From Candidatus Nanoarchaeia archaeon (lineage in GTDB: Archaea; Nanobdellota; Nanobdellia; SCGC-AAA011-G17; JACPNG01): a stretch of 64,000 bases of DNA. Below are positions 1 to 64,000 of the stretch, in pieces. Both the position numbers and the translations under genes were made by a program. The stretch is from positions 936 to 64,935 of the forward strand of contig JASLOB010000001.1 in the NCBI GenBank assembly GCA_030745695.1, written 5' to 3'. Each line of letters begins with the position of its first letter. Position 1 is the first letter of the stretch. The notes beneath the pieces are model-generated. The model was given only the letters and a program-made list of their open reading frames with translations. It was not told the origin of the DNA and did no database searches.

Positions 1-2905
1 CTCAAAACAGCGATGAAGGACATGGCAAGCTGTGATAAGCCCTGGGTAGGTGCACGCAGCCTTTGAACCAGGGATGTCTGAATAGGACTTCCGATATATT
101 CCGAAAGGAAAGCCAACTCGGTGAATTGAAGCGTCTTAGTAACCGAAGGAAAAGAAATTAACCAAGATTCTGTGATTAGCAGCGAGCGAAAACAGAAGAG
201 AGCAAACTGAATTTCTTATAGTAATATAAGATAGATGTGGTGTTGTAAGACTCACTTTCGATCCTCCAAACTCAGCCAAAGTTTCCTGGAAAGGAACGCT
301 ATAAAGAGTGATAGCCTCGTAGGTTGAACTAAAAGGATTTGTGAGTATCTTGAGTAGTGTTTCTTGGATATGAAGCATGAAGCTAGGAGTCATTAACTTC
401 TAACTCTAAATATGTTTTGAGTCCGATAGCGTATAGTATAGTGATAAAACGTTGAAAAGTACCCTTAGCAGGGTGTGAAAAGATCCTGAAACCTAATAGT
501 AATAGAATGATACTGCTATTCGTAGTTGTATCGTACGTTTAGAATAACGGGCCAGGGAGTTGATCTAAGTGGCGAGAATAATTCGTAATAAGAAGCATTC
601 GTAACGAAAGTAAAATCTCGCAGTTTACGAGGAGATAGGTTTTAATCAGTCTAAGTCACTTGGGTCTAACCAGAAACCAAGCGATCTAATCTTGGGCAAG
701 GTGAAGTGGTCTTAACAGACCATGGAGGCCTGAAGGGATTCTGTGTGCATGCGACCCTATGACCTGAGATTAGGGGTGAAAAGCTAATCGAGCTTGGTGA
801 TAGCTGGTTCCTATCGAAATATGCCGAAGTATAGTCTCAAGCGAGATAGCTAGGATTGTAGAGCTACGGATTTGGAGGTTAGGGGTAGAAATACCTCGCC
901 TTCTTGTCCAACTCCAAATGTCCTAGCGTTGTAGACCTTGGGAATCAGGGGAGCGCGGTAAGCGTGTTTTCCAATAGGGGAACCACCCTCTCTATAGTTA
1001 AGGTCCCAAAATGCTAATTAAGTGTGAAAGGGTGAAGGGTGTATATCTGCTTAGACAGCTGGGAGGTTGGCTTAGAAGCAGCCATCCTTTAAAGAAAGCG
1101 TAATAGCTCACCAGTCAAGGAGGTATGCCCCGAAAATGGACGGGGCTAAATTAGCTACCGATACTATAGACTCCAGAAATGGATGTGGTAGATAGGCGTT
1201 CTGTAAGGACAGAAGTTTTCTTGTAAAAGGAGATGGACCTTATAGAAATGAGAATCCTGGCGGTAGTAGGATCAGAACAGAGTGAGAATCTCTGATACCG
1301 TAAGACTAAGGTTTTCTTAGCAATATAGTTTAGCTAAGAGTAAGTCGATCCTAACTAAGTTCCTAATTGGACACTTGGGAAAGGGAAACAGGTTAATATT
1401 CCTGTACTATCTAAATTTTTGCTTAAGTTAAACTTTGGGATAAACTAACAATTCTCGTCGGGATTGTTCTTAAAAACAAGTTAGTGGAGTACTGTAATAG
1501 TGAGAAACTGACTAAGTTTAGGAAGCTAGCAATAGTTTAGTTGAGTCCTAGAGTCCGTGAAAGAAGCTTAAGGCCGGTTTAGATAATCGTACCCAGAACC
1601 TGCACTGGTGGTCTAGCTGAGAAGGCTAAGGTATGAGAGAACAATCTAACTAAGGGAATTCGGCAAAATAGCTCCGTGTCTTCGGTATAAGGAGTCCCTG
1701 CGATTGTTAGTTTAGCTAGCGATTACAGGGTGCAATGACAAGGGGGGTCCGACTGTTTAACAAAAACACAGCAATCTGCTAGCCAGCAATGGTTTGTATA
1801 GATTGCCACGTCTGCCCAGTGCTAGTACTTGAAACTCTTTTCCAAGAGAGCTAAGAGCTAGTAAACGGCGGGAATAACTATAATTCTCTTAAGGTAGCGA
1901 AATGCCTTGCCGTTTGAATGACGGCCTGCATGAATGGCGTAACGAGATCTCCACTGTCCCTAGTTAGAGTCTCCTGAACACACTATTCTGGTGCAAAAGC
2001 CAGAGATGCCTAGTGGGAAGTAAAGACCCCGTGGAACTTTACTGTAGTATGTTGTTGCGATGTGGAACTTATTGTGCAGTATAGGTAGGAGTTGCTATGG
2101 CTTGGTCGTCAGATCAAGTCTAGACAAAAGTGAGATACTACCCTTTAAGTTTTATATTGCTCACCTCATGGGACATCAGCATGCGGACAGTTTGGCTGGG
2201 GCGGCACCCTGCTGAAAGGATATCAGCAGGACCCAGAGGTAAGCTCATCCAGTTTAGAAATCTGGAGTAGAGTGTAAGAGCAAAAGCTTGCCTGACTGTG
2301 TTTTTAACAGTAGGAAACGCAGGAACGAAAGTTGGGTCTAGTGAACGTCTGTACCTCTTTAATGGGGGTCAGATATTATAGAAAAGCTATCCCGGGGATA
2401 ATTGAGTCGTAGCGCCTAAGAGCTCAGATCGACGGCGCTGCTTGCTACTTCGATGTCGGCTCTTCCTATCCTGGGTGTGCAGAATTGTACACAGGAAGGG
2501 TTACTCAATTAGTTTTTACTTTTGTAAACTACGTTGAAACAATAATACTCTTTCATGTCCACTGTGGGCGCCCAAGGGTGAAGGTGTTCACTTATTAAAA
2601 GGGATCGTGAGCTGGGTTAAGTACGTTGTGAGACAGTATGTATAATATCTACTAGGTATGTCCAAGATCTGAATGGAAGGACCCTTTAGTACGAGAGGAA
2701 CAAGGGTTCGGCGCCTCTAGTTTACCTGTTGTCTGATAAGGCAGGCAGGGCAGCCACGCGCTATGGGATAAGAGCTGAAAGCATCTAAGCTCGAAACCCT
2801 CCGTGAAAATAGATTTAAAGCACTCTTCATAACAGGAGTTTGATAGGCTCGGGGTGTAAGCTTCAAGGCAACGAGAAGTTCAGCCTGCGAGTACTAATAG
2901 CTTAA
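1..2905 (+). rRNA. rrl: 23S (large subunit) rRNA, 5' end truncated by the window edge (about 40 nt missing); 3' end approximate
   Basis: Conserved LSU motifs appear throughout (5' region gcgatgaaggac..., gaaaagtaccc...gtgaaa...cctgaaacc, GTPase centre, sarcin-ricin-like agtacgagaggaac, peptidyl transferase region). Length is about 2.9 kb. No 5S gene follows. Confidence 0.9.
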
Positions 2906-3006
2906 ATTGCCATATCTATGTATGTTTTATTTTTTTTAAAATTCTTTATATTATATTAATCAATTAGATCTCTCTTAAGAATCATATTCCTAAAAATCAA
3001 TAAAAT

Positions 3007-3426
3007 TTATTCTCTTAAATAAGGTTTTCTTAATCTATCTATCCAATCTGCATGGAATTCATATCCATTACCCCAAGATCTTAATTTATTAACTATCTCT
3101 CTTTTTCCTATTACAATTTCTTTAAACATTTTTAGGGCAAGACCATCTTTTTTAGAGGGAGGATTACTAATTTTTGGCACTTTGATTCCACCTAAGCTGT
3201 CATACTCCCCAAGCATATAACAAGGTGTTAAGATTACATATTCATTTCCTCTAACTTTTTTAACATTAGTTATAACTCCTAACCTAAGACCAGCATCAAC
3301 TCTTCTTGATTTCAAAAGAAGTAATTCATATCTCTCAACTTCTTTTATCTTTCCTTCAACTATTCCTGCACCATTTAAGTTATTACTAAATTGCATTGGT
3401 AGCATGATTTCTAATTTTTCTATCAT
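3007..3426 (-). CDS. hypothetical protein (139 aa)
   Basis: ORF with a TATA-like box upstream; I recognise no motif in it. Confidence 0.4.
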   Translation of the reverse strand: MIEKLEIMLPMQFSNNLNGAGIVEGKIKEVERYELLLLKSRRVDAGLRLGVITNVKKVRGNEYVILTPCYMLGEYDSLGGIKVPKISNPPSKKDGLALKMFKEIVIGKREIVNKLRSWGNGYEFHADWIDRLRKPYLRE

Positions 3427-3499
3427 GAAAACTTTCAGAAAATAACGGTTTATAAAACTTTATTTTTTCAACTCATCAAATCTTTCTTTTAAAAGAATT

Positions 3500-4762
3500 C
3501 TATTTCCCTTCGGCTGTTAATCTTGCATTATCAATAAAACCATCAGGAGTCCAAAAACCTTTAAGGAAAGCTTTATCTATAAGACTTCTTCCCTCTCCTT
3601 CATAAGAAACACCACGCTTTTCAAATTCTTCCAAAGCTCTTTTAACTGGTTGAGCACAATATCTTAATTCACTAACTAAACTGTATTTTGGATTACCCTG
3701 GGTATCAAAACTATCCTTATGATATTCAACAAAACCTAAAGGAAAATTAGGATCTAATGTAACTTCAGATAATAGTCTAACTCTAGTGTCATAATCTAAA
3801 TCTTTATTACCTAAAAGAGAAATAGCATATTGACCCAATCTAGCTTCGTAATCAGATAATCTATTACCATCTTGAGCATCTTGGTATATCCCATCAAATT
3901 TATGTCCTATATCCAATTTTCTTTGAGTTTCAGGAGAATCCTTAACATCACCAAAAATAACTCTCTCATAAAATTGAGCAACAGATTCTAAAGTTGATTC
4001 ATTTACTGCTGAACTTTTTCTAAGGAAATAAGGAAGTCCATCTGATTTAGACAACATATGATTCAAACCATGACCCATTCCCTCATGACCATACAATCTA
4101 ATTAATTCTCTCTCCCTTATACCAAGACTACCATCTTCATTAAGATAATAAATATTTGGTATTCCTAATGCTAAAGTATTTGTCAGAGGACTAAAATAAG
4201 ATCTATCTTGTTCTGTAGGAACAGCATGTATATCCCTTAAAAAATCTCCCACTTCTGTCAATTGTTTCAACATTTTACCCAATGTAGTGTGATATCTTTG
4301 AATATCATCTTCTGCATTTTCTTGAGCCCTTCTTCTTATACTAGGAACGTCCAAAGGAAGTTGCAATTCATAACTTTCAACATCATTAGTTTTAAATAAT
4401 CTCTCAATAGATTCAAAAGCATCATCTCTATTCAACTCTAACCAAGGTCTTAATTCTTCTATATCTTTTCTAGGAATTCCATGAATATCAATCACAGTAT
4501 CAAAATCATAATGCCTACCACTTAACCTTTGTTCAATCCTACTAGCTTCAGCAACTAATCTTCTTTTTAATTCAGAATCAACTAATTCCCCTCTAGAATT
4601 CACATTTCTTACATCTGGTAAACTTTCTACTAATGAATTTAATCCACCGACTATATTAGCAGCTTCTTTATAAGGAAAAACTGTATATTTACTCTCAAAT
4701 CTACCTAATTTCTCTATTCTCTTTAATAATTTTTCAGCTTCCAAAACAATAACTTCATTCAT
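3500..4762 (-). CDS. hypothetical protein (420 aa) with an HEGMGH (HExxxH) motif; possible metal-dependent hydrolase
   Basis: Long ORF ending in TAG. It contains GHEGMGHGLNH, but the spacing is HExxxH rather than the canonical HExxH. Confidence 0.45.
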   Translation of the reverse strand: MNEVIVLEAEKLLKRIEKLGRFESKYTVFPYKEAANIVGGLNSLVESLPDVRNVNSRGELVDSELKRRLVAEASRIEQRLSGRHYDFDTVIDIHGIPRKDIEELRPWLELNRDDAFESIERLFKTNDVESYELQLPLDVPSIRRRAQENAEDDIQRYHTTLGKMLKQLTEVGDFLRDIHAVPTEQDRSYFSPLTNTLALGIPNIYYLNEDGSLGIRERELIRLYGHEGMGHGLNHMLSKSDGLPYFLRKSSAVNESTLESVAQFYERVIFGDVKDSPETQRKLDIGHKFDGIYQDAQDGNRLSDYEARLGQYAISLLGNKDLDYDTRVRLLSEVTLDPNFPLGFVEYHKDSFDTQGNPKYSLVSELRYCAQPVKRALEEFEKRGVSYEGEGRSLIDKAFLKGFWTPDGFIDNARLTAEGK

Positions 4763-5028
4763 AACATAAAAATCAATTTTGCCTTTATAAATCTTTCTAT
4801 TTGTAACTTCTTATAAGTAATGACATATGATAAAAGATTATAAACAAATAAATTAATTGGCTATCAAAATTTATTTTTTCAGTTCATCAAATCTTTCTAG
4901 AGGAATAAAAGTACATTCTTCATTTAATTTACATTTTTTACATGTTATTTTTATCATTTCTGGAGAATTAAATTCTATATCATTATTTTCTAAAAACTTA
5001 TGTAAATTTTTTAGATGTTCACATCCCA

Positions 5029-5493
5029 TTATTCTAAACCCCAATCATCTCCTATAGGTTTTCTTTTTGGTCTTTTATCATCAATTTTTTTATTATTAAC
5101 TTTTTTATCTTGTGTTTTAAAATAAACATCTCTATGAGATTTTAATCTTTTTAATTTAGCAATTAATATATTTCTAATTTTATCCCATAAAACTTTCTCA
5201 AAATCTTTTTCTTTTAACATATCTGGATAAACAGATATAAAATCTATTCTTTGGTTATGATAGATAGCTTGTTTTCTTTTCATTGATCTTTGATATTGAT
5301 CTTTATCTACCATCCCAAAATATTCTATAACAATATTAAAATCATCTAAATAAAAATCAGGGTGCCATATTTGCATCTTATCATCTAATTGATCTTTGAT
5401 TAAAATAGGTTTTTCATAAGTAAAAATAATTTTTCTTTTCTTTAAAAATTCAGCAATCTTCTTTTCACCATCTGATTTAAATTTTGGAGGCAT
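5029..5493 (-). CDS. putative PD-(D/E)xK (Vsr/DUF559-like) nuclease-fold protein
   Basis: The motif pattern ...WHPDFYL...IVIEYFG...K... resembles DUF559/Vsr-like endonuclease cores. The start is probably the internal Met (MPPKFKSD); the ORF track extends it to 5547. Confidence 0.35.
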   Translation of the reverse strand: MPPKFKSDGEKKIAEFLKKRKIIFTYEKPILIKDQLDDKMQIWHPDFYLDDFNIVIEYFGMVDKDQYQRSMKRKQAIYHNQRIDFISVYPDMLKEKDFEKVLWDKIRNILIAKLKRLKSHRDVYFKTQDKKVNNKKIDDKRPKRKPIGDDWGLE

Positions 5494-5580
5494 TATATTA
5501 AGATTGATAATGAATATAAAAAGATTTAGTTTATTAAGGTTAAACATAAGTTTTATAAGACTAATTCTTGTAATAGCCGC

Positions 5581-6591
5581 ATGAGAATAAGAAGAAAAAC
5601 TAAAGAAAATCTACTTTTTGGATTGTTAATCTTATTAGTATTATCTATATTATTAAATGCTTTTTTATTCTCAGAATATATATTTTTAGATTTTTTAAAT
5701 CCAAATAATGATTTTAAATTAGAAGAAGTTATAAAAAAATCAACTCCAGCTGTTGTTTCTATATTCTCTTCAGGCAAATCAGGATCGGGAGTGATTGTAG
5801 AAGATAATGGGTATATATTAACGAATGAACATGTTGTTTCTGGAGAAGAAAATATAACTATACTATTAGAAGATAATAGAATCTATCAAGCAAAAGTAGT
5901 AGGAATGGATGACAAAACAGATATTGCTTTATTAAAAATAGATGAAGATAATCTTCCAACTTTGAAATTTGGAAATTCTAATAGAGTAGAGGTTGGACAA
6001 CAAGTTATTACAATAGGACATCCTTTTGGATTAGCACATACAGTTACTACAGGAATTGTTTCTGGAAAGCATAGAAATAGGGGTCCAACATTATACCGAG
6101 ATTTTATACAAACAGATGCTTCTATCAACCCAGGAAATTCAGGAGGACCTTTACTAAATAAAGAAGGAAAAGTTATAGGATTGAACACATTTATTGTTTC
6201 AGATATAAATGCAGGAGAATCAGGATTTGCAATTCCAATTAATTTAGTAGAAAAAGTTTATGATCAATTATTAGAAGATGGAATAGTTGAAAGAGGTTAT
6301 TTTGGGGTTGATGTTATAGATATTGTAAATGTAAATAATAACACAAGAGAGGGTAGAATAGAAAAAGGATCTGAAATCGTTAATATTCAAAATGAAAGTG
6401 CTGCAGATAAAGCTGGATTAAAGATAGGAGACAAAATTATTGTATTAAACAACATTACAATTGAAAATACTAATCATTTAAGAAATGAGATAGCTTGGAT
6501 TTCTCCAGGAGAAAAAGCTTTAGTTACTATATTAAGAGATGATGAACAAATTGAAATTGAAATAGTTCTAGATCAAAGACCTGACGAGTAA
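5581..6591 (+). CDS. htrA: HtrA/DegP-family trypsin-like serine protease with N-terminal TM anchor and C-terminal PDZ domain
   Basis: The catalytic triad context is present: TNEHVV, DIALLKI and GNSGGPLLN. A PDZ-like C-terminus is also present. Confidence 0.85.
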   Translation: MRIRRKTKENLLFGLLILLVLSILLNAFLFSEYIFLDFLNPNNDFKLEEVIKKSTPAVVSIFSSGKSGSGVIVEDNGYILTNEHVVSGEENITILLEDNRIYQAKVVGMDDKTDIALLKIDEDNLPTLKFGNSNRVEVGQQVITIGHPFGLAHTVTTGIVSGKHRNRGPTLYRDFIQTDASINPGNSGGPLLNKEGKVIGLNTFIVSDINAGESGFAIPINLVEKVYDQLLEDGIVERGYFGVDVIDIVNVNNNTREGRIEKGSEIVNIQNESAADKAGLKIGDKIIVLNNITIENTNHLRNEIAWISPGEKALVTILRDDEQIEIEIVLDQRPDE

Positions 6592-6622
6592 AGCTTATAA
6601 ATCGATAAAATAAAATTTATAT

Positions 6623-6932
6623 GTAGGAAGGTGTCTAACTTTCGAGATTATCTTGAGGAAAGTCCGTCCACCAATTATAGGTTGCTTCTGCAAAGAAGTC
6701 CCAGAAATGGGAGGCAACCGCTAAGAAACGACACGGCCTATTAGAGCAAGGATGTTGTGAAAGTTTTAGTAATAGAACTGAGATAACCAACTGAGTATTT
6801 TGATAGGATACGTTGAAACGACGAGTCCCAACCGGTGCAAGTCTTAGACGCTTAGTTGAATGTTAGAATGAACTTTCAATGATCCATTTTTAATGGTTAG
6901 AGTTCAACAGAAGATGGCTTATGCCTTCCTAC
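6623..6932 (+). ncRNA. rnpB: RNase P RNA (archaeal type)
   Basis: The P4 5' strand (gaggaaagtccg at 6654..6665) and P4 3' strand (acagaag..ggcttatg at 6906..6923) are both present. A P1 helix forms between gtaggaagg and ccttcctac. Confidence 0.8.
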
Positions 6933-6933
6933 T

Positions 6934-7710
6934 TTAATATATTAATTCTCCAGTTCTACTTGAATTTAATCCCCTACTCTCAATTCTAATCTCTCCTCTA
7001 GATGTAACTTTACCAATAACTTTAGACTCAATATTATGTGTTCTTGCAACCTCAATAACTTCTTTTGGTTCAGGAGTTATGATAATCATGCCTTGTCCCA
7101 TATTCCAAGTCCTATATGCTTCTTCATCTGTAACATTTCCATGTTGTTAACAATAAAACATTAGTTCAAAAGGATTAAAAGGATTATAAATATCTGCACC
7201 TAATCCATTTGGTTTTAAAATCCTAGACAATTTTCCTGGAATCCCACCTCCAGTTATATGTGCAATTCCATGTATCTTAGCTTTTGGTTCTCCACCAAAA
7301 CCTCCAAACATATCAACAACTGCTTTAGTATAAATTCTCGAAGGATGTAAAACTAAATCTCCTAAACTTTCAAAACCATACTTAAATTTATGCCATCCAT
7401 CTCCATTAGGAACTAGGATATCTGCTCTTGAGAAACATGATTCATAGACAAAACTAGCTTCAAATAAAGGTTTTTTCTTTTTTAAAGAATCTTTAGATAT
7501 TTCTAAGTTTACTTTAAAATCCTTAAATGGGAGGTCAATTCCATCTGGATATAATTTTTTAGCTAATATTCCTATTTTAGTACCTTGATCCATAACAAAT
7601 TGATCTGCTACTGTAGGTTCTTCTATTTTATGATTTTCATGTATAAATGTCCATAAATGATTATAACAGTTTATACCCATTAAGTATTTAGATTTAGTTA
7701 ATAGTTGCAT
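6934..7710 (-). pseudogene. purM: purM (AIR synthetase) C-terminal half remnant with an in-frame TAA at 7147..7149
   Basis: The PurM C-domain motifs IHGIAHITGGG and TWNMGQGM both occur in one reading frame, and that frame is interrupted by a TAA. The N-terminal domain is absent here; it lies at 14212..14877. Confidence 0.7.
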
Positions 7711-7811
7711 TATTCAATTAAGTGAATTAGATTTATAAATTATTCGTTAGTTTACTAAAAGGGTTTATAAGTCTAGATAACATATTATAATTATAGGAGA
7801 AATTAAAAAAA

Positions 7812-8498
7812 ATGAACCAAATAATACCAAAAGCATTGTTCTATGCATATGAAAAACATAAGAAAGATAAAAGAAAAGGTACAACCATTCCATATATAGT
7901 TCACCCAGTTGATGTTGCTTCTATTTTGATTAAAGAAAGAAATCATTCTAAAGTATCTGATGAATTGATAGCTGCTGGTTTACTACATGATGTTGTTGAA
8001 GACACTGAGACTTCATTTAAAGATATTGAAAAGGAATTCGGAAAAAAAGTAATGATTCTAGTTAAAGCTGCTTCAGAGCCTGAAAAACATAAAGTGGAGT
8101 CTGAAAAGGAGAAAAGAAAAAGTTGGAAAGGAAGGAAAGAGCATACAATTGAACTTATCAAAAAAGAGAAGAGAGATGCTAAACTACTCAGCTGCGCAGA
8201 TAAGCTTGCCAATATAAGGGACATGATTAATGATAAATTTACTGGTAATGAAAAAGAATTCTGGAAAAGATTCAATACCTCACCTGAAGAGACTAAGTGG
8301 TATTATCAAATTATGTGTAAAGCTTATAGATTTGGAGATAATATCAAAGATACTAATACATTCAAAATGTTTGCAAGGGAAGTAAAAACATTAACAGGTG
8401 AAAAGCCTATGAAAAAAGAAAGAAGAACAAAAGAAGACAAAAGACAAGAAGAATTAGATATAAAAGATTATACTGAAATGTCTTATCAGAATAGTTAA
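7812..8498 (+). CDS. HD-domain (p)ppGpp-hydrolase-like protein (SpoT/RelA HD, Mesh1-type small alarmone hydrolase) with a Lys/Glu-rich tail
   Basis: HPVDVASIL...AAGLLHDVVEDT...FGKKV matches the SpoT/RelA HD hydrolase signature. Confidence 0.7.
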   Translation: MNQIIPKALFYAYEKHKKDKRKGTTIPYIVHPVDVASILIKERNHSKVSDELIAAGLLHDVVEDTETSFKDIEKEFGKKVMILVKAASEPEKHKVESEKEKRKSWKGRKEHTIELIKKEKRDAKLLSCADKLANIRDMINDKFTGNEKEFWKRFNTSPEETKWYYQIMCKAYRFGDNIKDTNTFKMFAREVKTLTGEKPMKKERRTKEDKRQEELDIKDYTEMSYQNS

Positions 8499-8510
8499 TA
8501 AGAAAAGAAA

Positions 8511-8729
8511 ATGACAAATAAGAAAAAATTAACAAAATCAAGGAAAGAATATATGGATGAATGGGATAAAATTGAAAAAAAAGTTATGGATGAAATAGAT
8601 GAAGTAACAGAAAAAAAAGCATTTAAATCTGATTCTTTTTTAACTAAAGTGATGAATAAACAAGAAGATGAACTTTTAGGTTATAATGGTTGTAGCATGG
8701 AAAAAAGTTCTATTAAGTTTGTAAGATAA
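8511..8729 (+). CDS. hypothetical small protein (72 aa)
   Basis: ORF only. Confidence 0.3.
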   Translation: MTNKKKLTKSRKEYMDEWDKIEKKVMDEIDEVTEKKAFKSDSFLTKVMNKQEDELLGYNGCSMEKSSIKFVR

Positions 8730-8778
8730 AATTAAAATAACAATAATATTTAAATAAATTAAGAAAATAGATATTTTA

Positions 8779-9297
8779 ATGGAAGATGAAGGTTTTTTTA
8801 AAGGAATATTAAAAACATATCTAATCTTATTTGTTATAAATGTTGTAATAGCTTTTATTCTTTTTCAATTTTCTCCAGAATCCATACCTACATCCTCTGA
8901 TGGTTTTGAATTCGGAGATTATGAAAATAGTACAAGAATTTTTTTCTTTCCTTTATTTCAAATAATGTTTTTATTTATAGGATTAATACTCTATTATATG
9001 GCTCCTTTAATGAATACTCTTTTGTTTTTTTTCCGTGGAAAATATATGAAATTTTTTAGTTGGATGTTTGGAACAGAGGTTAATGAAGAAAACTTTACAT
9101 ATTTTATTAAAAAATATACTAAAGCATTGATTCTAACCGTATCTATAGCTGTTATTCTTAGCTACATCCCATTATTAGCATTTATATTTGAATTAGAATC
9201 TATAATGTTCTTATTTTTAATTTATTTTATTGTTCTTATTATAGGTGGGATAGCTTCCATAGTCTACTTTTGTAGAAAATTGAATCAAACTTATTAA
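8779..9297 (+). CDS. hypothetical integral membrane protein (172 aa, 4-5 predicted TM segments)
   Basis: Several hydrophobic stretches. Confidence 0.45.
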   Translation: MEDEGFFKGILKTYLILFVINVVIAFILFQFSPESIPTSSDGFEFGDYENSTRIFFFPLFQIMFLFIGLILYYMAPLMNTLLFFFRGKYMKFFSWMFGTEVNEENFTYFIKKYTKALILTVSIAVILSYIPLLAFIFELESIMFLFLIYFIVLIIGGIASIVYFCRKLNQTY

Positions 9298-9351
9298 ATT
9301 TTAAAGAATACAATAATACTTAATAAGAGTATAATTTCTTAGCAATCTAAA

Positions 9352-11190
9352 ATGATGTGGAGTTTATATAACAAAGAAAAATTTCTAGAGCCTTTTGTAT
9401 TTTCTAATAATAAATCCCAATTAGATGTTGTACGAGAAACTATAGAAGCAATTAAAGAAGGGAATAAAATAATCTTTATTAAAGGGGTATGCGGAACAGG
9501 CAAAAGTGCAATTGCATTAAATTTAGCCAAAGAATTAGGTAAAACTTCTATTGTTGTTCCTGTTAAACCATTACAAAAACAATATGAAGAAGATTATACT
9601 GATAAACTTCATATCATAAAAAATAATAAAGAAAAATTAAATATTTCTATTATTGATGGAAGGGGTAATCATAATTGTGTGTTTGAGGGGGATTGTAATG
9701 CAGATAATAAATTTTTACCTTGTGATATTGAGATTAAAAAAGAAAATATGGATTTGATTAGAGGTTATATTAACCAAAATCCTTCAGTTAAACTAAAAGA
9801 TTTTGAGGATGTAGAGGATGTAAGAAGAAAATCAATAGCTCCTGCCTGTCCTTATTGGTCTCCAATTATATGTAAGGATTGGTTTGGAGGAAAGTATGAT
9901 TTGGAAGATTCTGAAGAGTTACACTATAAAGGGTTGAATGATAAAACTTTTACTTATTACAAAAGAAAAGAAGGTTGTGGATATTATGGGCAATTTATTA
10001 GTTATGTTAATTCTGATGTTATAATTTTTAATAGTAAAAAATATGAACTAGAAACTGTTATGGATAGAAAACCTTCAACTGAGGTAGAGATTATAGATGA
10101 ATGTGATGAATTTTTAGATAATTTATCTAATGAAAAAAATATAAATCTAGATAGGTTATCAAGAAATTTAACTAATATAACAACTGATGATCTAGAGTTG
10201 AAAGAATTAACAATAGAGATTAATGATTTAGTAGCTGAGATATTAAGAGATGATAATGTTTTAAATTCTATAAAAACTAAAGAAATATTATTAGTTAAAG
10301 ATACAAAAATTTTAGAGTTATTAAAATGGATATTAGACAATCCTAAATTAGTAGATCTGACAGAGGATGAAACCTCTAATTATATTCTTAATGTTTATCA
10401 GACTGGAAAGATGTTTGAAGATTTTTTTGATGAAACTTATTTAACATTCTATAAAGATGATTATAATAATCTAATTGCTAATTTAATAACAGTTAACTTA
10501 GATAAAAAATTAAAAGAATTTTTAGATAAAAATAAAGTATTTGTGATGATGAGTGGAACAGTTCATTCTGATTCTGTTTTAAAAGAGATATTTGGGGTTA
10601 GAGAGTTTAAAGTTGTTGAGGCTGAAATAAATCATAGGGGGGGAATAACTAATGTTAGAAGTGGGTTGGAAAAAATATTTGATTATAGATATTTAAATCA
10701 AGAAGGTTCAAGAGAAGAGTATTTAAGAGCATTATCTAAATCTGTTGAGATAGCTGAAAAACCTATATTAATCCATGTTAATGCTTTTTTAGACCTGCCA
10801 ACCGAAGAAGAATGTTACAAATATAATATTCCTAATCTTAAAACAAGAAAAGAATTACAAGATGAACAAGATAAATTTAAGAAAGGAGAATTAGTTCAAC
10901 AGTTTAAAAATAAAGACATTGATGTTTTGTATTCAACTAAATGTAATAGAGGGGTAGATTTCCCTGGAGATATTTGTAATAGTATAATCTTTACTAAATA
11001 TCCTAATCCTAACATAAGTTCTTTATTTTGGAGAGTTCTTAAGAAAAGTAATTCAAGACATTTTTGGACTTTATTTGGGGATAAAGCTAAAAGAGAATTT
11101 ATGCAAAGGATTTATAGAGGGTTGAGATCTGAAGAGGATCATATTAATTTGTTAAGTCCAGATTTAAGAGTTTTTAATTTTTCTAAGTAA
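9352..11190 (+). CDS. XPD/Rad3/DinG-family SF2 helicase with a 4-Cys FeS domain
   Basis: Walker A GVCGTGKS and DECD (DExx) box are present. The Cys cluster is HNCVFEGDC...LPC...PACPYW...ICKDW. The C-terminal motif CNRGVDFPGD..IIFTKYPNP resembles the XPD GxxSEGxDF...GLPFP motif. Confidence 0.65.
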   Translation: MMWSLYNKEKFLEPFVFSNNKSQLDVVRETIEAIKEGNKIIFIKGVCGTGKSAIALNLAKELGKTSIVVPVKPLQKQYEEDYTDKLHIIKNNKEKLNISIIDGRGNHNCVFEGDCNADNKFLPCDIEIKKENMDLIRGYINQNPSVKLKDFEDVEDVRRKSIAPACPYWSPIICKDWFGGKYDLEDSEELHYKGLNDKTFTYYKRKEGCGYYGQFISYVNSDVIIFNSKKYELETVMDRKPSTEVEIIDECDEFLDNLSNEKNINLDRLSRNLTNITTDDLELKELTIEINDLVAEILRDDNVLNSIKTKEILLVKDTKILELLKWILDNPKLVDLTEDETSNYILNVYQTGKMFEDFFDETYLTFYKDDYNNLIANLITVNLDKKLKEFLDKNKVFVMMSGTVHSDSVLKEIFGVREFKVVEAEINHRGGITNVRSGLEKIFDYRYLNQEGSREEYLRALSKSVEIAEKPILIHVNAFLDLPTEEECYKYNIPNLKTRKELQDEQDKFKKGELVQQFKNKDIDVLYSTKCNRGVDFPGDICNSIIFTKYPNPNISSLFWRVLKKSNSRHFWTLFGDKAKREFMQRIYRGLRSEEDHINLLSPDLRVFNFSK

Positions 11191-11256
11191 ATCAACAGTA
11201 AGTATTATATATTTTATTGATATTTCTATTATTATTATTGAATAAGGAGGTAGAAA

Positions 11257-11448
11257 ATGATATCTGTGAAAAGCTTTACAACCTTAGATTCTGCACTTTG
11301 GGAAACATCTATATTTACAATTACTTTGTTTCTTGTATCTGTTTGGTCAGGTTTTGCAAATTGGGTGATTAATACAAATTGGATGTGGTTCTTAGTTATA
11401 GGGATTCTTTTAGGAATCAAACCTCTAATTAAAGTGTTTAAGAATTAA
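11257..11448 (+). CDS. small membrane protein (63 aa)
   Basis: Strong SD (aaggaggt) 7 nt upstream; two hydrophobic segments. Confidence 0.45.
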   Translation: MISVKSFTTLDSALWETSIFTITLFLVSVWSGFANWVINTNWMWFLVIGILLGIKPLIKVFKN

Positions 11449-11474
11449 TTAATTTTAGAAAGTTGAAGAATATT

Positions 11475-11945
11475 TTAAGAAGAATCAGTACTACGATGAG
11501 GAAATAAAGCTTCCTTTTCTTTCCATTCTTTATTTATTTCTTCACTTGTCTTTATTCTTTCAATAAATTCAATGTAGATTTCCATTCCTTCCATCTCTCT
11601 TAATCTTTCAATTATTTGTTCTTTTCCTACTGAGAATTTTGTAAATCTAGTATAATCTTCAAGATGTCTATTAAAACCATAAGAACAAGGATTAAATAGA
11701 GGGATAGTTGTACTACCAATACCTCCAAAACTTGTTGGTTTCTCTAAATAAAAAGCATCTTTTTTAGTATGGTCACGATAACTAGCCCATTTAGTTAAAT
11801 AAGGAGGTTTGTCTTTACTTTCCATAAGAATTAAATCTCCAAGTTGTGCAGCCCTAGTTTGTACAAGTGGTTCAGTCATAGGACATACAAATTCTGGATA
11901 ATGTCTATCCCTATCTGGATTTAATCTCGTTTTATCAATTACCAT
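11475..11945 (-). CDS. hypothetical protein (156 aa)
   Basis: ORF on the strand opposite its neighbours; I recognise no motif in it. Confidence 0.4.
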   Translation of the reverse strand: MVIDKTRLNPDRDRHYPEFVCPMTEPLVQTRAAQLGDLILMESKDKPPYLTKWASYRDHTKKDAFYLEKPTSFGGIGSTTIPLFNPCSYGFNRHLEDYTRFTKFSVGKEQIIERLREMEGMEIYIEFIERIKTSEEINKEWKEKEALFPHRSTDSS

Positions 11946-12110
11946 ATTAATATAAGTATTCCACTATTTATAAAACTTACTATTTGTTATTACTCAATAG
12001 CAATTAATTATCCTCAGTCTAAACATTATGGAGATTAAAACGAAAATATATTAAATGTTCTAGTTGTTATAAAATGAAATTTCAAAAAATAAAAAGAATA
12101 ACAAATAAAA

Positions 12111-12758
12111 ATGAAAATGTTAGAAAAAACCCCAATTAATGCTTCCTGGCTTGGATCTCATGAATATTGTGAGTGGAAGTGGTATCTAGAAAATGTACTA
12201 AAAGAGAAAGTTCCAATAACACAATCAATGATTGTTGGAAAAAATATTCATCAAGAAAAAGAAGATAAATTTAAAGAAGTTGCTGTTCCAACTACACCTG
12301 AAGAATTTCTAAAATCTAAAGTTTATACAATAACTAAAGAGATGTATCTAAAAGAAGAATTTGATGATTTTATTTTAAAAGGAAAGATAGATGAATTAGG
12401 GGTTGATACAAATAATTTATATGTTATTGATGATAAACCAAGAGCAAAACCCTATCTAGGAGTTAAAAGACAGATATGGGCTTATTGTATTTTAATAAAA
12501 GAATTTGTAAATAAAAATTATCCTGAACATTCTAATAAAAAAGTTTTAGCAATTTTAAGAGATAGAGATTCTAATGTAGAAATATGGAAGGAAGAGTTTA
12601 ATGAAGAAAATCTTAATGAAGTTTTTAGTGTAATCAATAGAATGTTGTTATTATTTAAAAAAGAGATTAATCCTGAACATAATAATTATTCATATAAATG
12701 TAAGGCTTGTGTTTTACATAAAAAGAATCAATTGTTATCTCATTTGATAAAGGCATAG
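12111..12758 (+). CDS. Cas4-like/RecB-family PD-(D/E)xK nuclease (DUF83-like) with a 4-Cys cluster
   Basis: One N-terminal Cys (EYCEWKW) and three C-terminal Cys (YKCKACV) are present. The core reads GKIDEL...YVIDDK. Confidence 0.55.
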   Translation: MKMLEKTPINASWLGSHEYCEWKWYLENVLKEKVPITQSMIVGKNIHQEKEDKFKEVAVPTTPEEFLKSKVYTITKEMYLKEEFDDFILKGKIDELGVDTNNLYVIDDKPRAKPYLGVKRQIWAYCILIKEFVNKNYPEHSNKKVLAILRDRDSNVEIWKEEFNEENLNEVFSVINRMLLLFKKEINPEHNNYSYKCKACVLHKKNQLLSHLIKA

Positions 12759-13309
12759 GTTCTGGATCTGGAAGGAGTATCTCAGAATTTCACATCTTAA
12801 AATCTTTAGATTATTGCAAAGATTTGCTAATTAACTATGGTGGGCATAAACAAGCAATAGGGATGAAAATTAGTATTAAAAGAATAGGTAAGTTTAGGAA
12901 TAAAATAAATGATTATGCAAAGGATAAACTAAAACCATCAGATCTAATTCCTAAGATAAAAGTTGATGCTCTTCTTTCTTTTGAGGATATAAATTTAAAT
13001 TTAGTTAAAGAAATTGATTCATTAAGCCCTTTTGGTGTGGGGAATCCTTCACCAAAGATATGTTCTCTCAATCTAAAGTTAGAAGATGATCCATTTATTC
13101 TAAAAGAGAGGCATATAAAACTTAGATTAGGAAATAATCTAAAAGTTTTAGAATGTATTGGATTTGAGATGATTAGTTTTTTTGATGAAATAATGAAGAA
13201 CATAGATAAGATTAATATAGTTTATTCTCCAGAAATAAATGTATGGAATGGGGTAGAACAAATAATATTAAATTTAAAAGATATTAAAGGTGGAAAGATT
13301 GAAATTTAG
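12722..13309 (+). pseudogene. C-terminal fragment of a RecJ-like DHH/DHHA1 phosphoesterase (N-terminal DHH domain missing)
   Basis: It carries the DHHA1 GGH..A.G motif (NYGGHKQAIGM) and the RecJ C-terminal SPFGVGNPSP motif. The frame is open from 12722 and overlaps the end of the Cas4-like gene. It has no ATG; the track start at 12824 is a TTG. Confidence 0.5.
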
Positions 13310-13402
13310 ATAATCCATTATTACTTTTAAGTGAATTCTACTAAAAAATATAAGTCTATAAATACTTTAAAGACTTCTTACTAAAAAAAGGAGGTTTCTA
13401 AG

Positions 13403-13747
13403 ATGCATGAAGTACAAAGAATAGCATTACAAAATATGTTAGAAAATTTAAAAGAAGGAAAAGAGATACATACAGAAACTATGATCTTCGTTTTAGAAGC
13501 TGCTCTACAAGAGGAGTTTGAATACGAGGATGTTAAATATAAAGAGTTTGAGATGGAAGATGTATTCAATAGGGTATTAAGAGGAAAAAATTCACTATCT
13601 GAAGAAAAAATACATCTAAAGTCTATAAGAAAAGCTGAAAATCATATTAATGTATTAAGAGAAGGGTTAGATGATTTATACAAACAAATTAATTCATTAA
13701 ATGTTGATTTAGATAGGAAAGAAAGAGTAAAAAGAGCTCTTTCTTAG
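13403..13747 (+). CDS. hypothetical coiled-coil protein (114 aa)
   Basis: SD aaggaggt upstream; ORF only. Confidence 0.4.
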   Translation: MHEVQRIALQNMLENLKEGKEIHTETMIFVLEAALQEEFEYEDVKYKEFEMEDVFNRVLRGKNSLSEEKIHLKSIRKAENHINVLREGLDDLYKQINSLNVDLDRKERVKRALS

Positions 13748-13772
13748 TTAGAATTAGAAGATCAATGTTAAT

Positions 13773-14087
13773 ATGGAAAAATGGAAAAAGATTCATTGTG
13801 ATCTTTGTAAAAAGATAGCTGGAAAGATACGTCCTGTATGTGAAGGTATCAATGAAATTAGTAAATCTCAAGCTAATATACAATATTTTCATTCTAAAAA
13901 GAAGATATATAAAATTCTCTACTTTTGTAGTGTTTTTTGTGCTTTAAAAAAATATTTTGAAATAAATAAAAAAAAATGGGATGAAATCCTACTTGGTTTC
14001 CATCTTCCAGATAAATCTAAATTTTATTATACTTTAGAACATAAAAACAATAGAGATATAATAAAAAGAGAAAGTATGATTATTTAA
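13773..14087 (+). CDS. hypothetical Cys-rich (zinc-finger-like) protein (104 aa)
   Basis: Cys pairs CDLC...CEG and a later pair CSVFC suggest a zinc finger. Confidence 0.35.
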   Translation: MEKWKKIHCDLCKKIAGKIRPVCEGINEISKSQANIQYFHSKKKIYKILYFCSVFCALKKYFEINKKKWDEILLGFHLPDKSKFYYTLEHKNNRDIIKRESMII

Positions 14088-14211
14088 TATTAAATATTCT
14101 GGATCTTTTAACAATCCCTTTTCTATACAAAAACATTGCGATCATAATACCTAACCCAATACCTGTTATCAGACCGCCAATTGTAAACCAAATGTATTCA
14201 TTCATTTTTCA

Positions 14212-14877
14212 TCAAGATATCATCAATAAACAGATAGCATCTGCTTTTACTGCTGCTGGAGGTACTTTTGTAGCAAGTAGTGTTATCGCTCCAACTGCCA
14301 AACATCCTACATCTGCAAGTTCTCTTGGACCAAGTCCTGATTTAGGGATAGCATATTCTATACTACAATCTACCCCACTCCCCTTACAGAATTCTTTAAA
14401 TGCATTCTCTTGAGGAGGTCTTTTAGCACCAGGACTGGTCTTAGCATCAATGATTTTTAATTTAGTTATCTCCCCATTTTTTTGAAAAACTTCTAAAAAA
14501 TCAGGTTCTTTTTTGAAAGTTCGTTCAAAATTTACCCTTATAAAATCCCTAGTACTCTTTCCACCCCTCACAACTGCATCATCACAAACCATAGCAAATA
14601 AATCATGAGCAACAGTTTTATGTTTAGCCATTCTTTCGGCTATTTCTATTTTAGTGCCAACCCCATCAAATCCTAAATTCATATAAGTATCATCTGGTAG
14701 CCCTCAAACATTCACTGCTCTAAGGCCTGAAAAATCAGAAAAGATTTCAACAACTTCCCCAAGATTTCCTTTTCTATTTTTCCAAGTAAGTTTAGCTGCT
14801 TCATAAAGAACTTTTGATGCATCATCACCAAGTTTGATATTTACTCCAGAATTTTCATAATTTGATCTTTCTTGCAT
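14212..14877 (-). pseudogene. purM: purM (AIR synthetase) N-terminal half remnant with an in-frame TGA at 14704..14706
   Basis: The PurM N-domain signatures YENSGVNIKLGDDA and LGFDGVGTK...DLFAMVCDDAVVRGG...DVGCLAVGAI are present. A TGA interrupts the frame 57 codons after the ATG. The remnant ends where the 7710 fragment begins in a PurM alignment. Confidence 0.7.
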
Positions 14878-14928
14878 TTGTTAAATTTCTTTTTTTATTC
14901 TACTATTTCTTTTTACTCTTGCTCTTGT

Positions 14929-15219
14929 TCAATTTTCTATTTCAGAAAGACGTTCTTCTATAGTCTCTTTAATGCTTAATAAGATCTCCCTATCAGCCCC
15001 ATCAATTATAATTGAATCACTACACGTTTCTATCTCAACTCTACTTCCACGAGCAATAGATATCCCTTGAGTACAAAATGCTTTATGTGCACTAACACTT
15101 GTTTGTGCTATAACATAACCTTCATTTTCATTATTTCCTTCAGATCCATTATAATCATAATTGCGATCTGACTCACCTTTCCTAAGAATTCTATAAACTG
15201 GGAAATTAATCTCTAACAT
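14929..15219 (-). CDS. hypothetical protein (96 aa)
   Basis: ORF only. Confidence 0.35.
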   Translation of the reverse strand: MLEINFPVYRILRKGESDRNYDYNGSEGNNENEGYVIAQTSVSAHKAFCTQGISIARGSRVEIETCSDSIIIDGADREILLSIKETIEERLSEIEN

Positions 15220-15283
15220 TTTTCTTTATTACTATAAATTTTAGAAGAAGTGACAAACTTATAAAACTTTCTAAATTATTTAA

Positions 15284-16057
15284 TTATCCTGTAAATAATC
15301 TTCCAGTTACTAATTTTTTAAAGAAATTTTTAACTTTAGATAAAAAATTTGTTTTTTCTTGGATTACTTCTTTAGTTTGATCTTTAACTTCTTCTTTAAT
15401 CTCTTCTTTTATTTGTTGAGGTTCTTCTTTAATTTCTTCTACTACTTCAACTTCTTCTACTACTTCAATCTCTTCTTGAACTCCACAACCAGAAATATCT
15501 TCATTAAAACATGTTCCATCTTCACAATAATCTTTTGTGCATTCTTCATTATCTTCACATTGAGAGGTTTTAATACAAAAAAATTGATGATAGCATTTTT
15601 TCTTTTTACAAGTATCTTCTGTAATAGAATCTTTATCATCACAATCTACATCCTCTTTACATTCTGGAATTATAATCAATTTACATTGTTCATTACTACA
15701 TTCATATCCTGATTTACATCCACAATCTGAACAACAATTATTTTTTTCTACATCATCACATTTATCATCTCCACATATATAGATTGAAGAAGCAGATATA
15801 TCTGCATAATTAATTTCATCGTCACCAGCATAAAAAATTTCTAAAACTTCTATCTCTAATCCATTAACAATTTTAGTTTCAAATTCATTTAAAATAGCAC
15901 CTTGGCCATCGACATCTATTTTTATTGAGTTAGGACTAACACCATTTAAAGTTAGATTACTATTACTAACAACCATATTTTCATTTGTCTTTAATTTATC
16001 AGCTAAGGATATATTAGCAAGGATTAATATCATTAATATAAGAATTATCCACCTCAT
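15284..16057 (-). CDS. secreted Cys-rich protein with acidic EEVEVVEEIKEE repeats (257 aa)
   Basis: It has an N-terminal signal peptide, dense Cys clusters (CCSDCGCKSGYEC...) and a C-terminal Glu/Val/Ile/Lys repeat. Confidence 0.55.
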   Translation of the reverse strand: MRWIILILMILILANISLADKLKTNENMVVSNSNLTLNGVSPNSIKIDVDGQGAILNEFETKIVNGLEIEVLEIFYAGDDEINYADISASSIYICGDDKCDDVEKNNCCSDCGCKSGYECSNEQCKLIIIPECKEDVDCDDKDSITEDTCKKKKCYHQFFCIKTSQCEDNEECTKDYCEDGTCFNEDISGCGVQEEIEVVEEVEVVEEIKEEPQQIKEEIKEEVKDQTKEVIQEKTNFLSKVKNFFKKLVTGRLFTG

Positions 16058-16133
16058 TTTATTATGAATATTAACTTATTTTTAATGTTTTCTAAAACAA
16101 AAGATTTTTATACTAATCTAATCACAAACTAAA

Positions 16134-16304
16134 ATGGCAGATGAAAAAATACAAATGCCTTCTTCAGGAGGAGGATTAGTAAGATATTTTGAAGATTATA
16201 AAAGTAAATTACAATTTAAACCTCATTATGTTATTGCTTTCATACTAATAGTTGTAATAATAGAATTGATTCTTTTTAGGGTTGGTTCCAGATTTTTAAG
16301 TTAA
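16134..16304 (+). CDS. secG: preprotein translocase Sec61 beta subunit (56 aa; not in the ORF track)
   Basis: MADEKIQMPSSGGGLVRYFEDY... followed by a single C-terminal TM segment matches the archaeal Sec-beta signature. It sits immediately upstream of NAC. Confidence 0.65.
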   Translation: MADEKIQMPSSGGGLVRYFEDYKSKLQFKPHYVIAFILIVVIIELILFRVGSRFLS

Positions 16305-16305
16305 A

Positions 16306-16632
16306 ATGTTTCCAAACGTAAATCCAAAACAATTAGAAAAAGCTATGAAAAAGCTTGGAGTAAAACAAGAAGATATAGAAGCTTCTGAAGTTTTAATAAA
16401 AACAAAAGATAAAGATTTAGTAATAAGAAACCCAAATGTAGTTAAAGTAAACATGATGGGTCAAGAAACATTTCAAATTACTGGAGATATAGAAGAACAA
16501 GAAAAAGAATTGTTCAATGAAGAAGATGTTAAAACTGTAATGGAACAAACTAACTGTTCTAAAGAAGAAGCAATTGAAGCTTTAGAAAAAGAAAAAGATT
16601 TGGCTGCAGCAATCTTATCTTTAAATCAATAA
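16306..16632 (+). CDS. nac: nascent polypeptide-associated complex protein (archaeal NAC alpha with C-terminal UBA)
   Basis: A NAC domain (MMGQETFQITG) is followed by a UBA-like C-terminus (CSKEEAIEALEKEKDLAAAI). Confidence 0.8.
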   Translation: MFPNVNPKQLEKAMKKLGVKQEDIEASEVLIKTKDKDLVIRNPNVVKVNMMGQETFQITGDIEEQEKELFNEEDVKTVMEQTNCSKEEAIEALEKEKDLAAAILSLNQ

Positions 16633-16662
16633 TATTTATATATTTTCCAACTATGAATATAT

Positions 16663-17154
16663 ATGGAAGTTTTAAGGAGTTTAATAAAAGAAGCAAATAT
16701 GTTATTTAACACAGCAGATCATTTAACTTACATAACTTATCCTACAGTAAGAGAAAATAAATTAATGATAACAATAATTGAAAATTTATACAATTCATTA
16801 TCAAAAGGAATGGACGCAATTTTATATTATGACAGAATGTATAAAAGAATTTCTCCTTTCTCTGATAACTTTAATGTGAAACTAGAAGTTTTTAAAACAA
16901 AATGTGCTCCAAGGTATAATATAGATAGAGAATTTGTTTTATTAATCAATGATTTAAAACAGATTGTAGATCATAGAAAAACATCTCCAATTGAATTTAG
17001 TAGAAATGATAGATATATTATATGTAGTGAAGATTATAGGATGAAATCATTAACAATAGAAAAACTAAAAGAATATCTAGCCAAATCAAAAACATTTATA
17101 GGGAAGTTAAACAATATTTTTAGAGAACATGATAGAAGAATCAGACAGTATTGA
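16663..17154 (+). CDS. hypothetical protein, paralog A (163 aa)
   Basis: It shares the N-terminal ADHLxY(I/V)T motif and overall pattern with the downstream ORF. Confidence 0.45.
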   Translation: MEVLRSLIKEANMLFNTADHLTYITYPTVRENKLMITIIENLYNSLSKGMDAILYYDRMYKRISPFSDNFNVKLEVFKTKCAPRYNIDREFVLLINDLKQIVDHRKTSPIEFSRNDRYIICSEDYRMKSLTIEKLKEYLAKSKTFIGKLNNIFREHDRRIRQY

Positions 17155-17575
17155 AGATGCTCAATCTCAACTAAAGAGAGCAGACCATTTGTTATATGTA
17201 ACATTAAAGTATACAAGAACGGTTGATGTAATTAAGAGTATAATAAAAAGATTCATATCTGCGTTTGATCATTCTGTTGAAGAAATGCTAGAAAAGTCTA
17301 AAGATAAGAAAAGAATTAAAACTATTCCTAAATCCCCTATTGAAAAAATTGAATTAATTAAAAAAATAGTTAAAACTAAAGAAATGAGAGATTATATAAA
17401 GTTCTATTATTTACTTAGAACAATAGATAAAGCTACATTTAAACCAAGAGAAGAGTATAGAAAGCATGTAACATTAGTAACGCCAAAACATGAAGTAGAT
17501 GTAGAAAAGATAAAAGAATTCTATGAAAAAACAAAAGAATTTGTAGGATTCTCACATGAATTCAAAGGAAGATGA
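17129..17575 (+). CDS. hypothetical protein, paralog B (148 aa)
   Basis: Tandem paralog of 16663..17154. Its start overlaps the upstream gene and its stop overlaps the MinD-like start. Confidence 0.45.
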   Translation: MIEESDSIEDAQSQLKRADHLLYVTLKYTRTVDVIKSIIKRFISAFDHSVEEMLEKSKDKKRIKTIPKSPIEKIELIKKIVKTKEMRDYIKFYYLLRTIDKATFKPREEYRKHVTLVTPKHEVDVEKIKEFYEKTKEFVGFSHEFKGR

Positions 17576-18345
17576 CAAGATACATTACATGTATATCTGG
17601 AAAAGGAGGAGTGGGTAAAAGTACTACTTCTATCAACTTAGGGGCAGCATTTACTTATTTTGGTAAGGATACCACAGTTGTTGATGCAAATTTGACCACA
17701 CCCAATGTAGGTGTTCATCTAGGAGTTCCAATTGTTCCAATTAATTTAAATCATGCTTTACAAGGAAAGAATCATATAAGTGAAGCAGTTTATTTACATC
17801 CTGTTGGAACAAAAATTGTTCCTGCTGGAATCTCAATTAATGAGATGAAAAATACAAATCCTGGAAATTTAAGAAGGGTTCTAAGAGGATTGTTGGGCAC
17901 AACTGATTTAGTTTTGATAGATTCTGCAGCAGGGTTAGGAAGAGAAGCGTTACTAGCAATTGAATCTGGAGATGAGATATTAATTGTTACAAATCCAGAA
18001 CTTCCTGCAATAACAGATGCACTAAAAACAATTAAAGTAGCAGAAGAATTAGGAAAAAAAGTAACTGGAGTAGTGTTAACTAGAACTAAAGAAGAAAGAG
18101 GAGATTTATCTGTAAAAAATATAGAAATTATGCTTGATAAAAAAGTTGTTGGTGAAATTCCAGAAGATGAATCTATAAGGGAAGCATTAATAATGAAAGA
18201 TGTTGTAGTTTATACTCACCCTAAAAGTAATGCTGCAGTAAGTTATAAAAAATTAGCAGCTGCATTATTAAATAGAGAGTATGAAGAAGAAATTGAAGAA
18301 GGAACATTTAAAAAATTATTAAGAAAGTTAAAATTGGTTAGATAA
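17572..18345 (+). CDS. minD: MinD/ParA-family P-loop ATPase
   Basis: It has the deviant Walker A SGKGGVGKST and MinD-like length and motifs. Confidence 0.75.
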   Translation: MTRYITCISGKGGVGKSTTSINLGAAFTYFGKDTTVVDANLTTPNVGVHLGVPIVPINLNHALQGKNHISEAVYLHPVGTKIVPAGISINEMKNTNPGNLRRVLRGLLGTTDLVLIDSAAGLGREALLAIESGDEILIVTNPELPAITDALKTIKVAEELGKKVTGVVLTRTKEERGDLSVKNIEIMLDKKVVGEIPEDESIREALIMKDVVVYTHPKSNAAVSYKKLAAALLNREYEEEIEEGTFKKLLRKLKLVR

Positions 18346-18376
18346 GTTTTATAAATCTTTATTCTAAAAAATTAAA

Positions 18377-19303
18377 ATGGTATGTAAAAATTGTAGTCTC
18401 AAACCAGTAATTGAACTAACAAATAATAATGTAAAATTATGTAAATCATGTTTTGTTAAATACTTTGAAAAAAAAGCATTTAGAACAATATCAAAATATA
18501 ATTTAATAGATAGTAAAGATGTAATAGGTGTTGCAGTTTCTGGAGGAAAAGATTCTTTTGCTGTATTAAATATTATCAGTTTATTAGCTAATAAAAAAAG
18601 AGATATTAAAGTTAAAGTGATAGCAATAGATGAAGGAATACAAAATTATAGAGATTTAAATTTATTAAAAAAATATTGTAAAGAAAATGATTTAGATTTG
18701 AATATTTATTCTTTTAAAAAAGAATTTGGAATGTCTTTAGATATCATCAAAGATAAAATCCATTTAAAACCATGTAGTGCTTGTGGTGTATTGAGAAGAC
18801 TTTTATTAAACTCAAAAGCTAGAGAATTAAAAGTTGATAAATTAGCTACAGGTCATAATTTAGATGATGAAGCACAAAATGTTTTAATGAATTTATTTAG
18901 AGGAAATTTAGAAAGATCAGCTCGTCTTGGTCCAACAACTGGAGTTAGAAAAGATAAAAAATTCATCCCAAGAATAAAACCATTATACTTTTTAATGGAA
19001 AAAGAAGTTGCGACTTATTCATTTATAAAAAAATTCCCAGTAGATTTTAATGAATGCCCTAATTCTAAAAAATCTTATAGATCTGAAGTAAGAATGTTAT
19101 TAAATAACTTCGAACAGAAGCAAAATGGAACTAAAAATGCTATAATCAACTCATTTATAGAAGAACTCCCATTATTAAAGAAAAAATTTGAAAATGCTGA
19201 AATAAGATCATGTAAAAATTGTGGGGAACCATGTTCTAGCGATATATGTAAAGCATGTGAACTAATTGAAACAATCAAAACAAAACCTTTAAAAAAAATA
19301 TAA
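18377..19303 (+). CDS. ncsA: tRNA thiolation PP-loop ATPase (Ncs6/Ctu1/TtuA family) with N- and C-terminal zinc fingers
   Basis: The PP-loop SGGKDS is present, with CxxC pairs at both termini. Confidence 0.7.
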   Translation: MVCKNCSLKPVIELTNNNVKLCKSCFVKYFEKKAFRTISKYNLIDSKDVIGVAVSGGKDSFAVLNIISLLANKKRDIKVKVIAIDEGIQNYRDLNLLKKYCKENDLDLNIYSFKKEFGMSLDIIKDKIHLKPCSACGVLRRLLLNSKARELKVDKLATGHNLDDEAQNVLMNLFRGNLERSARLGPTTGVRKDKKFIPRIKPLYFLMEKEVATYSFIKKFPVDFNECPNSKKSYRSEVRMLLNNFEQKQNGTKNAIINSFIEELPLLKKKFENAEIRSCKNCGEPCSSDICKACELIETIKTKPLKKI

Positions 19304-19316
19304 ACTTAGCATTATT

Positions 19317-19721
19317 ATGGAGTTGATAACAAAAAAATATTTTAAAATAGAAGAAGCTAACTCTTTAATCCCAAAACTTTCTAAAATACTAATTCAAATA
19401 ATGAAAATTAATAACCATCTTAGTATGATCAATTCCATTTCAGTTGATTATGAAGATGAATTAAAATCAATTAAAAATGATATTTCTGTGAATAAAAATT
19501 TTCATAGATTATACTATAATTTATACAAAAAGATAGAAATGCTTACTAATCTAGGTTGTATTGTAAAAGATGCAGATTTGGGCATAGTTGATTTTTATTC
19601 TATGTTAGAAGGAAGAGAGATCTTATTATGTTGGAAGTTAGGTGAAAAAGAGATTAAATTTTGGCATTATGCTGATGAAAGTTATGCTGGAAGAAAATCT
19701 ATTGATATGTTAAAAGAATAA
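19317..19721 (+). CDS. DUF2203-like hypothetical protein
   Basis: The C-terminal pattern GCIVKDADLGIVDF...LLCWKLGE..FWH resembles DUF2203. Confidence 0.4.
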   Translation: MELITKKYFKIEEANSLIPKLSKILIQIMKINNHLSMINSISVDYEDELKSIKNDISVNKNFHRLYYNLYKKIEMLTNLGCIVKDADLGIVDFYSMLEGREILLCWKLGEKEIKFWHYADESYAGRKSIDMLKE

Positions 19722-19723
19722 AA

Positions 19724-21628
19724 TTATTTTAATCTTACACTTTCTAAATTTCTAGGAGCTTCAGTCTCAATTTTGTTTATTTTATGTAAAGAACTAGCTA
19801 AATCTAAACATTTAGAACTTTCTCCATGTAATGTTAAAACTCTTCTTGGTTTTGGATCCATATTTTTTATATAGCTTAATAATTGATTTCTAGAACTATG
19901 TCCAGAGAATCCACTAATCATATGTACATCCATTTTTATACTAATTATTTCAGGTTTTTCAGCTGATCCAAAATTTATTTCTCTATCTCCATTAATCACT
20001 CTTCTACCAAAAGTTCCATCTACTTGATAACATGTTAAAATCAAACTATGTTTAGGATTTCCACCTAATTGTCTAAAATATTCTTTAGAAGCCCCACCAT
20101 TCATCATACCAGATGTTGCAAAGATTATGCATGGCTCACCTTTATCAATAATTTGTTGTTGTTCTTTTTGAGATCCAACTTTTTTGAATATATCACTTAA
20201 AAATGGATTTTCATCTCTATGAAAAATATTTCTTTTAACTTTAGGATTAAAAAAATCAGGATAAGTTGTATGAATTGCTGTTACATCCCAAACAATACCT
20301 TGAACATAAATTGGGATCTTTGGAATTAAATTTTCCCTCATAGCTCTCTCTAATATCAACATCATTTCTTGGGATCTTCCTACACCTAAAACTGGCATTA
20401 AAACCTTGCCTTTTCTATCGATTGTTGTTTTAATTGTTTTTAGTAAATACTCTTCACATTCCTTTCTTGTAGGATTCATATCATCTCTACCACCATAAGT
20501 TGCTTCCATAATAATACTTTCAACTCTTGGAAATCTATTAACAGCAGATGCTAATAAATTTGTGTTTTCATATAAAAAGTCCCCAGTATAAACTAAATTA
20601 TGTAATCCATTTCCAATATGCAAATGAGAAATGACACTTCCCAATGTATGTCCTGAATTGTAGAATGTTAATCTAATATCAGGAGTTATATCAGTTACTT
20701 CTTCATAATTCAAACATATTGTATGTTTAACCATATTTTTGACATCTGTACTTGAGTATAAAGAATCTTGAGCTTCTTTTTGAGCAATCCCTACAAAATC
20801 TAGAGCCATTAAAGAAGTTATATCTCTACAAGGTGCTGTACAATAAACAGGGCCTTCATAACCCATCTTATATAAATAAGGAACTAACGCACTATGGTCT
20901 AGATGACTATGAGACAATACAACTGCATCTATATCGTTAATATTAAACTCAGGGGCATCGAAAAATGGAACTGATTCTTGATCATTTATATTTCTACCTG
21001 GATGAATACCACAATCTAATAACACTCTTGATTCAGGAGTTTGTAATAATAAACAACTTCTACCAACTTGTCTTCCTGCTCCTAAATAAGTAATCCTTAC
21101 CCATTCATGCTTTTTATCTTTAGTCCATCCACCATAAATTCTTTTACCAATTTTATGGAGAAATTTTCTTCTAAAATCACTATTCTCATAAAGAACATGT
21201 CTTATATTTTCTATTAATTTTGATTTAATTGCAGGAGTTCTTTGAATAAATGGCACCCATAAAGTTTGTTTCTTAACCTCTTTTAATAATTCTCCTTGTT
21301 TTCCAATAGCTAACCCAGGTTTTTCTGCTTCTATTATCACTCTTGATCTTTGAGAATCAAAGATAATATTAGCTATTCCTGCATCTTTTGGAAGTATAGA
21401 TTCAATAACTTCTTTTGCTTTTTCTGGATCTAAACAAATACTTGGATCAGGTCTTAACTCAACTCTTTTTTTGATATCATCTACTATCTTCTTTATTACT
21501 CCATTACTATCAAAAAAGAAATCTTTATTTTTTGTATAGATAACTATGTTAGCTCCTTCAAAAACAGTATCGCTTATGTTAGCGTTATCTGGAATATACT
21601 TTAATATCTCTTGTAATATATCTGCCAT
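19724..21628 (-). CDS. archaeal CPSF1-type beta-CASP ribonuclease (KH domains + metallo-beta-lactamase + beta-CASP)
   Basis: The MBL motif HSHLDHS is present, the length is 634 aa, and the N-terminus is KH-like. Confidence 0.85.
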   Translation of the reverse strand: MADILQEILKYIPDNANISDTVFEGANIVIYTKNKDFFFDSNGVIKKIVDDIKKRVELRPDPSICLDPEKAKEVIESILPKDAGIANIIFDSQRSRVIIEAEKPGLAIGKQGELLKEVKKQTLWVPFIQRTPAIKSKLIENIRHVLYENSDFRRKFLHKIGKRIYGGWTKDKKHEWVRITYLGAGRQVGRSCLLLQTPESRVLLDCGIHPGRNINDQESVPFFDAPEFNINDIDAVVLSHSHLDHSALVPYLYKMGYEGPVYCTAPCRDITSLMALDFVGIAQKEAQDSLYSSTDVKNMVKHTICLNYEEVTDITPDIRLTFYNSGHTLGSVISHLHIGNGLHNLVYTGDFLYENTNLLASAVNRFPRVESIIMEATYGGRDDMNPTRKECEEYLLKTIKTTIDRKGKVLMPVLGVGRSQEMMLILERAMRENLIPKIPIYVQGIVWDVTAIHTTYPDFFNPKVKRNIFHRDENPFLSDIFKKVGSQKEQQQIIDKGEPCIIFATSGMMNGGASKEYFRQLGGNPKHSLILTCYQVDGTFGRRVINGDREINFGSAEKPEIISIKMDVHMISGFSGHSSRNQLLSYIKNMDPKPRRVLTLHGESSKCLDLASSLHKINKIETEAPRNLESVRLK

Positions 21629-21652
21629 TTTTCTTAATCTTGAGAATTACTT

Positions 21653-22342
21653 CTACATTGAGATGCTCATATTAACTTCTTTTGCTAAAACTTTTTTTAC
21701 TCCGTCTTTTGTTATGGTATAAACATCTATTCCATTTCCTGATGCTGTATCTCTTTGTATGGATGCACTAATAGATTTAACAGCTAGTTTAACACCTTCA
21801 TTAATTGAAATATCTTTTTTATAATTAGCTTCTAGAACTCCCATTGCATACATCATACCTGAACCATCTGTTACATAATCATCATGCATCAATATACTTC
21901 CATCTGGACCTAATTCATATAGGTATGTTCCTTCTTCATCTTTTCCACCTAAAAGAAAAGCAACAATTCCTGGAAAAAATTGTCTAATGTGAGAATATAA
22001 TAAAGAACCTGTCATATTTGCAACTTCTTTTACTTTTAATTTTTTATTTCTTCTAAGTTCTATTAATCTAATTTGTGCTTTTATTATTTTAGTTAATAAT
22101 TGAATATCTGACACTGAACCTGCCCATGTTACTGCCATTTCATTATTTAATTTAGCTATCTTTTGTGTTTTTTTATGAGCGACTATCCTTCCACCTAATG
22201 TAGCTCTTCTATCTGCAGCTAGCACTACTCCTTCTTTACACACCATTCCTAATGTTGTTGTTCCAGACTGTAATGTTTCTTTTGTCATGTTATCAGAACC
22301 AGTTATTCTAACTGGATTTAATATGTTTATAAATCTTTCCAT
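21653..22342 (-). CDS. psmB: proteasome subunit beta
   Basis: A propeptide is followed by the TTTLGMVCKEGVVLAADRR active-site region. Confidence 0.85.
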   Translation of the reverse strand: MERFINILNPVRITGSDNMTKETLQSGTTTLGMVCKEGVVLAADRRATLGGRIVAHKKTQKIAKLNNEMAVTWAGSVSDIQLLTKIIKAQIRLIELRRNKKLKVKEVANMTGSLLYSHIRQFFPGIVAFLLGGKDEEGTYLYELGPDGSILMHDDYVTDGSGMMYAMGVLEANYKKDISINEGVKLAVKSISASIQRDTASGNGIDVYTITKDGVKKVLAKEVNMSISM

Positions 22343-22358
22343 TCATTCAAATTTAAAA

Positions 22359-22811
22359 TTAAGATAAAGTAAAATAATGTTTTGTAAAATCCCTTATTTC
22401 ATAATCAAATAATTTAATGTAATAAACTCCTTCTTCCCAACTTGGCCATGTTTTATATCTCTCTGAGACTTTTGTTCTACAATTAAAACTGCTACATTGC
22501 ATATATGCTCTTATATGACATCTATCTCCATCATCACATATCCTATATTTTTTGTTTACTCCAAATTTACTTGGTGTAATCTCAAACTCAACATATGATC
22601 CTGGAGTTAAAACTTCTTTAGCAAATATAACTTTTGTTGAAGGTTTTTTTTCTTTAACAACTGTTCCAGTAATACTTCCAAAATTTGCAATAACTAATGC
22701 AATCGCTAATATAACAAGAATTGCTAAAACTAATGTTTTAGTTTCATTATTCAAAGTAGGTACCTTTTTTAACAACTTTTTTTCTAGGCATACTATTACC
22801 ATCAAATTCAA
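22359..22811 (-). CDS. hypothetical membrane-anchored protein with a Cys-rich C-terminus (150 aa)
   Basis: One TM segment, then CDDGDRCH...CSSFNC. Confidence 0.4.
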   Translation of the reverse strand: MNLMVIVCLEKKLLKKVPTLNNETKTLVLAILVILAIALVIANFGSITGTVVKEKKPSTKVIFAKEVLTPGSYVEFEITPSKFGVNKKYRICDDGDRCHIRAYMQCSSFNCRTKVSERYKTWPSWEEGVYYIKLFDYEIRDFTKHYFTLS

Positions 22812-24020
22812 CTATTTAAACTTTACTAATTTAACCATATCCTTAATATGTTTATCATTTTTTATTAAATATTTAATAAATTTCTCAGGATCAATAAACT
22901 TTCTTTTTATGATTACATAAGCATACTTATTTTTTATTTTATAATTTTTCCATTTTTTTCTGAAATTTTCTATAGCTACTATATTTTTTATTGGTGGACC
23001 TTTATGCTCTTTATTTTTTGATAATGATTTTTTGTCTAAGATATAATAAAAAATAGCTTTTTCATTCCATGCCCAATCATATTTTGATAATTTAAAGTCA
23101 TTTGATTTTAGTTTCATGGCAATATAATTTAAAGTTTTTAGGAGTTTTGCTCCAACAACATCTTTTTTTCCTTTTAATGGATCTACTTCTAAAATTACAA
23201 GTTTTTTATTTTTATATTTATTTTTTAATAAATCTAAACTAAATTCTTTTTTTTCAAAATGTTTGATGGAAGGTTTTTTGATATAAGATTTAGATGCTTT
23301 TATTAATTTGTTATAATTTTCAATATTTAAAGCAGATGCAGCATTTCTATTTGGATCTACAGGATCTATTAAGATTAATGGAGATTCTTTTTTTGATTTA
23401 TTCAATTTTTTGATTAGATCTTTATTTCCAATATATTGTTTATCTTTCCACTTAGAAACATTTTTTATAAAACTATTAAAATTGCCATACTTAACAGTTA
23501 ATATCTCTAGGACATATCCAGAAAAACCTCTAATATAACTTTCAGCCCCATAACAATCTTGTGCTTTACAAAATGATTTAACTAATCTTATTTGATCTCC
23601 TTTTTTATGTTTTTTAACAAATTTAACATGAAAAGGACTTATGTCTGTTATATTTTTAGCTTCACTTACTTTTTTTATATTTAATATAGGAATAACCTCA
23701 ATTGTAAATCCTTTTTGTTTTAATTGAAAATAATCCCTACTTCCATGTAATCTAATAATTTTAAAATTATTTTTTAATGATTTTTCTAATATTGAAGAGA
23801 TATCTTTATTATTATAATTCTTAAAATCGAATTTAACATAGACATCAATATCATTTGTATTACTTAACCATGTATCTTTAGCTCCAGATCCCCCTAATTC
23901 TACTTTAGCTTTACTTATTTTAATCTTGTTAACAATATTATCTAAGATAATATTAACTTTAGAAATTTCTTCTTTAGATGGTTTTATTTTTTTTAATACT
24001 TCATCAAGCAATTTATTCAT
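22812..24020 (-). CDS. cca: CCA-adding enzyme (class I archaeal tRNA nucleotidyltransferase)
   Basis: The class I motif GGSGAKDTWL...DIDVYV is present; length is 402 aa. Confidence 0.8.
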   Translation of the reverse strand: MNKLLDEVLKKIKPSKEEISKVNIILDNIVNKIKISKAKVELGGSGAKDTWLSNTNDIDVYVKFDFKNYNNKDISSILEKSLKNNFKIIRLHGSRDYFQLKQKGFTIEVIPILNIKKVSEAKNITDISPFHVKFVKKHKKGDQIRLVKSFCKAQDCYGAESYIRGFSGYVLEILTVKYGNFNSFIKNVSKWKDKQYIGNKDLIKKLNKSKKESPLILIDPVDPNRNAASALNIENYNKLIKASKSYIKKPSIKHFEKKEFSLDLLKNKYKNKKLVILEVDPLKGKKDVVGAKLLKTLNYIAMKLKSNDFKLSKYDWAWNEKAIFYYILDKKSLSKNKEHKGPPIKNIVAIENFRKKWKNYKIKNKYAYVIIKRKFIDPEKFIKYLIKNDKHIKDMVKLVKFK

Positions 24021-24077
24021 AATAGAATCGAAACATTAATAAGAATAAATAGGTTTCTATATCAAAAAAGAGGTAAT

Positions 24078-25277
24078 ATGACATCACAACTAACAACTCT
24101 ATCTTTATTATCATTTATTATATTAGCAGGGATAATCATAACATTGATAGCTAATAAAATAAAAATTCCTTCTTTATTATTACTAATACTAACTGGATTA
24201 GGGTTGGGATTTACTAATTTATTTACTTTTGATCAAGATTTTATTACAAGCTTCGCAATTTTTGCATTAATAATGATTTTATTTGATTCAACATCTCAAT
24301 TTAAAGTTAAAGAAATATATCAATTTTCTCCTCCAGCATTAAAATTGGCATTTACTTTTTTATTACTTAGCATGATAATCATTACATTGGGTGCCCATGT
24401 ATTATTTGCTAAGGTTATCTTTAGTGTTAGATCTTTAGTCATAAGTGCTATATTTGGGGCATTGATGGCAGGAACATCTCCTGAAATAATATTATCTATA
24501 TTTAAGGATAAAAAAGAAAAAATAGCAGAAATTTTACGATTTGAGTCTATAATTAACACTCCTTTAACTGTGTTAATTCCATTTATTGCTCTAGATTTTT
24601 ATTTTGGAGTATTAAGTGCTAATGTTTTAGCTGTAAAATTCTTACAAGGAATCATGACAGGAGTAGGAACAGGATTTTTGATTGGAATAATAGTTTTTTC
24701 TTTAATGAAAAAAACTTATCAAGAATTATTATCTCCTTTAGTTGTTATTGCTACAGCATTATTAACTTATACCTTATCAGAAAATATTGGAGGAAATGGA
24801 ATATTAGCTGTAACTACATTTGGAATAGTTTTTGGAGTTATAAGTGTAAGAAATAAAGATCAAATACAACATTTTTCTTCAATATTTACAAATTTCTTAA
24901 AGATAATTGTGTTTATTTTATTAGGGTTAGTAATAAAGATCCCATTGGATGTTAATTTTTTAATTAAATCTTTAATATTATTCTTATTATATCTCTTAGT
25001 AAGATATTTAGCTGTAAGTATTGTTTTTTATAGTGTTAATATAAAACTTAAAGAAAAGATATTCATGACATTAAACTCTGCTAAAGGTGTTGCTGTTGCT
25101 ACAATGATTTTTTTCTTAGGTTCTTATAGTATCCAAGGATTAGATAAAGTAATAAATTTATCCTTCTTATTTTTATTGTATACAATAATCTTATCCTCAA
25201 TAACAGCTAGATTTTCTCATAAATTTGTTGTATTTAGAAAAAATGTTTTGAAGAAAAAAGATTTGAGTAAAGGATAA
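24078..25277 (+). CDS. polytopic membrane transporter-like protein (possible cation/proton antiporter family)
   Basis: About 11-12 hydrophobic segments; the family assignment is weak. Confidence 0.4.
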   Translation: MTSQLTTLSLLSFIILAGIIITLIANKIKIPSLLLLILTGLGLGFTNLFTFDQDFITSFAIFALIMILFDSTSQFKVKEIYQFSPPALKLAFTFLLLSMIIITLGAHVLFAKVIFSVRSLVISAIFGALMAGTSPEIILSIFKDKKEKIAEILRFESIINTPLTVLIPFIALDFYFGVLSANVLAVKFLQGIMTGVGTGFLIGIIVFSLMKKTYQELLSPLVVIATALLTYTLSENIGGNGILAVTTFGIVFGVISVRNKDQIQHFSSIFTNFLKIIVFILLGLVIKIPLDVNFLIKSLILFLLYLLVRYLAVSIVFYSVNIKLKEKIFMTLNSAKGVAVATMIFFLGSYSIQGLDKVINLSFLFLLYTIILSSITARFSHKFVVFRKNVLKKKDLSKG

Positions 25278-26168
25278 TTATTCTTTAGTTATTTTAGCAA
25301 CAAAAAATCCTTCTGTATCATTATCTTGAGGCCAAATCCTTAAACATTTTTTAATTTCTTCATTATACTTTTTATTTTCAAATTCTAATATAGCAGGACT
25401 TCTTTTGATATCTAAATTAATTTTTTCAAGTTTAGCATCATCATACTTTTCTAATAAAGAATTTATCACACCTTCATTTTCTTCAGGTTCTAAAGTACAA
25501 GTAGAATAAACTAAAGTTCCTTTTTGTTTTAGAATATTAAATGCAGTAAATAATAATTGTCTTTGTATTCCTGCTATCCTCTTAATAGCATTTGGATTCC
25601 ATATTAATGGAGTATTAGGAGATTTTCTTATAGTTCCTATTCCAGAACAAGGAGCATCAACTAAAATTTTGTCAAATTCTTGTTTGAAGAACCTTCCTTC
25701 CATTTTAGTCATTATTACATTAGAAACTCCACATCTTTGTAGGTTGATAGATAATGGTTTTAATCTATTAATATTGATATCATTAGCTACAATCAATCCT
25801 TTATTTTTCATTAATGAAGATAATTGTGTTGTTTTTGAACCTGGAGAAGCACACATATCTAAAACAATTTCATCCTTAGGATCTAAGACTATAGGAGGGA
25901 TCATAGAAGCAGCTTCTTGTAAATAAATATAACCTAAAAAATGTTCTAATGTATTTCCAATAACTTGTCCTTTTAACCAAAACCCTTCTTTACACCAAGG
26001 AATTTTCTCTAAATTGTGATCTTTAAATCTAGATTTAATTTCTTTTACATTAGTTTTTAATGTATTAACTCTTAGAGATTTTCTTAAAGGTTTGGAAGAG
26101 ATATCTACAAATTCATCTAGATCTGTTAGTTTTTCATATCTATCTAAAAATTTTTGTTTCCATTCCAT
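25278..26168 (-). CDS. NOL1/NOP2/Sun-family RNA cytosine-C5 methyltransferase
   Basis: The SAM site DMCASPGSKT and the catalytic DAPCSGIG motif are both present. Confidence 0.8.
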   Translation of the reverse strand: MEWKQKFLDRYEKLTDLDEFVDISSKPLRKSLRVNTLKTNVKEIKSRFKDHNLEKIPWCKEGFWLKGQVIGNTLEHFLGYIYLQEAASMIPPIVLDPKDEIVLDMCASPGSKTTQLSSLMKNKGLIVANDININRLKPLSINLQRCGVSNVIMTKMEGRFFKQEFDKILVDAPCSGIGTIRKSPNTPLIWNPNAIKRIAGIQRQLLFTAFNILKQKGTLVYSTCTLEPEENEGVINSLLEKYDDAKLEKINLDIKRSPAILEFENKKYNEEIKKCLRIWPQDNDTEGFFVAKITKE

Positions 26169-26217
26169 ATTCCATTAAACAGATAAAGATTTAAATAATT
26201 TATGAATAATAATGTAG

Positions 26218-27186
26218 ATGAAGTCTGAATTTAACAGAGGATACACAGTTTATAAAGATGGGAAAAAAGAGCCATTTATAGTTGCTCCACATTCTGGACC
26301 AGCATTAGATGTTGTAACTTCTAGAGATGATCATTCTGAGACAGTAGCTAGTTTATGTTGGAAAAGACTAGGTGGGAGGTTGATTGTTAGTAGTATGCCA
26401 AGAGAAAGGTTATGGGGAATTGATTTTAATAGGGATATTCCAAAACTAAAAGACGCTTTAGATCATTTTAACATTTTTTTGAATAAAGAAGATGTTAATA
26501 AAAGATATTCATATATGAAAAAATATGGATGGGTAGCTAAAGATGAAAATGATTATGAAAAAAGATTAAAAATTTATCAAAGTTTTTGGGATGATGTTAG
26601 TAAAGGAGAATGTATAATCATAGTCCATAAAGCTTTTCCTAAAGTAAAATTTATTCCTAGTATAATGGATATCACAACATTTAGTGGAGAAAAAATAAAA
26701 AATAAATTAGTCAAAGAGATTGTTGAAGAGATAAATGGAAAATATTATTATTTTTTAGATAAAATTACAGATGATTATAAAGATGCTATAATCTATGAAT
26801 CAAAAAGAATGATATTAAACATATTAAGGATATATAAAACATTAAACTATGATAAAATTGGAGCCATATTTAGAGATAGTTTAAAAAAAGATTTAGAAAA
26901 AATTAATTTTTATGGAGACAAAATAGCTAAAAGAAGAATTAATGATAATTTAACTCCACATAATTATTTAGAGGGAGTAAAAAATGCATTAGAAAATATG
27001 CCTACCCCACAAGTAACTTTTGAAAATGCTTTTTTTGGAGATACTTCATTTGGTCCTAAAAGAAAATTATCTCCTTTAAAAAATAAAACAATAATACAAG
27101 TTGAAGGATCTGGATTTTTGAACTTTTGGCACCCACATATAGCTGCTGAAATGATTAAAGATATTTATGAAATGTTAAAAGAATAA
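26218..27186 (+). CDS. hypothetical protein (322 aa)
   Basis: ORF only. Confidence 0.4.
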   Translation: MKSEFNRGYTVYKDGKKEPFIVAPHSGPALDVVTSRDDHSETVASLCWKRLGGRLIVSSMPRERLWGIDFNRDIPKLKDALDHFNIFLNKEDVNKRYSYMKKYGWVAKDENDYEKRLKIYQSFWDDVSKGECIIIVHKAFPKVKFIPSIMDITTFSGEKIKNKLVKEIVEEINGKYYYFLDKITDDYKDAIIYESKRMILNILRIYKTLNYDKIGAIFRDSLKKDLEKINFYGDKIAKRRINDNLTPHNYLEGVKNALENMPTPQVTFENAFFGDTSFGPKRKLSPLKNKTIIQVEGSGFLNFWHPHIAAEMIKDIYEMLKE

Positions 27187-27187
27187 A

Positions 27188-27260
27188 TGCGATGGCCGGG
27201 ATTTGAACCCGGGTCACAACGTTGGCAACGTCATATTCTAGGCCACTAAACTACCATCGC
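27188..27260 (-). tRNA. tRNA-Gly(GCC)
   Basis: A hand-folded cloverleaf works. The acceptor is gcgatgg/ccatcgc, the anticodon loop ttGCCaa, and the T-loop ttcaaat. Confidence 0.8.
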
Positions 27261-27313
27261 TTAATGCTAGTTTCATCGAAAATTATTTAAATATATTCTT
27301 ATTTTAATTTATT

Positions 27314-27733
27314 ATGTTTAATAGATCCTCTAGAAACTGTGAAAACTATCTTTACTTTGTATTTAGAGTGGTAATTGGATTAATGTTCATGCAACATAGT
27401 ATACAAAAACTTTTTGGAATGTTGGGTGGAAATTCTGTAGAGTTGTTTAGTTTATTTTGGTTTGCTGGAATAATTGAATTTTTTGGAGGGTTATCAATAG
27501 CTTTAGGATTGTTTACAAAAATAGTTGCATCAATTGCTGCTTTAGAAATGCTAGTAGCTTACTTTTATGCCCATGTTGGAATTTTAGATATTTTTACAAA
27601 AAAACTTCAATATATCCCAATATTAAATGGAGGAGAGCTAGCTTTACTTTATTTTGCTGCATTTTTAGTTTTAGCAATATACGGAGCTAAGAAATGGTCT
27701 TTAGATATAATATTATCTAAAAGAAATTTTTAA
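27314..27733 (+). CDS. DoxX-family membrane protein
   Basis: MFMQHSIQKLFG...FFGGLSIALGLF is DoxX-like. Confidence 0.6.
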   Translation: MFNRSSRNCENYLYFVFRVVIGLMFMQHSIQKLFGMLGGNSVELFSLFWFAGIIEFFGGLSIALGLFTKIVASIAALEMLVAYFYAHVGILDIFTKKLQYIPILNGGELALLYFAAFLVLAIYGAKKWSLDIILSKRNF

Positions 27734-28644
27734 ATATTTAATTCTCTTTTTATTATAAATCTAGAACTTACAACTCCTGATCCAAGATTTGCTTGAATTC
27801 TAAATTCGTTATATCTTACATTTAATATTGGATTGCTAGAATTTATTTCTGTATTTGTTTTTTCTGCAAATTTATTGATTAAAGAATTTAATCCTTCATT
27901 ATTACTAAATATAACATTAGTTTCCATTCTTTCATTTTGATAATCAACTAATATAGGTTTGTTTACCCCTTCACAAATGATAGAATTTAAGTTATGATCA
28001 TGAAATAAAGGATCAATTTTACTAAAATTATCTAAATCTCTATATAGATAATATTTGACATCTTGTAAAACTTCTTCTTTATACCCCATTTTTGTTTTTC
28101 TAGAAGCTTTTTTTATTCTTTTTAGAATTAGTTTATCATCCTTCAATACTTCTTTATCTTTCTTATATTTTTTGATGATGTATTCTTTTACTAACTTTAA
28201 CATATTCATATTTATTGAAGGTTCTATTAATTTATAGTGATACTTTCCTATCTCTTTAGATATAACAGCTCTGGCTAATACTTTTTTATCAGAAAGTAAT
28301 AAAGTATAAGAAGATTCTAAACTTTTTTCTGGGGTTTTAATTGGAGTTGGAGTTTTTAATGTTGGTTCATTTCTAATATCAGGAATTTGTTGTTTTATTG
28401 TTTGATGGGCTATAGGTCTTATTAATCTTTGAACTTTTTCAGTTGAAATTGCTTTTTGTCTTAGTTTTTCTTCACTTTTTTGATGCAGGGTTTTATATCC
28501 TAAAAATAATGCCCTTAGAAATCTTTCTCCAATTTTAGCCTCTTTTTCTTTAGCTACATTCTTATGAAGCAACCCGACTATATCATTTAACTCATCAGAA
28601 TCTGCTTTATGAGGAAAATCTTCTCTTATGAATTTAAGATCCAT
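27730..28644 (-). CDS. FlaI/ArlI (GspE/VirB11-like) secretion ATPase N-terminal domain only, truncated before Walker A
   Basis: YYLYRDLDNFSKIDPLFHD..ICEGVNKPILVDY...TNVIFSNNEGLNSLINKFAEKT...RIQANLGSGVVSSRFIIKRE matches the FlaI N-terminal region through to the IRKF-equivalent. The ORF stops where the ATPase core should begin, and the next gene is convergent. Confidence 0.55.
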   Translation of the reverse strand: MDLKFIREDFPHKADSDELNDIVGLLHKNVAKEKEAKIGERFLRALFLGYKTLHQKSEEKLRQKAISTEKVQRLIRPIAHQTIKQQIPDIRNEPTLKTPTPIKTPEKSLESSYTLLLSDKKVLARAVISKEIGKYHYKLIEPSINMNMLKLVKEYIIKKYKKDKEVLKDDKLILKRIKKASRKTKMGYKEEVLQDVKYYLYRDLDNFSKIDPLFHDHNLNSIICEGVNKPILVDYQNERMETNVIFSNNEGLNSLINKFAEKTNTEINSSNPILNVRYNEFRIQANLGSGVVSSRFIIKRELNI

Positions 28645-28645
28645 T

Positions 28646-28984
28646 TTAGAATCCTTCTTTATGTAATGGCTTTGGTGGTGGGAAATTACTCATACCTGTT
28701 TTTTCTTTTACATATCTTTCTAATAAAATTAAACCTCTTGCTATATTCTTATTTTGTTCTAACAACTCTTCTAGTCTTTTTGCAATTGGTTCATCTAATC
28801 CAGATTTAATATGTTTAGATGCTTCTTCAAACACACTAACCATATCATCTAATCTTTTAACAAGTTTATTTACAACCAATAATAATTCTACAGTTTTATC
28901 TTGTAATGCTACACTACTACTTACTAATTGTTTTGATACACTATCAGAAGTTTTGGTTGTCTTTTTTTCTCCTTTTTTTGGCAT
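28646..28984 (-). CDS. hypothetical protein (112 aa)
   Basis: ORF only. Confidence 0.4.
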   Translation of the reverse strand: MPKKGEKKTTKTSDSVSKQLVSSSVALQDKTVELLLVVNKLVKRLDDMVSVFEEASKHIKSGLDEPIAKRLEELLEQNKNIARGLILLERYVKEKTGMSNFPPPKPLHKEGF

Positions 28985-29025
28985 AATATAAAAGGATTAT
29001 TCTAATATAAAAATGTTGCTATATC

Positions 29026-31692
29026 TTAATTCTTGGCTCTTGCACTTAAATAAACTCTTTCTCCATCCCCTGCTTTTTTAATAACAATTAAACTACTTCT
29101 TTGTAATCTTAGTATAGCATCATTAAAACTTGATTTAGACAATCCTAATTTATTCATCAAATCTTGTTTTAGAAGTCCATCTGTTTTAATTAATCTATTA
29201 ATCATTATTTTTTCTGTTTTATTCATTAGATTCATAATGATTAATAGATTTGTATATTTCTTTTTTTTAAACAATTTTAAGATATCTAGAATCTTATCTT
29301 TAAATCTCATAATTAGATAAGCAGCTAATAAAGACAATAAAATTATTATTAAAGAAAAAGGAGAAGATTCTTTCTTGAATTCTTCTGTAACCCCTACATC
29401 TTTAATTAAATAAAACATTGATTTATCAAAATTCTTTTTTGTAAAAAATCCATAATTATCTTTCTTACATATAATTCCCATTAATAGATCATTCTTTTGG
29501 CCAAAGGTATAAATATCTTGTTTGCTTGGTTCACAAATTCCGTCAGGGTGACTATGAATTGTTCCTAGATTATTTAATTTAGAACAATCTTGTGCTTCTA
29601 TTGCAGCTATACTTTTACTTACAGTTGGAACTTCTTCTAAATCATAAATTTGATATCTTCCATTATTATAATCTCCTTTTATACAAGCCACAAATTCTAC
29701 ATCTCCACTTTCTTGATACAATTCATATAATCTATTATTAACATCTGATTCAATTATTATTGTAGCACTATGATCTACCCCACTTATCAAAGAAAAAGAA
29801 ATTGTAGATAAATTTAGATATAATATAACTAATGAAAATACAATAAATAATAAAGCTACAATAAATATTCCAATATCTTGTTTTGAAATCTTTCTTTTTT
29901 TAACATGATAATACAAATAAACTAAACTTGGAACTAAGATTAAAGTTATTACTAACCATCTAAAAAAAGAACTTAGATTAGATCTTGTAACACATTGTCC
30001 ACTATTATCACAATATTGATCTATGGAGCATACAGCATCTCTACAATTATTACAAGTTTCTCCTGAATCTATTACTCCATTACCACATAAAGTTTCTACT
30101 TCTGGAGTTTCAGTTATAGTTGTTGATCTTATCTCTCCTAATAACCCACTAAACAAATCACTTGCTTTTTTTCTTATTCCTTTTTCTTCTACTTCAATTT
30201 CTTCTTGTTTTATTTCTTCTAATAAAATTTCAATTTCTTCTTGTTGTTCTTGATCTTCTTCTTTTATGTTTCCTAATACTCCTTCTACCTCTTCTAAGAT
30301 CATACTTTTTAGTTGTGTTGTTCCTAAGGGTGTTGATTCTGTGTTAACTAATTGACAACCCTCATCTACTGCTCCATTACAATTATTATCTATATTATCA
30401 CATATTTCTACTGAAGAGGAACCTAAACTTGCACTACATCCTACTATATCCCTGCCTTTACATTCAAACACTCCAGAATTTTGACATATCCCAAATCCAA
30501 CACTACATACTCCTCCAAGTTTATACCCTTCGTCTACTGTTCCATCACAATTGTTATCTAAACCATCACATATCTCTTCAGAACTTTTTATTCCACCCTC
30601 ACATAAAGTGCCCCATAACCCATTTTGACATGTTTGCTCACCTTTTTCACAAACCCCTTCATCAATTCCACAAGGCCTTTTACTTCCAGTATTACAAACA
30701 CAACCCTCGTCTACTGTCCCATCACAATTGTTATCTAGATTATCTATACATACTTCTGTTTGACTATAAGTAGAGATAGTGTTGTAATCACATGACTGGT
30801 ATCTTCCATCTACACATAAATGTTTACTTCCACTACAAACACCATCTTGATTTGAACAGCTTTTTGTTTGTCCTTCTTCACATTCTCTACAATCAGGATC
30901 ATTAATATCAGTAAAACCATCACAATCATTATCAATATTATCAAAACACTGAGGATCGTTCAAATTTCCAGTGAATGATTCTCCTGATGGTTGTTTAAAA
31001 GTAGGAACACTAGGTGTGCCTTGAGATGCACTAGAGAAATAACATGTTTTAGCTCCAAAAGTATCACAAACAGTTTGTTTAGAACATGTAATCTTTGAAC
31101 CCCCTGAACAACTCCACCCATTAATACTGCAACTTTTTGTTTGAGATGTAGTAAAATAACTTAATCCTTCAAAGTATCCAGCTTGTTTACAACTAATTTG
31201 GTGATAAGGTTCTTTTCCACCACTACAACATTCAATTCCATCTCTCTCCCCCCCTGAATCCAAATCACAAGAGTTACTACAACAAACGTCTCCACTAGAA
31301 CAAGAACAAGATAAGAATACACTAGACCCCACTCTAGCTATGTTAACATCGCCAGGATAATTTAATCTTAATCTCTCTACATATGTTGGAGAAAATTCAA
31401 TATATACTTCAGTAAAAGTTCGACTGCCAATTCTTGGGGTATTGCCTAAAAAAATTCCAGAATCAAATTCGGAGTTAACATTCTCAACTCGTAAAATCTG
31501 CCCCTTTTCTTCATCACTAACATAAATAGTTACTTTAGAGATTTTAGCATTAATAGGCTCTGAAATAAATCCAGTTACTATACCTCCTGAACCAAGATTT
31601 CTAAAAGAGATATCTCTTTCTTGAGATGAAACAAAATTTAATGATAATATAAATAGAACTAGAAGTATTAAGATAAAACCTCTTTTTTTCAT
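29026..31692 (-). CDS. large secreted/membrane Cys-rich repeat protein with a JAMM-type motif and a C-terminal winged-helix domain (888 aa)
   Basis: A signal peptide is followed by four or more tandem DNxCDGTVDEGC-type Cys repeats and a Glu-rich linker. Two TM segments follow, then HSHPDGICEPSKQD (HxHx7Sx2D), a third TM, and a MarR/ArsR-like wHTH tail. Confidence 0.6.
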   Translation of the reverse strand: MKKRGFILILLVLFILSLNFVSSQERDISFRNLGSGGIVTGFISEPINAKISKVTIYVSDEEKGQILRVENVNSEFDSGIFLGNTPRIGSRTFTEVYIEFSPTYVERLRLNYPGDVNIARVGSSVFLSCSCSSGDVCCSNSCDLDSGGERDGIECCSGGKEPYHQISCKQAGYFEGLSYFTTSQTKSCSINGWSCSGGSKITCSKQTVCDTFGAKTCYFSSASQGTPSVPTFKQPSGESFTGNLNDPQCFDNIDNDCDGFTDINDPDCRECEEGQTKSCSNQDGVCSGSKHLCVDGRYQSCDYNTISTYSQTEVCIDNLDNNCDGTVDEGCVCNTGSKRPCGIDEGVCEKGEQTCQNGLWGTLCEGGIKSSEEICDGLDNNCDGTVDEGYKLGGVCSVGFGICQNSGVFECKGRDIVGCSASLGSSSVEICDNIDNNCNGAVDEGCQLVNTESTPLGTTQLKSMILEEVEGVLGNIKEEDQEQQEEIEILLEEIKQEEIEVEEKGIRKKASDLFSGLLGEIRSTTITETPEVETLCGNGVIDSGETCNNCRDAVCSIDQYCDNSGQCVTRSNLSSFFRWLVITLILVPSLVYLYYHVKKRKISKQDIGIFIVALLFIVFSLVILYLNLSTISFSLISGVDHSATIIIESDVNNRLYELYQESGDVEFVACIKGDYNNGRYQIYDLEEVPTVSKSIAAIEAQDCSKLNNLGTIHSHPDGICEPSKQDIYTFGQKNDLLMGIICKKDNYGFFTKKNFDKSMFYLIKDVGVTEEFKKESSPFSLIIILLSLLAAYLIMRFKDKILDILKLFKKKKYTNLLIIMNLMNKTEKIMINRLIKTDGLLKQDLMNKLGLSKSSFNDAILRLQRSSLIVIKKAGDGERVYLSARAKN

Positions 31693-31797
31693 AAAAATAA
31701 TAAAGAATTTTTGTATTTAAAGTTTCTTAGTTAATTAATCTCTTTTTTAAGATAGTATACTAAAATATTCTTTATAAAAATATTGTCTTATAATTCT

Positions 31798-32132
31798 TTA
31801 GAAAAGTACATCCTTTGATTTCCCTCCAAAAGCTTCAGAGAATTTTTGGAATTCATTTTGATTTAATGCTCCTTCTAACTTACCTTCGTTATTTGCTCTA
31901 TGCGTATAAAATGAAGCATGATTTGAATATGGGACTTGCCCTTTAACAAAAGATTTTGGAGGAAAAGATAAAGTTTCACGATCATCTGCTCTCTCATGCC
32001 TTTTACATCCTAACTCATCACACCACCAATGATATCCTACTTTATACGTACTCTCCCTCTTTATTCTAGCATAATAAACATGTTGATGTTTGCATTAGGA
32101 TTACCTTCTTGAACTACTTCTACTTCTGACAT
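31798..32132 (-). pseudogene. frameshifted small gene (ATG-initiated 24-codon frame plus an overlapping about 97-codon start-less frame containing YHWWCDELGCKRHE)
   Basis: Two overlapping reading frames lie directly downstream of the thermosome gene; the longer one has no start codon. Confidence 0.3.
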
Positions 32133-32137
32133 TTTTA

Positions 32138-33769
32138 TCACATCATTCCAGGTGGCATTCCACCCATTCCACTAGGAGGCATTCCTGCTCCACCTTTATC
32201 TCCAACACCTGCTATAATATCATCAATCCTTAAGATTAACTCAGCAACTTCAGAAGCTGATTTAACTGCTTGGGTTTTTATTTTTAGTGGTTCAATAACT
32301 CCAGAGTTCCATGCATCTCCAACTTTTCCAGAGAAAACATCTATTCCTGCCCATTTAACATTTTTATCATGTTGACTTTTTAATTCAGTTAACATATCAA
32401 TTGGATCTAATCCAGCATTTTCTGCTAATGTTCTTGGAATTATTTCAATAGAATCAGCAAAAGCTAATACAGCTAATTGTTCTCTTCCAGATAAACTATT
32501 AGCATAATCTCTTAGTTGTTTAGCTGTTTCTACTTCAGGTGCTCCGGCTCCTGCAACAACTTTTCCATCTCTTAATGCAGCTGCAACATCCCCAATAGCA
32601 TCTTTTATCGCTCTCTCGACTTCATCAACAACATGTTCAGTTCCACCTCTAACTAAAATTGTAACAGCTTTTGGATTTGAACATTCTTTAACAAAAGTCA
32701 TTTCTTCATCTCCAACTTTTGTTTCTTCTACTACTCCAGAGCTTCCCAACTCTTCATTAGACAACTCTTTTAAGTTTGTTATTACTTTAGCTCCAGTTGC
32801 TCTAGCTAATTTATCCATATCAGATTTTTTAACTCTTCTACAAGCATAGATATTAGATTTAGCTAAATAATGTTGTGCAATATCATCAATACCTTTTTGA
32901 CAAAATACAACATTAGCTCCCGAATTTATTATTTTATCTGTCATCTCTTTTAACATTCTTTCTTCTTGATCAATAAACTCTTGTAATTTTAAAGGATCAT
33001 TTATCTCAATTTTAGCATCAGTTTCTGTTGATTTAATTTCTATTGTAGTATCTAACAACAAAATTTTAGCTTCTTTAACAATTCTTGGCATTCCTGAATG
33101 AACTCTTTCTTTATCCAATAAAATTCCTTTAATTAATTCAGAATCTTCAGTTCCATCTCCAACTTTTTTTTCTAATTTAACATTATCAATATCAATATGT
33201 AATGTATCATTCTCTTTATCTGCAACCATCTTAATTCCTTCTACAGTTAAATCTGCTAATTTTTCTTTAGAAGCTTCCGCACCTTTTCCTGTCATTGCGG
33301 TAATTGCAATACTTTTTAATATTTCATTATCTGATTCAGAAATATCTTCAGCTATAGAAGCAAGAATCTCTTGAGATTTATCAGCAGCTAATCTATAACC
33401 TTTAGCTATAACAGTTGGATGGATATCTTTTTCTAATAAATCTTCAGCACTCTTTAATAATTCTCCAGCCAATACAACAGCTGTAGTAGTTCCATCACCA
33501 ACTTGATTTTCTTGGGTTTTTGCTACCTCTACTAACATTTTAGCAGCTGGATTTTCTATGTTCATCTCTTCTAAAATTGTTACACCATCATTAGTAACTG
33601 TTACATCACCTAAAGAATCTACTATCATTTTATCCATTCCTTTAGGTCCTAAAGTAGTCCTTACTGTTTCAGCTACTTGTTTAGCAGCTAAGATATTACT
33701 CCTTTGGGCATCTTTTCCCATTGTTCTTTGGTACCCTTCAGGAAGTATGAATATTGGTTGTGTTGTCAT
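32138..33769 (-). CDS. ths: thermosome (group II chaperonin) subunit
   Basis: [26 protein letters not shown]... at the N-terminus and a C-terminal GGM repeat tail. Confidence 0.9.
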
Positions 33770-33900
33770 TTTTTTATCTCCTTATCTATTGTATAGAAGC
33801 CTCTTTTCCTAATTAAGATGACTTAAATTCTATATTTAAATCTTTCTATCCTTTACCATAATCCTATTTATATACTATACTTAGTTTTCTATAAAACGGG

Positions 33901-35583
33901 ATGGTCCGTAAAGAAGATTTAGCAAACAAAACACCAGATGAGTTCTTTTCATCTTTTCCAGAGGGATATATCTCAAATAAAACAAAATACATTATTGTTA
34001 CAGGATCAGTTATATCAGGTGTAGGAAAAGGAACATTTACTTCTTCTTTATGCAATTTATTAAAATGGAATGGACTTAAAGTTCATCCTATAAAATTTGA
34101 TGGTTATCTAAATTATGATGCAGGGACATTAAATCCATTTAGACATGGTGAGGTATTTGTATTAGATGATGGAACTGAATGTGATTTAGATTTAGGGTCA
34201 TATGAAAGAATGACAAATCAAAATCTAACAAAAGATAACTACTTAACCTCTGGTAAAATATTTAAAAATATAGTAGATAAAGAGAGAGCAGGATTATATC
34301 TAGGAAGAGATGTTCAATTTGTACCTCATGTAAGTGGAGAAATTAAACATTTTATAAGAAGATGTGCTCTTAATTACAACCCAGATATAGTTATTGTTGA
34401 AGTTGGAGGGACTGTAGGAGACTTAGAAAATTCTTATTTTTTAGAAGCTATGAGAGAACTAGCTTATGAAGAAAAAAAAGATAATGTTTGTTTTGTCAAT
34501 GTAACTTACATATTAAAACCTGGAACTTTAGGAGAACATAAAAGTAAAGCAGCCCAGTTAGGAATAAGAACTTTGATGGAGCGAGGAATCCAACCAAATA
34601 TTATTGTTTGTAGAAGTGAAGGGTTAATTAAAGATAGTATAAAAGAAAAAATAAGTATAAGTTCTAATGTCCCAATTGATAGAGTTATTAATCTACATGA
34701 TGTTGACACAATCTATGATATCCCTCTATTTCTTAAAGAGAAAGAGATAGACAAAATGATTTTAGATACTCTAGGACTAAAAATTAAAGAAAACTATCTA
34801 ATAGACCCAAATGAATGGAAAAGTTTAGTAACTAAAATAAATGATTCTAATAAAAATATTACAATTGCCATCACTGGAAAATATACTGGAGTTCATGATT
34901 CTTATTTAAGTATACTAAATGCAGTTGAACATTCTGCACCTTATCTAAATGCTAAAATAAATCTAAAATGGATAGAGACTACTAATCTAAATAAAGATAA
35001 TGTCAAAGAAGAATTAAAAAATATTGATGGGGTTATAGTTCCAGGTGGATTTGGAGAGAGGGGTGTTGAGGGAAAAATTGAATATATTAGATATTGTAGA
35101 GAAAATAAAATTCCTTTCTTAGGATTATGTTATGGATTTCAAATGGCAGTTATTGAATTTGCAAGAAATGTTTGTGATTTAAAAAATGCAAATACTACAG
35201 AAATAAAACAAACAGAAGATCCAGTTGTTTATATTCTACCAGAACAAGAAGAAATAAAAGATTTAGGTGGAACAATGAGATTAGGTGGTTTTGATATGGA
35301 TCTTAAAAAAAATACTCTAGCTTTTAGGTTATATAAAAATAACAAAGTTAGAGAAAGATTTAGACATAGATACAATGTTAATCCAAAGTACATAGAAACA
35401 TTAGAAAAAAATGGAATGATATTTTCAGGAGTAGCTCCTGAAAAAAAGATAATGCAGATTCTAGAATTGAAAGACCATCCTTACTTTTTAGGAACTCAGT
35501 ATCATGCTGAATTTACTTCTAAACCTTTAAACCCAAGTCCTATTTTTATAGGGTTTATAGAAGCTTGTTTGAATAAAAAATAG
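33901..35583 (+). CDS. pyrG: CTP synthase
   Basis: YIIVTGSVISGVGKG and the GATase motif LGLCYGFQ are present. The ATG at 33901 probably over-extends the N-terminus. Confidence 0.85.
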   Translation: MVRKEDLANKTPDEFFSSFPEGYISNKTKYIIVTGSVISGVGKGTFTSSLCNLLKWNGLKVHPIKFDGYLNYDAGTLNPFRHGEVFVLDDGTECDLDLGSYERMTNQNLTKDNYLTSGKIFKNIVDKERAGLYLGRDVQFVPHVSGEIKHFIRRCALNYNPDIVIVEVGGTVGDLENSYFLEAMRELAYEEKKDNVCFVNVTYILKPGTLGEHKSKAAQLGIRTLMERGIQPNIIVCRSEGLIKDSIKEKISISSNVPIDRVINLHDVDTIYDIPLFLKEKEIDKMILDTLGLKIKENYLIDPNEWKSLVTKINDSNKNITIAITGKYTGVHDSYLSILNAVEHSAPYLNAKINLKWIETTNLNKDNVKEELKNIDGVIVPGGFGERGVEGKIEYIRYCRENKIPFLGLCYGFQMAVIEFARNVCDLKNANTTEIKQTEDPVVYILPEQEEIKDLGGTMRLGGFDMDLKKNTLAFRLYKNNKVRERFRHRYNVNPKYIETLEKNGMIFSGVAPEKKIMQILELKDHPYFLGTQYHAEFTSKPLNPSPIFIGFIEACLNKK

Positions 35584-35618
35584 AAAATATTTATATAATA
35601 TATTAATCCTTTAATGAG

Positions 35619-37088
35619 ATGGAAGAAGAACATAGATTAGTTGCTCAAAGAAAACAAAAATTAAATGAATTAAGAAAAAATAATATTGAACCTTATCCTT
35701 ACAAATTCGATAAAAAAGATAATTCTAGAGACATTTTTGATAAATTTAAGAAATTAAAGAGAGAAGAAAAAACAAAAGATAAAGTCAGTTTAGCTGGAAG
35801 AATTATGTCATTAAGAATTATGGGAAAAGTTTCTTTTGGACATTTACAAGATTTTAGTGGGAGAATACAATTTTATGTTAAAGAAGATGAAATAGGGAAA
35901 CAAAATTATAAATTATTCAAAAAATTTGATATTGGAGACTTTGTAGGTATTAATGGAATAATATTTAAAACAAAGAAGGGGGAAACATCTATTTGGGTTA
36001 AAAAATTAGAGTTATTAACAAAATCTTTAAGGCCCCTTCCAGAAAAATGGCATGGGCTAAAAAATATAGAAACAAGGTATAGACAAAGATATTTAGATTT
36101 ATTAATGAATCACGATGTCAAAGAAATATTCTTAAAAAGATCTCAAATAATAAATGCAATAAGAGAATTTCTAAACTCCAAAGGTTTTATGGAAGTAGAA
36201 ACTCCTTTATTACAACCATTATATGGTGGAGCAAATGCCCGTCCTTTCAAAACAAAAATAAATGCATATAATATGGATATGTTTTTATCTATTTCTCCTG
36301 AGTTGTATCTTAAAAGATTAATCATTGGTGGATTTGAAAAAGTTTATACAATAAGCAAAAATTTTAGAAATGAAGGGGTAGATAAATCTCATAATCCTGA
36401 GTTTAGTATGTTAGAATTTTATTGGGCTTATGCAGACTATAATGATATAATGAAAATAACTGAAGATTTAGTTAATTTCGTGGCTAAAAAAGTTAACAAA
36501 TCCACTAAAATAAGATATCAAAGTAAAGATATCGAACTAAAAAAACCTTGGAAAAAACTTTCTATGAAAAATGCAATTAAAAAATATCTAAAAATTAATA
36601 TTGATAAATTTGATGATAAAAAAATTAAGAGTTATATGAAAGGAAATAATATAGAATATAAAGGTGATTTTAATAGAGGATTGGCAATTGAATTGATATT
36701 TGAATCTTTAGTTCAAGATAAATTAATTCAACCTGTATTTATTATAGACCATCCTAAAGAGTCTACTCCATTATGTAAACCTAAAAGAGGAGACCATCAT
36801 TTAATTGAAAGATTAGAACCATATGTTTATGGATGGGAAATTGGTAATGGTTATTCTGAGTTAAATGATCCAGAATTACAAAGAACGTTATTAAAAAAAC
36901 AATCAAACCAAAGATTAGTTGATGAAGAAAATCATCCAGTTGATGAAGATTTTATTAAAGCATTAGAATATGGAATGCCACCTACAGGAGGGATGGGTAT
37001 TGGAGTTGATAGATTGGCTATGATTTTAACTGATAGTCCAACAATAAGAGATGTTATCTTCTTTCCTTTTATGAAACCAGAAAAATAA
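35619..37088 (+). CDS. lysS: lysyl-tRNA synthetase, class II
   Basis: FRNEGVDKSHNPEFSMLEFY and the other class II motifs are present. Confidence 0.8.
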   Translation: MEEEHRLVAQRKQKLNELRKNNIEPYPYKFDKKDNSRDIFDKFKKLKREEKTKDKVSLAGRIMSLRIMGKVSFGHLQDFSGRIQFYVKEDEIGKQNYKLFKKFDIGDFVGINGIIFKTKKGETSIWVKKLELLTKSLRPLPEKWHGLKNIETRYRQRYLDLLMNHDVKEIFLKRSQIINAIREFLNSKGFMEVETPLLQPLYGGANARPFKTKINAYNMDMFLSISPELYLKRLIIGGFEKVYTISKNFRNEGVDKSHNPEFSMLEFYWAYADYNDIMKITEDLVNFVAKKVNKSTKIRYQSKDIELKKPWKKLSMKNAIKKYLKINIDKFDDKKIKSYMKGNNIEYKGDFNRGLAIELIFESLVQDKLIQPVFIIDHPKESTPLCKPKRGDHHLIERLEPYVYGWEIGNGYSELNDPELQRTLLKKQSNQRLVDEENHPVDEDFIKALEYGMPPTGGMGIGVDRLAMILTDSPTIRDVIFFPFMKPEK

Positions 37089-38894
37089 TTATTCAACAAC
37101 TAACCTTTTTTCTGTTCTTGAGATTATTCCTTTTACTCTACCTAACTCTTCTAAATTAACTATTATAGAATTCAATCCAACACTAACAAGAAAATCTATC
37201 ATTTCTGGATCTGAACTAATCCTTCCAATTAGATTAGTTTCTATATTAAATTGTCTACATACACTAATTACTTTTTGTATAGTTCTTAATAAAGAAGGAT
37301 GTTTCTCATTAAATAATTTAGCAGTTCTATCATTAAATTTATCTACTCCTAACATTAACTGTGTTAGATTATCAGTTCCAAATACAACAAATTTTATTCC
37401 TTCCTTACAAAAATTATCAATTATCTCACAATTAGAAGGAGTGTCCAACATTATTCCAATATCATTACTAATCCCAACTTCTTTCATTAAATCTTTTACT
37501 TGTCTTAATTCATTTATAGTTGTGATGAATGGTAAAACAATATTAATTTTTTCATAACCTAAATCATTTAATTTTTTGATAGCATTAAACTCTGCTCTTA
37601 GTATAACACTTTCATCTAAAGCTCTTCTAATTCCTCTCCAACCTATTAATGAATTTTTTTCATCTTCATTTATGATATCACTAGTTCTAATTAAGATGTT
37701 TTTGTTTCTAAAAGATCTCGTAACTTTTTCTATTTCAGTAATCAAAAAATTAATGTAATTATAATCATTTTCCTGTACTAGACTCATTGGATTAACTTGT
37801 CTTTTCTTGATTATATTCTCTAATTTTAGAAAAACACTATCTGCATCTATAGTAGCTTTATCTGAGTCATTAGTTTCTTCCAAATCTACTCCGATTTTTG
37901 TTATTGTCTCTAGATTAGGATTTTCTATCTCAGTTTTTTGTATTAATTCTTCTTGTATTGGTTTTAAATTTAATATGTATGCAGAGCCACTTTTGATAGC
38001 AAATTCTATTTGTTTTGGACCATAAGAATCTTTTATCTTAATAGAAAGGTCAACTAATTTATTTATCTCTAAATCATTTAATGTCTGTTCTCCTGATTTA
38101 AAACTTAAATTTCTTTTAGAATTTTTTTTAATATTTTCATCAAAATAAATCATAAATTCTTTAGATCCAATACTTGTTTCTTTAACTAAGAAATTATTTT
38201 TATCTACCACATGAATATCTGGTTGTACTAAGTTTGAGAGAATTGTTTCAGATATCCCATAATTTGATTTTATTGTTATATCGTTGTTAATTAAAATAAT
38301 TCCAGATTTATCAGGTTGAATTTGTTTTTGAATTATGATTGCGACTAGTGAGTCATGTGGTATATTATTCTTTGCCCTATAATGGACCAATTCTTTATTA
38401 TAATGTGATGACCAACATCGTTTTATAGCTTCTAAAAGATTAGTGTTTCCTTTAATATCCAAAAATGTCTCTGGATCTAATCCATTTATTGTAGAAGGTC
38501 TAAGAACAACAAAAGGGAGCTCTCTTCCAGATTTGATCATACTTAATGCAGCCGTATAACTAAAAGTTTCAGGGTCAACATTTAGATTACTATACTCCTC
38601 TAAAATTTCTTTATTAATATAATCAGGAAAAGGTGCTCTTATGATTAAATCTTGTATTTTTTCAATTACTTGTGTTAATTTTTCATTATTTTCAAAATTT
38701 AGATTATTCATTAAATCTAAAATAGTAGTTCTTATTCCAGAAAAATCTAAAAAATCTTTAAAGGATTCAGTTGTTAAAACAAATCCTGGTGGAGTGGGTA
38801 ATCCTTTATCATATAATTCACTTAAATCAATAGATTTTTTACCTACTAAATCAATATTATCTTTTTTGATTTTATTAAACCATATAATCTTCAT
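37089..38894 (-). CDS. PEP synthase/pyruvate phosphate dikinase-family protein (ATP-grasp N-domain + PEP-utilizers C TIM barrel; central phosphohistidine domain apparently absent)
   Basis: The N-terminus has GLPTPPGFVLTT and the C-terminus FGTDNLTQLMLGVDK; length is 601 aa. Confidence 0.55.
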   Translation of the reverse strand: MKIIWFNKIKKDNIDLVGKKSIDLSELYDKGLPTPPGFVLTTESFKDFLDFSGIRTTILDLMNNLNFENNEKLTQVIEKIQDLIIRAPFPDYINKEILEEYSNLNVDPETFSYTAALSMIKSGRELPFVVLRPSTINGLDPETFLDIKGNTNLLEAIKRCWSSHYNKELVHYRAKNNIPHDSLVAIIIQKQIQPDKSGIILINNDITIKSNYGISETILSNLVQPDIHVVDKNNFLVKETSIGSKEFMIYFDENIKKNSKRNLSFKSGEQTLNDLEINKLVDLSIKIKDSYGPKQIEFAIKSGSAYILNLKPIQEELIQKTEIENPNLETITKIGVDLEETNDSDKATIDADSVFLKLENIIKKRQVNPMSLVQENDYNYINFLITEIEKVTRSFRNKNILIRTSDIINEDEKNSLIGWRGIRRALDESVILRAEFNAIKKLNDLGYEKINIVLPFITTINELRQVKDLMKEVGISNDIGIMLDTPSNCEIIDNFCKEGIKFVVFGTDNLTQLMLGVDKFNDRTAKLFNEKHPSLLRTIQKVISVCRQFNIETNLIGRISSDPEMIDFLVSVGLNSIIVNLEELGRVKGIISRTEKRLVVE

Positions 38895-38952
38895 AAAGAT
38901 AATTTCGAGTAATGAAATATAAAGATTATTGTAAAACAGTTGTTTATAGAAT

Positions 38953-39459
38953 TTAAGTTATAGAACATTTACAAGGAAGTCTATGGATCCCATATTTTAA
39001 AGCATCTCTAGCAATATCCATATCTTTCTCATCTACATAAACACTAATTATTGGTTGATTAATCTTTACTTGAGCTGCTACACCCATAGCTTTACCAAAA
39101 GCTTTTTTCATACCAGAGCTCATTCTATCTGCTCCAGCTCCAGTCAATGCTTTATTTTCTCTTAAAACATGATGTGGATAAACTCTTAATTTGAAATGAT
39201 AATTATTTCCTAATGCTTTTACTAATCTTCTATTTACCCCTACTCTTGTAGACTCTAATGCATTATGACGAATTTGAATTCTTTCTTTAGAACATAAATC
39301 AACTTGTTTTTTAAATTTCTTTTTTGTGTTTCCTAGATCATACTTAACTATTTTACTAGGTGGAACTGATTTTATGAAAGCTTTTCTTCTAAATTTAGAT
39401 TTTCTTGTATATGCTCTTGTTAATTTAGAATAACATCTACCTTTTCTCAATCCTGCCAT
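38953..39459 (-). CDS. rpl10e: ribosomal protein L10e (uL16)
   Basis: MAGLRKGRCYSKLTRAYTRKS... Confidence 0.85.
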   Translation of the reverse strand: MAGLRKGRCYSKLTRAYTRKSKFRRKAFIKSVPPSKIVKYDLGNTKKKFKKQVDLCSKERIQIRHNALESTRVGVNRRLVKALGNNYHFKLRVYPHHVLRENKALTGAGADRMSSGMKKAFGKAMGVAAQVKINQPIISVYVDEKDMDIARDALKYGIHRLPCKCSIT

Positions 39460-39715
39460 TATCTATCTCCACTTCTGTTCCAATACTTTGTCCTGGAAGA
39501 CCTTTTTCAAATATGGCTCTTACAGCACCACTATTTCCATGTTCTTTAACAATTTGTCCTTTAATTTCTTTAGATTTAGGACTTTTCCATACAACATTTT
39601 TATTTACTAATTTATTAGCTTTTTCTTTATTATCTATAGAACTAACTTTTATGATCATATGATTATTATATTGAGTATGTTTTCCCCCTCTAAAATTTGC
39701 TATAATACCTTTCAT
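39437..39715 (-). CDS. rpl35ae: ribosomal protein L35Ae (eL33)
   Basis: About 90 aa; the GQIVKEHGNSGAVRAIF pattern fits L35Ae. Confidence 0.6.
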   Translation of the reverse strand: MKGIIANFRGGKHTQYNNHMIIKVSSIDNKEKANKLVNKNVVWKSPKSKEIKGQIVKEHGNSGAVRAIFEKGLPGQSIGTEVEIDNGRIEKR

Positions 39716-39750
39716 TTTAATTTATTGAGAATCTCTATTTAAAAAAGTTT

Positions 39751-41571
39751 CTAATAGCTTACTAAAACTTCTACATCCCTCCCATATAACTTTCTCAAAT
39801 CTTCAAATATTTTTTCTTTAATAAAAACATTTTCAGGAATCTTAACTTTCTTTAATTGTTCTTCTAACTCTTCTAAAGAACTTTTTTCAATATCTATTAA
39901 GCTACCATTTTTAATTTTAGCTTTAGAAACTTCTTCTCTTTTCTCTAGATCATTTGTTATAAATGCTTTATCATCTAATAATAAAACTTCTCCATACTTC
40001 TCTCCATATTTGAATCTAATCTTAGCTCTTTCTAATTCAACTCCTCTTTTTCTTTGTATAAATTCAACCATAGTTTTTATGAATAGTATAGCTTCTTTGT
40101 TTACTTTTTCAATTTCTTGCTTACTCAATTTTTTAGAAGTGTAATCTTTTTTAGACTTTACAATTAATTTTAAAATTCTTAAGAATTTTTCTGGGATCAA
40201 TCCTTTATCAACTAAATTTTCTTTAAATGAAGATTCTAATTTTTTAATACTAATCTCTCTTACTCCATTAATAAACAAAGCATCTCTTGATATAGCAATA
40301 CAAGAATCATAATTATGCAATACTGATTCTCCTTGAGATTTTTTCTCTATTTGTGTAAATAATTTTCTGATTCTTTTCATATAATCTTCTAAATCTTTTA
40401 ACAAAGAATCAACTTCCTTTCCAGAAATTTCTCTAACCCTACCATGTTCAACATCTTTGTAATATTTGAATAATTTAGCTAATATGTCTACATATTTTTT
40501 TTCTAGTAATTTTTCTTTTTTAACAAATATTTCTTCCATAACTTTAACAGTCTCTCTTGGAGTTGTTGGAGGCAATCCATACAACATTATAGCGGCTTGT
40601 GCTGGGTTTAATGCAGCATAATATAAATCTTCTCCTACCATCCCAAGTAACTTTGATTTTGTTCTTTCTAACAATCTCTCTCCAAGATCCATGTTCATAT
40701 CAATCGCTTCTGGACTAGGTTTTAATTTACCCATATGTAATAATAATTTCCATGGCATAAACACTCCTTTATCAAATAAAGGAACTCCATCTCTTAAGAA
40801 TGTATAAATAACAGGTTGAGCTTCTTTAACAGAATCCCAAAAATCTGTTAAAATATGTGTTTGAACATGAAAATTTGCTTTTACTCCTGAAGCTTTTGAA
40901 GCACTAAAACCCATATCTTGAATTATTGCTCTTAATCTTTCTTTTAATTCAACTCTAGGCATTTTTTTTACATCAGTGTCATCTATAACAATAGAAACAT
41001 CTATATCTCCTGGATTTGCATCCCCTCTAAATAAACTACCAATAGCAATGTAACTTAGAACATATTTCTCAAATTTCTTTATAGTCATCTCTTTATGAAT
41101 CTCTGCTGTTTTTAATGCCCCTAACATTCCTTTATCATAGAGTATAGTTCCCATTCCAATTAATCCTAGAATTTCATACTTTCCATCAAAACACATCTCT
41201 TTTAATTCTGATATAATTAGAGTATTTGGTTTGATATTCTCATCAATATTTTTAGCAGAATCTTCTATTATATTAGTTAATTTATCTTTTAGTTCTAATT
41301 TAGACATCTTTTTAGAATCAGAATCATCAATTAAAACTAAAACATTAATCCAATCTTTTCTTTCTTCTCTTTCTTTTTGGGTTAATTCTTGTTCTTCTTC
41401 TGGTGTTAATTTTTCTGGAGGTAATAATTCTATACCAACTACATATTCTTCAAATTTCTTTAGAACTTCTTTCTTAAATTTCTCTACTTTTGCTTTAATT
41501 TGAGATAATTTTTTTTGAATATCTTTAGGAATCTCCAATCCTTCAGGAAGTTCTGGAATTTTATCTACCAT
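39751..41571 (-). CDS. hypothetical protein with tandem minimal nucleotidyltransferase-like domains and a long helical C-terminus
   Basis: The second repeat has GSLFRGDANPGDIDVSIV (the [GS]x9-13Dx[DE] signature); the first repeat is degenerate. Confidence 0.45.
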   Translation of the reverse strand: MVDKIPELPEGLEIPKDIQKKLSQIKAKVEKFKKEVLKKFEEYVVGIELLPPEKLTPEEEQELTQKEREERKDWINVLVLIDDSDSKKMSKLELKDKLTNIIEDSAKNIDENIKPNTLIISELKEMCFDGKYEILGLIGMGTILYDKGMLGALKTAEIHKEMTIKKFEKYVLSYIAIGSLFRGDANPGDIDVSIVIDDTDVKKMPRVELKERLRAIIQDMGFSASKASGVKANFHVQTHILTDFWDSVKEAQPVIYTFLRDGVPLFDKGVFMPWKLLLHMGKLKPSPEAIDMNMDLGERLLERTKSKLLGMVGEDLYYAALNPAQAAIMLYGLPPTTPRETVKVMEEIFVKKEKLLEKKYVDILAKLFKYYKDVEHGRVREISGKEVDSLLKDLEDYMKRIRKLFTQIEKKSQGESVLHNYDSCIAISRDALFINGVREISIKKLESSFKENLVDKGLIPEKFLRILKLIVKSKKDYTSKKLSKQEIEKVNKEAILFIKTMVEFIQRKRGVELERAKIRFKYGEKYGEVLLLDDKAFITNDLEKREEVSKAKIKNGSLIDIEKSSLEELEEQLKKVKIPENVFIKEKIFEDLRKLYGRDVEVLVSY

Positions 41572-41628
41572 GATTAATTTTTGATTATGAGGTTTTTAAA
41601 AGTTTTGATTATCTAACTAATTTTTACT

Positions 41629-42345
41629 TTATTCTTTGAATATTTTATTAAATCTTTCATATAATAAATCATCTATCTCACTGGCAGTGTATTGTACACG
41701 AAAATTATATTGTGAAAGAGCTTCTTCTATAATTTCTTTTTCTCTTAATAGTACCTTTGTTTTTCCAAAAATCATATGTTCAATGTTTTTAGCAGTTCTT
41801 AACATTTCTACATCTCTAATGTCTGCTTCTGTAAGGTTCGCTTTCATCATATTTGCTTCACCAAGATGTGCACCCATAAGGCAAGCGCCCCTCATAGATG
41901 CTACACTAAGATCTGCTCTTTGAAAATTCGTCTTTATAAGACATGTTTTAGAAAGACGAGAATATTTAAGGTTTGCTTGTATAAGGTTCACATTAGATAA
42001 ATCCGAAAAGCTTATGAATGCTCTTTCAAAATTTGCTCCATAGAAGTTAGCCCCACTAAGTTGCGAACAACGAAGATCTACTTTATGACCTTTAACATAT
42101 GGTAGGTATAAACCTAAAGCTTTTAAATGCCCCAAGTCAGAACCATCAAATATAATAGGGCTATTTTCTAGATCTTGTTCTCTTAAATATCTTTGTATTT
42201 CTCTATAATCTTCATGACCACTTAAATCTAATCCAACTAATTTTATTTCTGAAAAATCTCTTTCTCCAGATAAAACTTTCTTTATAAATTCTTCTTCTTT
42301 CATACTGTTTGGATGAGATATCATATTTGTCCTCACTATACTCAA
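41629..42345 (-). CDS. pentapeptide-repeat protein
   Basis: Tandem A(D/N)LxxAxLxxA-type pentapeptide repeats. Confidence 0.65.
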   Translation of the reverse strand: MSIVRTNMISHPNSMKEEEFIKKVLSGERDFSEIKLVGLDLSGHEDYREIQRYLREQDLENSPIIFDGSDLGHLKALGLYLPYVKGHKVDLRCSQLSGANFYGANFERAFISFSDLSNVNLIQANLKYSRLSKTCLIKTNFQRADLSVASMRGACLMGAHLGEANMMKANLTEADIRDVEMLRTAKNIEHMIFGKTKVLLREKEIIEEALSQYNFRVQYTASEIDDLLYERFNKIFKE

Positions 42346-42456
42346 TAATTTATATATTTCAATTTATAAACCTTTCTACTATGTTACTACTATTAAATAA
42401 TTAAGACAGTAAGTTTTATAAAGGAATAAATATAGTGAATAAGGGTATTATTTAAG

Positions 42457-43371
42457 ATGAAAGAATTTCAAAAAATAAAAGATTTTGAGGATATTTTAGG
42501 ACAAGAAGAATCAAAAAAGCAATTAAAATCTGCTTTAATGATTAGAAGAAATATTATTTTAGTCGGTCCACCTGGAGTTGGAAAAACAACTTTAGCAAAA
42601 AATGTATCTAAAATAAATAAAAAAGGTAAGTTCATTAGAGTGCAAGGATCTCCTGATTTGAATGTAGAAGATTTAATTGGAGATATTGATCCAATAAAAG
42701 CATTAAAACATGGTCCAACCTCTCTAGAAGCTTTCACACCAGGAAAAATTTTCAAAGCAGATAAAGGAGTTTTGTTCTTTGATGAAATTAATAGATGTCC
42801 TGAAAAATTACAAAATTCATTATTACAAGCTTTAGAAGAAAAAAAAGTTACAATAGGAAATTATGATATTGATTTTGATGCAGATTTTATTTTTATTGGA
42901 AGTATGAATCCAGAAGATTTTGCTGGAACTGAAAAGTTAAGTGAAGTTTTATTAGACAGATTTGATATGATCTATATGTCCTATCCTGAAACTTTAGATT
43001 TAGAAAAACAAATTATAAATTTAAAAGGTAATAAATTAGAAGTAGAATTTCCAGATGATCTATTAACTCAAGCTGTATTATTTGTTAGATTACTAAGAGA
43101 AAATAAAGATCTAGAAAGAGTTCCTTCTGTTAGAGCTTCTTTAGGATTGTATGAAAGAGCACAAAGTAATGCTATATTAAACAATAAAAAGAAAGTAGAT
43201 ATAGAAGATGTAAAAGAAGCAATTATTTCTGTGATAGCTCATAGAATTAAATTAAAACCAAGTGTAAAATACTTAACAAATTCAAATAAATTCATTGAAA
43301 AAGAATTAAGTGATTTCTTAGATAAAAAACAAGATCCAAGACAAACAGACAAAAGTGGTGATTTACCGTAG
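42457..43371 (+). CDS. MoxR-like AAA+ ATPase
   Basis: Walker A GPPGVGKTT and the Walker B/sensor region LFFDEINRCPEKLQNSLLQALEE are present. Confidence 0.75.
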   Translation: MKEFQKIKDFEDILGQEESKKQLKSALMIRRNIILVGPPGVGKTTLAKNVSKINKKGKFIRVQGSPDLNVEDLIGDIDPIKALKHGPTSLEAFTPGKIFKADKGVLFFDEINRCPEKLQNSLLQALEEKKVTIGNYDIDFDADFIFIGSMNPEDFAGTEKLSEVLLDRFDMIYMSYPETLDLEKQIINLKGNKLEVEFPDDLLTQAVLFVRLLRENKDLERVPSVRASLGLYERAQSNAILNNKKKVDIEDVKEAIISVIAHRIKLKPSVKYLTNSNKFIEKELSDFLDKKQDPRQTDKSGDLP

Positions 43372-44503
43372 CAGTATAAAAGGAAGTATAGAAGAGAAAG
43401 AAGGAAAATTAAAAAAACAAAATAAAGAAGATAAACTTTTGAGTTCTATTTTAGAAGGTAAAAAATCAGAAGAAGGAAAATTATTAAGAAATGCATTAAA
43501 TAATAATTTATTTTCTTTTAATCCTGATATGATGTTTCAACAAATTGTAAAAAATTATTCTTTAGCTAAAGAGATATATGGAGAGTCTTTCATAAGACAA
43601 ATTGCAAATGAAAATGATGTAGGATTTCCAGAAGTTCAAAGGAAGATTAAACAAAAAATATTAAATAAATTTGAAGAAATGCAAGATAATCAGATTATAA
43701 ATAAAGATTTAGAGATAACAGAAGAAGGATTAAAATTTGCTGCATTATCATTATATATTGAAGAGATTGATAATCTAGTTTCTAAAGGTTTAATTGGAGA
43801 GAAGTTCAATAAAGAAAAATCTCATTATGGATCTAAAGAAGATGTTAAAGAATTTAAAAAAGGAGATAGGTATAGAGATATTGCATTAAGAAAATCTATT
43901 AAAGTAGCAATAAAAAGATCTCATAAAAATATAGAAAAAAGAGATTTAAGAAGTTTTGAAAAAGAGTCTAAAGGGAAAATAAATATTGTTTATGGGTTAG
44001 ATGCTTCTGGTAGTATGAAAGGTAATAAAATTGATATGTGTAAAAAAGCAGGGGTTGCTCTAGCATTTAAAGCAATAGAAGAAAAAGATGAAGTTGGTTT
44101 GTTAGTTTTTGGATCTAAAGTTGAAGATATTGTACATCCAACACATGATTTTATGATGTTATTAAATAAAATAGCAAGAATTAGAGCTAAACAAGAAACA
44201 AATATAGCTTCTACAATAATGAAAGCTATTGAGATGTTTCCTAATGATGATTCTACTAAACATTTAATTTTGATAACAGATGCAATGCCAACTAAAGGAA
44301 AATATCCAGAAAAAGAAACATTAAATGCTGTTGAGAATGCATGTAGTTGTGGGATAACTATTTCTATGATTGGAATAAATTTAGATAAAAAAGGAAAAAT
44401 ATTAGCTGAAAAGATTTCTCAGGTAGGTAATGGAAAGTTACAAATAGTAAAAAATTTAGAAGATTTAGATATGGTTGTGTTAGAGGATTATTATAGTTTA
44501 TAA
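43355..44503 (+). CDS. von Willebrand factor A (VWA) domain protein with MIDAS motif, partner of MoxR
   Basis: DASGSM...T..TD is a MIDAS motif. The gene overlaps the MoxR gene. Confidence 0.7.
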   Translation: MVIYRSSIKGSIEEKEGKLKKQNKEDKLLSSILEGKKSEEGKLLRNALNNNLFSFNPDMMFQQIVKNYSLAKEIYGESFIRQIANENDVGFPEVQRKIKQKILNKFEEMQDNQIINKDLEITEEGLKFAALSLYIEEIDNLVSKGLIGEKFNKEKSHYGSKEDVKEFKKGDRYRDIALRKSIKVAIKRSHKNIEKRDLRSFEKESKGKINIVYGLDASGSMKGNKIDMCKKAGVALAFKAIEEKDEVGLLVFGSKVEDIVHPTHDFMMLLNKIARIRAKQETNIASTIMKAIEMFPNDDSTKHLILITDAMPTKGKYPEKETLNAVENACSCGITISMIGINLDKKGKILAEKISQVGNGKLQIVKNLEDLDMVVLEDYYSL

Positions 44504-44567
44504 AAACAAAATTTATATATTATAATCCAAAACTTTTTAAATTAAGTTAAAAGATTTTCTTTTAAAT

Positions 44568-44640
44568 GGGCTTGTGGTCTAGTGGCTATGACATCTCCCT
44601 TACAAGGAGAAGGTCGCAGGTTCGAGTCCTGCCAGGCCCA
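44568..44640 (+). tRNA. tRNA-Val(TAC)
   Basis: Hand fold: acceptor gggcttg/caggccc, anticodon loop ctTACaa, T-loop ttcgagt. Confidence 0.75.
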
Positions 44641-44772
44641 TCAACAATCTTAAAGAAAGATATATAAATCTAATTTTTCTACAATATTTATGGAGATAAC
44701 AAGAAAATTCAAAGATTTAACAAAGAATGATGTAAAATTGCTATAAAATATAAGAGATAACTAAATTGATAA

Positions 44773-45360
44773 TTATCTAGAAGCATCTGCTTGTCTTTCT
44801 AATTCTAATTTTCTTGCAATAGAATTACTTTTGTTATCAGAATTAAATGCTTTAATAATCTCATCAGCTAAACATTCCCACATCTTTCTTTTACTCTTAA
44901 ATGTTTGAGAATAAGATCCTTGGACCATATTTCTTAAAGCTAGATCAACTCTTCTTTGGGGAGCACACTCAACGGCTTGTGAATATCTTGCCCCACCATA
45001 CTCTATTGTTGTTATCTCTTCTCTTGGAGCAGCGTTTTCTACAGCTCTAACAAAAACTTCAACAGGATTTTTCTTTAATCTTTCTTCTATCAACTGAAAT
45101 GTTTTTATAACAATATTATAGTTTGTTATTGATTTTCCAGTATTGTGTCCAGAACTTATTCTATGTTTTTTTCCTCTATGTCCTGGGATCATTAATTTAT
45201 TAATCAATCTTTCTACAATATTATTTTTAGACTTCCAAAATTGGGTTCCAACATTTCTACCACCGGTTCTAGGGATGATTATTGGATTTAAGTTTATATA
45301 ATTCTTTAATCCATGATCAATAACTTCAAAATTTGTTTCCCATTTATTGAATAATTTCAT
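44773..45360 (-). CDS. rps7: ribosomal protein S7 (uS7)
   Basis: Conserved uS7 sequence; sits in the str operon. Confidence 0.85.
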   Translation of the reverse strand: MKLFNKWETNFEVIDHGLKNYINLNPIIIPRTGGRNVGTQFWKSKNNIVERLINKLMIPGHRGKKHRISSGHNTGKSITNYNIVIKTFQLIEERLKKNPVEVFVRAVENAAPREEITTIEYGGARYSQAVECAPQRRVDLALRNMVQGSYSQTFKSKRKMWECLADEIIKAFNSDNKSNSIARKLELERQADASR

Positions 45361-45367
45361 GTTATCT

Positions 45368-45625
45368 TCAATATTCTCCCATATCAGATTTAGATCTCAA
45401 TCTCTCTCCAATGTAAACAATTTCTTTTCCTATCCTTCTTAAAAATCTTATATAATCTCTATTAGCCATTGTTAACCCTGCACCAGCAACTAAAATTGTT
45501 CCAAATGTAGGATGTTCTACTATAGAAACTAACCCACCCATCATAACCATGGTCTTTGCTACATTTTGTGATGTTCCAGCAATTCCCCTACTTTGTAGAT
45601 CTGATAATCTAAAATCTAAACTCAT
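45368..45625 (-). CDS. small Gly-rich hydrophobic protein (85 aa) inserted between rps12 and rps7
   Basis: It has an ATGA start/stop overlap with rps12 and ends 7 nt before rps7. The core is [30 protein letters not shown]. Confidence 0.45.
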
Positions 45626-46059
45626 CTTCTACCTTTCTCTATCTTCCCTCTCAATAAAGCGTTTAAACTTTGATCATTAACTTTTATTACTTGCCATCTA
45701 ATTCCAGGGATGTCACCTTTAGCTCTTCCCATTTTTCCACCAATAGCTTCAATTAATACTTCATCATGTTCATTAATCAATTTTATAGCATTATATCCTG
45801 GAACAAAAGCTGTTACATGCTTACCATTTTTTATTAATTGAGCTTTAACACATTTTCTCATTGCAGAATTTGGTTGCTTTGCTTCTCTTTGTACTTTTTC
45901 TAAAACAATAGCTTTTGCTTGTGGAGAAGCTCCTAAAGGAGATGATTTTATTCTTAATTTTAACATTCTATTCTTAAATTTTCTATTATTCCATCTATCT
46001 TTTTTTCTCCCTTGTTTTAATTTTTTTCCTGATCCTAAACCTTTTCCTTGACTTCCCAT
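45622..46059 (-). CDS. rps12: ribosomal protein S12 (uS12)
   Basis: [35 protein letters not shown]...; it ends in TGA. The start is probably the internal MGSQ rather than 46080. Confidence 0.85.
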
Positions 46060-46060
46060 T

Positions 46061-46462
46061 TTACTTAACTTTAATCTCAAAATTGAAATATTTGTTTACT
46101 ATTTCTTGTAATTCTTGTAATTTTTTTCTTTCTCTTCCAAGTATAATCCCTTTATCACTTGATTTACTTAACTCAATAGAAATTAAATTATTCTCTTTAT
46201 AAATCTTACCTTCTATAGGATATATTAAGTTTTTAATAAAGATTTCAACGTTATTATTGAATTCAATAATCCTAATTTTCTTTTTTATTAACTTTGAAAC
46301 CATAAACACATTTTTTCCTTTTTTACCTACAGCCTTTCCAATATCTCCTTCTTCAACAATAAATAGCATATTAGGATTAACAAAACAATCCTTTACTCTT
46401 GCTTTAGTTAAAGTCTCAAATAAGTTTATGTAGTCAATTGTTTGTTTTGTAAATTGTCTCAT
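46061..46462 (-). CDS. nusA: archaeal NusA-like protein (two KH domains)
   Basis: KH GxxG motifs [12 protein letters not shown] and [11 protein letters not shown] are present; it lies between L30e and S12. Confidence 0.75.
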
Positions 46463-46469
46463 TTTAGAA

Positions 46470-46712
46470 TTAATAACTCAATACAGAGATGTTAAATGGT
46501 TTTTTGCATCTAATGTTTAATTCTTCGTTACTTATGTCTAATTCAATTATCTCTGCTTTATTTTTATTTTTTAGAATCTCTTCTTTAATACTATCTGAAC
46601 AATTATTCGCTAAAAATACTTTACTAACTTCTCCTTTTTTTAATTTCTTTATAGTTCTATCTTTTCCTAAAACTAATGTTTTTTCATCTAATGCTTTAGT
46701 TAACTCATCCAT
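46470..46712 (-). CDS. rpl30e: ribosomal protein L30e
   Basis: Position in the RNAP operon and an L30e-like sequence. Confidence 0.7.
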   Translation of the reverse strand: MDELTKALDEKTLVLGKDRTIKKLKKGEVSKVFLANNCSDSIKEEILKNKNKAEIIELDISNEELNIRCKKPFNISVLSY

Positions 46713-47856
46713 TTTTCATTCCATCAAGTTTTTTTATTCTAGCAATTAATCCTGGAAGTCCTGTTCCAAGAGGAACTGGTTGATTAACAATAACATTTTC
46801 TATAACAGAAGTTAATTCATCTTCCTCTCCAACTAAACTAGCATCTATCAAGTGTCTAATAGGAGTCTCAAATGATGCTCTTGCTAAAACAGATTCTTTT
46901 TCTGATGTAATTCCTGATCTTGTTATTCCTTTAATAGTTCCAGAAGCAGTCATTAAATCTGCTATAAATAATATATGTCTAATATCTACATCTAATCCTT
47001 GTTCTTGTATAACTTTTAATGATTCATTTACTATTGCTTGTCTTGCCGCTTCTACCCCTAAATTCTTTAAGACTTCAAAAATATCATTACTTACAGATCT
47101 AGATTTATCTACTTCTTTTAATTTGAAAACTTCTTTTAAATTAGATCCAGAGGTTAGTATAACAAATTCATTATTTTGTTTTATCGGAAGAACTTGAGTA
47201 ACTCCAGGAATACCTTTTATGAAAGTATCTTTAGCTTTTTCTTTTAATTTGTATAAATCTTTTAATTCAATTTCTTTTCCAGGTTTTAAGACTATAGTTC
47301 CATCTTTATTTTGTTTAACTGATACTTCTTTAATTGATTCAGATAAAGTTTTTAATAATATTTGATCTGTTATTCTTAAATCCCTCATATTTTTTTTGTT
47401 AGGAGTTGCTTCAATTTGTAATTTAGCTATGTTAATGGAAAATTCTTGAGCTAGTTCTCTAAACTTAGTTTCTTTTATTAAAGCAGCTACTTTTCTTGCA
47501 GCATTAATATCTTTATTATATTGTTTGTCTAAATAAATTTCCATAGAAGGAGTGCTAGCTTCTTTTCTAGCATCAAATATCTCAATTAATCTTGGCAATC
47601 CTAAAGTAACGTTTAATTCTACAACACCAGCAAAGTGGAATATATTTAAAGTCATTTGGGTTCCTGGTTCTCCAAAAGATTCTGCAGTTATTACTCCAAT
47701 AGATTCTCCAGGATCAATTCTAGATGATTTATATGATTCTAATAATTTATCAAAGAATTCTTTTTCTTGTTTTTTTGTTAGTTTATGATTCTTTAATTCT
47801 TTTTGTGCATCTTCAAATATACTTAATGGAAGTTGAGATTTATATTCTTCAATCAT
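46705..47856 (-). CDS. rpoA2: DNA-directed RNA polymerase subunit A''
   Basis: Homologous to the Rpb1 C-terminal region; has an ATGA overlap with rpoA1. Confidence 0.9.
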   Translation of the reverse strand: MIEEYKSQLPLSIFEDAQKELKNHKLTKKQEKEFFDKLLESYKSSRIDPGESIGVITAESFGEPGTQMTLNIFHFAGVVELNVTLGLPRLIEIFDARKEASTPSMEIYLDKQYNKDINAARKVAALIKETKFRELAQEFSINIAKLQIEATPNKKNMRDLRITDQILLKTLSESIKEVSVKQNKDGTIVLKPGKEIELKDLYKLKEKAKDTFIKGIPGVTQVLPIKQNNEFVILTSGSNLKEVFKLKEVDKSRSVSNDIFEVLKNLGVEAARQAIVNESLKVIQEQGLDVDIRHILFIADLMTASGTIKGITRSGITSEKESVLARASFETPIRHLIDASLVGEEDELTSVIENVIVNQPVPLGTGLPGLIARIKKLDGMKNG

Positions 47857-50420
47857 TTTCCAGTAACCTCTCTTATTAAATTTCTAATATTAATTGTTCC
47901 TTTTTCAGATTTAGCCACATCTATTCCATCTTCTCCATATTTAAATTGAATAACAGTTTTGTTTGCATCTCTAACAGTATAATCATATTCAATCTTTAAA
48001 TCTTGTAGTGCATTAGACAATCTTCTGTATAAATAACCAGATTTTGGTGTTCTTAAAGCAGTATCCATCAATGAATCTCTTCCTGTCATTGCTCCAAAAA
48101 AGAATTCCATTGGATCTAATCCTTCCCTAAATGGAGTTTCGATAAAACCTTTAGATTTTGGTGACAACTCTCCTTGTTTAAACAATGCTAATGTTCTTTT
48201 ATCATATCCTTTCTCTATTCTTTTACCTCTTAATGCTTGTTGTCCTACTAAAGCACTCATCATACCTAAATTCAATATATTACCTTTAGCTCCAGCATTT
48301 GCCATTATAATTGTAGGGTTGTTTGGATTCGCATTATCTGCAATTAATTCTCCAACTCTATTTCTAACTCTATTTAATAATTGTAAAATCATTAACTCAA
48401 GTGTTTCTTCTATTGTTTTAGAAGGCATAGTCTCTAATTCATTATCATGATATTTAGAAATTAAATTTTTTACTTCTCTATTTGTATCATTCATAACTTG
48501 CCTAATCTTTTCAACTATAATCTCTTCTAAATCTATATCTTTGATTCCTATACTAAATCCATATAATTCTAAAGCTTTAATTCCAAGTTTGAAGATCATA
48601 CTTAAGATACTTAATGTCTTTTCATCTCCGTAATCTTTATGTAATTTTCTTATTAATGTTCCACCTTCTTCTCCAATAATATTACTATCTAAATTTCCTT
48701 TAATTAATTCTCCATCTTTTATTACAACTTCTTCATCTGCTCTATTTTTTGAAACAAAATTAAGAGTTTTTGGAAGTAACACTGAAAAAATTTCTTTTCC
48801 AGTTACTTGAGCTTTAAGTTTCTTAAATTTACTACTATCTTCCATACCTATACTCATCAAAAGATGGATAGCTTCATCTTTTTCTAATACTATCTGTTTA
48901 GATAACAAATAATTACCAGAAACAGAATCTTCTACACATCCAATGACATTTAATCCATGTTTTGGACTTATAAGTTGGGTTTGAACTTGCATTAAAGTTT
49001 CAGCTTCTGCTCTTGCTTCTTCAGTTTGAGGTATGTGAAGATTCATTTCATCTCCATCAAAATCCGCATTATAAGGATGACAAACAGCTGGATTTAATCT
49101 AAAACTTCTTCCAGCAATAACTCTTATTTTATGACACATGATACTCATCTTGTGTAGACTTGGTTGTCTATTGAATATAGCTACATCACCATCCATAAGA
49201 TGTCTCTCAATAATAAATCCAGGTTGCAATTCTTCTAATAATTGTTCTTTAGTTTCATCTGTTATCTTTTTCTTTTTTCCATCAGGTCTAACAACATAAT
49301 TACTTCCAGGATAAGTTTTTGGACCTCTTTCTATGAATTTTTTTAATCTTTCCATATTCCATTGATTTATTCTTTCAGGGACTGTTAAATCCATGGCTAC
49401 TTGTTTTGGAATTCCAACTTCATTAAACTCAATTTCTGGGTCTGGGCTTACTACAGTTCTAGCTGCAAAATTAACTCTTTTACCAGCTAAATTATATCTA
49501 AATCTTCCTTCTTTACTCTTGATTCTCTCTGTTAAAGTTTTTAATGGCTGTCCACTTCTATGTCTAGCTGGTGGAACATCTGAAATTGTGTTATCATAAT
49601 AAGTTGTGATGTGATATTGTAATAAGTCCCATAAATCTTCTACAATGACTTCTGGAGCTCCCGCATTTATATTTTCAAATAATCTTTGATTAATTCTTAC
49701 TATATCTCCTAATTTATGAGTTAAATCATCTTCAGATCTTTCTCCAGATTCTAATGTTATAGAAGGCCTCATAGTTACTGGAGGAATAAACAATAATGTA
49801 AGAATAGTTGAAGAAGGGTTGGAATGTTCATTATTAAATCCTAACAACTCTATATCTACACCTTGTATTTTTTCCAATCTTGCTTTTATTTCTATAGGTG
49901 TGATTCTTTTATCATTTTCAGTGAAGATAGTTGGTTTTTCTATTTTGATAGTGTATTGTTTTTCTTTACAATGGGGACATTTTCTTATATTTTTTAGTGA
50001 ATCTCTAATTAATTTAGTTCTTTTTCTTCTTGAAAGAATATCTTTTTTATCTAAGCTATCTAAATATTCTTTATGTGAATTAATTTTAACATCATCTAAT
50101 AAAATTCTTCCACAATCTTTACATGTAGATCTTAATAAATCTAGAATAACTCTTATGTATTTTACATGGATTATTGGTCTAGCTAATTCAATATAACCAA
50201 AATGGCCAGAACAATCTTTTAATTTTTCTCCACAAGTTCTACATGTTAACCCAGGATCAATAACACCCATTCTTGTATCCATCAATCCACCATCTACTGG
50301 ATAACCTTCTTTATCATACAGTTCAGGAGTGACTACTTTAACATGTGATAATCTTTTAACATCATCTGAACTTAATAATCCAAATGTTATTGTATCTATT
50401 TTTTTTGATATTTCTGCCAT
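47853..50420 (-). CDS. rpoA1: DNA-directed RNA polymerase subunit A'
   Basis: The zinc-binding N-terminus and the NADFDGDEMN catalytic motif are present. Confidence 0.9.
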   Translation of the reverse strand: MAEISKKIDTITFGLLSSDDVKRLSHVKVVTPELYDKEGYPVDGGLMDTRMGVIDPGLTCRTCGEKLKDCSGHFGYIELARPIIHVKYIRVILDLLRSTCKDCGRILLDDVKINSHKEYLDSLDKKDILSRRKRTKLIRDSLKNIRKCPHCKEKQYTIKIEKPTIFTENDKRITPIEIKARLEKIQGVDIELLGFNNEHSNPSSTILTLLFIPPVTMRPSITLESGERSEDDLTHKLGDIVRINQRLFENINAGAPEVIVEDLWDLLQYHITTYYDNTISDVPPARHRSGQPLKTLTERIKSKEGRFRYNLAGKRVNFAARTVVSPDPEIEFNEVGIPKQVAMDLTVPERINQWNMERLKKFIERGPKTYPGSNYVVRPDGKKKKITDETKEQLLEELQPGFIIERHLMDGDVAIFNRQPSLHKMSIMCHKIRVIAGRSFRLNPAVCHPYNADFDGDEMNLHIPQTEEARAEAETLMQVQTQLISPKHGLNVIGCVEDSVSGNYLLSKQIVLEKDEAIHLLMSIGMEDSSKFKKLKAQVTGKEIFSVLLPKTLNFVSKNRADEEVVIKDGELIKGNLDSNIIGEEGGTLIRKLHKDYGDEKTLSILSMIFKLGIKALELYGFSIGIKDIDLEEIIVEKIRQVMNDTNREVKNLISKYHDNELETMPSKTIEETLELMILQLLNRVRNRVGELIADNANPNNPTIIMANAGAKGNILNLGMMSALVGQQALRGKRIEKGYDKRTLALFKQGELSPKSKGFIETPFREGLDPMEFFFGAMTGRDSLMDTALRTPKSGYLYRRLSNALQDLKIEYDYTVRDANKTVIQFKYGEDGIDVAKSEKGTINIRNLIREVTGK

Positions 50421-50421
50421 T

Positions 50422-52218
50422 TTAATATTTAGATTTTAATTTTATTTTTGGATATATTCCTAAAGAAGTTAATTCATCTAATAATAATTTAAATGCATAA
50501 CTTACTTCAACATCATTAACCTCTCCACTTGATACTTTGTTGGATCTCCTTCTTCCTTGCTTATCCATGATACTCATATCTCCAGTTTCTTCATCTATAT
50601 GAATAACACTTTTATCAGAATCAAATCTTTCTTTTAATAATAAAGAAGCTCCATGTGCAACTAAACAATCTTTCTCCATCTCTCCTAATCTTAAACCTCC
50701 ACCTCTTGCTCTTCCTTCTATAGGTTGTCTTGTTAATAATTGAATTCTACCAGAAGCTCTTGAGTGTAATTTATTAGCTACCATATGTTTTAATTTTAGA
50801 TAATACATATTTCCTACAAATATTCTAGTTTGCATTTGCTCTCCAGTTAATGGATTGTACATAACTTCAGTTCCATCTTCTCTAAATCCTAATTCTAATA
50901 ACTCTTTTCTTAAATTTTCTTGAGGCTCTGCACTAAAACTTGTAGCATCTATATGTCTTCCAGATAATGAAGCTACTTTTCCTGCTAAAACTTCAATTAA
51001 ATGACTTATAGTCATTCTACTAGGAAGACTATGTGGACTAAATATTAAATCTGGTTTTATACCTGATGCTGTAAATGGTACATCTTCTTCTGGAATTATT
51101 GATCCAATGATTCCTTTTTGTCCATGACGAGAAGCAAATTTATCTCCTACTTCAGGAATTCTTTGGTCTCTTAATCTTACTCTTACTAATTTATTACCTT
51201 CTTCATTTTCTGTTATAGTAACCATATCTACTACCCCTCTTTCACCATGTCTTATTGAAGAAGAACTTTCCCTTCTAGTACTAGCTGCAATACTAAACTC
51301 TTCCATCTCTCCTAAAAATCTTGGTGGACTTGTTTTTCCTATAACTACATCATCTTCTTTTAGACTTGCTTCAGGATAAACAATGCCATCCTCTTCTAAA
51401 TATTTGTAATCTTCCTCACTCTTATAACCTTTAACTTCTTTATCTGGAACTGAGATCTCATCAACTAAACCTCCAGAGTATCTTAATTCTTCAACAGAAT
51501 ATGGTCTGAAGAAAGATGATCTTGCTAACCCTCTTTCTATAGACCCTCTATTTACAATAATACTATCAGACATATTATATCCTTTATAACTCATTATTGC
51601 TATTGTCACGTTTTGTCCAGCAGGATGTGTGTCATTTTTTGCTATGTCATGCATAAAAGATCTAACTAATGGAGCTTGAGGATAATGTAATAAATTAACA
51701 TCTGTATCCATTCTCATTAAATAATTAGAAGCATATAATCCAAGTCCTTGCTTTTGAGTTTTAGATCCTCTATTTAATCTAGAACTTTGACCAAAATTAG
51801 AATAAGGAACTAATGAAGTTGTTAATCCTAAAATAGAAATTGGACTAATCTCTATATGTGTATGTTCATTTACTAGATCTTCTTCATTTAAAGCAATATA
51901 TGTATTTTCTTCCTCAGCAGCATCTAAATATTCTATAATTCCTTGTTGTACTAGATCACTCCAAGATATCTCATTATTTTCTAATTGAGCTAAATGAAAG
52001 TCAGTTAGCTTACTTTTACCATCTTCAACAACAATTAAAGGTCTTCTTGATCTCCCATTAGAATAATCAATGTAGACTTCATCTACTTTTTCACTATAAA
52101 AAACATTAACTAGATTAGAAACTCTAGCTCTTCTTCTTTCTTCTTTAATTTTTTTAATAAAATTTTGAGGATTATCAACATTTCCAATAAATTTTTCATT
52201 CATATAAACATCTGTCAT
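50422..52218 (-). CDS. rpoB1: DNA-directed RNA polymerase subunit B' (C-terminal part of split B)
   Basis: The Rpb2 C-terminal motifs GDKFASRHGQKG and the Zn ribbon are present. Confidence 0.9.
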   Translation of the reverse strand: MTDVYMNEKFIGNVDNPQNFIKKIKEERRRARVSNLVNVFYSEKVDEVYIDYSNGRSRRPLIVVEDGKSKLTDFHLAQLENNEISWSDLVQQGIIEYLDAAEEENTYIALNEEDLVNEHTHIEISPISILGLTTSLVPYSNFGQSSRLNRGSKTQKQGLGLYASNYLMRMDTDVNLLHYPQAPLVRSFMHDIAKNDTHPAGQNVTIAIMSYKGYNMSDSIIVNRGSIERGLARSSFFRPYSVEELRYSGGLVDEISVPDKEVKGYKSEEDYKYLEEDGIVYPEASLKEDDVVIGKTSPPRFLGEMEEFSIAASTRRESSSSIRHGERGVVDMVTITENEEGNKLVRVRLRDQRIPEVGDKFASRHGQKGIIGSIIPEEDVPFTASGIKPDLIFSPHSLPSRMTISHLIEVLAGKVASLSGRHIDATSFSAEPQENLRKELLELGFREDGTEVMYNPLTGEQMQTRIFVGNMYYLKLKHMVANKLHSRASGRIQLLTRQPIEGRARGGGLRLGEMEKDCLVAHGASLLLKERFDSDKSVIHIDEETGDMSIMDKQGRRRSNKVSSGEVNDVEVSYAFKLLLDELTSLGIYPKIKLKSKY

Positions 52219-52219
52219 C

Positions 52220-53707
52220 TTATTTTACAGGATTTAATCCAGCCCCCTCTAATATTCTTCTTAATTTATCTTCTTGTACCTCTCCTTGTGTAATGCTACA
52301 TAATAATGCCATATTTTTTCTTAATCCAATTGAAGTTCCTTCTGGAGTTTCTATAGCACATAATCTTCCCCAATGTGTTGGATGTAAAGCTCTAGCTTCA
52401 AAATTCTCTTGTGTAGAACTTAATAATGAAACAACTCTTTGTAAATGAGATAAGGATGCCAAATAGTTTATTCTATCAATATTTTGACTTACTCCTTTTC
52501 TACCTCCAACCCAAGTTCCAGTAGCCATAGCACTTTGGATTCTAGAAGTTAATAATTTTTCTCTAATAACAATTTTTAGTGAAGTATATTTTCCTCTTTT
52601 TACTAATCTTTGAAAATTATATAAAATATCATTAATTAAAATTCTTAGATTAACTCTAAACAAATCAGAAATTAAATCTCCACTTAATTTTAATTTTTTA
52701 TTCATATAATGATCTTTATCATTTGGTTCAACTCCCTCTCTTGAAACCATTAAAAATCTCTTGATTAATTTACATAAAGTATAAGCTTTAAGGATTCTAT
52801 CTTTAGGAGAAGTTCCTAAATGAGGTAATAAATATTTATCTAAATTCTCTCTTGTTTTCTCTAATTTAATGTCTAAAGGTTGTGCTATCCCTATTTTTTT
52901 AGCAATAAATTCTAAAGCCTCTTCTTCTGTTCTTAATTCATTAGATTCATATAAATTAATGAATAAATCATCATATTCTTTTTCTTCTGAAATAAATCTT
53001 GCAATTTCTTGGTCTCTTATTAATCCTAAAGCTTTTATCACAGCAATAATTGGAATTCTTTTAAATCTTGTAAAAGATAAGTACATTAATCCATCTTTCA
53101 TTTGTTCTACTATATGGGGAATTCTATAAGGCCCTCTCTCAGAAAATAATTTAGCAGAATATTTACTTGGACCTACTTTATTTTTTTGTATCATAACTTT
53201 ATTAGATGCTAAATCCTCTACTGTTATCAAAACTCTTTCATTTCCATTTAAGACAAAATAACCACCAATATCATCTGGATCTTCGAAATTTTTAATTAAA
53301 TCTTCCCTCTTCATATTGTTTAAATGACAATATTTAGATTTGACCATTATTGGAAGTCTTCCAATCTCAACAGTAAAATTTTCTCTTTGTATCCCTTCTA
53401 TAATTGCCCCAACATCTAAGAATATTGAAGCAGAATAAGATAGTTGTCTAAGTCTAGACTCCATAGGATAAACATTTCTTTTAGATCCATCTGCCTCAAT
53501 AATTTGTGGCTTTGTTATCCATATTTTGTTAAATTTAATTTTAAAATCTTTTACTTCTTCAGGTGTTATTGTTGGGATAATTTCACCCATCTCATTAACA
53601 ATTTCTTGCATTTTATGATCTACAAAATTATTAAATGATTTTATATTTTCCTCTACAAAACTTCTCTCTTCAAAATATTTTTTGATTAGAATATCTTTTT
53701 TAAGCAT
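52220..53707 (-). CDS. rpoB2: DNA-directed RNA polymerase subunit B'' (N-terminal part of split B)
   Basis: Homologous to the Rpb2 N-terminal region. Confidence 0.9.
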   Translation of the reverse strand: MLKKDILIKKYFEERSFVEENIKSFNNFVDHKMQEIVNEMGEIIPTITPEEVKDFKIKFNKIWITKPQIIEADGSKRNVYPMESRLRQLSYSASIFLDVGAIIEGIQRENFTVEIGRLPIMVKSKYCHLNNMKREDLIKNFEDPDDIGGYFVLNGNERVLITVEDLASNKVMIQKNKVGPSKYSAKLFSERGPYRIPHIVEQMKDGLMYLSFTRFKRIPIIAVIKALGLIRDQEIARFISEEKEYDDLFINLYESNELRTEEEALEFIAKKIGIAQPLDIKLEKTRENLDKYLLPHLGTSPKDRILKAYTLCKLIKRFLMVSREGVEPNDKDHYMNKKLKLSGDLISDLFRVNLRILINDILYNFQRLVKRGKYTSLKIVIREKLLTSRIQSAMATGTWVGGRKGVSQNIDRINYLASLSHLQRVVSLLSSTQENFEARALHPTHWGRLCAIETPEGTSIGLRKNMALLCSITQGEVQEDKLRRILEGAGLNPVK

Positions 53708-53939
53708 CTACTACCACCCTATAAAATATTGCTTCTTTAGCAGATTTACTTTTTCTAACTATTTTTAATACAGCTCCTTTTTCAGCATTTAATGCTTTAA
53801 CAACAGGATCATTAGCAAAAATTCTAGGTAACTGTCTTATTGAAATATTAAATTGTTTCAATAAATCAGCTATCTCTTTTTTATTTAACACACTATGTTT
53901 TGGTACAAAGTTATGTTCTAATATGTTGAATTCTTCCAT
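53700..53939 (-). CDS. rpoH: DNA-directed RNA polymerase subunit H
   Basis: MEEFNILEHNFVPKH... The ATG at 53987 used by the track would overlap the tRNA; the internal Met is the likely start. Confidence 0.75.
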   Translation of the reverse strand: MEEFNILEHNFVPKHSVLNKKEIADLLKQFNISIRQLPRIFANDPVVKALNAEKGAVLKIVRKSKSAKEAIFYRVVVDA

Positions 53940-53952
53940 TTTTTTAATAAAT

Positions 53953-54086
53953 TGGGCCGGACGGGACATCCAACAGACTATTTTCATAGCCTAAATTTGA
54001 ACCCGCGACCACTTGCTTTCTTCTGGATTAAAAGGTTCACCAATTCTTGATTTCAAGTGCTCTAATCCAGGCTGAGCTACCGGCCC
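53953..54086 (-). tRNA. tRNA-Lys(TTT) precursor, best fit three introns (anticodon stem 30/31, canonical 37/38, T-loop)
   Basis: Assembling the mature sequence by hand gives gggccggtagctcagcctggattagagc-a-cttgc-cttttaa-gcaag-tggtc-gcggg-ttcaaat-cccgt-ccggccc-a, which matches the archaeal tRNA-Lys consensus. The proposed introns are 54053..54036, 54027..54017 and 53994..53966. Confidence 0.55.
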
Positions 54087-54089
54087 AAA

Positions 54090-54187
54090 CGCCCTGACCG
54101 GGATTCGAACCCGGGTTGTAGCCTCGACAGGGCATCACGGTATATGATTAAATATACTTACGTGCTAGGCCACTACACTATCAGGGC
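54090..54187 (-). tRNA. tRNA-Asp(GTC) precursor with a 25-nt intron in the 5' strand of the anticodon stem (between positions 28/29)
   Basis: Removing 54158..54134 gives a perfect cloverleaf with anticodon arm tagcc-ctGTCga-ggcta and T-loop ttcgaat. The gene is 3 nt from tRNA-Lys. Confidence 0.55.
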
Positions 54188-54495
54188 CTCATTTTTTATG
54201 GATAATTGTGAATATAGTTTAGTAATGATAGTATAAAAAGTAAGAAAAATATCTCTGAAATCAAAGTTAGTCATTTTTTGATTAGGGTGTCTATTTTTTT
54301 TATGAATCAAATCAGTCAATCTAAGTCTATTTTGTATCAATAAAAATATCTCAATAGTTATCAAACTTAGAATGATTATCAAACATTAAGCTTCTTAGAA
54401 AATATCGGTTTATAAAGCTTGTGGTTATTTTGATTAATCTAAAAAAAATAAAAATGAAGTTATTCTAGAAAAAAATAAGAGAATAAAGAATAAAA

Positions 54496-54642
54496 TTAAT
54501 ATCCTTTCTTCTTTTTATAACATTCCTTACAAAAAACAGGCTTTCCTTCTGTAGGCTTGAATGGAACTTCACATTCTTGATTACATTCAGAACAAGTTGC
54601 TTTATGCATCTCTCTTGGGCCAAAATTATTGAATCCTTGCAT
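54496..54642 (-). CDS. small zinc-ribbon protein (48 aa; CxxC...CxxC; not in the ORF track)
   Basis: MQGFNNFGPREMHKATCSECNQECEVPFKPTEGKPVFCKECYKKKKGY. Confidence 0.4.
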   Translation of the reverse strand: MQGFNNFGPREMHKATCSECNQECEVPFKPTEGKPVFCKECYKKKKGY

Positions 54643-54822
54643 TTTATCCTCCACATATATACGATAAAAATAAAGAAAACTTTTACTCCTTATCTATTAT
54701 CTTAACTAAAAAAGATTTGAGGTTTTATAAATCTATTCATTTTAAATAGTTAAGATAAAAAGGTTTAAATAGGATAATTTGAGCATTCACTATACAAATA
54801 TATAATAAAAATCTTCTAGAAA

Positions 54823-55950
54823 ATGACTAAAAGAGATTATTACGAAATACTTGGAATAAACAAAAATGCATCTAAGGATGAGATTAAAAAAACATATAAA
54901 AAATTAGCTTTAAAATATCATCCTGATAGAAATAAAGAGAAAGGTGCAGAAGAAAAGTTTAAAGAGATTAGTGAAGCTTATGCTGTTTTAAGTGATGATA
55001 CAAAAAAACAACAGTATGATACTTATGGACATGCAGGATTTGATCAAAGGTATTCTCAAGAAGATATTTTTAGAGGTGCTGATTTTGGTAGTGTATTTGA
55101 AGACTTGTTTGGAGAGAGTTCTAATATTTTTGATATGTTTTTTGGTGGAAATTTTAATAGAGGAAGAAGACAAAGAAGAGGAAATGATCTACAATATAAT
55201 TTAACCATTGATTTTGAAGAAGCTGCTTTTGGAATAGATAAAGAAGTAACAATAAACAAAGATATTGAATGTAGTAAATGTCAAGGATCTGGAGCAGAAC
55301 ATGGTGAATTAGAACAATGTAGTACTTGTCAAGGTTCTGGAATGCAAAAAAGAACCCAAAGAACTCCATTTGGGATGTTTCAGACTACCACAACATGTGG
55401 AAATTGTAATGGTGAAGGGGAAGTATCTAAAAAAGTATGTTTAAATTGCAATGGGAATGGTGTTGAAAAAAAATCTAAAAAAATTAAAATAAAAATTCCT
55501 AAAGGTATAGATAATGGGCAATTTTTAAGAATAAGAGGAGAAGGTCAAGATATTAAAAATGGAAGTTCTGGAGATTTAATAGTTGTTGTTAATGTTAAAG
55601 CTCATAAATATTTTACAAGAGATGAAAATAATATTCATTTAGATTTTCCAATTAGCTTTTCTCAAGCTGCTTTAGGTGATGAAGTTAAAGTCCCTACATT
55701 AGAAAAAGAAGTAAAAATGAAAATTCCTTCAGGAACACAAAGTCATACATTATTTAGATTAAAAGGAAAAGGAATAGAAGATGTTAATGGATATGGAAAA
55801 GGGGATGAATTTGTTAGGGTTATTGTTAAGACTCCTTCTAAAACTAATAAAAAACAAAAAGAATTGTTTGATTCATTAGCAAAAGAGAATAAAGAAAAAT
55901 TGAAGATAGAAAAAGGTTTTCTTGATAAAGTTAAAGATGTGTTTGGTTAA
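54823..55950 (+). CDS. dnaJ: chaperone DnaJ (Hsp40)
   Basis: A J-domain with HPD, a G/F-rich region, and four CxxCxGxG zinc repeats are present. Confidence 0.9.
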
Positions 55951-56234
55951 TCTACAGTAAATAAAGAATTGTCATTAACATTAAACAGTCCTAAACGAGC
56001 ACCAGCATCTAACCAACCATGAGCATAGTTTAAGGCTGCAAATGCTGTTACAATATCATTTTTTTCTTGAAAATGTTTAGCATCTTCTACATAACGAGTA
56101 ATCATATCAATAAAATCATCATAAGCTTCATCTTCATTAACAGAAAATGAACCTTTATTGTTTTTAGCTTGTTCTAAAGCTTTTTTTGTAATGTTAAAAT
56201 ATTTGTTAAGTTTTTCAGAAGTAATTTTATCCAT
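55947..56234 (-). CDS. hypothetical protein (DUF357-like, 95 aa)
   Basis: ORF only; a weak family resemblance. Confidence 0.35.
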
Positions 56235-56235
56235 T

Positions 56236-56337
56236 TTAAGATCTTCTACGTTTTCTCTTCTCTTTTTTCATCCTCTTTCTTTGCCACTTCCATCTCATTT
56301 GACCTTTTTTCTTCCAACGTCTTGAACTTCTTTTCAT
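56236..56337 (-). CDS. very basic 33-aa peptide, possibly ribosomal protein L41e-like (not in the ORF track)
   Basis: MKRSSRRWKKKGQMRWKWQRKRMKKEKRKRRRS. Its stop is 1 nt from the next gene's start. Confidence 0.3.
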   Translation of the reverse strand: MKRSSRRWKKKGQMRWKWQRKRMKKEKRKRRRS

Positions 56338-56405
56338 TTTTTATAAGAATTAAAAACTTGATTTATAAGTTTTTTGATTATTACAAATTTTATTATAATA
56401 AAGTT

Positions 56406-56480
56406 TGCTCCTGCCGGGATTTGAACCCGGGTCTCAGGCTCGAAAGGCCCGCGTCATTGGCCGGGCTAGACTACAGGAGC
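56406..56480 (-). tRNA. tRNA-Glu(TTC)
   Basis: Hand fold: acceptor gctcctg/caggagc, anticodon arm cgggc-ctTTCga-gcctg, T-loop ttcaaat. Confidence 0.75.
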
Positions 56481-56486
56481 ATACTC

Positions 56487-56581
56487 TGGGCCTAGACGGA
56501 TTTGAACCGTCGACCTCTGGCTGACCTAAGCCAAAGTGGCCATATAAGACCAGCGCTCTAACCAAGCTGAGCTATAGGCCC
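56487..56581 (-). tRNA. tRNA-Ile(TAT) precursor with a 20-nt intron at the canonical 37/38 position
   Basis: Ile-type body gggcctatagctcagcttggttagagcg, anticodon stem ctggt/gccag, loop cttata|a after removing 56542..56523. Confidence 0.55.
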
Positions 56582-56670
56582 ACACTTCAAAAATGGATTA
56601 GTTAACTTTTAAATGTTTCTTATATGTTGTCCATAGCAAAATTTATAACATACTTCTTTAGATTAATCTC

Positions 56671-57861
56671 ATGTTAATAGGATTAGTAGGTAAGCCAAGT
56701 TCAGGAAAATCAACTTTCTTTAAAGCAGCCACATTAGCAGAAGTTGAGATAGCTAATTATCCATTCACAACAATAAAACCTAATGAAGGAATGGGTTATA
56801 TTAAAGTTGAGGATGTTGCTAATGAATTTAATAAAAAAAGTAATCCTAGAGAAGGTTATTGTTTAGATAAATTTAGATTTGTTCCTATCAAATTAATTGA
56901 TGTTGCTGGATTAGTTCCAGGAGCTTATGAAGGAAAAGGAAAAGGTAATCAATTTCTTAGTGATTTAAATCAAGCTGATGTGTTAATACATGTCATTGAT
57001 GTGTCTGGATCAATAGATGAAAACGGAAATTCTGTAGCACCATTAAGTTATGATCCATCAAAAGATATAGAATTTTTAGAGATTGAATTAGATATGTGGT
57101 ATTTTGGGGTGTTAAAAAAAGGGTGGGGTAAATTTACTAGAACATTAAAACAAGAGAATCAAGATATTAAGAAAGCATTAGCAAAACAATTATCTGGATT
57201 AAATGCAAATGAAGAAATTGTTCAAGAATCTATTAAAAAATTAAAATTAGATCGCCATCCAATTGAATGGAATGATGATGAATTAAAAAGTTTGGCTAGA
57301 GATCTTAGAATAAAAACTAAACCTATGATAATTGCAGCTAATAAAATAGATATTCAAGGTGCAAAATTAAACTTTCATAAACTCCAAGAAAAATTCAAAG
57401 ATTATTTAATAATTCCTTGTAGTGGAGACTCTGAATTAGCTTTGAAAGAAGCTGCAAAACATGATTTAATTGAATATATCCCTGGAGAAAATAATTTTAA
57501 TGTTAAAGGAACATTAAATGAAAAACAAAAAAATGCTTTAGAGTTTATAAAAAAAAATGTATTAAATGAATTTGGAAGTAGTGGAATTCAAAATATTTTA
57601 GATAAAGCTGTTTTTGAATTATTAGATTATATTGCATTATTTCCAGGAGGAGTAAATAAATTAGAAGATTCTGAAGGTAATGTACTTCCTGATTGTTTTT
57701 TAATGAAAAATGGTTCAACTGCATTAGATTTTGCTTATAGATTACATACTGACTTTGGTAAAAATTTTATAAAAGCTATAGATGTTAGAACAAAAATGAC
57801 TGTTGGAAAGGATCATAAATTAAAACATAAAGATATTATTGAGTTAGCAGTTAGAAAATAA
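56671..57861 (+). CDS. Obg-family GTPase with C-terminal TGS domain (YchF/OLA1/Drg-like)
   Basis: G1 GLVGKPSSGKST and NYPFTT are present; length is about 396 aa. Confidence 0.7.
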   Translation: MLIGLVGKPSSGKSTFFKAATLAEVEIANYPFTTIKPNEGMGYIKVEDVANEFNKKSNPREGYCLDKFRFVPIKLIDVAGLVPGAYEGKGKGNQFLSDLNQADVLIHVIDVSGSIDENGNSVAPLSYDPSKDIEFLEIELDMWYFGVLKKGWGKFTRTLKQENQDIKKALAKQLSGLNANEEIVQESIKKLKLDRHPIEWNDDELKSLARDLRIKTKPMIIAANKIDIQGAKLNFHKLQEKFKDYLIIPCSGDSELALKEAAKHDLIEYIPGENNFNVKGTLNEKQKNALEFIKKNVLNEFGSSGIQNILDKAVFELLDYIALFPGGVNKLEDSEGNVLPDCFLMKNGSTALDFAYRLHTDFGKNFIKAIDVRTKMTVGKDHKLKHKDIIELAVRK

Positions 57862-57937
57862 GATCATCTCTTTATTATTTTAGTATTATCAGTTATAATA
57901 AAGAAATCTATTTATACTTCTAGACTAATATAAATAT

Positions 57938-58252
57938 ATGGAAAATATAACTTATGTTGGATTAAAAAAATTAGATGAAGATGAAATTGAAGTAATCAAT
58001 AAACTAACAGAAAGATTTTATCCAAAGATTAATAGAGAATTTGATAGTGTAAATTTAACTGTTGATGTTAAAAAATATGATCCAACTGGAAAAAGAGGAA
58101 AATATTCTATACATTTAAGAATTGACCATCCCAATATCAAGAATATACTATCAGCTAAAGAGTTTGATTGGGATCTAGCTACTTCTTTACATAAGACATT
58201 TGATAATTTGATGAGTGAGATAGAACATAAATTCAAAGACAACAAACCTTAA
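57938..58252 (+). CDS. ribosome hibernation factor HPF/RaiA (S30EA)-like protein
   Basis: The beta-alpha-beta-beta-beta-alpha pattern and the C-terminal helix DWDLATSLHKTFDNLMSEIEHKFK resemble bacterial HPF. Confidence 0.45.
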   Translation: MENITYVGLKKLDEDEIEVINKLTERFYPKINREFDSVNLTVDVKKYDPTGKRGKYSIHLRIDHPNIKNILSAKEFDWDLATSLHKTFDNLMSEIEHKFKDNKP

Positions 58253-58291
58253 TATTATATATTTATAAAGTCTATTTTCTATAAAAAAATA

Positions 58292-59275
58292 ATGAAAGAA
58301 TTAATTTGTTTAGGGATAGAAGGAACAGCCCACACATTTGGTGCTTCTATAATTACATCTAAAGGAGATATATTAAGTGATGTTAGAGATATGTACACTA
58401 CAAAAAAAGGTGGAATTATCCCTCAAGATGCAGCAAAACATCATAAAGAGATATCAAATAGTGTAATAGAAAAATCTTTGAAAGAAGCTAATAAAAATTT
58501 TGATGATATAAATTTAATAAGTTTTAGTAGGGCTCCAGGATTAGCACCATGTTTATTAGCTACAAAAGATGTAGCTATAAGATTAGCTAAAGAACATAAA
58601 AAAGATTTAATTGGAGTTAATCATGCTATAGCTCATTTAACATCTGGATTGTTGTTTACAGAAGCAAAAGATCCAATTTATATTTATGTTTCTGGAGCTA
58701 ACACTCAAATTCTAGCTTTGATTGATAAAAGATTTAGAATTTTAGGAGAAACTTTAGATATTGGATTAGGAAATGCTTTAGATAAATTTGGAAGAGGTAT
58801 AGAGTTAGGATTTCCAGCTGGTCCAAAAATTGAAGAACTAGCTAAAGATGGAGAATATGTTGAATTACCTTATACAGTTAAAGGGATGGATCTAACTTTT
58901 TCTGGAATTGTTACAGAAGCTACAAATAAATTTAGGAAAGATTATAAAAAAGAAGATTTATGTTTTTCAGTTCAAGAAACTTTATTCTCAATGTTAACAG
59001 AAGTTGTAGAGAGAGCATTAGCTTTTACAGAAAAGAAAGAAGCTCTATTGATTGGTGGAGTAGCAGCTAATAAAAGATTAGTTGAGATGTTAAATATTAT
59101 GTGTAAAGAAAGAGGTGCTAAATTTTATAATGTTCCTTTGAGATATAGTGGAGATCAAGCTGTGATGATTGCTTGGCAGGGGATTTTAGAATATAACTCT
59201 GGGAAAAAAGATAGTTTAAATATAGATATAGATGATTCTCAAAGAACAGACCAAGTAGAGGTAATATGGAACTAA
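58292..59275 (+). CDS. kae1: KEOPS catalytic subunit Kae1 (tRNA t6A synthesis, TsaD/Kae1 family)
   Basis: LGIEGTAHTFGASI at the N-terminus and an ASKHA fold length. Confidence 0.8.
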   Translation: MKELICLGIEGTAHTFGASIITSKGDILSDVRDMYTTKKGGIIPQDAAKHHKEISNSVIEKSLKEANKNFDDINLISFSRAPGLAPCLLATKDVAIRLAKEHKKDLIGVNHAIAHLTSGLLFTEAKDPIYIYVSGANTQILALIDKRFRILGETLDIGLGNALDKFGRGIELGFPAGPKIEELAKDGEYVELPYTVKGMDLTFSGIVTEATNKFRKDYKKEDLCFSVQETLFSMLTEVVERALAFTEKKEALLIGGVAANKRLVEMLNIMCKERGAKFYNVPLRYSGDQAVMIAWQGILEYNSGKKDSLNIDIDDSQRTDQVEVIWN

Positions 59276-59637
59276 AAGATATTTTAGAAAGTTTGAGAAA
59301 AATTGAAGGATTAAACCATATTAATCTACTTAATCAAGAAGATAAAGATGTTATAATAAACTTAGAAGAAGAATATAATTTAGGAGTAAGTGAATGTATT
59401 GAAAGAGATCATGTTGTTGTTGTAACACACAACTCTAATTTTAGAGAACCAGAAAGAGATATTGTGATAAATAAAGAAAAACAAACAGTGTTTCCTGCTT
59501 TAGATTTTCCTGAAGTTAAAGCAAAAGAAGTTGTGTCTAGTTCTCCAGGAATTAATGTTCATAATTATTTAAGAAAAAGATTTGATATGAAAATAAATGG
59601 TCATCATGCTACTTTACTAATTGGATTTAATCTTTAA
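59266..59637 (+). CDS. hypothetical protein (123 aa)
   Basis: ORF overlapping the kae1 stop; not Bud32-like. Confidence 0.35.
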   Translation: MELKDILESLRKIEGLNHINLLNQEDKDVIINLEEEYNLGVSECIERDHVVVVTHNSNFREPERDIVINKEKQTVFPALDFPEVKAKEVVSSSPGINVHNYLRKRFDMKINGHHATLLIGFNL

Positions 59638-60358
59638 GTCCAAAATAAACCCTTCTATTACTCTTACCTTTATTTTCTGCTTTTAAGAAAACAATCTCTC
59701 CAATTTCTTTTGATGATTTAACATGGGTTCCACCATCTGCTTGAGTATCAATATCTCCTATTTGAACTATCCTAAACTCATCTAAATCTGGAGGCATTTT
59801 ATTTGCTAGTTTTATGATTCCAGAAATTTTTAGAGCTTCTTCTTTTTTTAGTGTATAAACTTTAACAGGGATATCTTGTTTTATTATCTCATTAGATTTT
59901 TTTATTAATTCTGTTATTTTATCTCTATCAAAATCTTCTAAACTAAAATCCATTCTAGATCTTTCAACATCTTTTTGATTTCCAGTTATTAATGCTCCTA
60001 ACTCATCATGAAAGATTGCACTTAACAAATGAGCAGCAGTATGCATTCTCATTAATTTATATCTTCTCTTCCAATTGATAATTCCTTTAATTTTATCTCC
60101 TACTTTTAATCCTTCTTTATCAACCTCATGACTTATTTTTCCATCAAACTTTCCAACATAAACTACTTCATACTCTTTTCCTTCAAAAATAAATTTTCCA
60201 GTATCATGTGGTTGCCCTCCACTATTAGGATAAAAAATAGTCTGATCTAAGATGATATACTTATCATTATTAACTTCTTTTATTGTAGCTTCAAATTCCT
60301 TTAAATAAGAATCATCTAAATAAAGTGCTTCTTTCATCTTATGAATAATTTTTAACAT
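59627..60358 (-). CDS. alaX: AlaX-type aminoacyl-tRNA editing domain protein
   Basis: The zinc motifs HTAAHLL and DGGTHV are present. Confidence 0.65.
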   Translation of the reverse strand: MLKIIHKMKEALYLDDSYLKEFEATIKEVNNDKYIILDQTIFYPNSGGQPHDTGKFIFEGKEYEVVYVGKFDGKISHEVDKEGLKVGDKIKGIINWKRRYKLMRMHTAAHLLSAIFHDELGALITGNQKDVERSRMDFSLEDFDRDKITELIKKSNEIIKQDIPVKVYTLKKEEALKISGIIKLANKMPPDLDEFRIVQIGDIDTQADGGTHVKSSKEIGEIVFLKAENKGKSNRRVYFGLKD

Positions 60359-60406
60359 ATATATTTTTATAGTTTTTGTTTAATAAAATACAAAAGTGGA
60401 AATAAT

Positions 60407-60793
60407 CTAATTACTAGCAGATTTCTTATTACTTCCAAAAGTAGAAGCTAGATCTATAATATACTTACCTTCTTCAACCCTATAAACTAAAGGCTTTCCT
60501 TTGAATAATTCAACAATATCTAATTCATATTTTCCTGGTTGTAAGATTCTTATAGACTCTAAATCTAAGATAACTGGTTTAGTGTCATCCTCTATTCCAA
60601 TAATCTCTAAAACATCTTGCTCAATTTGTTGCTTTTCTTCATTTGTTAATTTTTCAGTTATTTTTTTAGATTCTTCTAAATCTTTTTCCTTTATAAAAAA
60701 GAAAAATCTACTAGTACAACTAGTACATCCTTTTAATAATTCATTAGAACCATCTGGATAAATTTTACCACATTTAACACATTGATGTGGCAT
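60407..60793 (-). CDS. zinc-ribbon-containing hypothetical protein (128 aa)
   Basis: CVKCGK...CTSC at the N-terminus. Confidence 0.4.
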   Translation of the reverse strand: MPHQCVKCGKIYPDGSNELLKGCTSCTSRFFFFIKEKDLEESKKITEKLTNEEKQQIEQDVLEIIGIEDDTKPVILDLESIRILQPGKYELDIVELFKGKPLVYRVEEGKYIIDLASTFGSNKKSASN

Positions 60794-60794
60794 T

Positions 60795-61169
60795 CTACTT
60801 CTTCCTTTTTCTTTTTAAATTCTCAGTTAATAATAAAATTTTGTTAGGATCTCTCTTAATCTCTTTTACAATATTGGCTGGTCCTACTACGGTTAAACCA
60901 GTTCTATCTCCAATTAAAAGACTAATTAAAAAAGTTTTTAGAAATTTATTTTTATTATTAGGATAGATTGTACATAATTCTATTCCTTTAAAATCTTTAC
61001 TCACACTCTCCATTGTTCTTTGAATTAAATCTGTTTCTTCGTTTGGTTTTAATCTTCCTTCCATTAAAACAATTTTATTTTCTTTAACTAAATTTAATAA
61101 CTTTCTAACTTTAGAATTAGAACTTAAAGACTCAATTTCATTGTATGGAACAAATTGTAATGTAAGCAT
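60795..61169 (-). CDS. hypothetical protein (124 aa)
   Basis: ORF tightly coupled to the neighbours on both sides. Confidence 0.35.
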   Translation of the reverse strand: MLTLQFVPYNEIESLSSNSKVRKLLNLVKENKIVLMEGRLKPNEETDLIQRTMESVSKDFKGIELCTIYPNNKNKFLKTFLISLLIGDRTGLTVVGPANIVKEIKRDPNKILLLTENLKRKRKK

Positions 61170-61802
61170 TTATTTCACCAACTTAAATAAAGATTCGTAA
61201 AACTCCTCAATATTTTGTCCTTTTTCAGCAGAAATACCCACAACCTCATACTGAGGAAAAGCATTTTCTACTTTTTTAATCTTTGCTTTTTTAAGATCTA
61301 TTTTATTTGCAATAACTAGAACAGGGATGTCTCTAGCGGCTAAATTTCCTATAATAGTTAAATTAACTTGCGAATAAGGATTCAAAGTAGAATCTAAAAC
61401 AACTAAAACAGCATCCATCCCATCTAACCATTTAATTGCTTCTATAACCCCTTTAGTAGCTTCTCTAGCTCTTTTTTTAGCTTCTTTTTGAGGCATTTTA
61501 TACTTTAAGAAATCTTCATAATCTATTTTTGTTGCTATTCCTGGAGTATCTATTAAATTAAATGTTAACTCTTTTCTTTTATGTTTAACTTTTATCTTTT
61601 CTTTAGTTTGTATAGCTCTAGTTTCATGTGGAACTTTAGAAGCTGGCCCCATCTCTTCTCCTAGCCAATCTTGACATATTTTATTAGCTAATGTAGTTTT
61701 ACCTGCATTTGGAGGCCCATAAATTCCCAATTTTAGGCTTCTCCTCTGCTGAAACATCCTTAAGAATATGTTACTTATAAAATCCCTCAATTTTATTATC
61801 AT
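61170..61802 (-). CDS. small P-loop GTPase
   Basis: G1 GPPNAGKTT, G3 DTPG and G4 NKID are present. Confidence 0.6.
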   Translation of the reverse strand: MIIKLRDFISNIFLRMFQQRRSLKLGIYGPPNAGKTTLANKICQDWLGEEMGPASKVPHETRAIQTKEKIKVKHKRKELTFNLIDTPGIATKIDYEDFLKYKMPQKEAKKRAREATKGVIEAIKWLDGMDAVLVVLDSTLNPYSQVNLTIIGNLAARDIPVLVIANKIDLKKAKIKKVENAFPQYEVVGISAEKGQNIEEFYESLFKLVK

Positions 61803-61905
61803 TATTATAAATTTAACAGTAGTTAATTAATAAGCTTTTTGGTGATTTTAAGTATTTGTTAAGATAAATAGTAAATTTTTAAAACATATGTAATTATAAT
61901 ATAAT

Positions 61906-63369
61906 ATGGAACTAAAAAAACCTCAATTAAAAAAAATAAGTAATACTGAATGGGAGATTCCTAAAAGTTTTAAGAAAGGAATGAATGTTCCTGCTAGAAT
62001 AATTGGGACTGAAGCAATAATTGATTCTATGGATCTAAGAGTTTATGAACAAATATCGAATGTTGCTACTCTTCCTGGAATTGTTAATTATTCATTTTGT
62101 ATGCCTGATGGTCATTCAGGATATGGATTTCCAATTGGAGGGGTAGCTGCTTTTGATCCAGAAGATAATGGAATTATTTCTCCTGGAGGAATAGGATTTG
62201 ATATTAATTGTGGTATGAGGTTAGTAAAAACTAATCTTACATACAAAGAAGTTAAACCTAAACTTAAAGAATTAGTTAATAATTTATTTGAAAAAATTCC
62301 AACTGGTGTAGGAAGAAAAGGTTTTGTTAAGTTAAATGAAAATAGTTTTAGGGATGTTGTTGAACAAGGAGTTAAATGGTGTGTAAACAATGAATATGGG
62401 TGGAAAAAAGATTTAGAGTTTATTGAAGAAAACGGTTGTATGAAAGGAGCAGACTCAACAAAAGTAAGTGATAAAGCAATTAAAAGAGGTTTTAGTCAGT
62501 TAGGAACATTAGGATCAGGAAATCATTATTTGGAGATTCAAAGAGTAAAAGAAAAAAACTTTTTTGATAAAGAAATAGCAAAAAAATTAGGTTTTTTTGA
62601 TGATCAAATTGTTATAATGTTTCATTGTGGCTCTAGAGGTTTTGGTCACCAAATAGGAACAGATTACTTACAAGAATTTCTTAAAGTGATGGAACCCAAA
62701 TATAAAATAAATATATTAGATAAAGAATTAGCATGTGCTCCTTTTAATAGTAAAGAAGGACAAGATTATTTTAAAGCAATGAAATGCGCTGTAAATATGG
62801 CTTTTGCAAATAGACAAGTTATCTTACATAGGATTAGAGAAGTTTTTAGTAAAATTTTTGGAAAGGATGCTGAAAATCTTGGATTAGATATGACTTATGA
62901 TGTTGCACATAATATTGCAAAATTAGAAAAATATAAAGTGAATGGTAAAATAAAAGAATTGTTAGTTCATAGAAAAGGTGCAACAAGATCATTTGGTCCG
63001 GGAATAGAGGGAATTCCTAAAGAACATAAAAAGATTGGACAAGTAGTGATTATAGGAGGGTCAATGGAAACTGGTTCTTATATATTAACTGGAACTGATA
63101 AAGCTATGGAAAAAACTTTTGGTTCAACAGCTCATGGGGCTGGTAGATTAATGTCTAGAACAAAAGCAAAAAAAATGTTTGTAGGAGAGAAACTACAAAA
63201 AGATTTAGAAGAAAAAGGAATTTATGTTAAAGGAGCTTCAATGAAAGGATTGGCTGAAGAAGCAGGAGATGCATACAAAGATATACATTCTATTTGTGAA
63301 ACTTTAGAATTAGCTGGAATTTCTAAAAGAATTGTTTCATTAGAGCCAATTGGAAATATTAAAGGTTAA
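61906..63369 (+). CDS. rtcB: RtcB RNA ligase (tRNA splicing ligase)
   Basis: GHSGYGFPIGG, GSGNHYLE and HCGSRGFGHQ are present. Confidence 0.9.
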   Translation: MELKKPQLKKISNTEWEIPKSFKKGMNVPARIIGTEAIIDSMDLRVYEQISNVATLPGIVNYSFCMPDGHSGYGFPIGGVAAFDPEDNGIISPGGIGFDINCGMRLVKTNLTYKEVKPKLKELVNNLFEKIPTGVGRKGFVKLNENSFRDVVEQGVKWCVNNEYGWKKDLEFIEENGCMKGADSTKVSDKAIKRGFSQLGTLGSGNHYLEIQRVKEKNFFDKEIAKKLGFFDDQIVIMFHCGSRGFGHQIGTDYLQEFLKVMEPKYKINILDKELACAPFNSKEGQDYFKAMKCAVNMAFANRQVILHRIREVFSKIFGKDAENLGLDMTYDVAHNIAKLEKYKVNGKIKELLVHRKGATRSFGPGIEGIPKEHKKIGQVVIIGGSMETGSYILTGTDKAMEKTFGSTAHGAGRLMSRTKAKKMFVGEKLQKDLEEKGIYVKGASMKGLAEEAGDAYKDIHSICETLELAGISKRIVSLEPIGNIKG

Positions 63370-63653
63370 ACTCCTAACATTGCTCTTAAATCTTCACTAG
63401 GTTCCCATAGTGGTTCAAATATAACTTCTACATTAACTTTTTTTACTCCATCTAGGTCAGATAATTTTTGTTTAGTATCTGCTAATAAAGCTGGACCATA
63501 AGGACATCCAGGAGAAGTAAATGTCATTAAAACATTAACACTATCTTCATCAATTTCTATATTATAAACTAATTCTAAAGTCCATATATCTATATGTAAT
63601 TCCGGATCCATTACTTTTTTTAATGCATCAACAACATCTGATTTCGAAACCAT
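63366..63653 (-). CDS. DUF59/MIP18-family FeS-cluster assembly protein
   Basis: MDPELHIDIWTLELVY...FTSPGCP is DUF59-like. Confidence 0.55.
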   Translation of the reverse strand: MVSKSDVVDALKKVMDPELHIDIWTLELVYNIEIDEDSVNVLMTFTSPGCPYGPALLADTKQKLSDLDGVKKVNVEVIFEPLWEPSEDLRAMLGV

Positions 63654-63703
63654 AAAAAAAATGTGAGATAAACTTATATAAACTTTATTATTTAATTAAA
63701 AAT

Positions 63704-64000
63704 ATGACTTACAAATTCATAGATAATGTAACAATGGCTGATGTAGCTTTTGAGGCTAAGAATAAAGATTTAAACAAATTATTTGAAGACTGTGGTTTAG
63801 CTACTTTTGATACCATGATCAATCTAAAAAAAGTTAAATCTAAAATAAAAAAAGAAATTAAATTACAAGCAGAAAATATTGAAGAATTATTATTTAAATT
63901 TTTAGATGAATTAATTTTTTTAAAAGATTCAGAATCTCTGGTTTTTAATAAATTTAAAGTAAAGATAGAAGAAGATAAAATCTTTAAACTAAATTGTGTA
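63704..64000 (+). CDS. archease (RtcB activator), 3' end truncated by the window edge
   Basis: MTYKFIDNVTMADVAFEA... is an archease N-terminus; it is adjacent to rtcB. Confidence 0.6.
   Translation, partial: MTYKFIDNVTMADVAFEAKNKDLNKLFEDCGLATFDTMINLKKVKSKIKKEIKLQAENIEELLFKFLDELIFLKDSESLVFNKFKVKIEEDKIFKLNCV

Follow-up and report, generated by a model that had tools for sequence, protein, structure and literature searches.

The 64,000-nucleotide stretch of DNA analyzed here (the window) contains, at positions 53953..54187, exactly the bodies of two tRNA genes on the minus strand, one for tRNA-Asp(GUC) (54187..54090) and one for tRNA-Lys(UUU) (54086..53953). The precursor body of the tRNA-Asp gene is 98 nt long and 73 nt after splicing, that of the tRNA-Lys gene 134 nt and 76 nt, and neither gene encodes CCA. 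A TTT spacer (54087..54089, minus strand) separates them, in agreement with the isotypes, anticodons and 3-nt distance proposed in an earlier reading of this DNA, made without database searches (the sequence-only reading). A further 13-nt spacer (53952..53940, minus strand) lies between the tRNA-Lys gene and rpoH (53939..53700, minus strand, 79 aa, ATG at 53939), the first gene of an rpoH-rpoB''-rpoB'-rpoA' operon downstream of the tRNA pair. The adjacency to rpoH had also been noted earlier; the minus-strand order tRNA-Asp, TTT, tRNA-Lys, rpoH places the pair directly upstream of rpoH in the direction of transcription. The 13-nt spacer leaves no space for a separate promoter, and we infer that the tRNA pair is co-transcribed with rpoH. 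Gene callers push the start of rpoH into the tRNA-Lys gene.

Both genes are interrupted. In the tRNA-Asp gene, exon 1 (positions 1-28 of the tRNA, 54159..54187) and exon 2 (positions 29-73, 54090..54133) flank a single intron of 25 nt at the non-canonical position 28/29, in the 5' strand of the anticodon stem (54134..54158, all minus strand). The minus-strand precursor 54187..54090 reads GCCCTGATAGTGTAGTGGCCTAGCACGTA[agtatatttaatcatataccgtgat]GCCCTGTCGAGGCTACAACCCGGGTTCGAATCCCGGTCAGGGCG, with the intron in brackets. The tRNA-Lys gene has three introns, at 30/31, 37/38 and 59/60, and thus is a multiple-intron gene in one contiguous piece. Its exon 1 (positions 1-30, 54054..54086) is followed by intron 1 of 18 nt at 30/31 (54036..54053), a 7-nt micro-exon CCUUUUA that holds the whole anticodon (exon 2, positions 31-37, 54029..54035), intron 2 of 11 nt at the canonical position 37/38 (54018..54028), exon 3 (positions 38-59, 53996..54017), intron 3 of 29 nt at 59/60 in the T-loop (53967..53995) and exon 4 (positions 60-73, 53953..53966), again all on the minus strand. 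The minus-strand precursor 54086..53953 reads GGGCCGGTAGCTCAGCCTGGATTAGAGCACTTG[aaatcaagaattggtgaa]CCTTTTA[atccagaagaa]AGCAAGTGGTCGCGGGTTCAAA[tttaggctatgaaaatagtctgttggatg]TCCCGTCCGGCCCA, with the introns in brackets. The GC content is 61% in the exons, 30% in the introns and 28.4% in the window. All exons are colinear within the 98 nt (Asp) and 134 nt (Lys), which rules out split or permuted tRNA genes.

As the sequence-only reading had stated, neither gene folds as a contiguous tRNA. The Rfam tRNA model at its gathering score missed both and found four other tRNAs in the window, and ARAGORN run on the unspliced DNA miscalled the tRNA-Asp gene as "tRNA-??? (ttaa)" and missed the tRNA-Lys gene. 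It is the introns that make standard finders miss these genes. With the introns cut out, both sequences form a canonical cloverleaf with a sensible anticodon, and ARAGORN types them as a 73-nt tRNA-Asp(gtc) and a 76-nt tRNA-Lys(ttt), the isotypes proposed earlier.

The uniqueness of these solutions was assessed with a strict definition of a perfect class-I cloverleaf, namely 21/21 stem pairs, canonical loop sizes, U33, a purine at position 37 and a TTCRA T-loop. Among 2527 single deletions from the tRNA-Asp precursor, just one gave a perfect cloverleaf, the 25-nt removal at 28/29 that had been proposed. For the tRNA-Lys precursor, there was likewise one among 2856 length-compatible combinations of up to three deletions bounded by bulge-helix-bulge (BHB) motifs with a 4/4 central helix. 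The products of this blind search were the same as those of the sequence-only reading, and of 300 trials with shuffled Lys intron segments, one gave the solution. A simple yes/no call by ARAGORN on single-deletion variants had been considered as a uniqueness measure and was dropped, since the program accepted 323 of 2112 variants and is therefore non-discriminating; the strict cloverleaf definition was used instead.

Covariance models built solely from relatives with intronless or canonical-intron genes gave a concordant picture. The Asp model R2 matched 54093..54185 at 46 bits and left unpaired exactly 27-43 and 28-42, both of which are restored by the splice at 28/29. The Lys model matched exon 1 and then exon 3 in order over a 38-nt jump, and failed at the interrupted T-arm. 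With these models, no alternative structure of another isotype, be it contiguous or with a single intron, was found; such an outcome would have spoken against the proposed structures. A scan of the window for acceptor stems and T-arms, with a 59/60 intron allowed, returned only the seven known tRNA genes, which together carry five introns.

A BHB is cut after the second nucleotide of each bulge (marked below by a slash). Its geometry, reportedly set out by Marck and Grosjean in 2003, comprises an outer helix h, a central helix H of 4 bp, an inner helix h' and two bulges of 3 nt, one on either strand. Our working definition was validated internally, as the relatives' canonical 37/38 introns conform to it. 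At all four junctions of the locus, H was formed with 4/4 pairs in the register that gives the mature sequence, compared with about 2.5% at random positions. When the introns were shuffled, a 4/4 helix arose at the cloverleaf-defined junctions in 0.6%, 1%, 14% and 4% of the trials for the four introns, which corresponds to a joint chance of about 3e-7. Every junction can thus form a BHB or a recognized relaxed variant of it, the outcome on which the earlier proposal had been made to depend. Group I or group II self-splicing introns were also considered and rejected in view of the length of 11-29 nt and the lack of a match to any Rfam intron family even at E ≤ 10.

The four motifs differ in how closely they follow the strict pattern. 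The Asp 28/29 junction is a relaxed HBh' motif, with CACG paired to CGUG in H, bulges UA/A and AU/G, a 6-bp inner helix (GUAUAU with AUAUAC) and an outer helix of 1 bp only. The Lys 30/31 junction is a strict hBHBh' motif (CACU paired to GGUG, bulges UG/A and AA/C, 3 bp in h'); its outer helix of 4 bp can be extended to about 11 bp by pairing of the D-loop and the 3' strand of the D-stem with positions 32-37 and the 5' end of intron 2. At Lys 37/38 we find a relaxed hBH or bulge-helix-loop motif around the 11-nt intron, with CUUU paired to GAAG and a bulge AA/A. It lacks an inner helix, and its outer helix lengthens from 1 bp in the primary transcript to 7 bp once intron 1 is gone. Finally, Lys 59/60 is a near-strict hBHBh' motif, in which the 5-bp T-stem serves as outer helix, UUCA (54-57) pairs with UGGA in H, the bulges are AA/U and UG/U, and the inner hairpin has 8 bp and a GAAA loop; a U·U mismatch adjoins the first bulge. 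This motif also settles the register of the T-loop intron. The three Lys segments of 18, 11 and 29 nt had been correctly delimited in length by the sequence-only reading, and the positions 30/31 and 37/38 stand, but the T-loop intron had been placed at 60/61, where 0/4 helix pairs form, as opposed to 4/4 at 59/60; the mature sequence is the same in both cases.

Unconstrained folding with ViennaRNA predicted the Asp motif (CACG with CGUG, bulge UAA, 6-bp inner helix), in the minimum free energy structure, as well as the Lys 59/60 motif, for which the bulge UGU (3 nt) and the 4-bp helix appear in the centroid structure. The folding z-scores of the precursors (also ViennaRNA) were -3.3 and -3.4. 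The predicted exon-exon junctions are CACUUG/CCUUUUA/AGCAAG and GGUUCAAA/UCCCGUCC (GGUUCAAA/UCCCG) and GCACGUA/GCCCUGUC (CACGUA/GCCCUG).

The window is AT-rich and comes from a metagenome, so it may be asked whether the insertions are artefacts of assembly or sequencing, for example chimeric joins in the contig. This can be dismissed almost completely. The 235-nt tRNA pair is identical at 235/235 positions in six assemblies from independent projects and assemblers (ENA/Tara, JGI, Logan), an identical RpoB'' sequence occurs on 23 contigs (ENA/Tara Oceans, JGI, Logan), and three related loci, L001, L084 and L002, share the architecture but not the intron sequences, which have diverged.

The host is an archaeon by its markers (archaeal LSU rRNA, RNase P RNA, split rpoB, rpoH). 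Its nearest genomes are metagenome-assembled genomes (MAGs) of Candidatus Woesearchaeota, with RpoB'' identities of 96% (L001), 90% (L002) and then 72-47%. Judged from these sequence comparisons, the organism is an uncultivated marine Woesearchaeote, and it belongs to DPANN, since NCBI places the phylum Woesearchaeota in Nanobdellati. The earlier description of an AT-rich, DPANN-like genome is borne out by the GC content of 28% and by these relatives.

In order to compare the locus across lineages, we used 15 relatives (L001-L015), in which the tRNA-Lys gene was resolved in 14 of 15 cases and the tRNA-Asp gene in 11 of 15 (all but L003, L006, L014 and L015). The Asp-Lys pair lies upstream of rpoH in most of them. 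For the orthologues next to rpoH in 14 Woesearchaeota or Nanoarchaeota MAGs, the number of introns per gene ranges from 0 to 3, and intron positions vary as well. The tRNA-Lys gene has introns at 30/31, 37/38 and 59/60 in the window, L001 and L002; at 30/31 and 37/38 in L003, L005, L007 and L015; at 37/38 only in L004, L008, L011 and L013; at 59/60 only in L006; in the D-loop and at 37/38 and 59/60 in L009; in the D-loop and at 59/60 in L012; and none in L010. The tRNA-Asp gene is interrupted at 28/29 in the window, L001 and L002, in the D-arm in L005, at 37/38 in L007 and L013, at 37/38 and 59/60 in L009, L011 and L012, and at about 22/23 and 59/60 in L010, and is intronless in L004 and L008. 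The 27 genes from the window and its relatives contain 41 introns, of which 32 have H with 4/4 pairs and 8 with 3/4, the remaining one being a mis-solved junction. This corresponds to 1.5 introns per gene for the Asp and Lys genes across 15 lineages. The intronless copies (Lys of L010, Asp of L004 and L008) score 60-75 bits with the Rfam tRNA model, and ARAGORN was correct solely on intronless copies; 13 of the 27 orthologous genes, including every gene with a 59/60 intron, were missed or truncated by the Rfam model.

Exons and introns behave differently in this comparison. Between the window and L002, at an RpoB'' identity of 90%, the Lys exons are identical at 76/76 positions, whereas all three Lys introns have substitutions and indels (18, 11 and 29 nt versus 17, 13 and 19 nt). 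The four differences in the Asp exons are two compensatory pairs, 7-66 (A-U to G-C) and 27-43 (U-A to C-G), and the halves of the latter lie on different exons, across the intron. The Asp 28/29 motif itself is kept in L001 and L002. In the spliced alignments, 99.6% of the cells fit the cloverleaf for Lys (12 distinct sequences) and 97.4% for Asp (11 sequences), with double-sided changes in 7 pairs (Lys) and 8 pairs (Asp). None of 500 shuffles did as well, and sliding the partners lowered pairing to 28-50%. Because the choice of boundaries optimizes the cloverleaf, pairs right at the junctions do not count as independent evidence; the covarying pairs are mostly distant from the junctions. The intron strand of H follows changes in the exon (TTCA with TGGA or TGAA versus TTCG with CGAA; CACT with AGTG or GGTG versus CACC with GGTG). 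Overall, the exons are conserved and covary as tRNA, and the introns vary or are absent in orthologues.

These data bear on the possibility that the two genes are decaying tRNA pseudogenes with accumulated insertions, with functional tRNA-Asp and tRNA-Lys encoded elsewhere. Standard finders do reject both genes, and the gene content seen is that of a 64-kb window of the genome. However, exons are perfectly conserved while inserts diverge, compensatory changes maintain pairs across inserts, each insert has BHB boundaries in precisely the register needed for a perfect cloverleaf, and the arrangement is retained in dozens of lineages. We therefore regard pseudogenes as very improbable, and favor functional tRNA genes with spliced transcripts.

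The Lys 30/31 architecture was also sought in metagenomes. The scan gave 114 matches, of which 80 were examined; about 21 of these were not tRNAs and were discarded. Among the 80, 53 loci were tRNA-Lys genes with a 30/31 intron, 43 of them with a UUU and 10 with a CUU anticodon. The 30/31 introns in these environmental genes combine with introns at 37/38, at 59/60 or in the D-arm. The maximum was three introns per gene, and a four-intron tRNA-Lys gene was not seen among the examined loci (80 of 114).

A third alternative accepts the introns as real, and proposes that their main role is not to be removed but to protect the tRNA genes against integrating elements, to regulate the downstream RNA polymerase operon by making maturation slow and ordered, or to give rise to stable, functional circular intron RNAs. 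The close association with rpoH fits regulation, as the pair lies 11-35 nt upstream of the gene in 14 lineages, and, among the examined environmental loci (80 of 114 matches), an rpoH homologue follows 40 of the 43 UUU genes and none of the 10 CUU genes. With the pair this close, maturation of the precursor would be physically linked with the start of the RNA polymerase operon transcript. The persistence of the Lys 30/31 intron over wide divergence also points in this direction. On the other hand, intron sequence is poorly conserved outside the BHB strands and variable in length, and the introns have been lost from the tRNA-Lys gene of L010 and the tRNA-Asp genes of L004 and L008. No Rfam family matches the introns, and with 11-29 nt they are too short for C/D-box guide RNAs, which are ruled out by both findings. 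A separate main role of the introns is thus unlikely in our judgment, if somewhat less so than decay to pseudogenes, and we continue to favor introns that are simply spliced out of functional tRNA precursors.

The first two Lys introns are not structurally independent. Nucleotides 32-35 of the tRNA are the partner in the outer helix of the 30/31 motif and also provide one side of H in the 37/38 motif, so the two introns cannot both be presented at once. In all seven genes that have introns at both 30/31 and 37/38, the 37/38 motif has 1 bp in its outer helix before the 30/31 intron is removed and 5-7 bp afterwards. In the same seven genes, the D-loop and the 3' strand of the D-stem pair with positions 32-37 and with roughly the first 6 nt of the 37/38 intron. 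This pairing of D-arm and intron 2 has a predicted energy of -8.9 to -13.3 kcal/mol, compared with -3.4 to -5.3 kcal/mol for shuffled introns, and where the D-loop differs in sequence or length, the intron differs correspondingly (GGAUUAGAG:CUUUUAAUCC, GGAAUCAGAG:CUUUUAUUCC, UUGGUAGAG:CUUUUACCAA). That neighboring tRNA introns may have to be removed one after the other has already been described (PMC8450103). The interdependence of the two motifs makes ordered splicing likely here as well, and the structural models suggest that the 30/31 intron is removed first and the 37/38 intron second, with the 59/60 intron being independent of both.

In the established archaeal pathway, EndA cuts the BHB junctions and an RtcB-type ligase joins the exons. 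From the gene structure, BHB geometry, conservation and covariation observed for the locus, we infer that its transcripts are actually cleaved and ligated in this way, and assign a probability of roughly 90% to the reading that these are two functional, co-transcribed tRNA genes, spliced by EndA and then an RtcB-type ligase. The pair would be transcribed as a single precursor, in which EndA would cleave at the four BHBs, after the second nucleotide of each 3-nt bulge. In pre-tRNA-Lys, the 59/60 intron, with the T-stem as outer helix, would be cut independently. The 5' end of the 37/38 intron and nucleotides 32-37 would pair with the D-loop and the 3' strand of the D-stem, and thereby form the outer helix of the 30/31 motif. 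Removal of the 30/31 intron would then allow the anticodon stem to form, which in turn would provide the outer helix for the 37/38 motif. Joining of the exons by the ligase would yield canonical tRNA-Asp(GUC) and tRNA-Lys(UUU). Since neither gene encodes it, CCA would be added after splicing.

Two of the four motifs are relaxed (Asp HBh' and Lys 37/38 hBH), which implies that the host EndA must have broad substrate specificity. Classical alpha4 and alpha'2 endonucleases require the strict 3-4-3 motif, while the (alpha-beta)2 and epsilon2 types accept HBh' and hBH (PMC3239211). On this basis, cleavage at Asp 28/29 or at the 11-nt Lys intron would be unexpected for a classical strict alpha4 EndA (PMC3239211). 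An alpha4 EndA with an "L3" insertion is reported from several DPANN lineages and has been linked with increased tRNA gene disruption (PMC5829648). By analogy, our best guess is that the host enzyme is of this alpha4 type with "L3" insertion. Genes for EndA, RtcB or a CCA-adding enzyme were not found in the 64-kb window or in the relatives' loci, in a search that comprised Pfam and NCBIfam models on the 32 ORFs of the window, permissive thresholds included, and tblastn with M. jannaschii EndA (validated against PDB 1A79) against the window and all relatives' loci. The four motifs, one strict, one HBh', one hBH and an interdependent pair among them, offer a substrate set for testing the broad specificity of the DPANN alpha4/L3 enzyme.

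The sequence-only reading regarded multi-intron and non-canonical tRNA genes as a feature mainly of Thermoproteales. This was too narrow, as DPANN cases have been published for ARMAN-2 (PMC3239211) and for a wider range of DPANN, one Woesearchaeota MAG among them (PMC5829648). In Thermoproteales, introns are well known at non-canonical positions that include 30/31 and 59/60, with up to three introns per tRNA gene (PMC4090602, PMC8450103). The present genes share with those of Thermoproteales such as Pyrobaculum calidifontis (Sugahara et al., 2007-2009, cited after PMC4090602 and PMC8450103) the BHB introns, up to three in number, and the positions 30/31 and 59/60. Close-set introns, one of which must go before the next BHB can form (a prediction for the present genes), and gain or loss of introns between close relatives are further shared traits. 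The hosts differ, a mesophilic marine DPANN archaeon with 28% GC as opposed to a hyperthermophilic crenarchaeote with (alpha-beta)2 EndA, and so do the introns, which are AT-rich and, with 11-29 nt, very short in the present case. Position 28/29 is absent from the lists of intron positions consulted, though these end in "etc.".

ARMAN-2 (Candidatus Micrarchaeum; Fujishima et al., 2011, PMC3239211) is a further close counterpart. It has 56% disrupted tRNA genes, including some with 59/60 introns (PMC3239211), and resembles the present host as a DPANN archaeon with many non-canonical introns, with T-loop introns at 59/60 in relaxed hBH motifs, and with genes that are missed by common finders. 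In contrast to the Woesearchaeote described here, ARMAN-2 belongs to Micrarchaeota, and its EndA is the three-unit epsilon2 type (PMC3239211). A search of the open literature for Woesearchaeota together with tRNA introns gave PMC5829648 (Kaneta et al., 2018) as the sole relevant paper. This study reports that tRNA genes of DPANN lineages show increased disruption, in part by multiple introns (Fig. 7), covers one Woesearchaeota MAG analyzed with tRNAscan-SE 2.0, and takes incomplete tRNA sets in DPANN to indicate undetected disrupted genes. The present locus provides concrete and comparatively validated examples of the predicted "hidden" genes.

Because non-canonical and multiple introns in DPANN, the positions 30/31 and 59/60, and the maximum of three introns have all been published, the locus is a well-supported further example of a known phenomenon, and not a new kind. 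It adds well-controlled examples to the association of disrupted tRNA genes with splicing endonuclease specificity in DPANN. The failure of finders to report disrupted Asp and Lys genes, or to report them in full, means that tRNAs which seem to be lacking from DPANN sets can simply have escaped annotation, without any gene loss, and this bears on claims of a reduced, host-dependent translation capacity in these organisms.

The Lys 30/31 intron also invites comparison with split tRNA genes. [quoted passage not shown] The split tRNA-Lys(CUU) is made by trans-splicing of halves from separate loci, whereas the gene in the window is contiguous, cis-spliced by prediction, and has a UUU anticodon. 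Cis introns at 30/31 do occur in CUU genes, on 10 environmental contigs (80 of 114 matches examined). The presence of 30/31 cis introns in both Lys isoacceptors of DPANN-like archaea would fit the origin of the split gene from an intron-containing one, which we offer as a lead, and the locus supplies cis-intron counterparts of the split 30/31 tRNA-Lys of N. equitans.

Taken together, the observations could be combined into a broader, speculative scenario, which we consider possible but doubtful. Woesearchaeota and uncultivated low-GC archaea akin to them would have an intron load like that of Thermoproteales, perhaps with only a modified alpha4-type EndA, as suggested by the literature on other DPANN. 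The Lys 30/31 intron would be ancient and represent the cis-spliced ancestral state of the N. equitans split tRNA-Lys(CUU), and the 37/38 intron would have been co-opted as part of the outer helix through which the 30/31 intron is presented, so that the two introns would form a co-evolved unit with an obligatory splicing order. If true, a cis-spliced ancestor at 30/31 would be relevant to the debate on split tRNAs, which some see as ancestral and others as derived.

The tRNA-Lys(UUU) gene is closely linked to the RNA polymerase operon. A spacer of 13 nt (53940..53952) separates its 3' end from the start codon of rpoH, which follows directly (53700..53939, minus strand). Across 14 lineages, the distance between tRNA-Lys(UUU) and rpoH was 11-35 nt, and among the fetched environmental loci L027-L106, 40 of the 43 tRNA-Lys(UUU) genes interrupted at 30/31 have rpoH downstream. 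There is no space for a separate rpoH promoter between the two genes, and the RNA polymerase operon therefore probably shares its transcript with the multi-intron tRNA precursor and is released from it.

The longest open reading frame for rpoH (95 aa, 53700..53987, minus strand) overlaps the 3' exon and intron 3, the T-loop intron, of tRNA-Lys, and the 89-aa rpoH of some public gene calls overlaps the tRNA likewise. The predicted form that is compatible with the tRNA has 79 aa, starts at 53939 and carries the N-terminus MEEFNILEH...; this form is annotated in some assemblies.

Standard tRNA finders performed poorly on the 27 tRNA-Asp and tRNA-Lys genes of the window and of the related Woesearchaeota/Nanoarchaeota loci L001-L015. 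At the gathering score, the general Rfam tRNA model missed 13 of them, and genes with the 59/60 intron were all missed or truncated. Correct typing by ARAGORN was limited to intronless copies.

The environmental tRNA-Lys genes with a 30/31 intron also include cis-spliced tRNA-Lys(CUU) genes (L031, L033, L035, L045, L046, L059, L073, L081, L100 and L101). In N. equitans and Staphylothermus, the halves of the trans-spliced tRNA-Lys(CUU) are likewise joined at position 30/31. A second clade of environmental tRNA-Lys(UUU) genes (L039, L041, L055, L028, L030 and others) has the T-loop UCCGAAU, with C at position 55 in contrast to the near-universal U, and also contains an extra D-arm intron.

A further intron-containing tRNA (56487..56581, minus strand), labelled '???' by ARAGORN, was read manually as tRNA-Ile(UAU) with a 20-nt intron at the canonical 37/38 position. 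The intron motif is a strict bulge-helix-bulge (CUUA/UAGG with a 5-bp inner helix). The presence of this tRNA gene suggests that AUA is decoded without a CAU tRNA carrying the agmatidine modification. The adjoining tRNA-Glu(UUC) gene (56406..56480, minus strand) is intronless, whereas its orthologue in the related locus L002 appears to contain an intron (110 nt).

Elsewhere in the window, an ORF for a Cas4-like PD-(D/E)XK nuclease (12111..12758, plus strand) matched NCBIfam TIGR00372 (cas4) with E = 3e-14, under the curated cut-off, and Pfam PDDEXK_1 weakly; no CRISPR array or further cas genes were noticed near it. Two short AIR-synthase/PurM-like ORFs (7147..7710 and 14212..14682, both minus strand), about 6.5 kb apart, gave only partial matches, one to a C-terminal domain and one to an N-terminal fragment; they could be fragments of genes or single domains encoded on their own. 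The window begins inside an archaeal 23S rRNA gene (1..2917, plus strand), which covers model positions 38-2987 without a large insertion, and also contains a complete archaeal RNase P RNA (6623..6932, plus strand, 153 bits).
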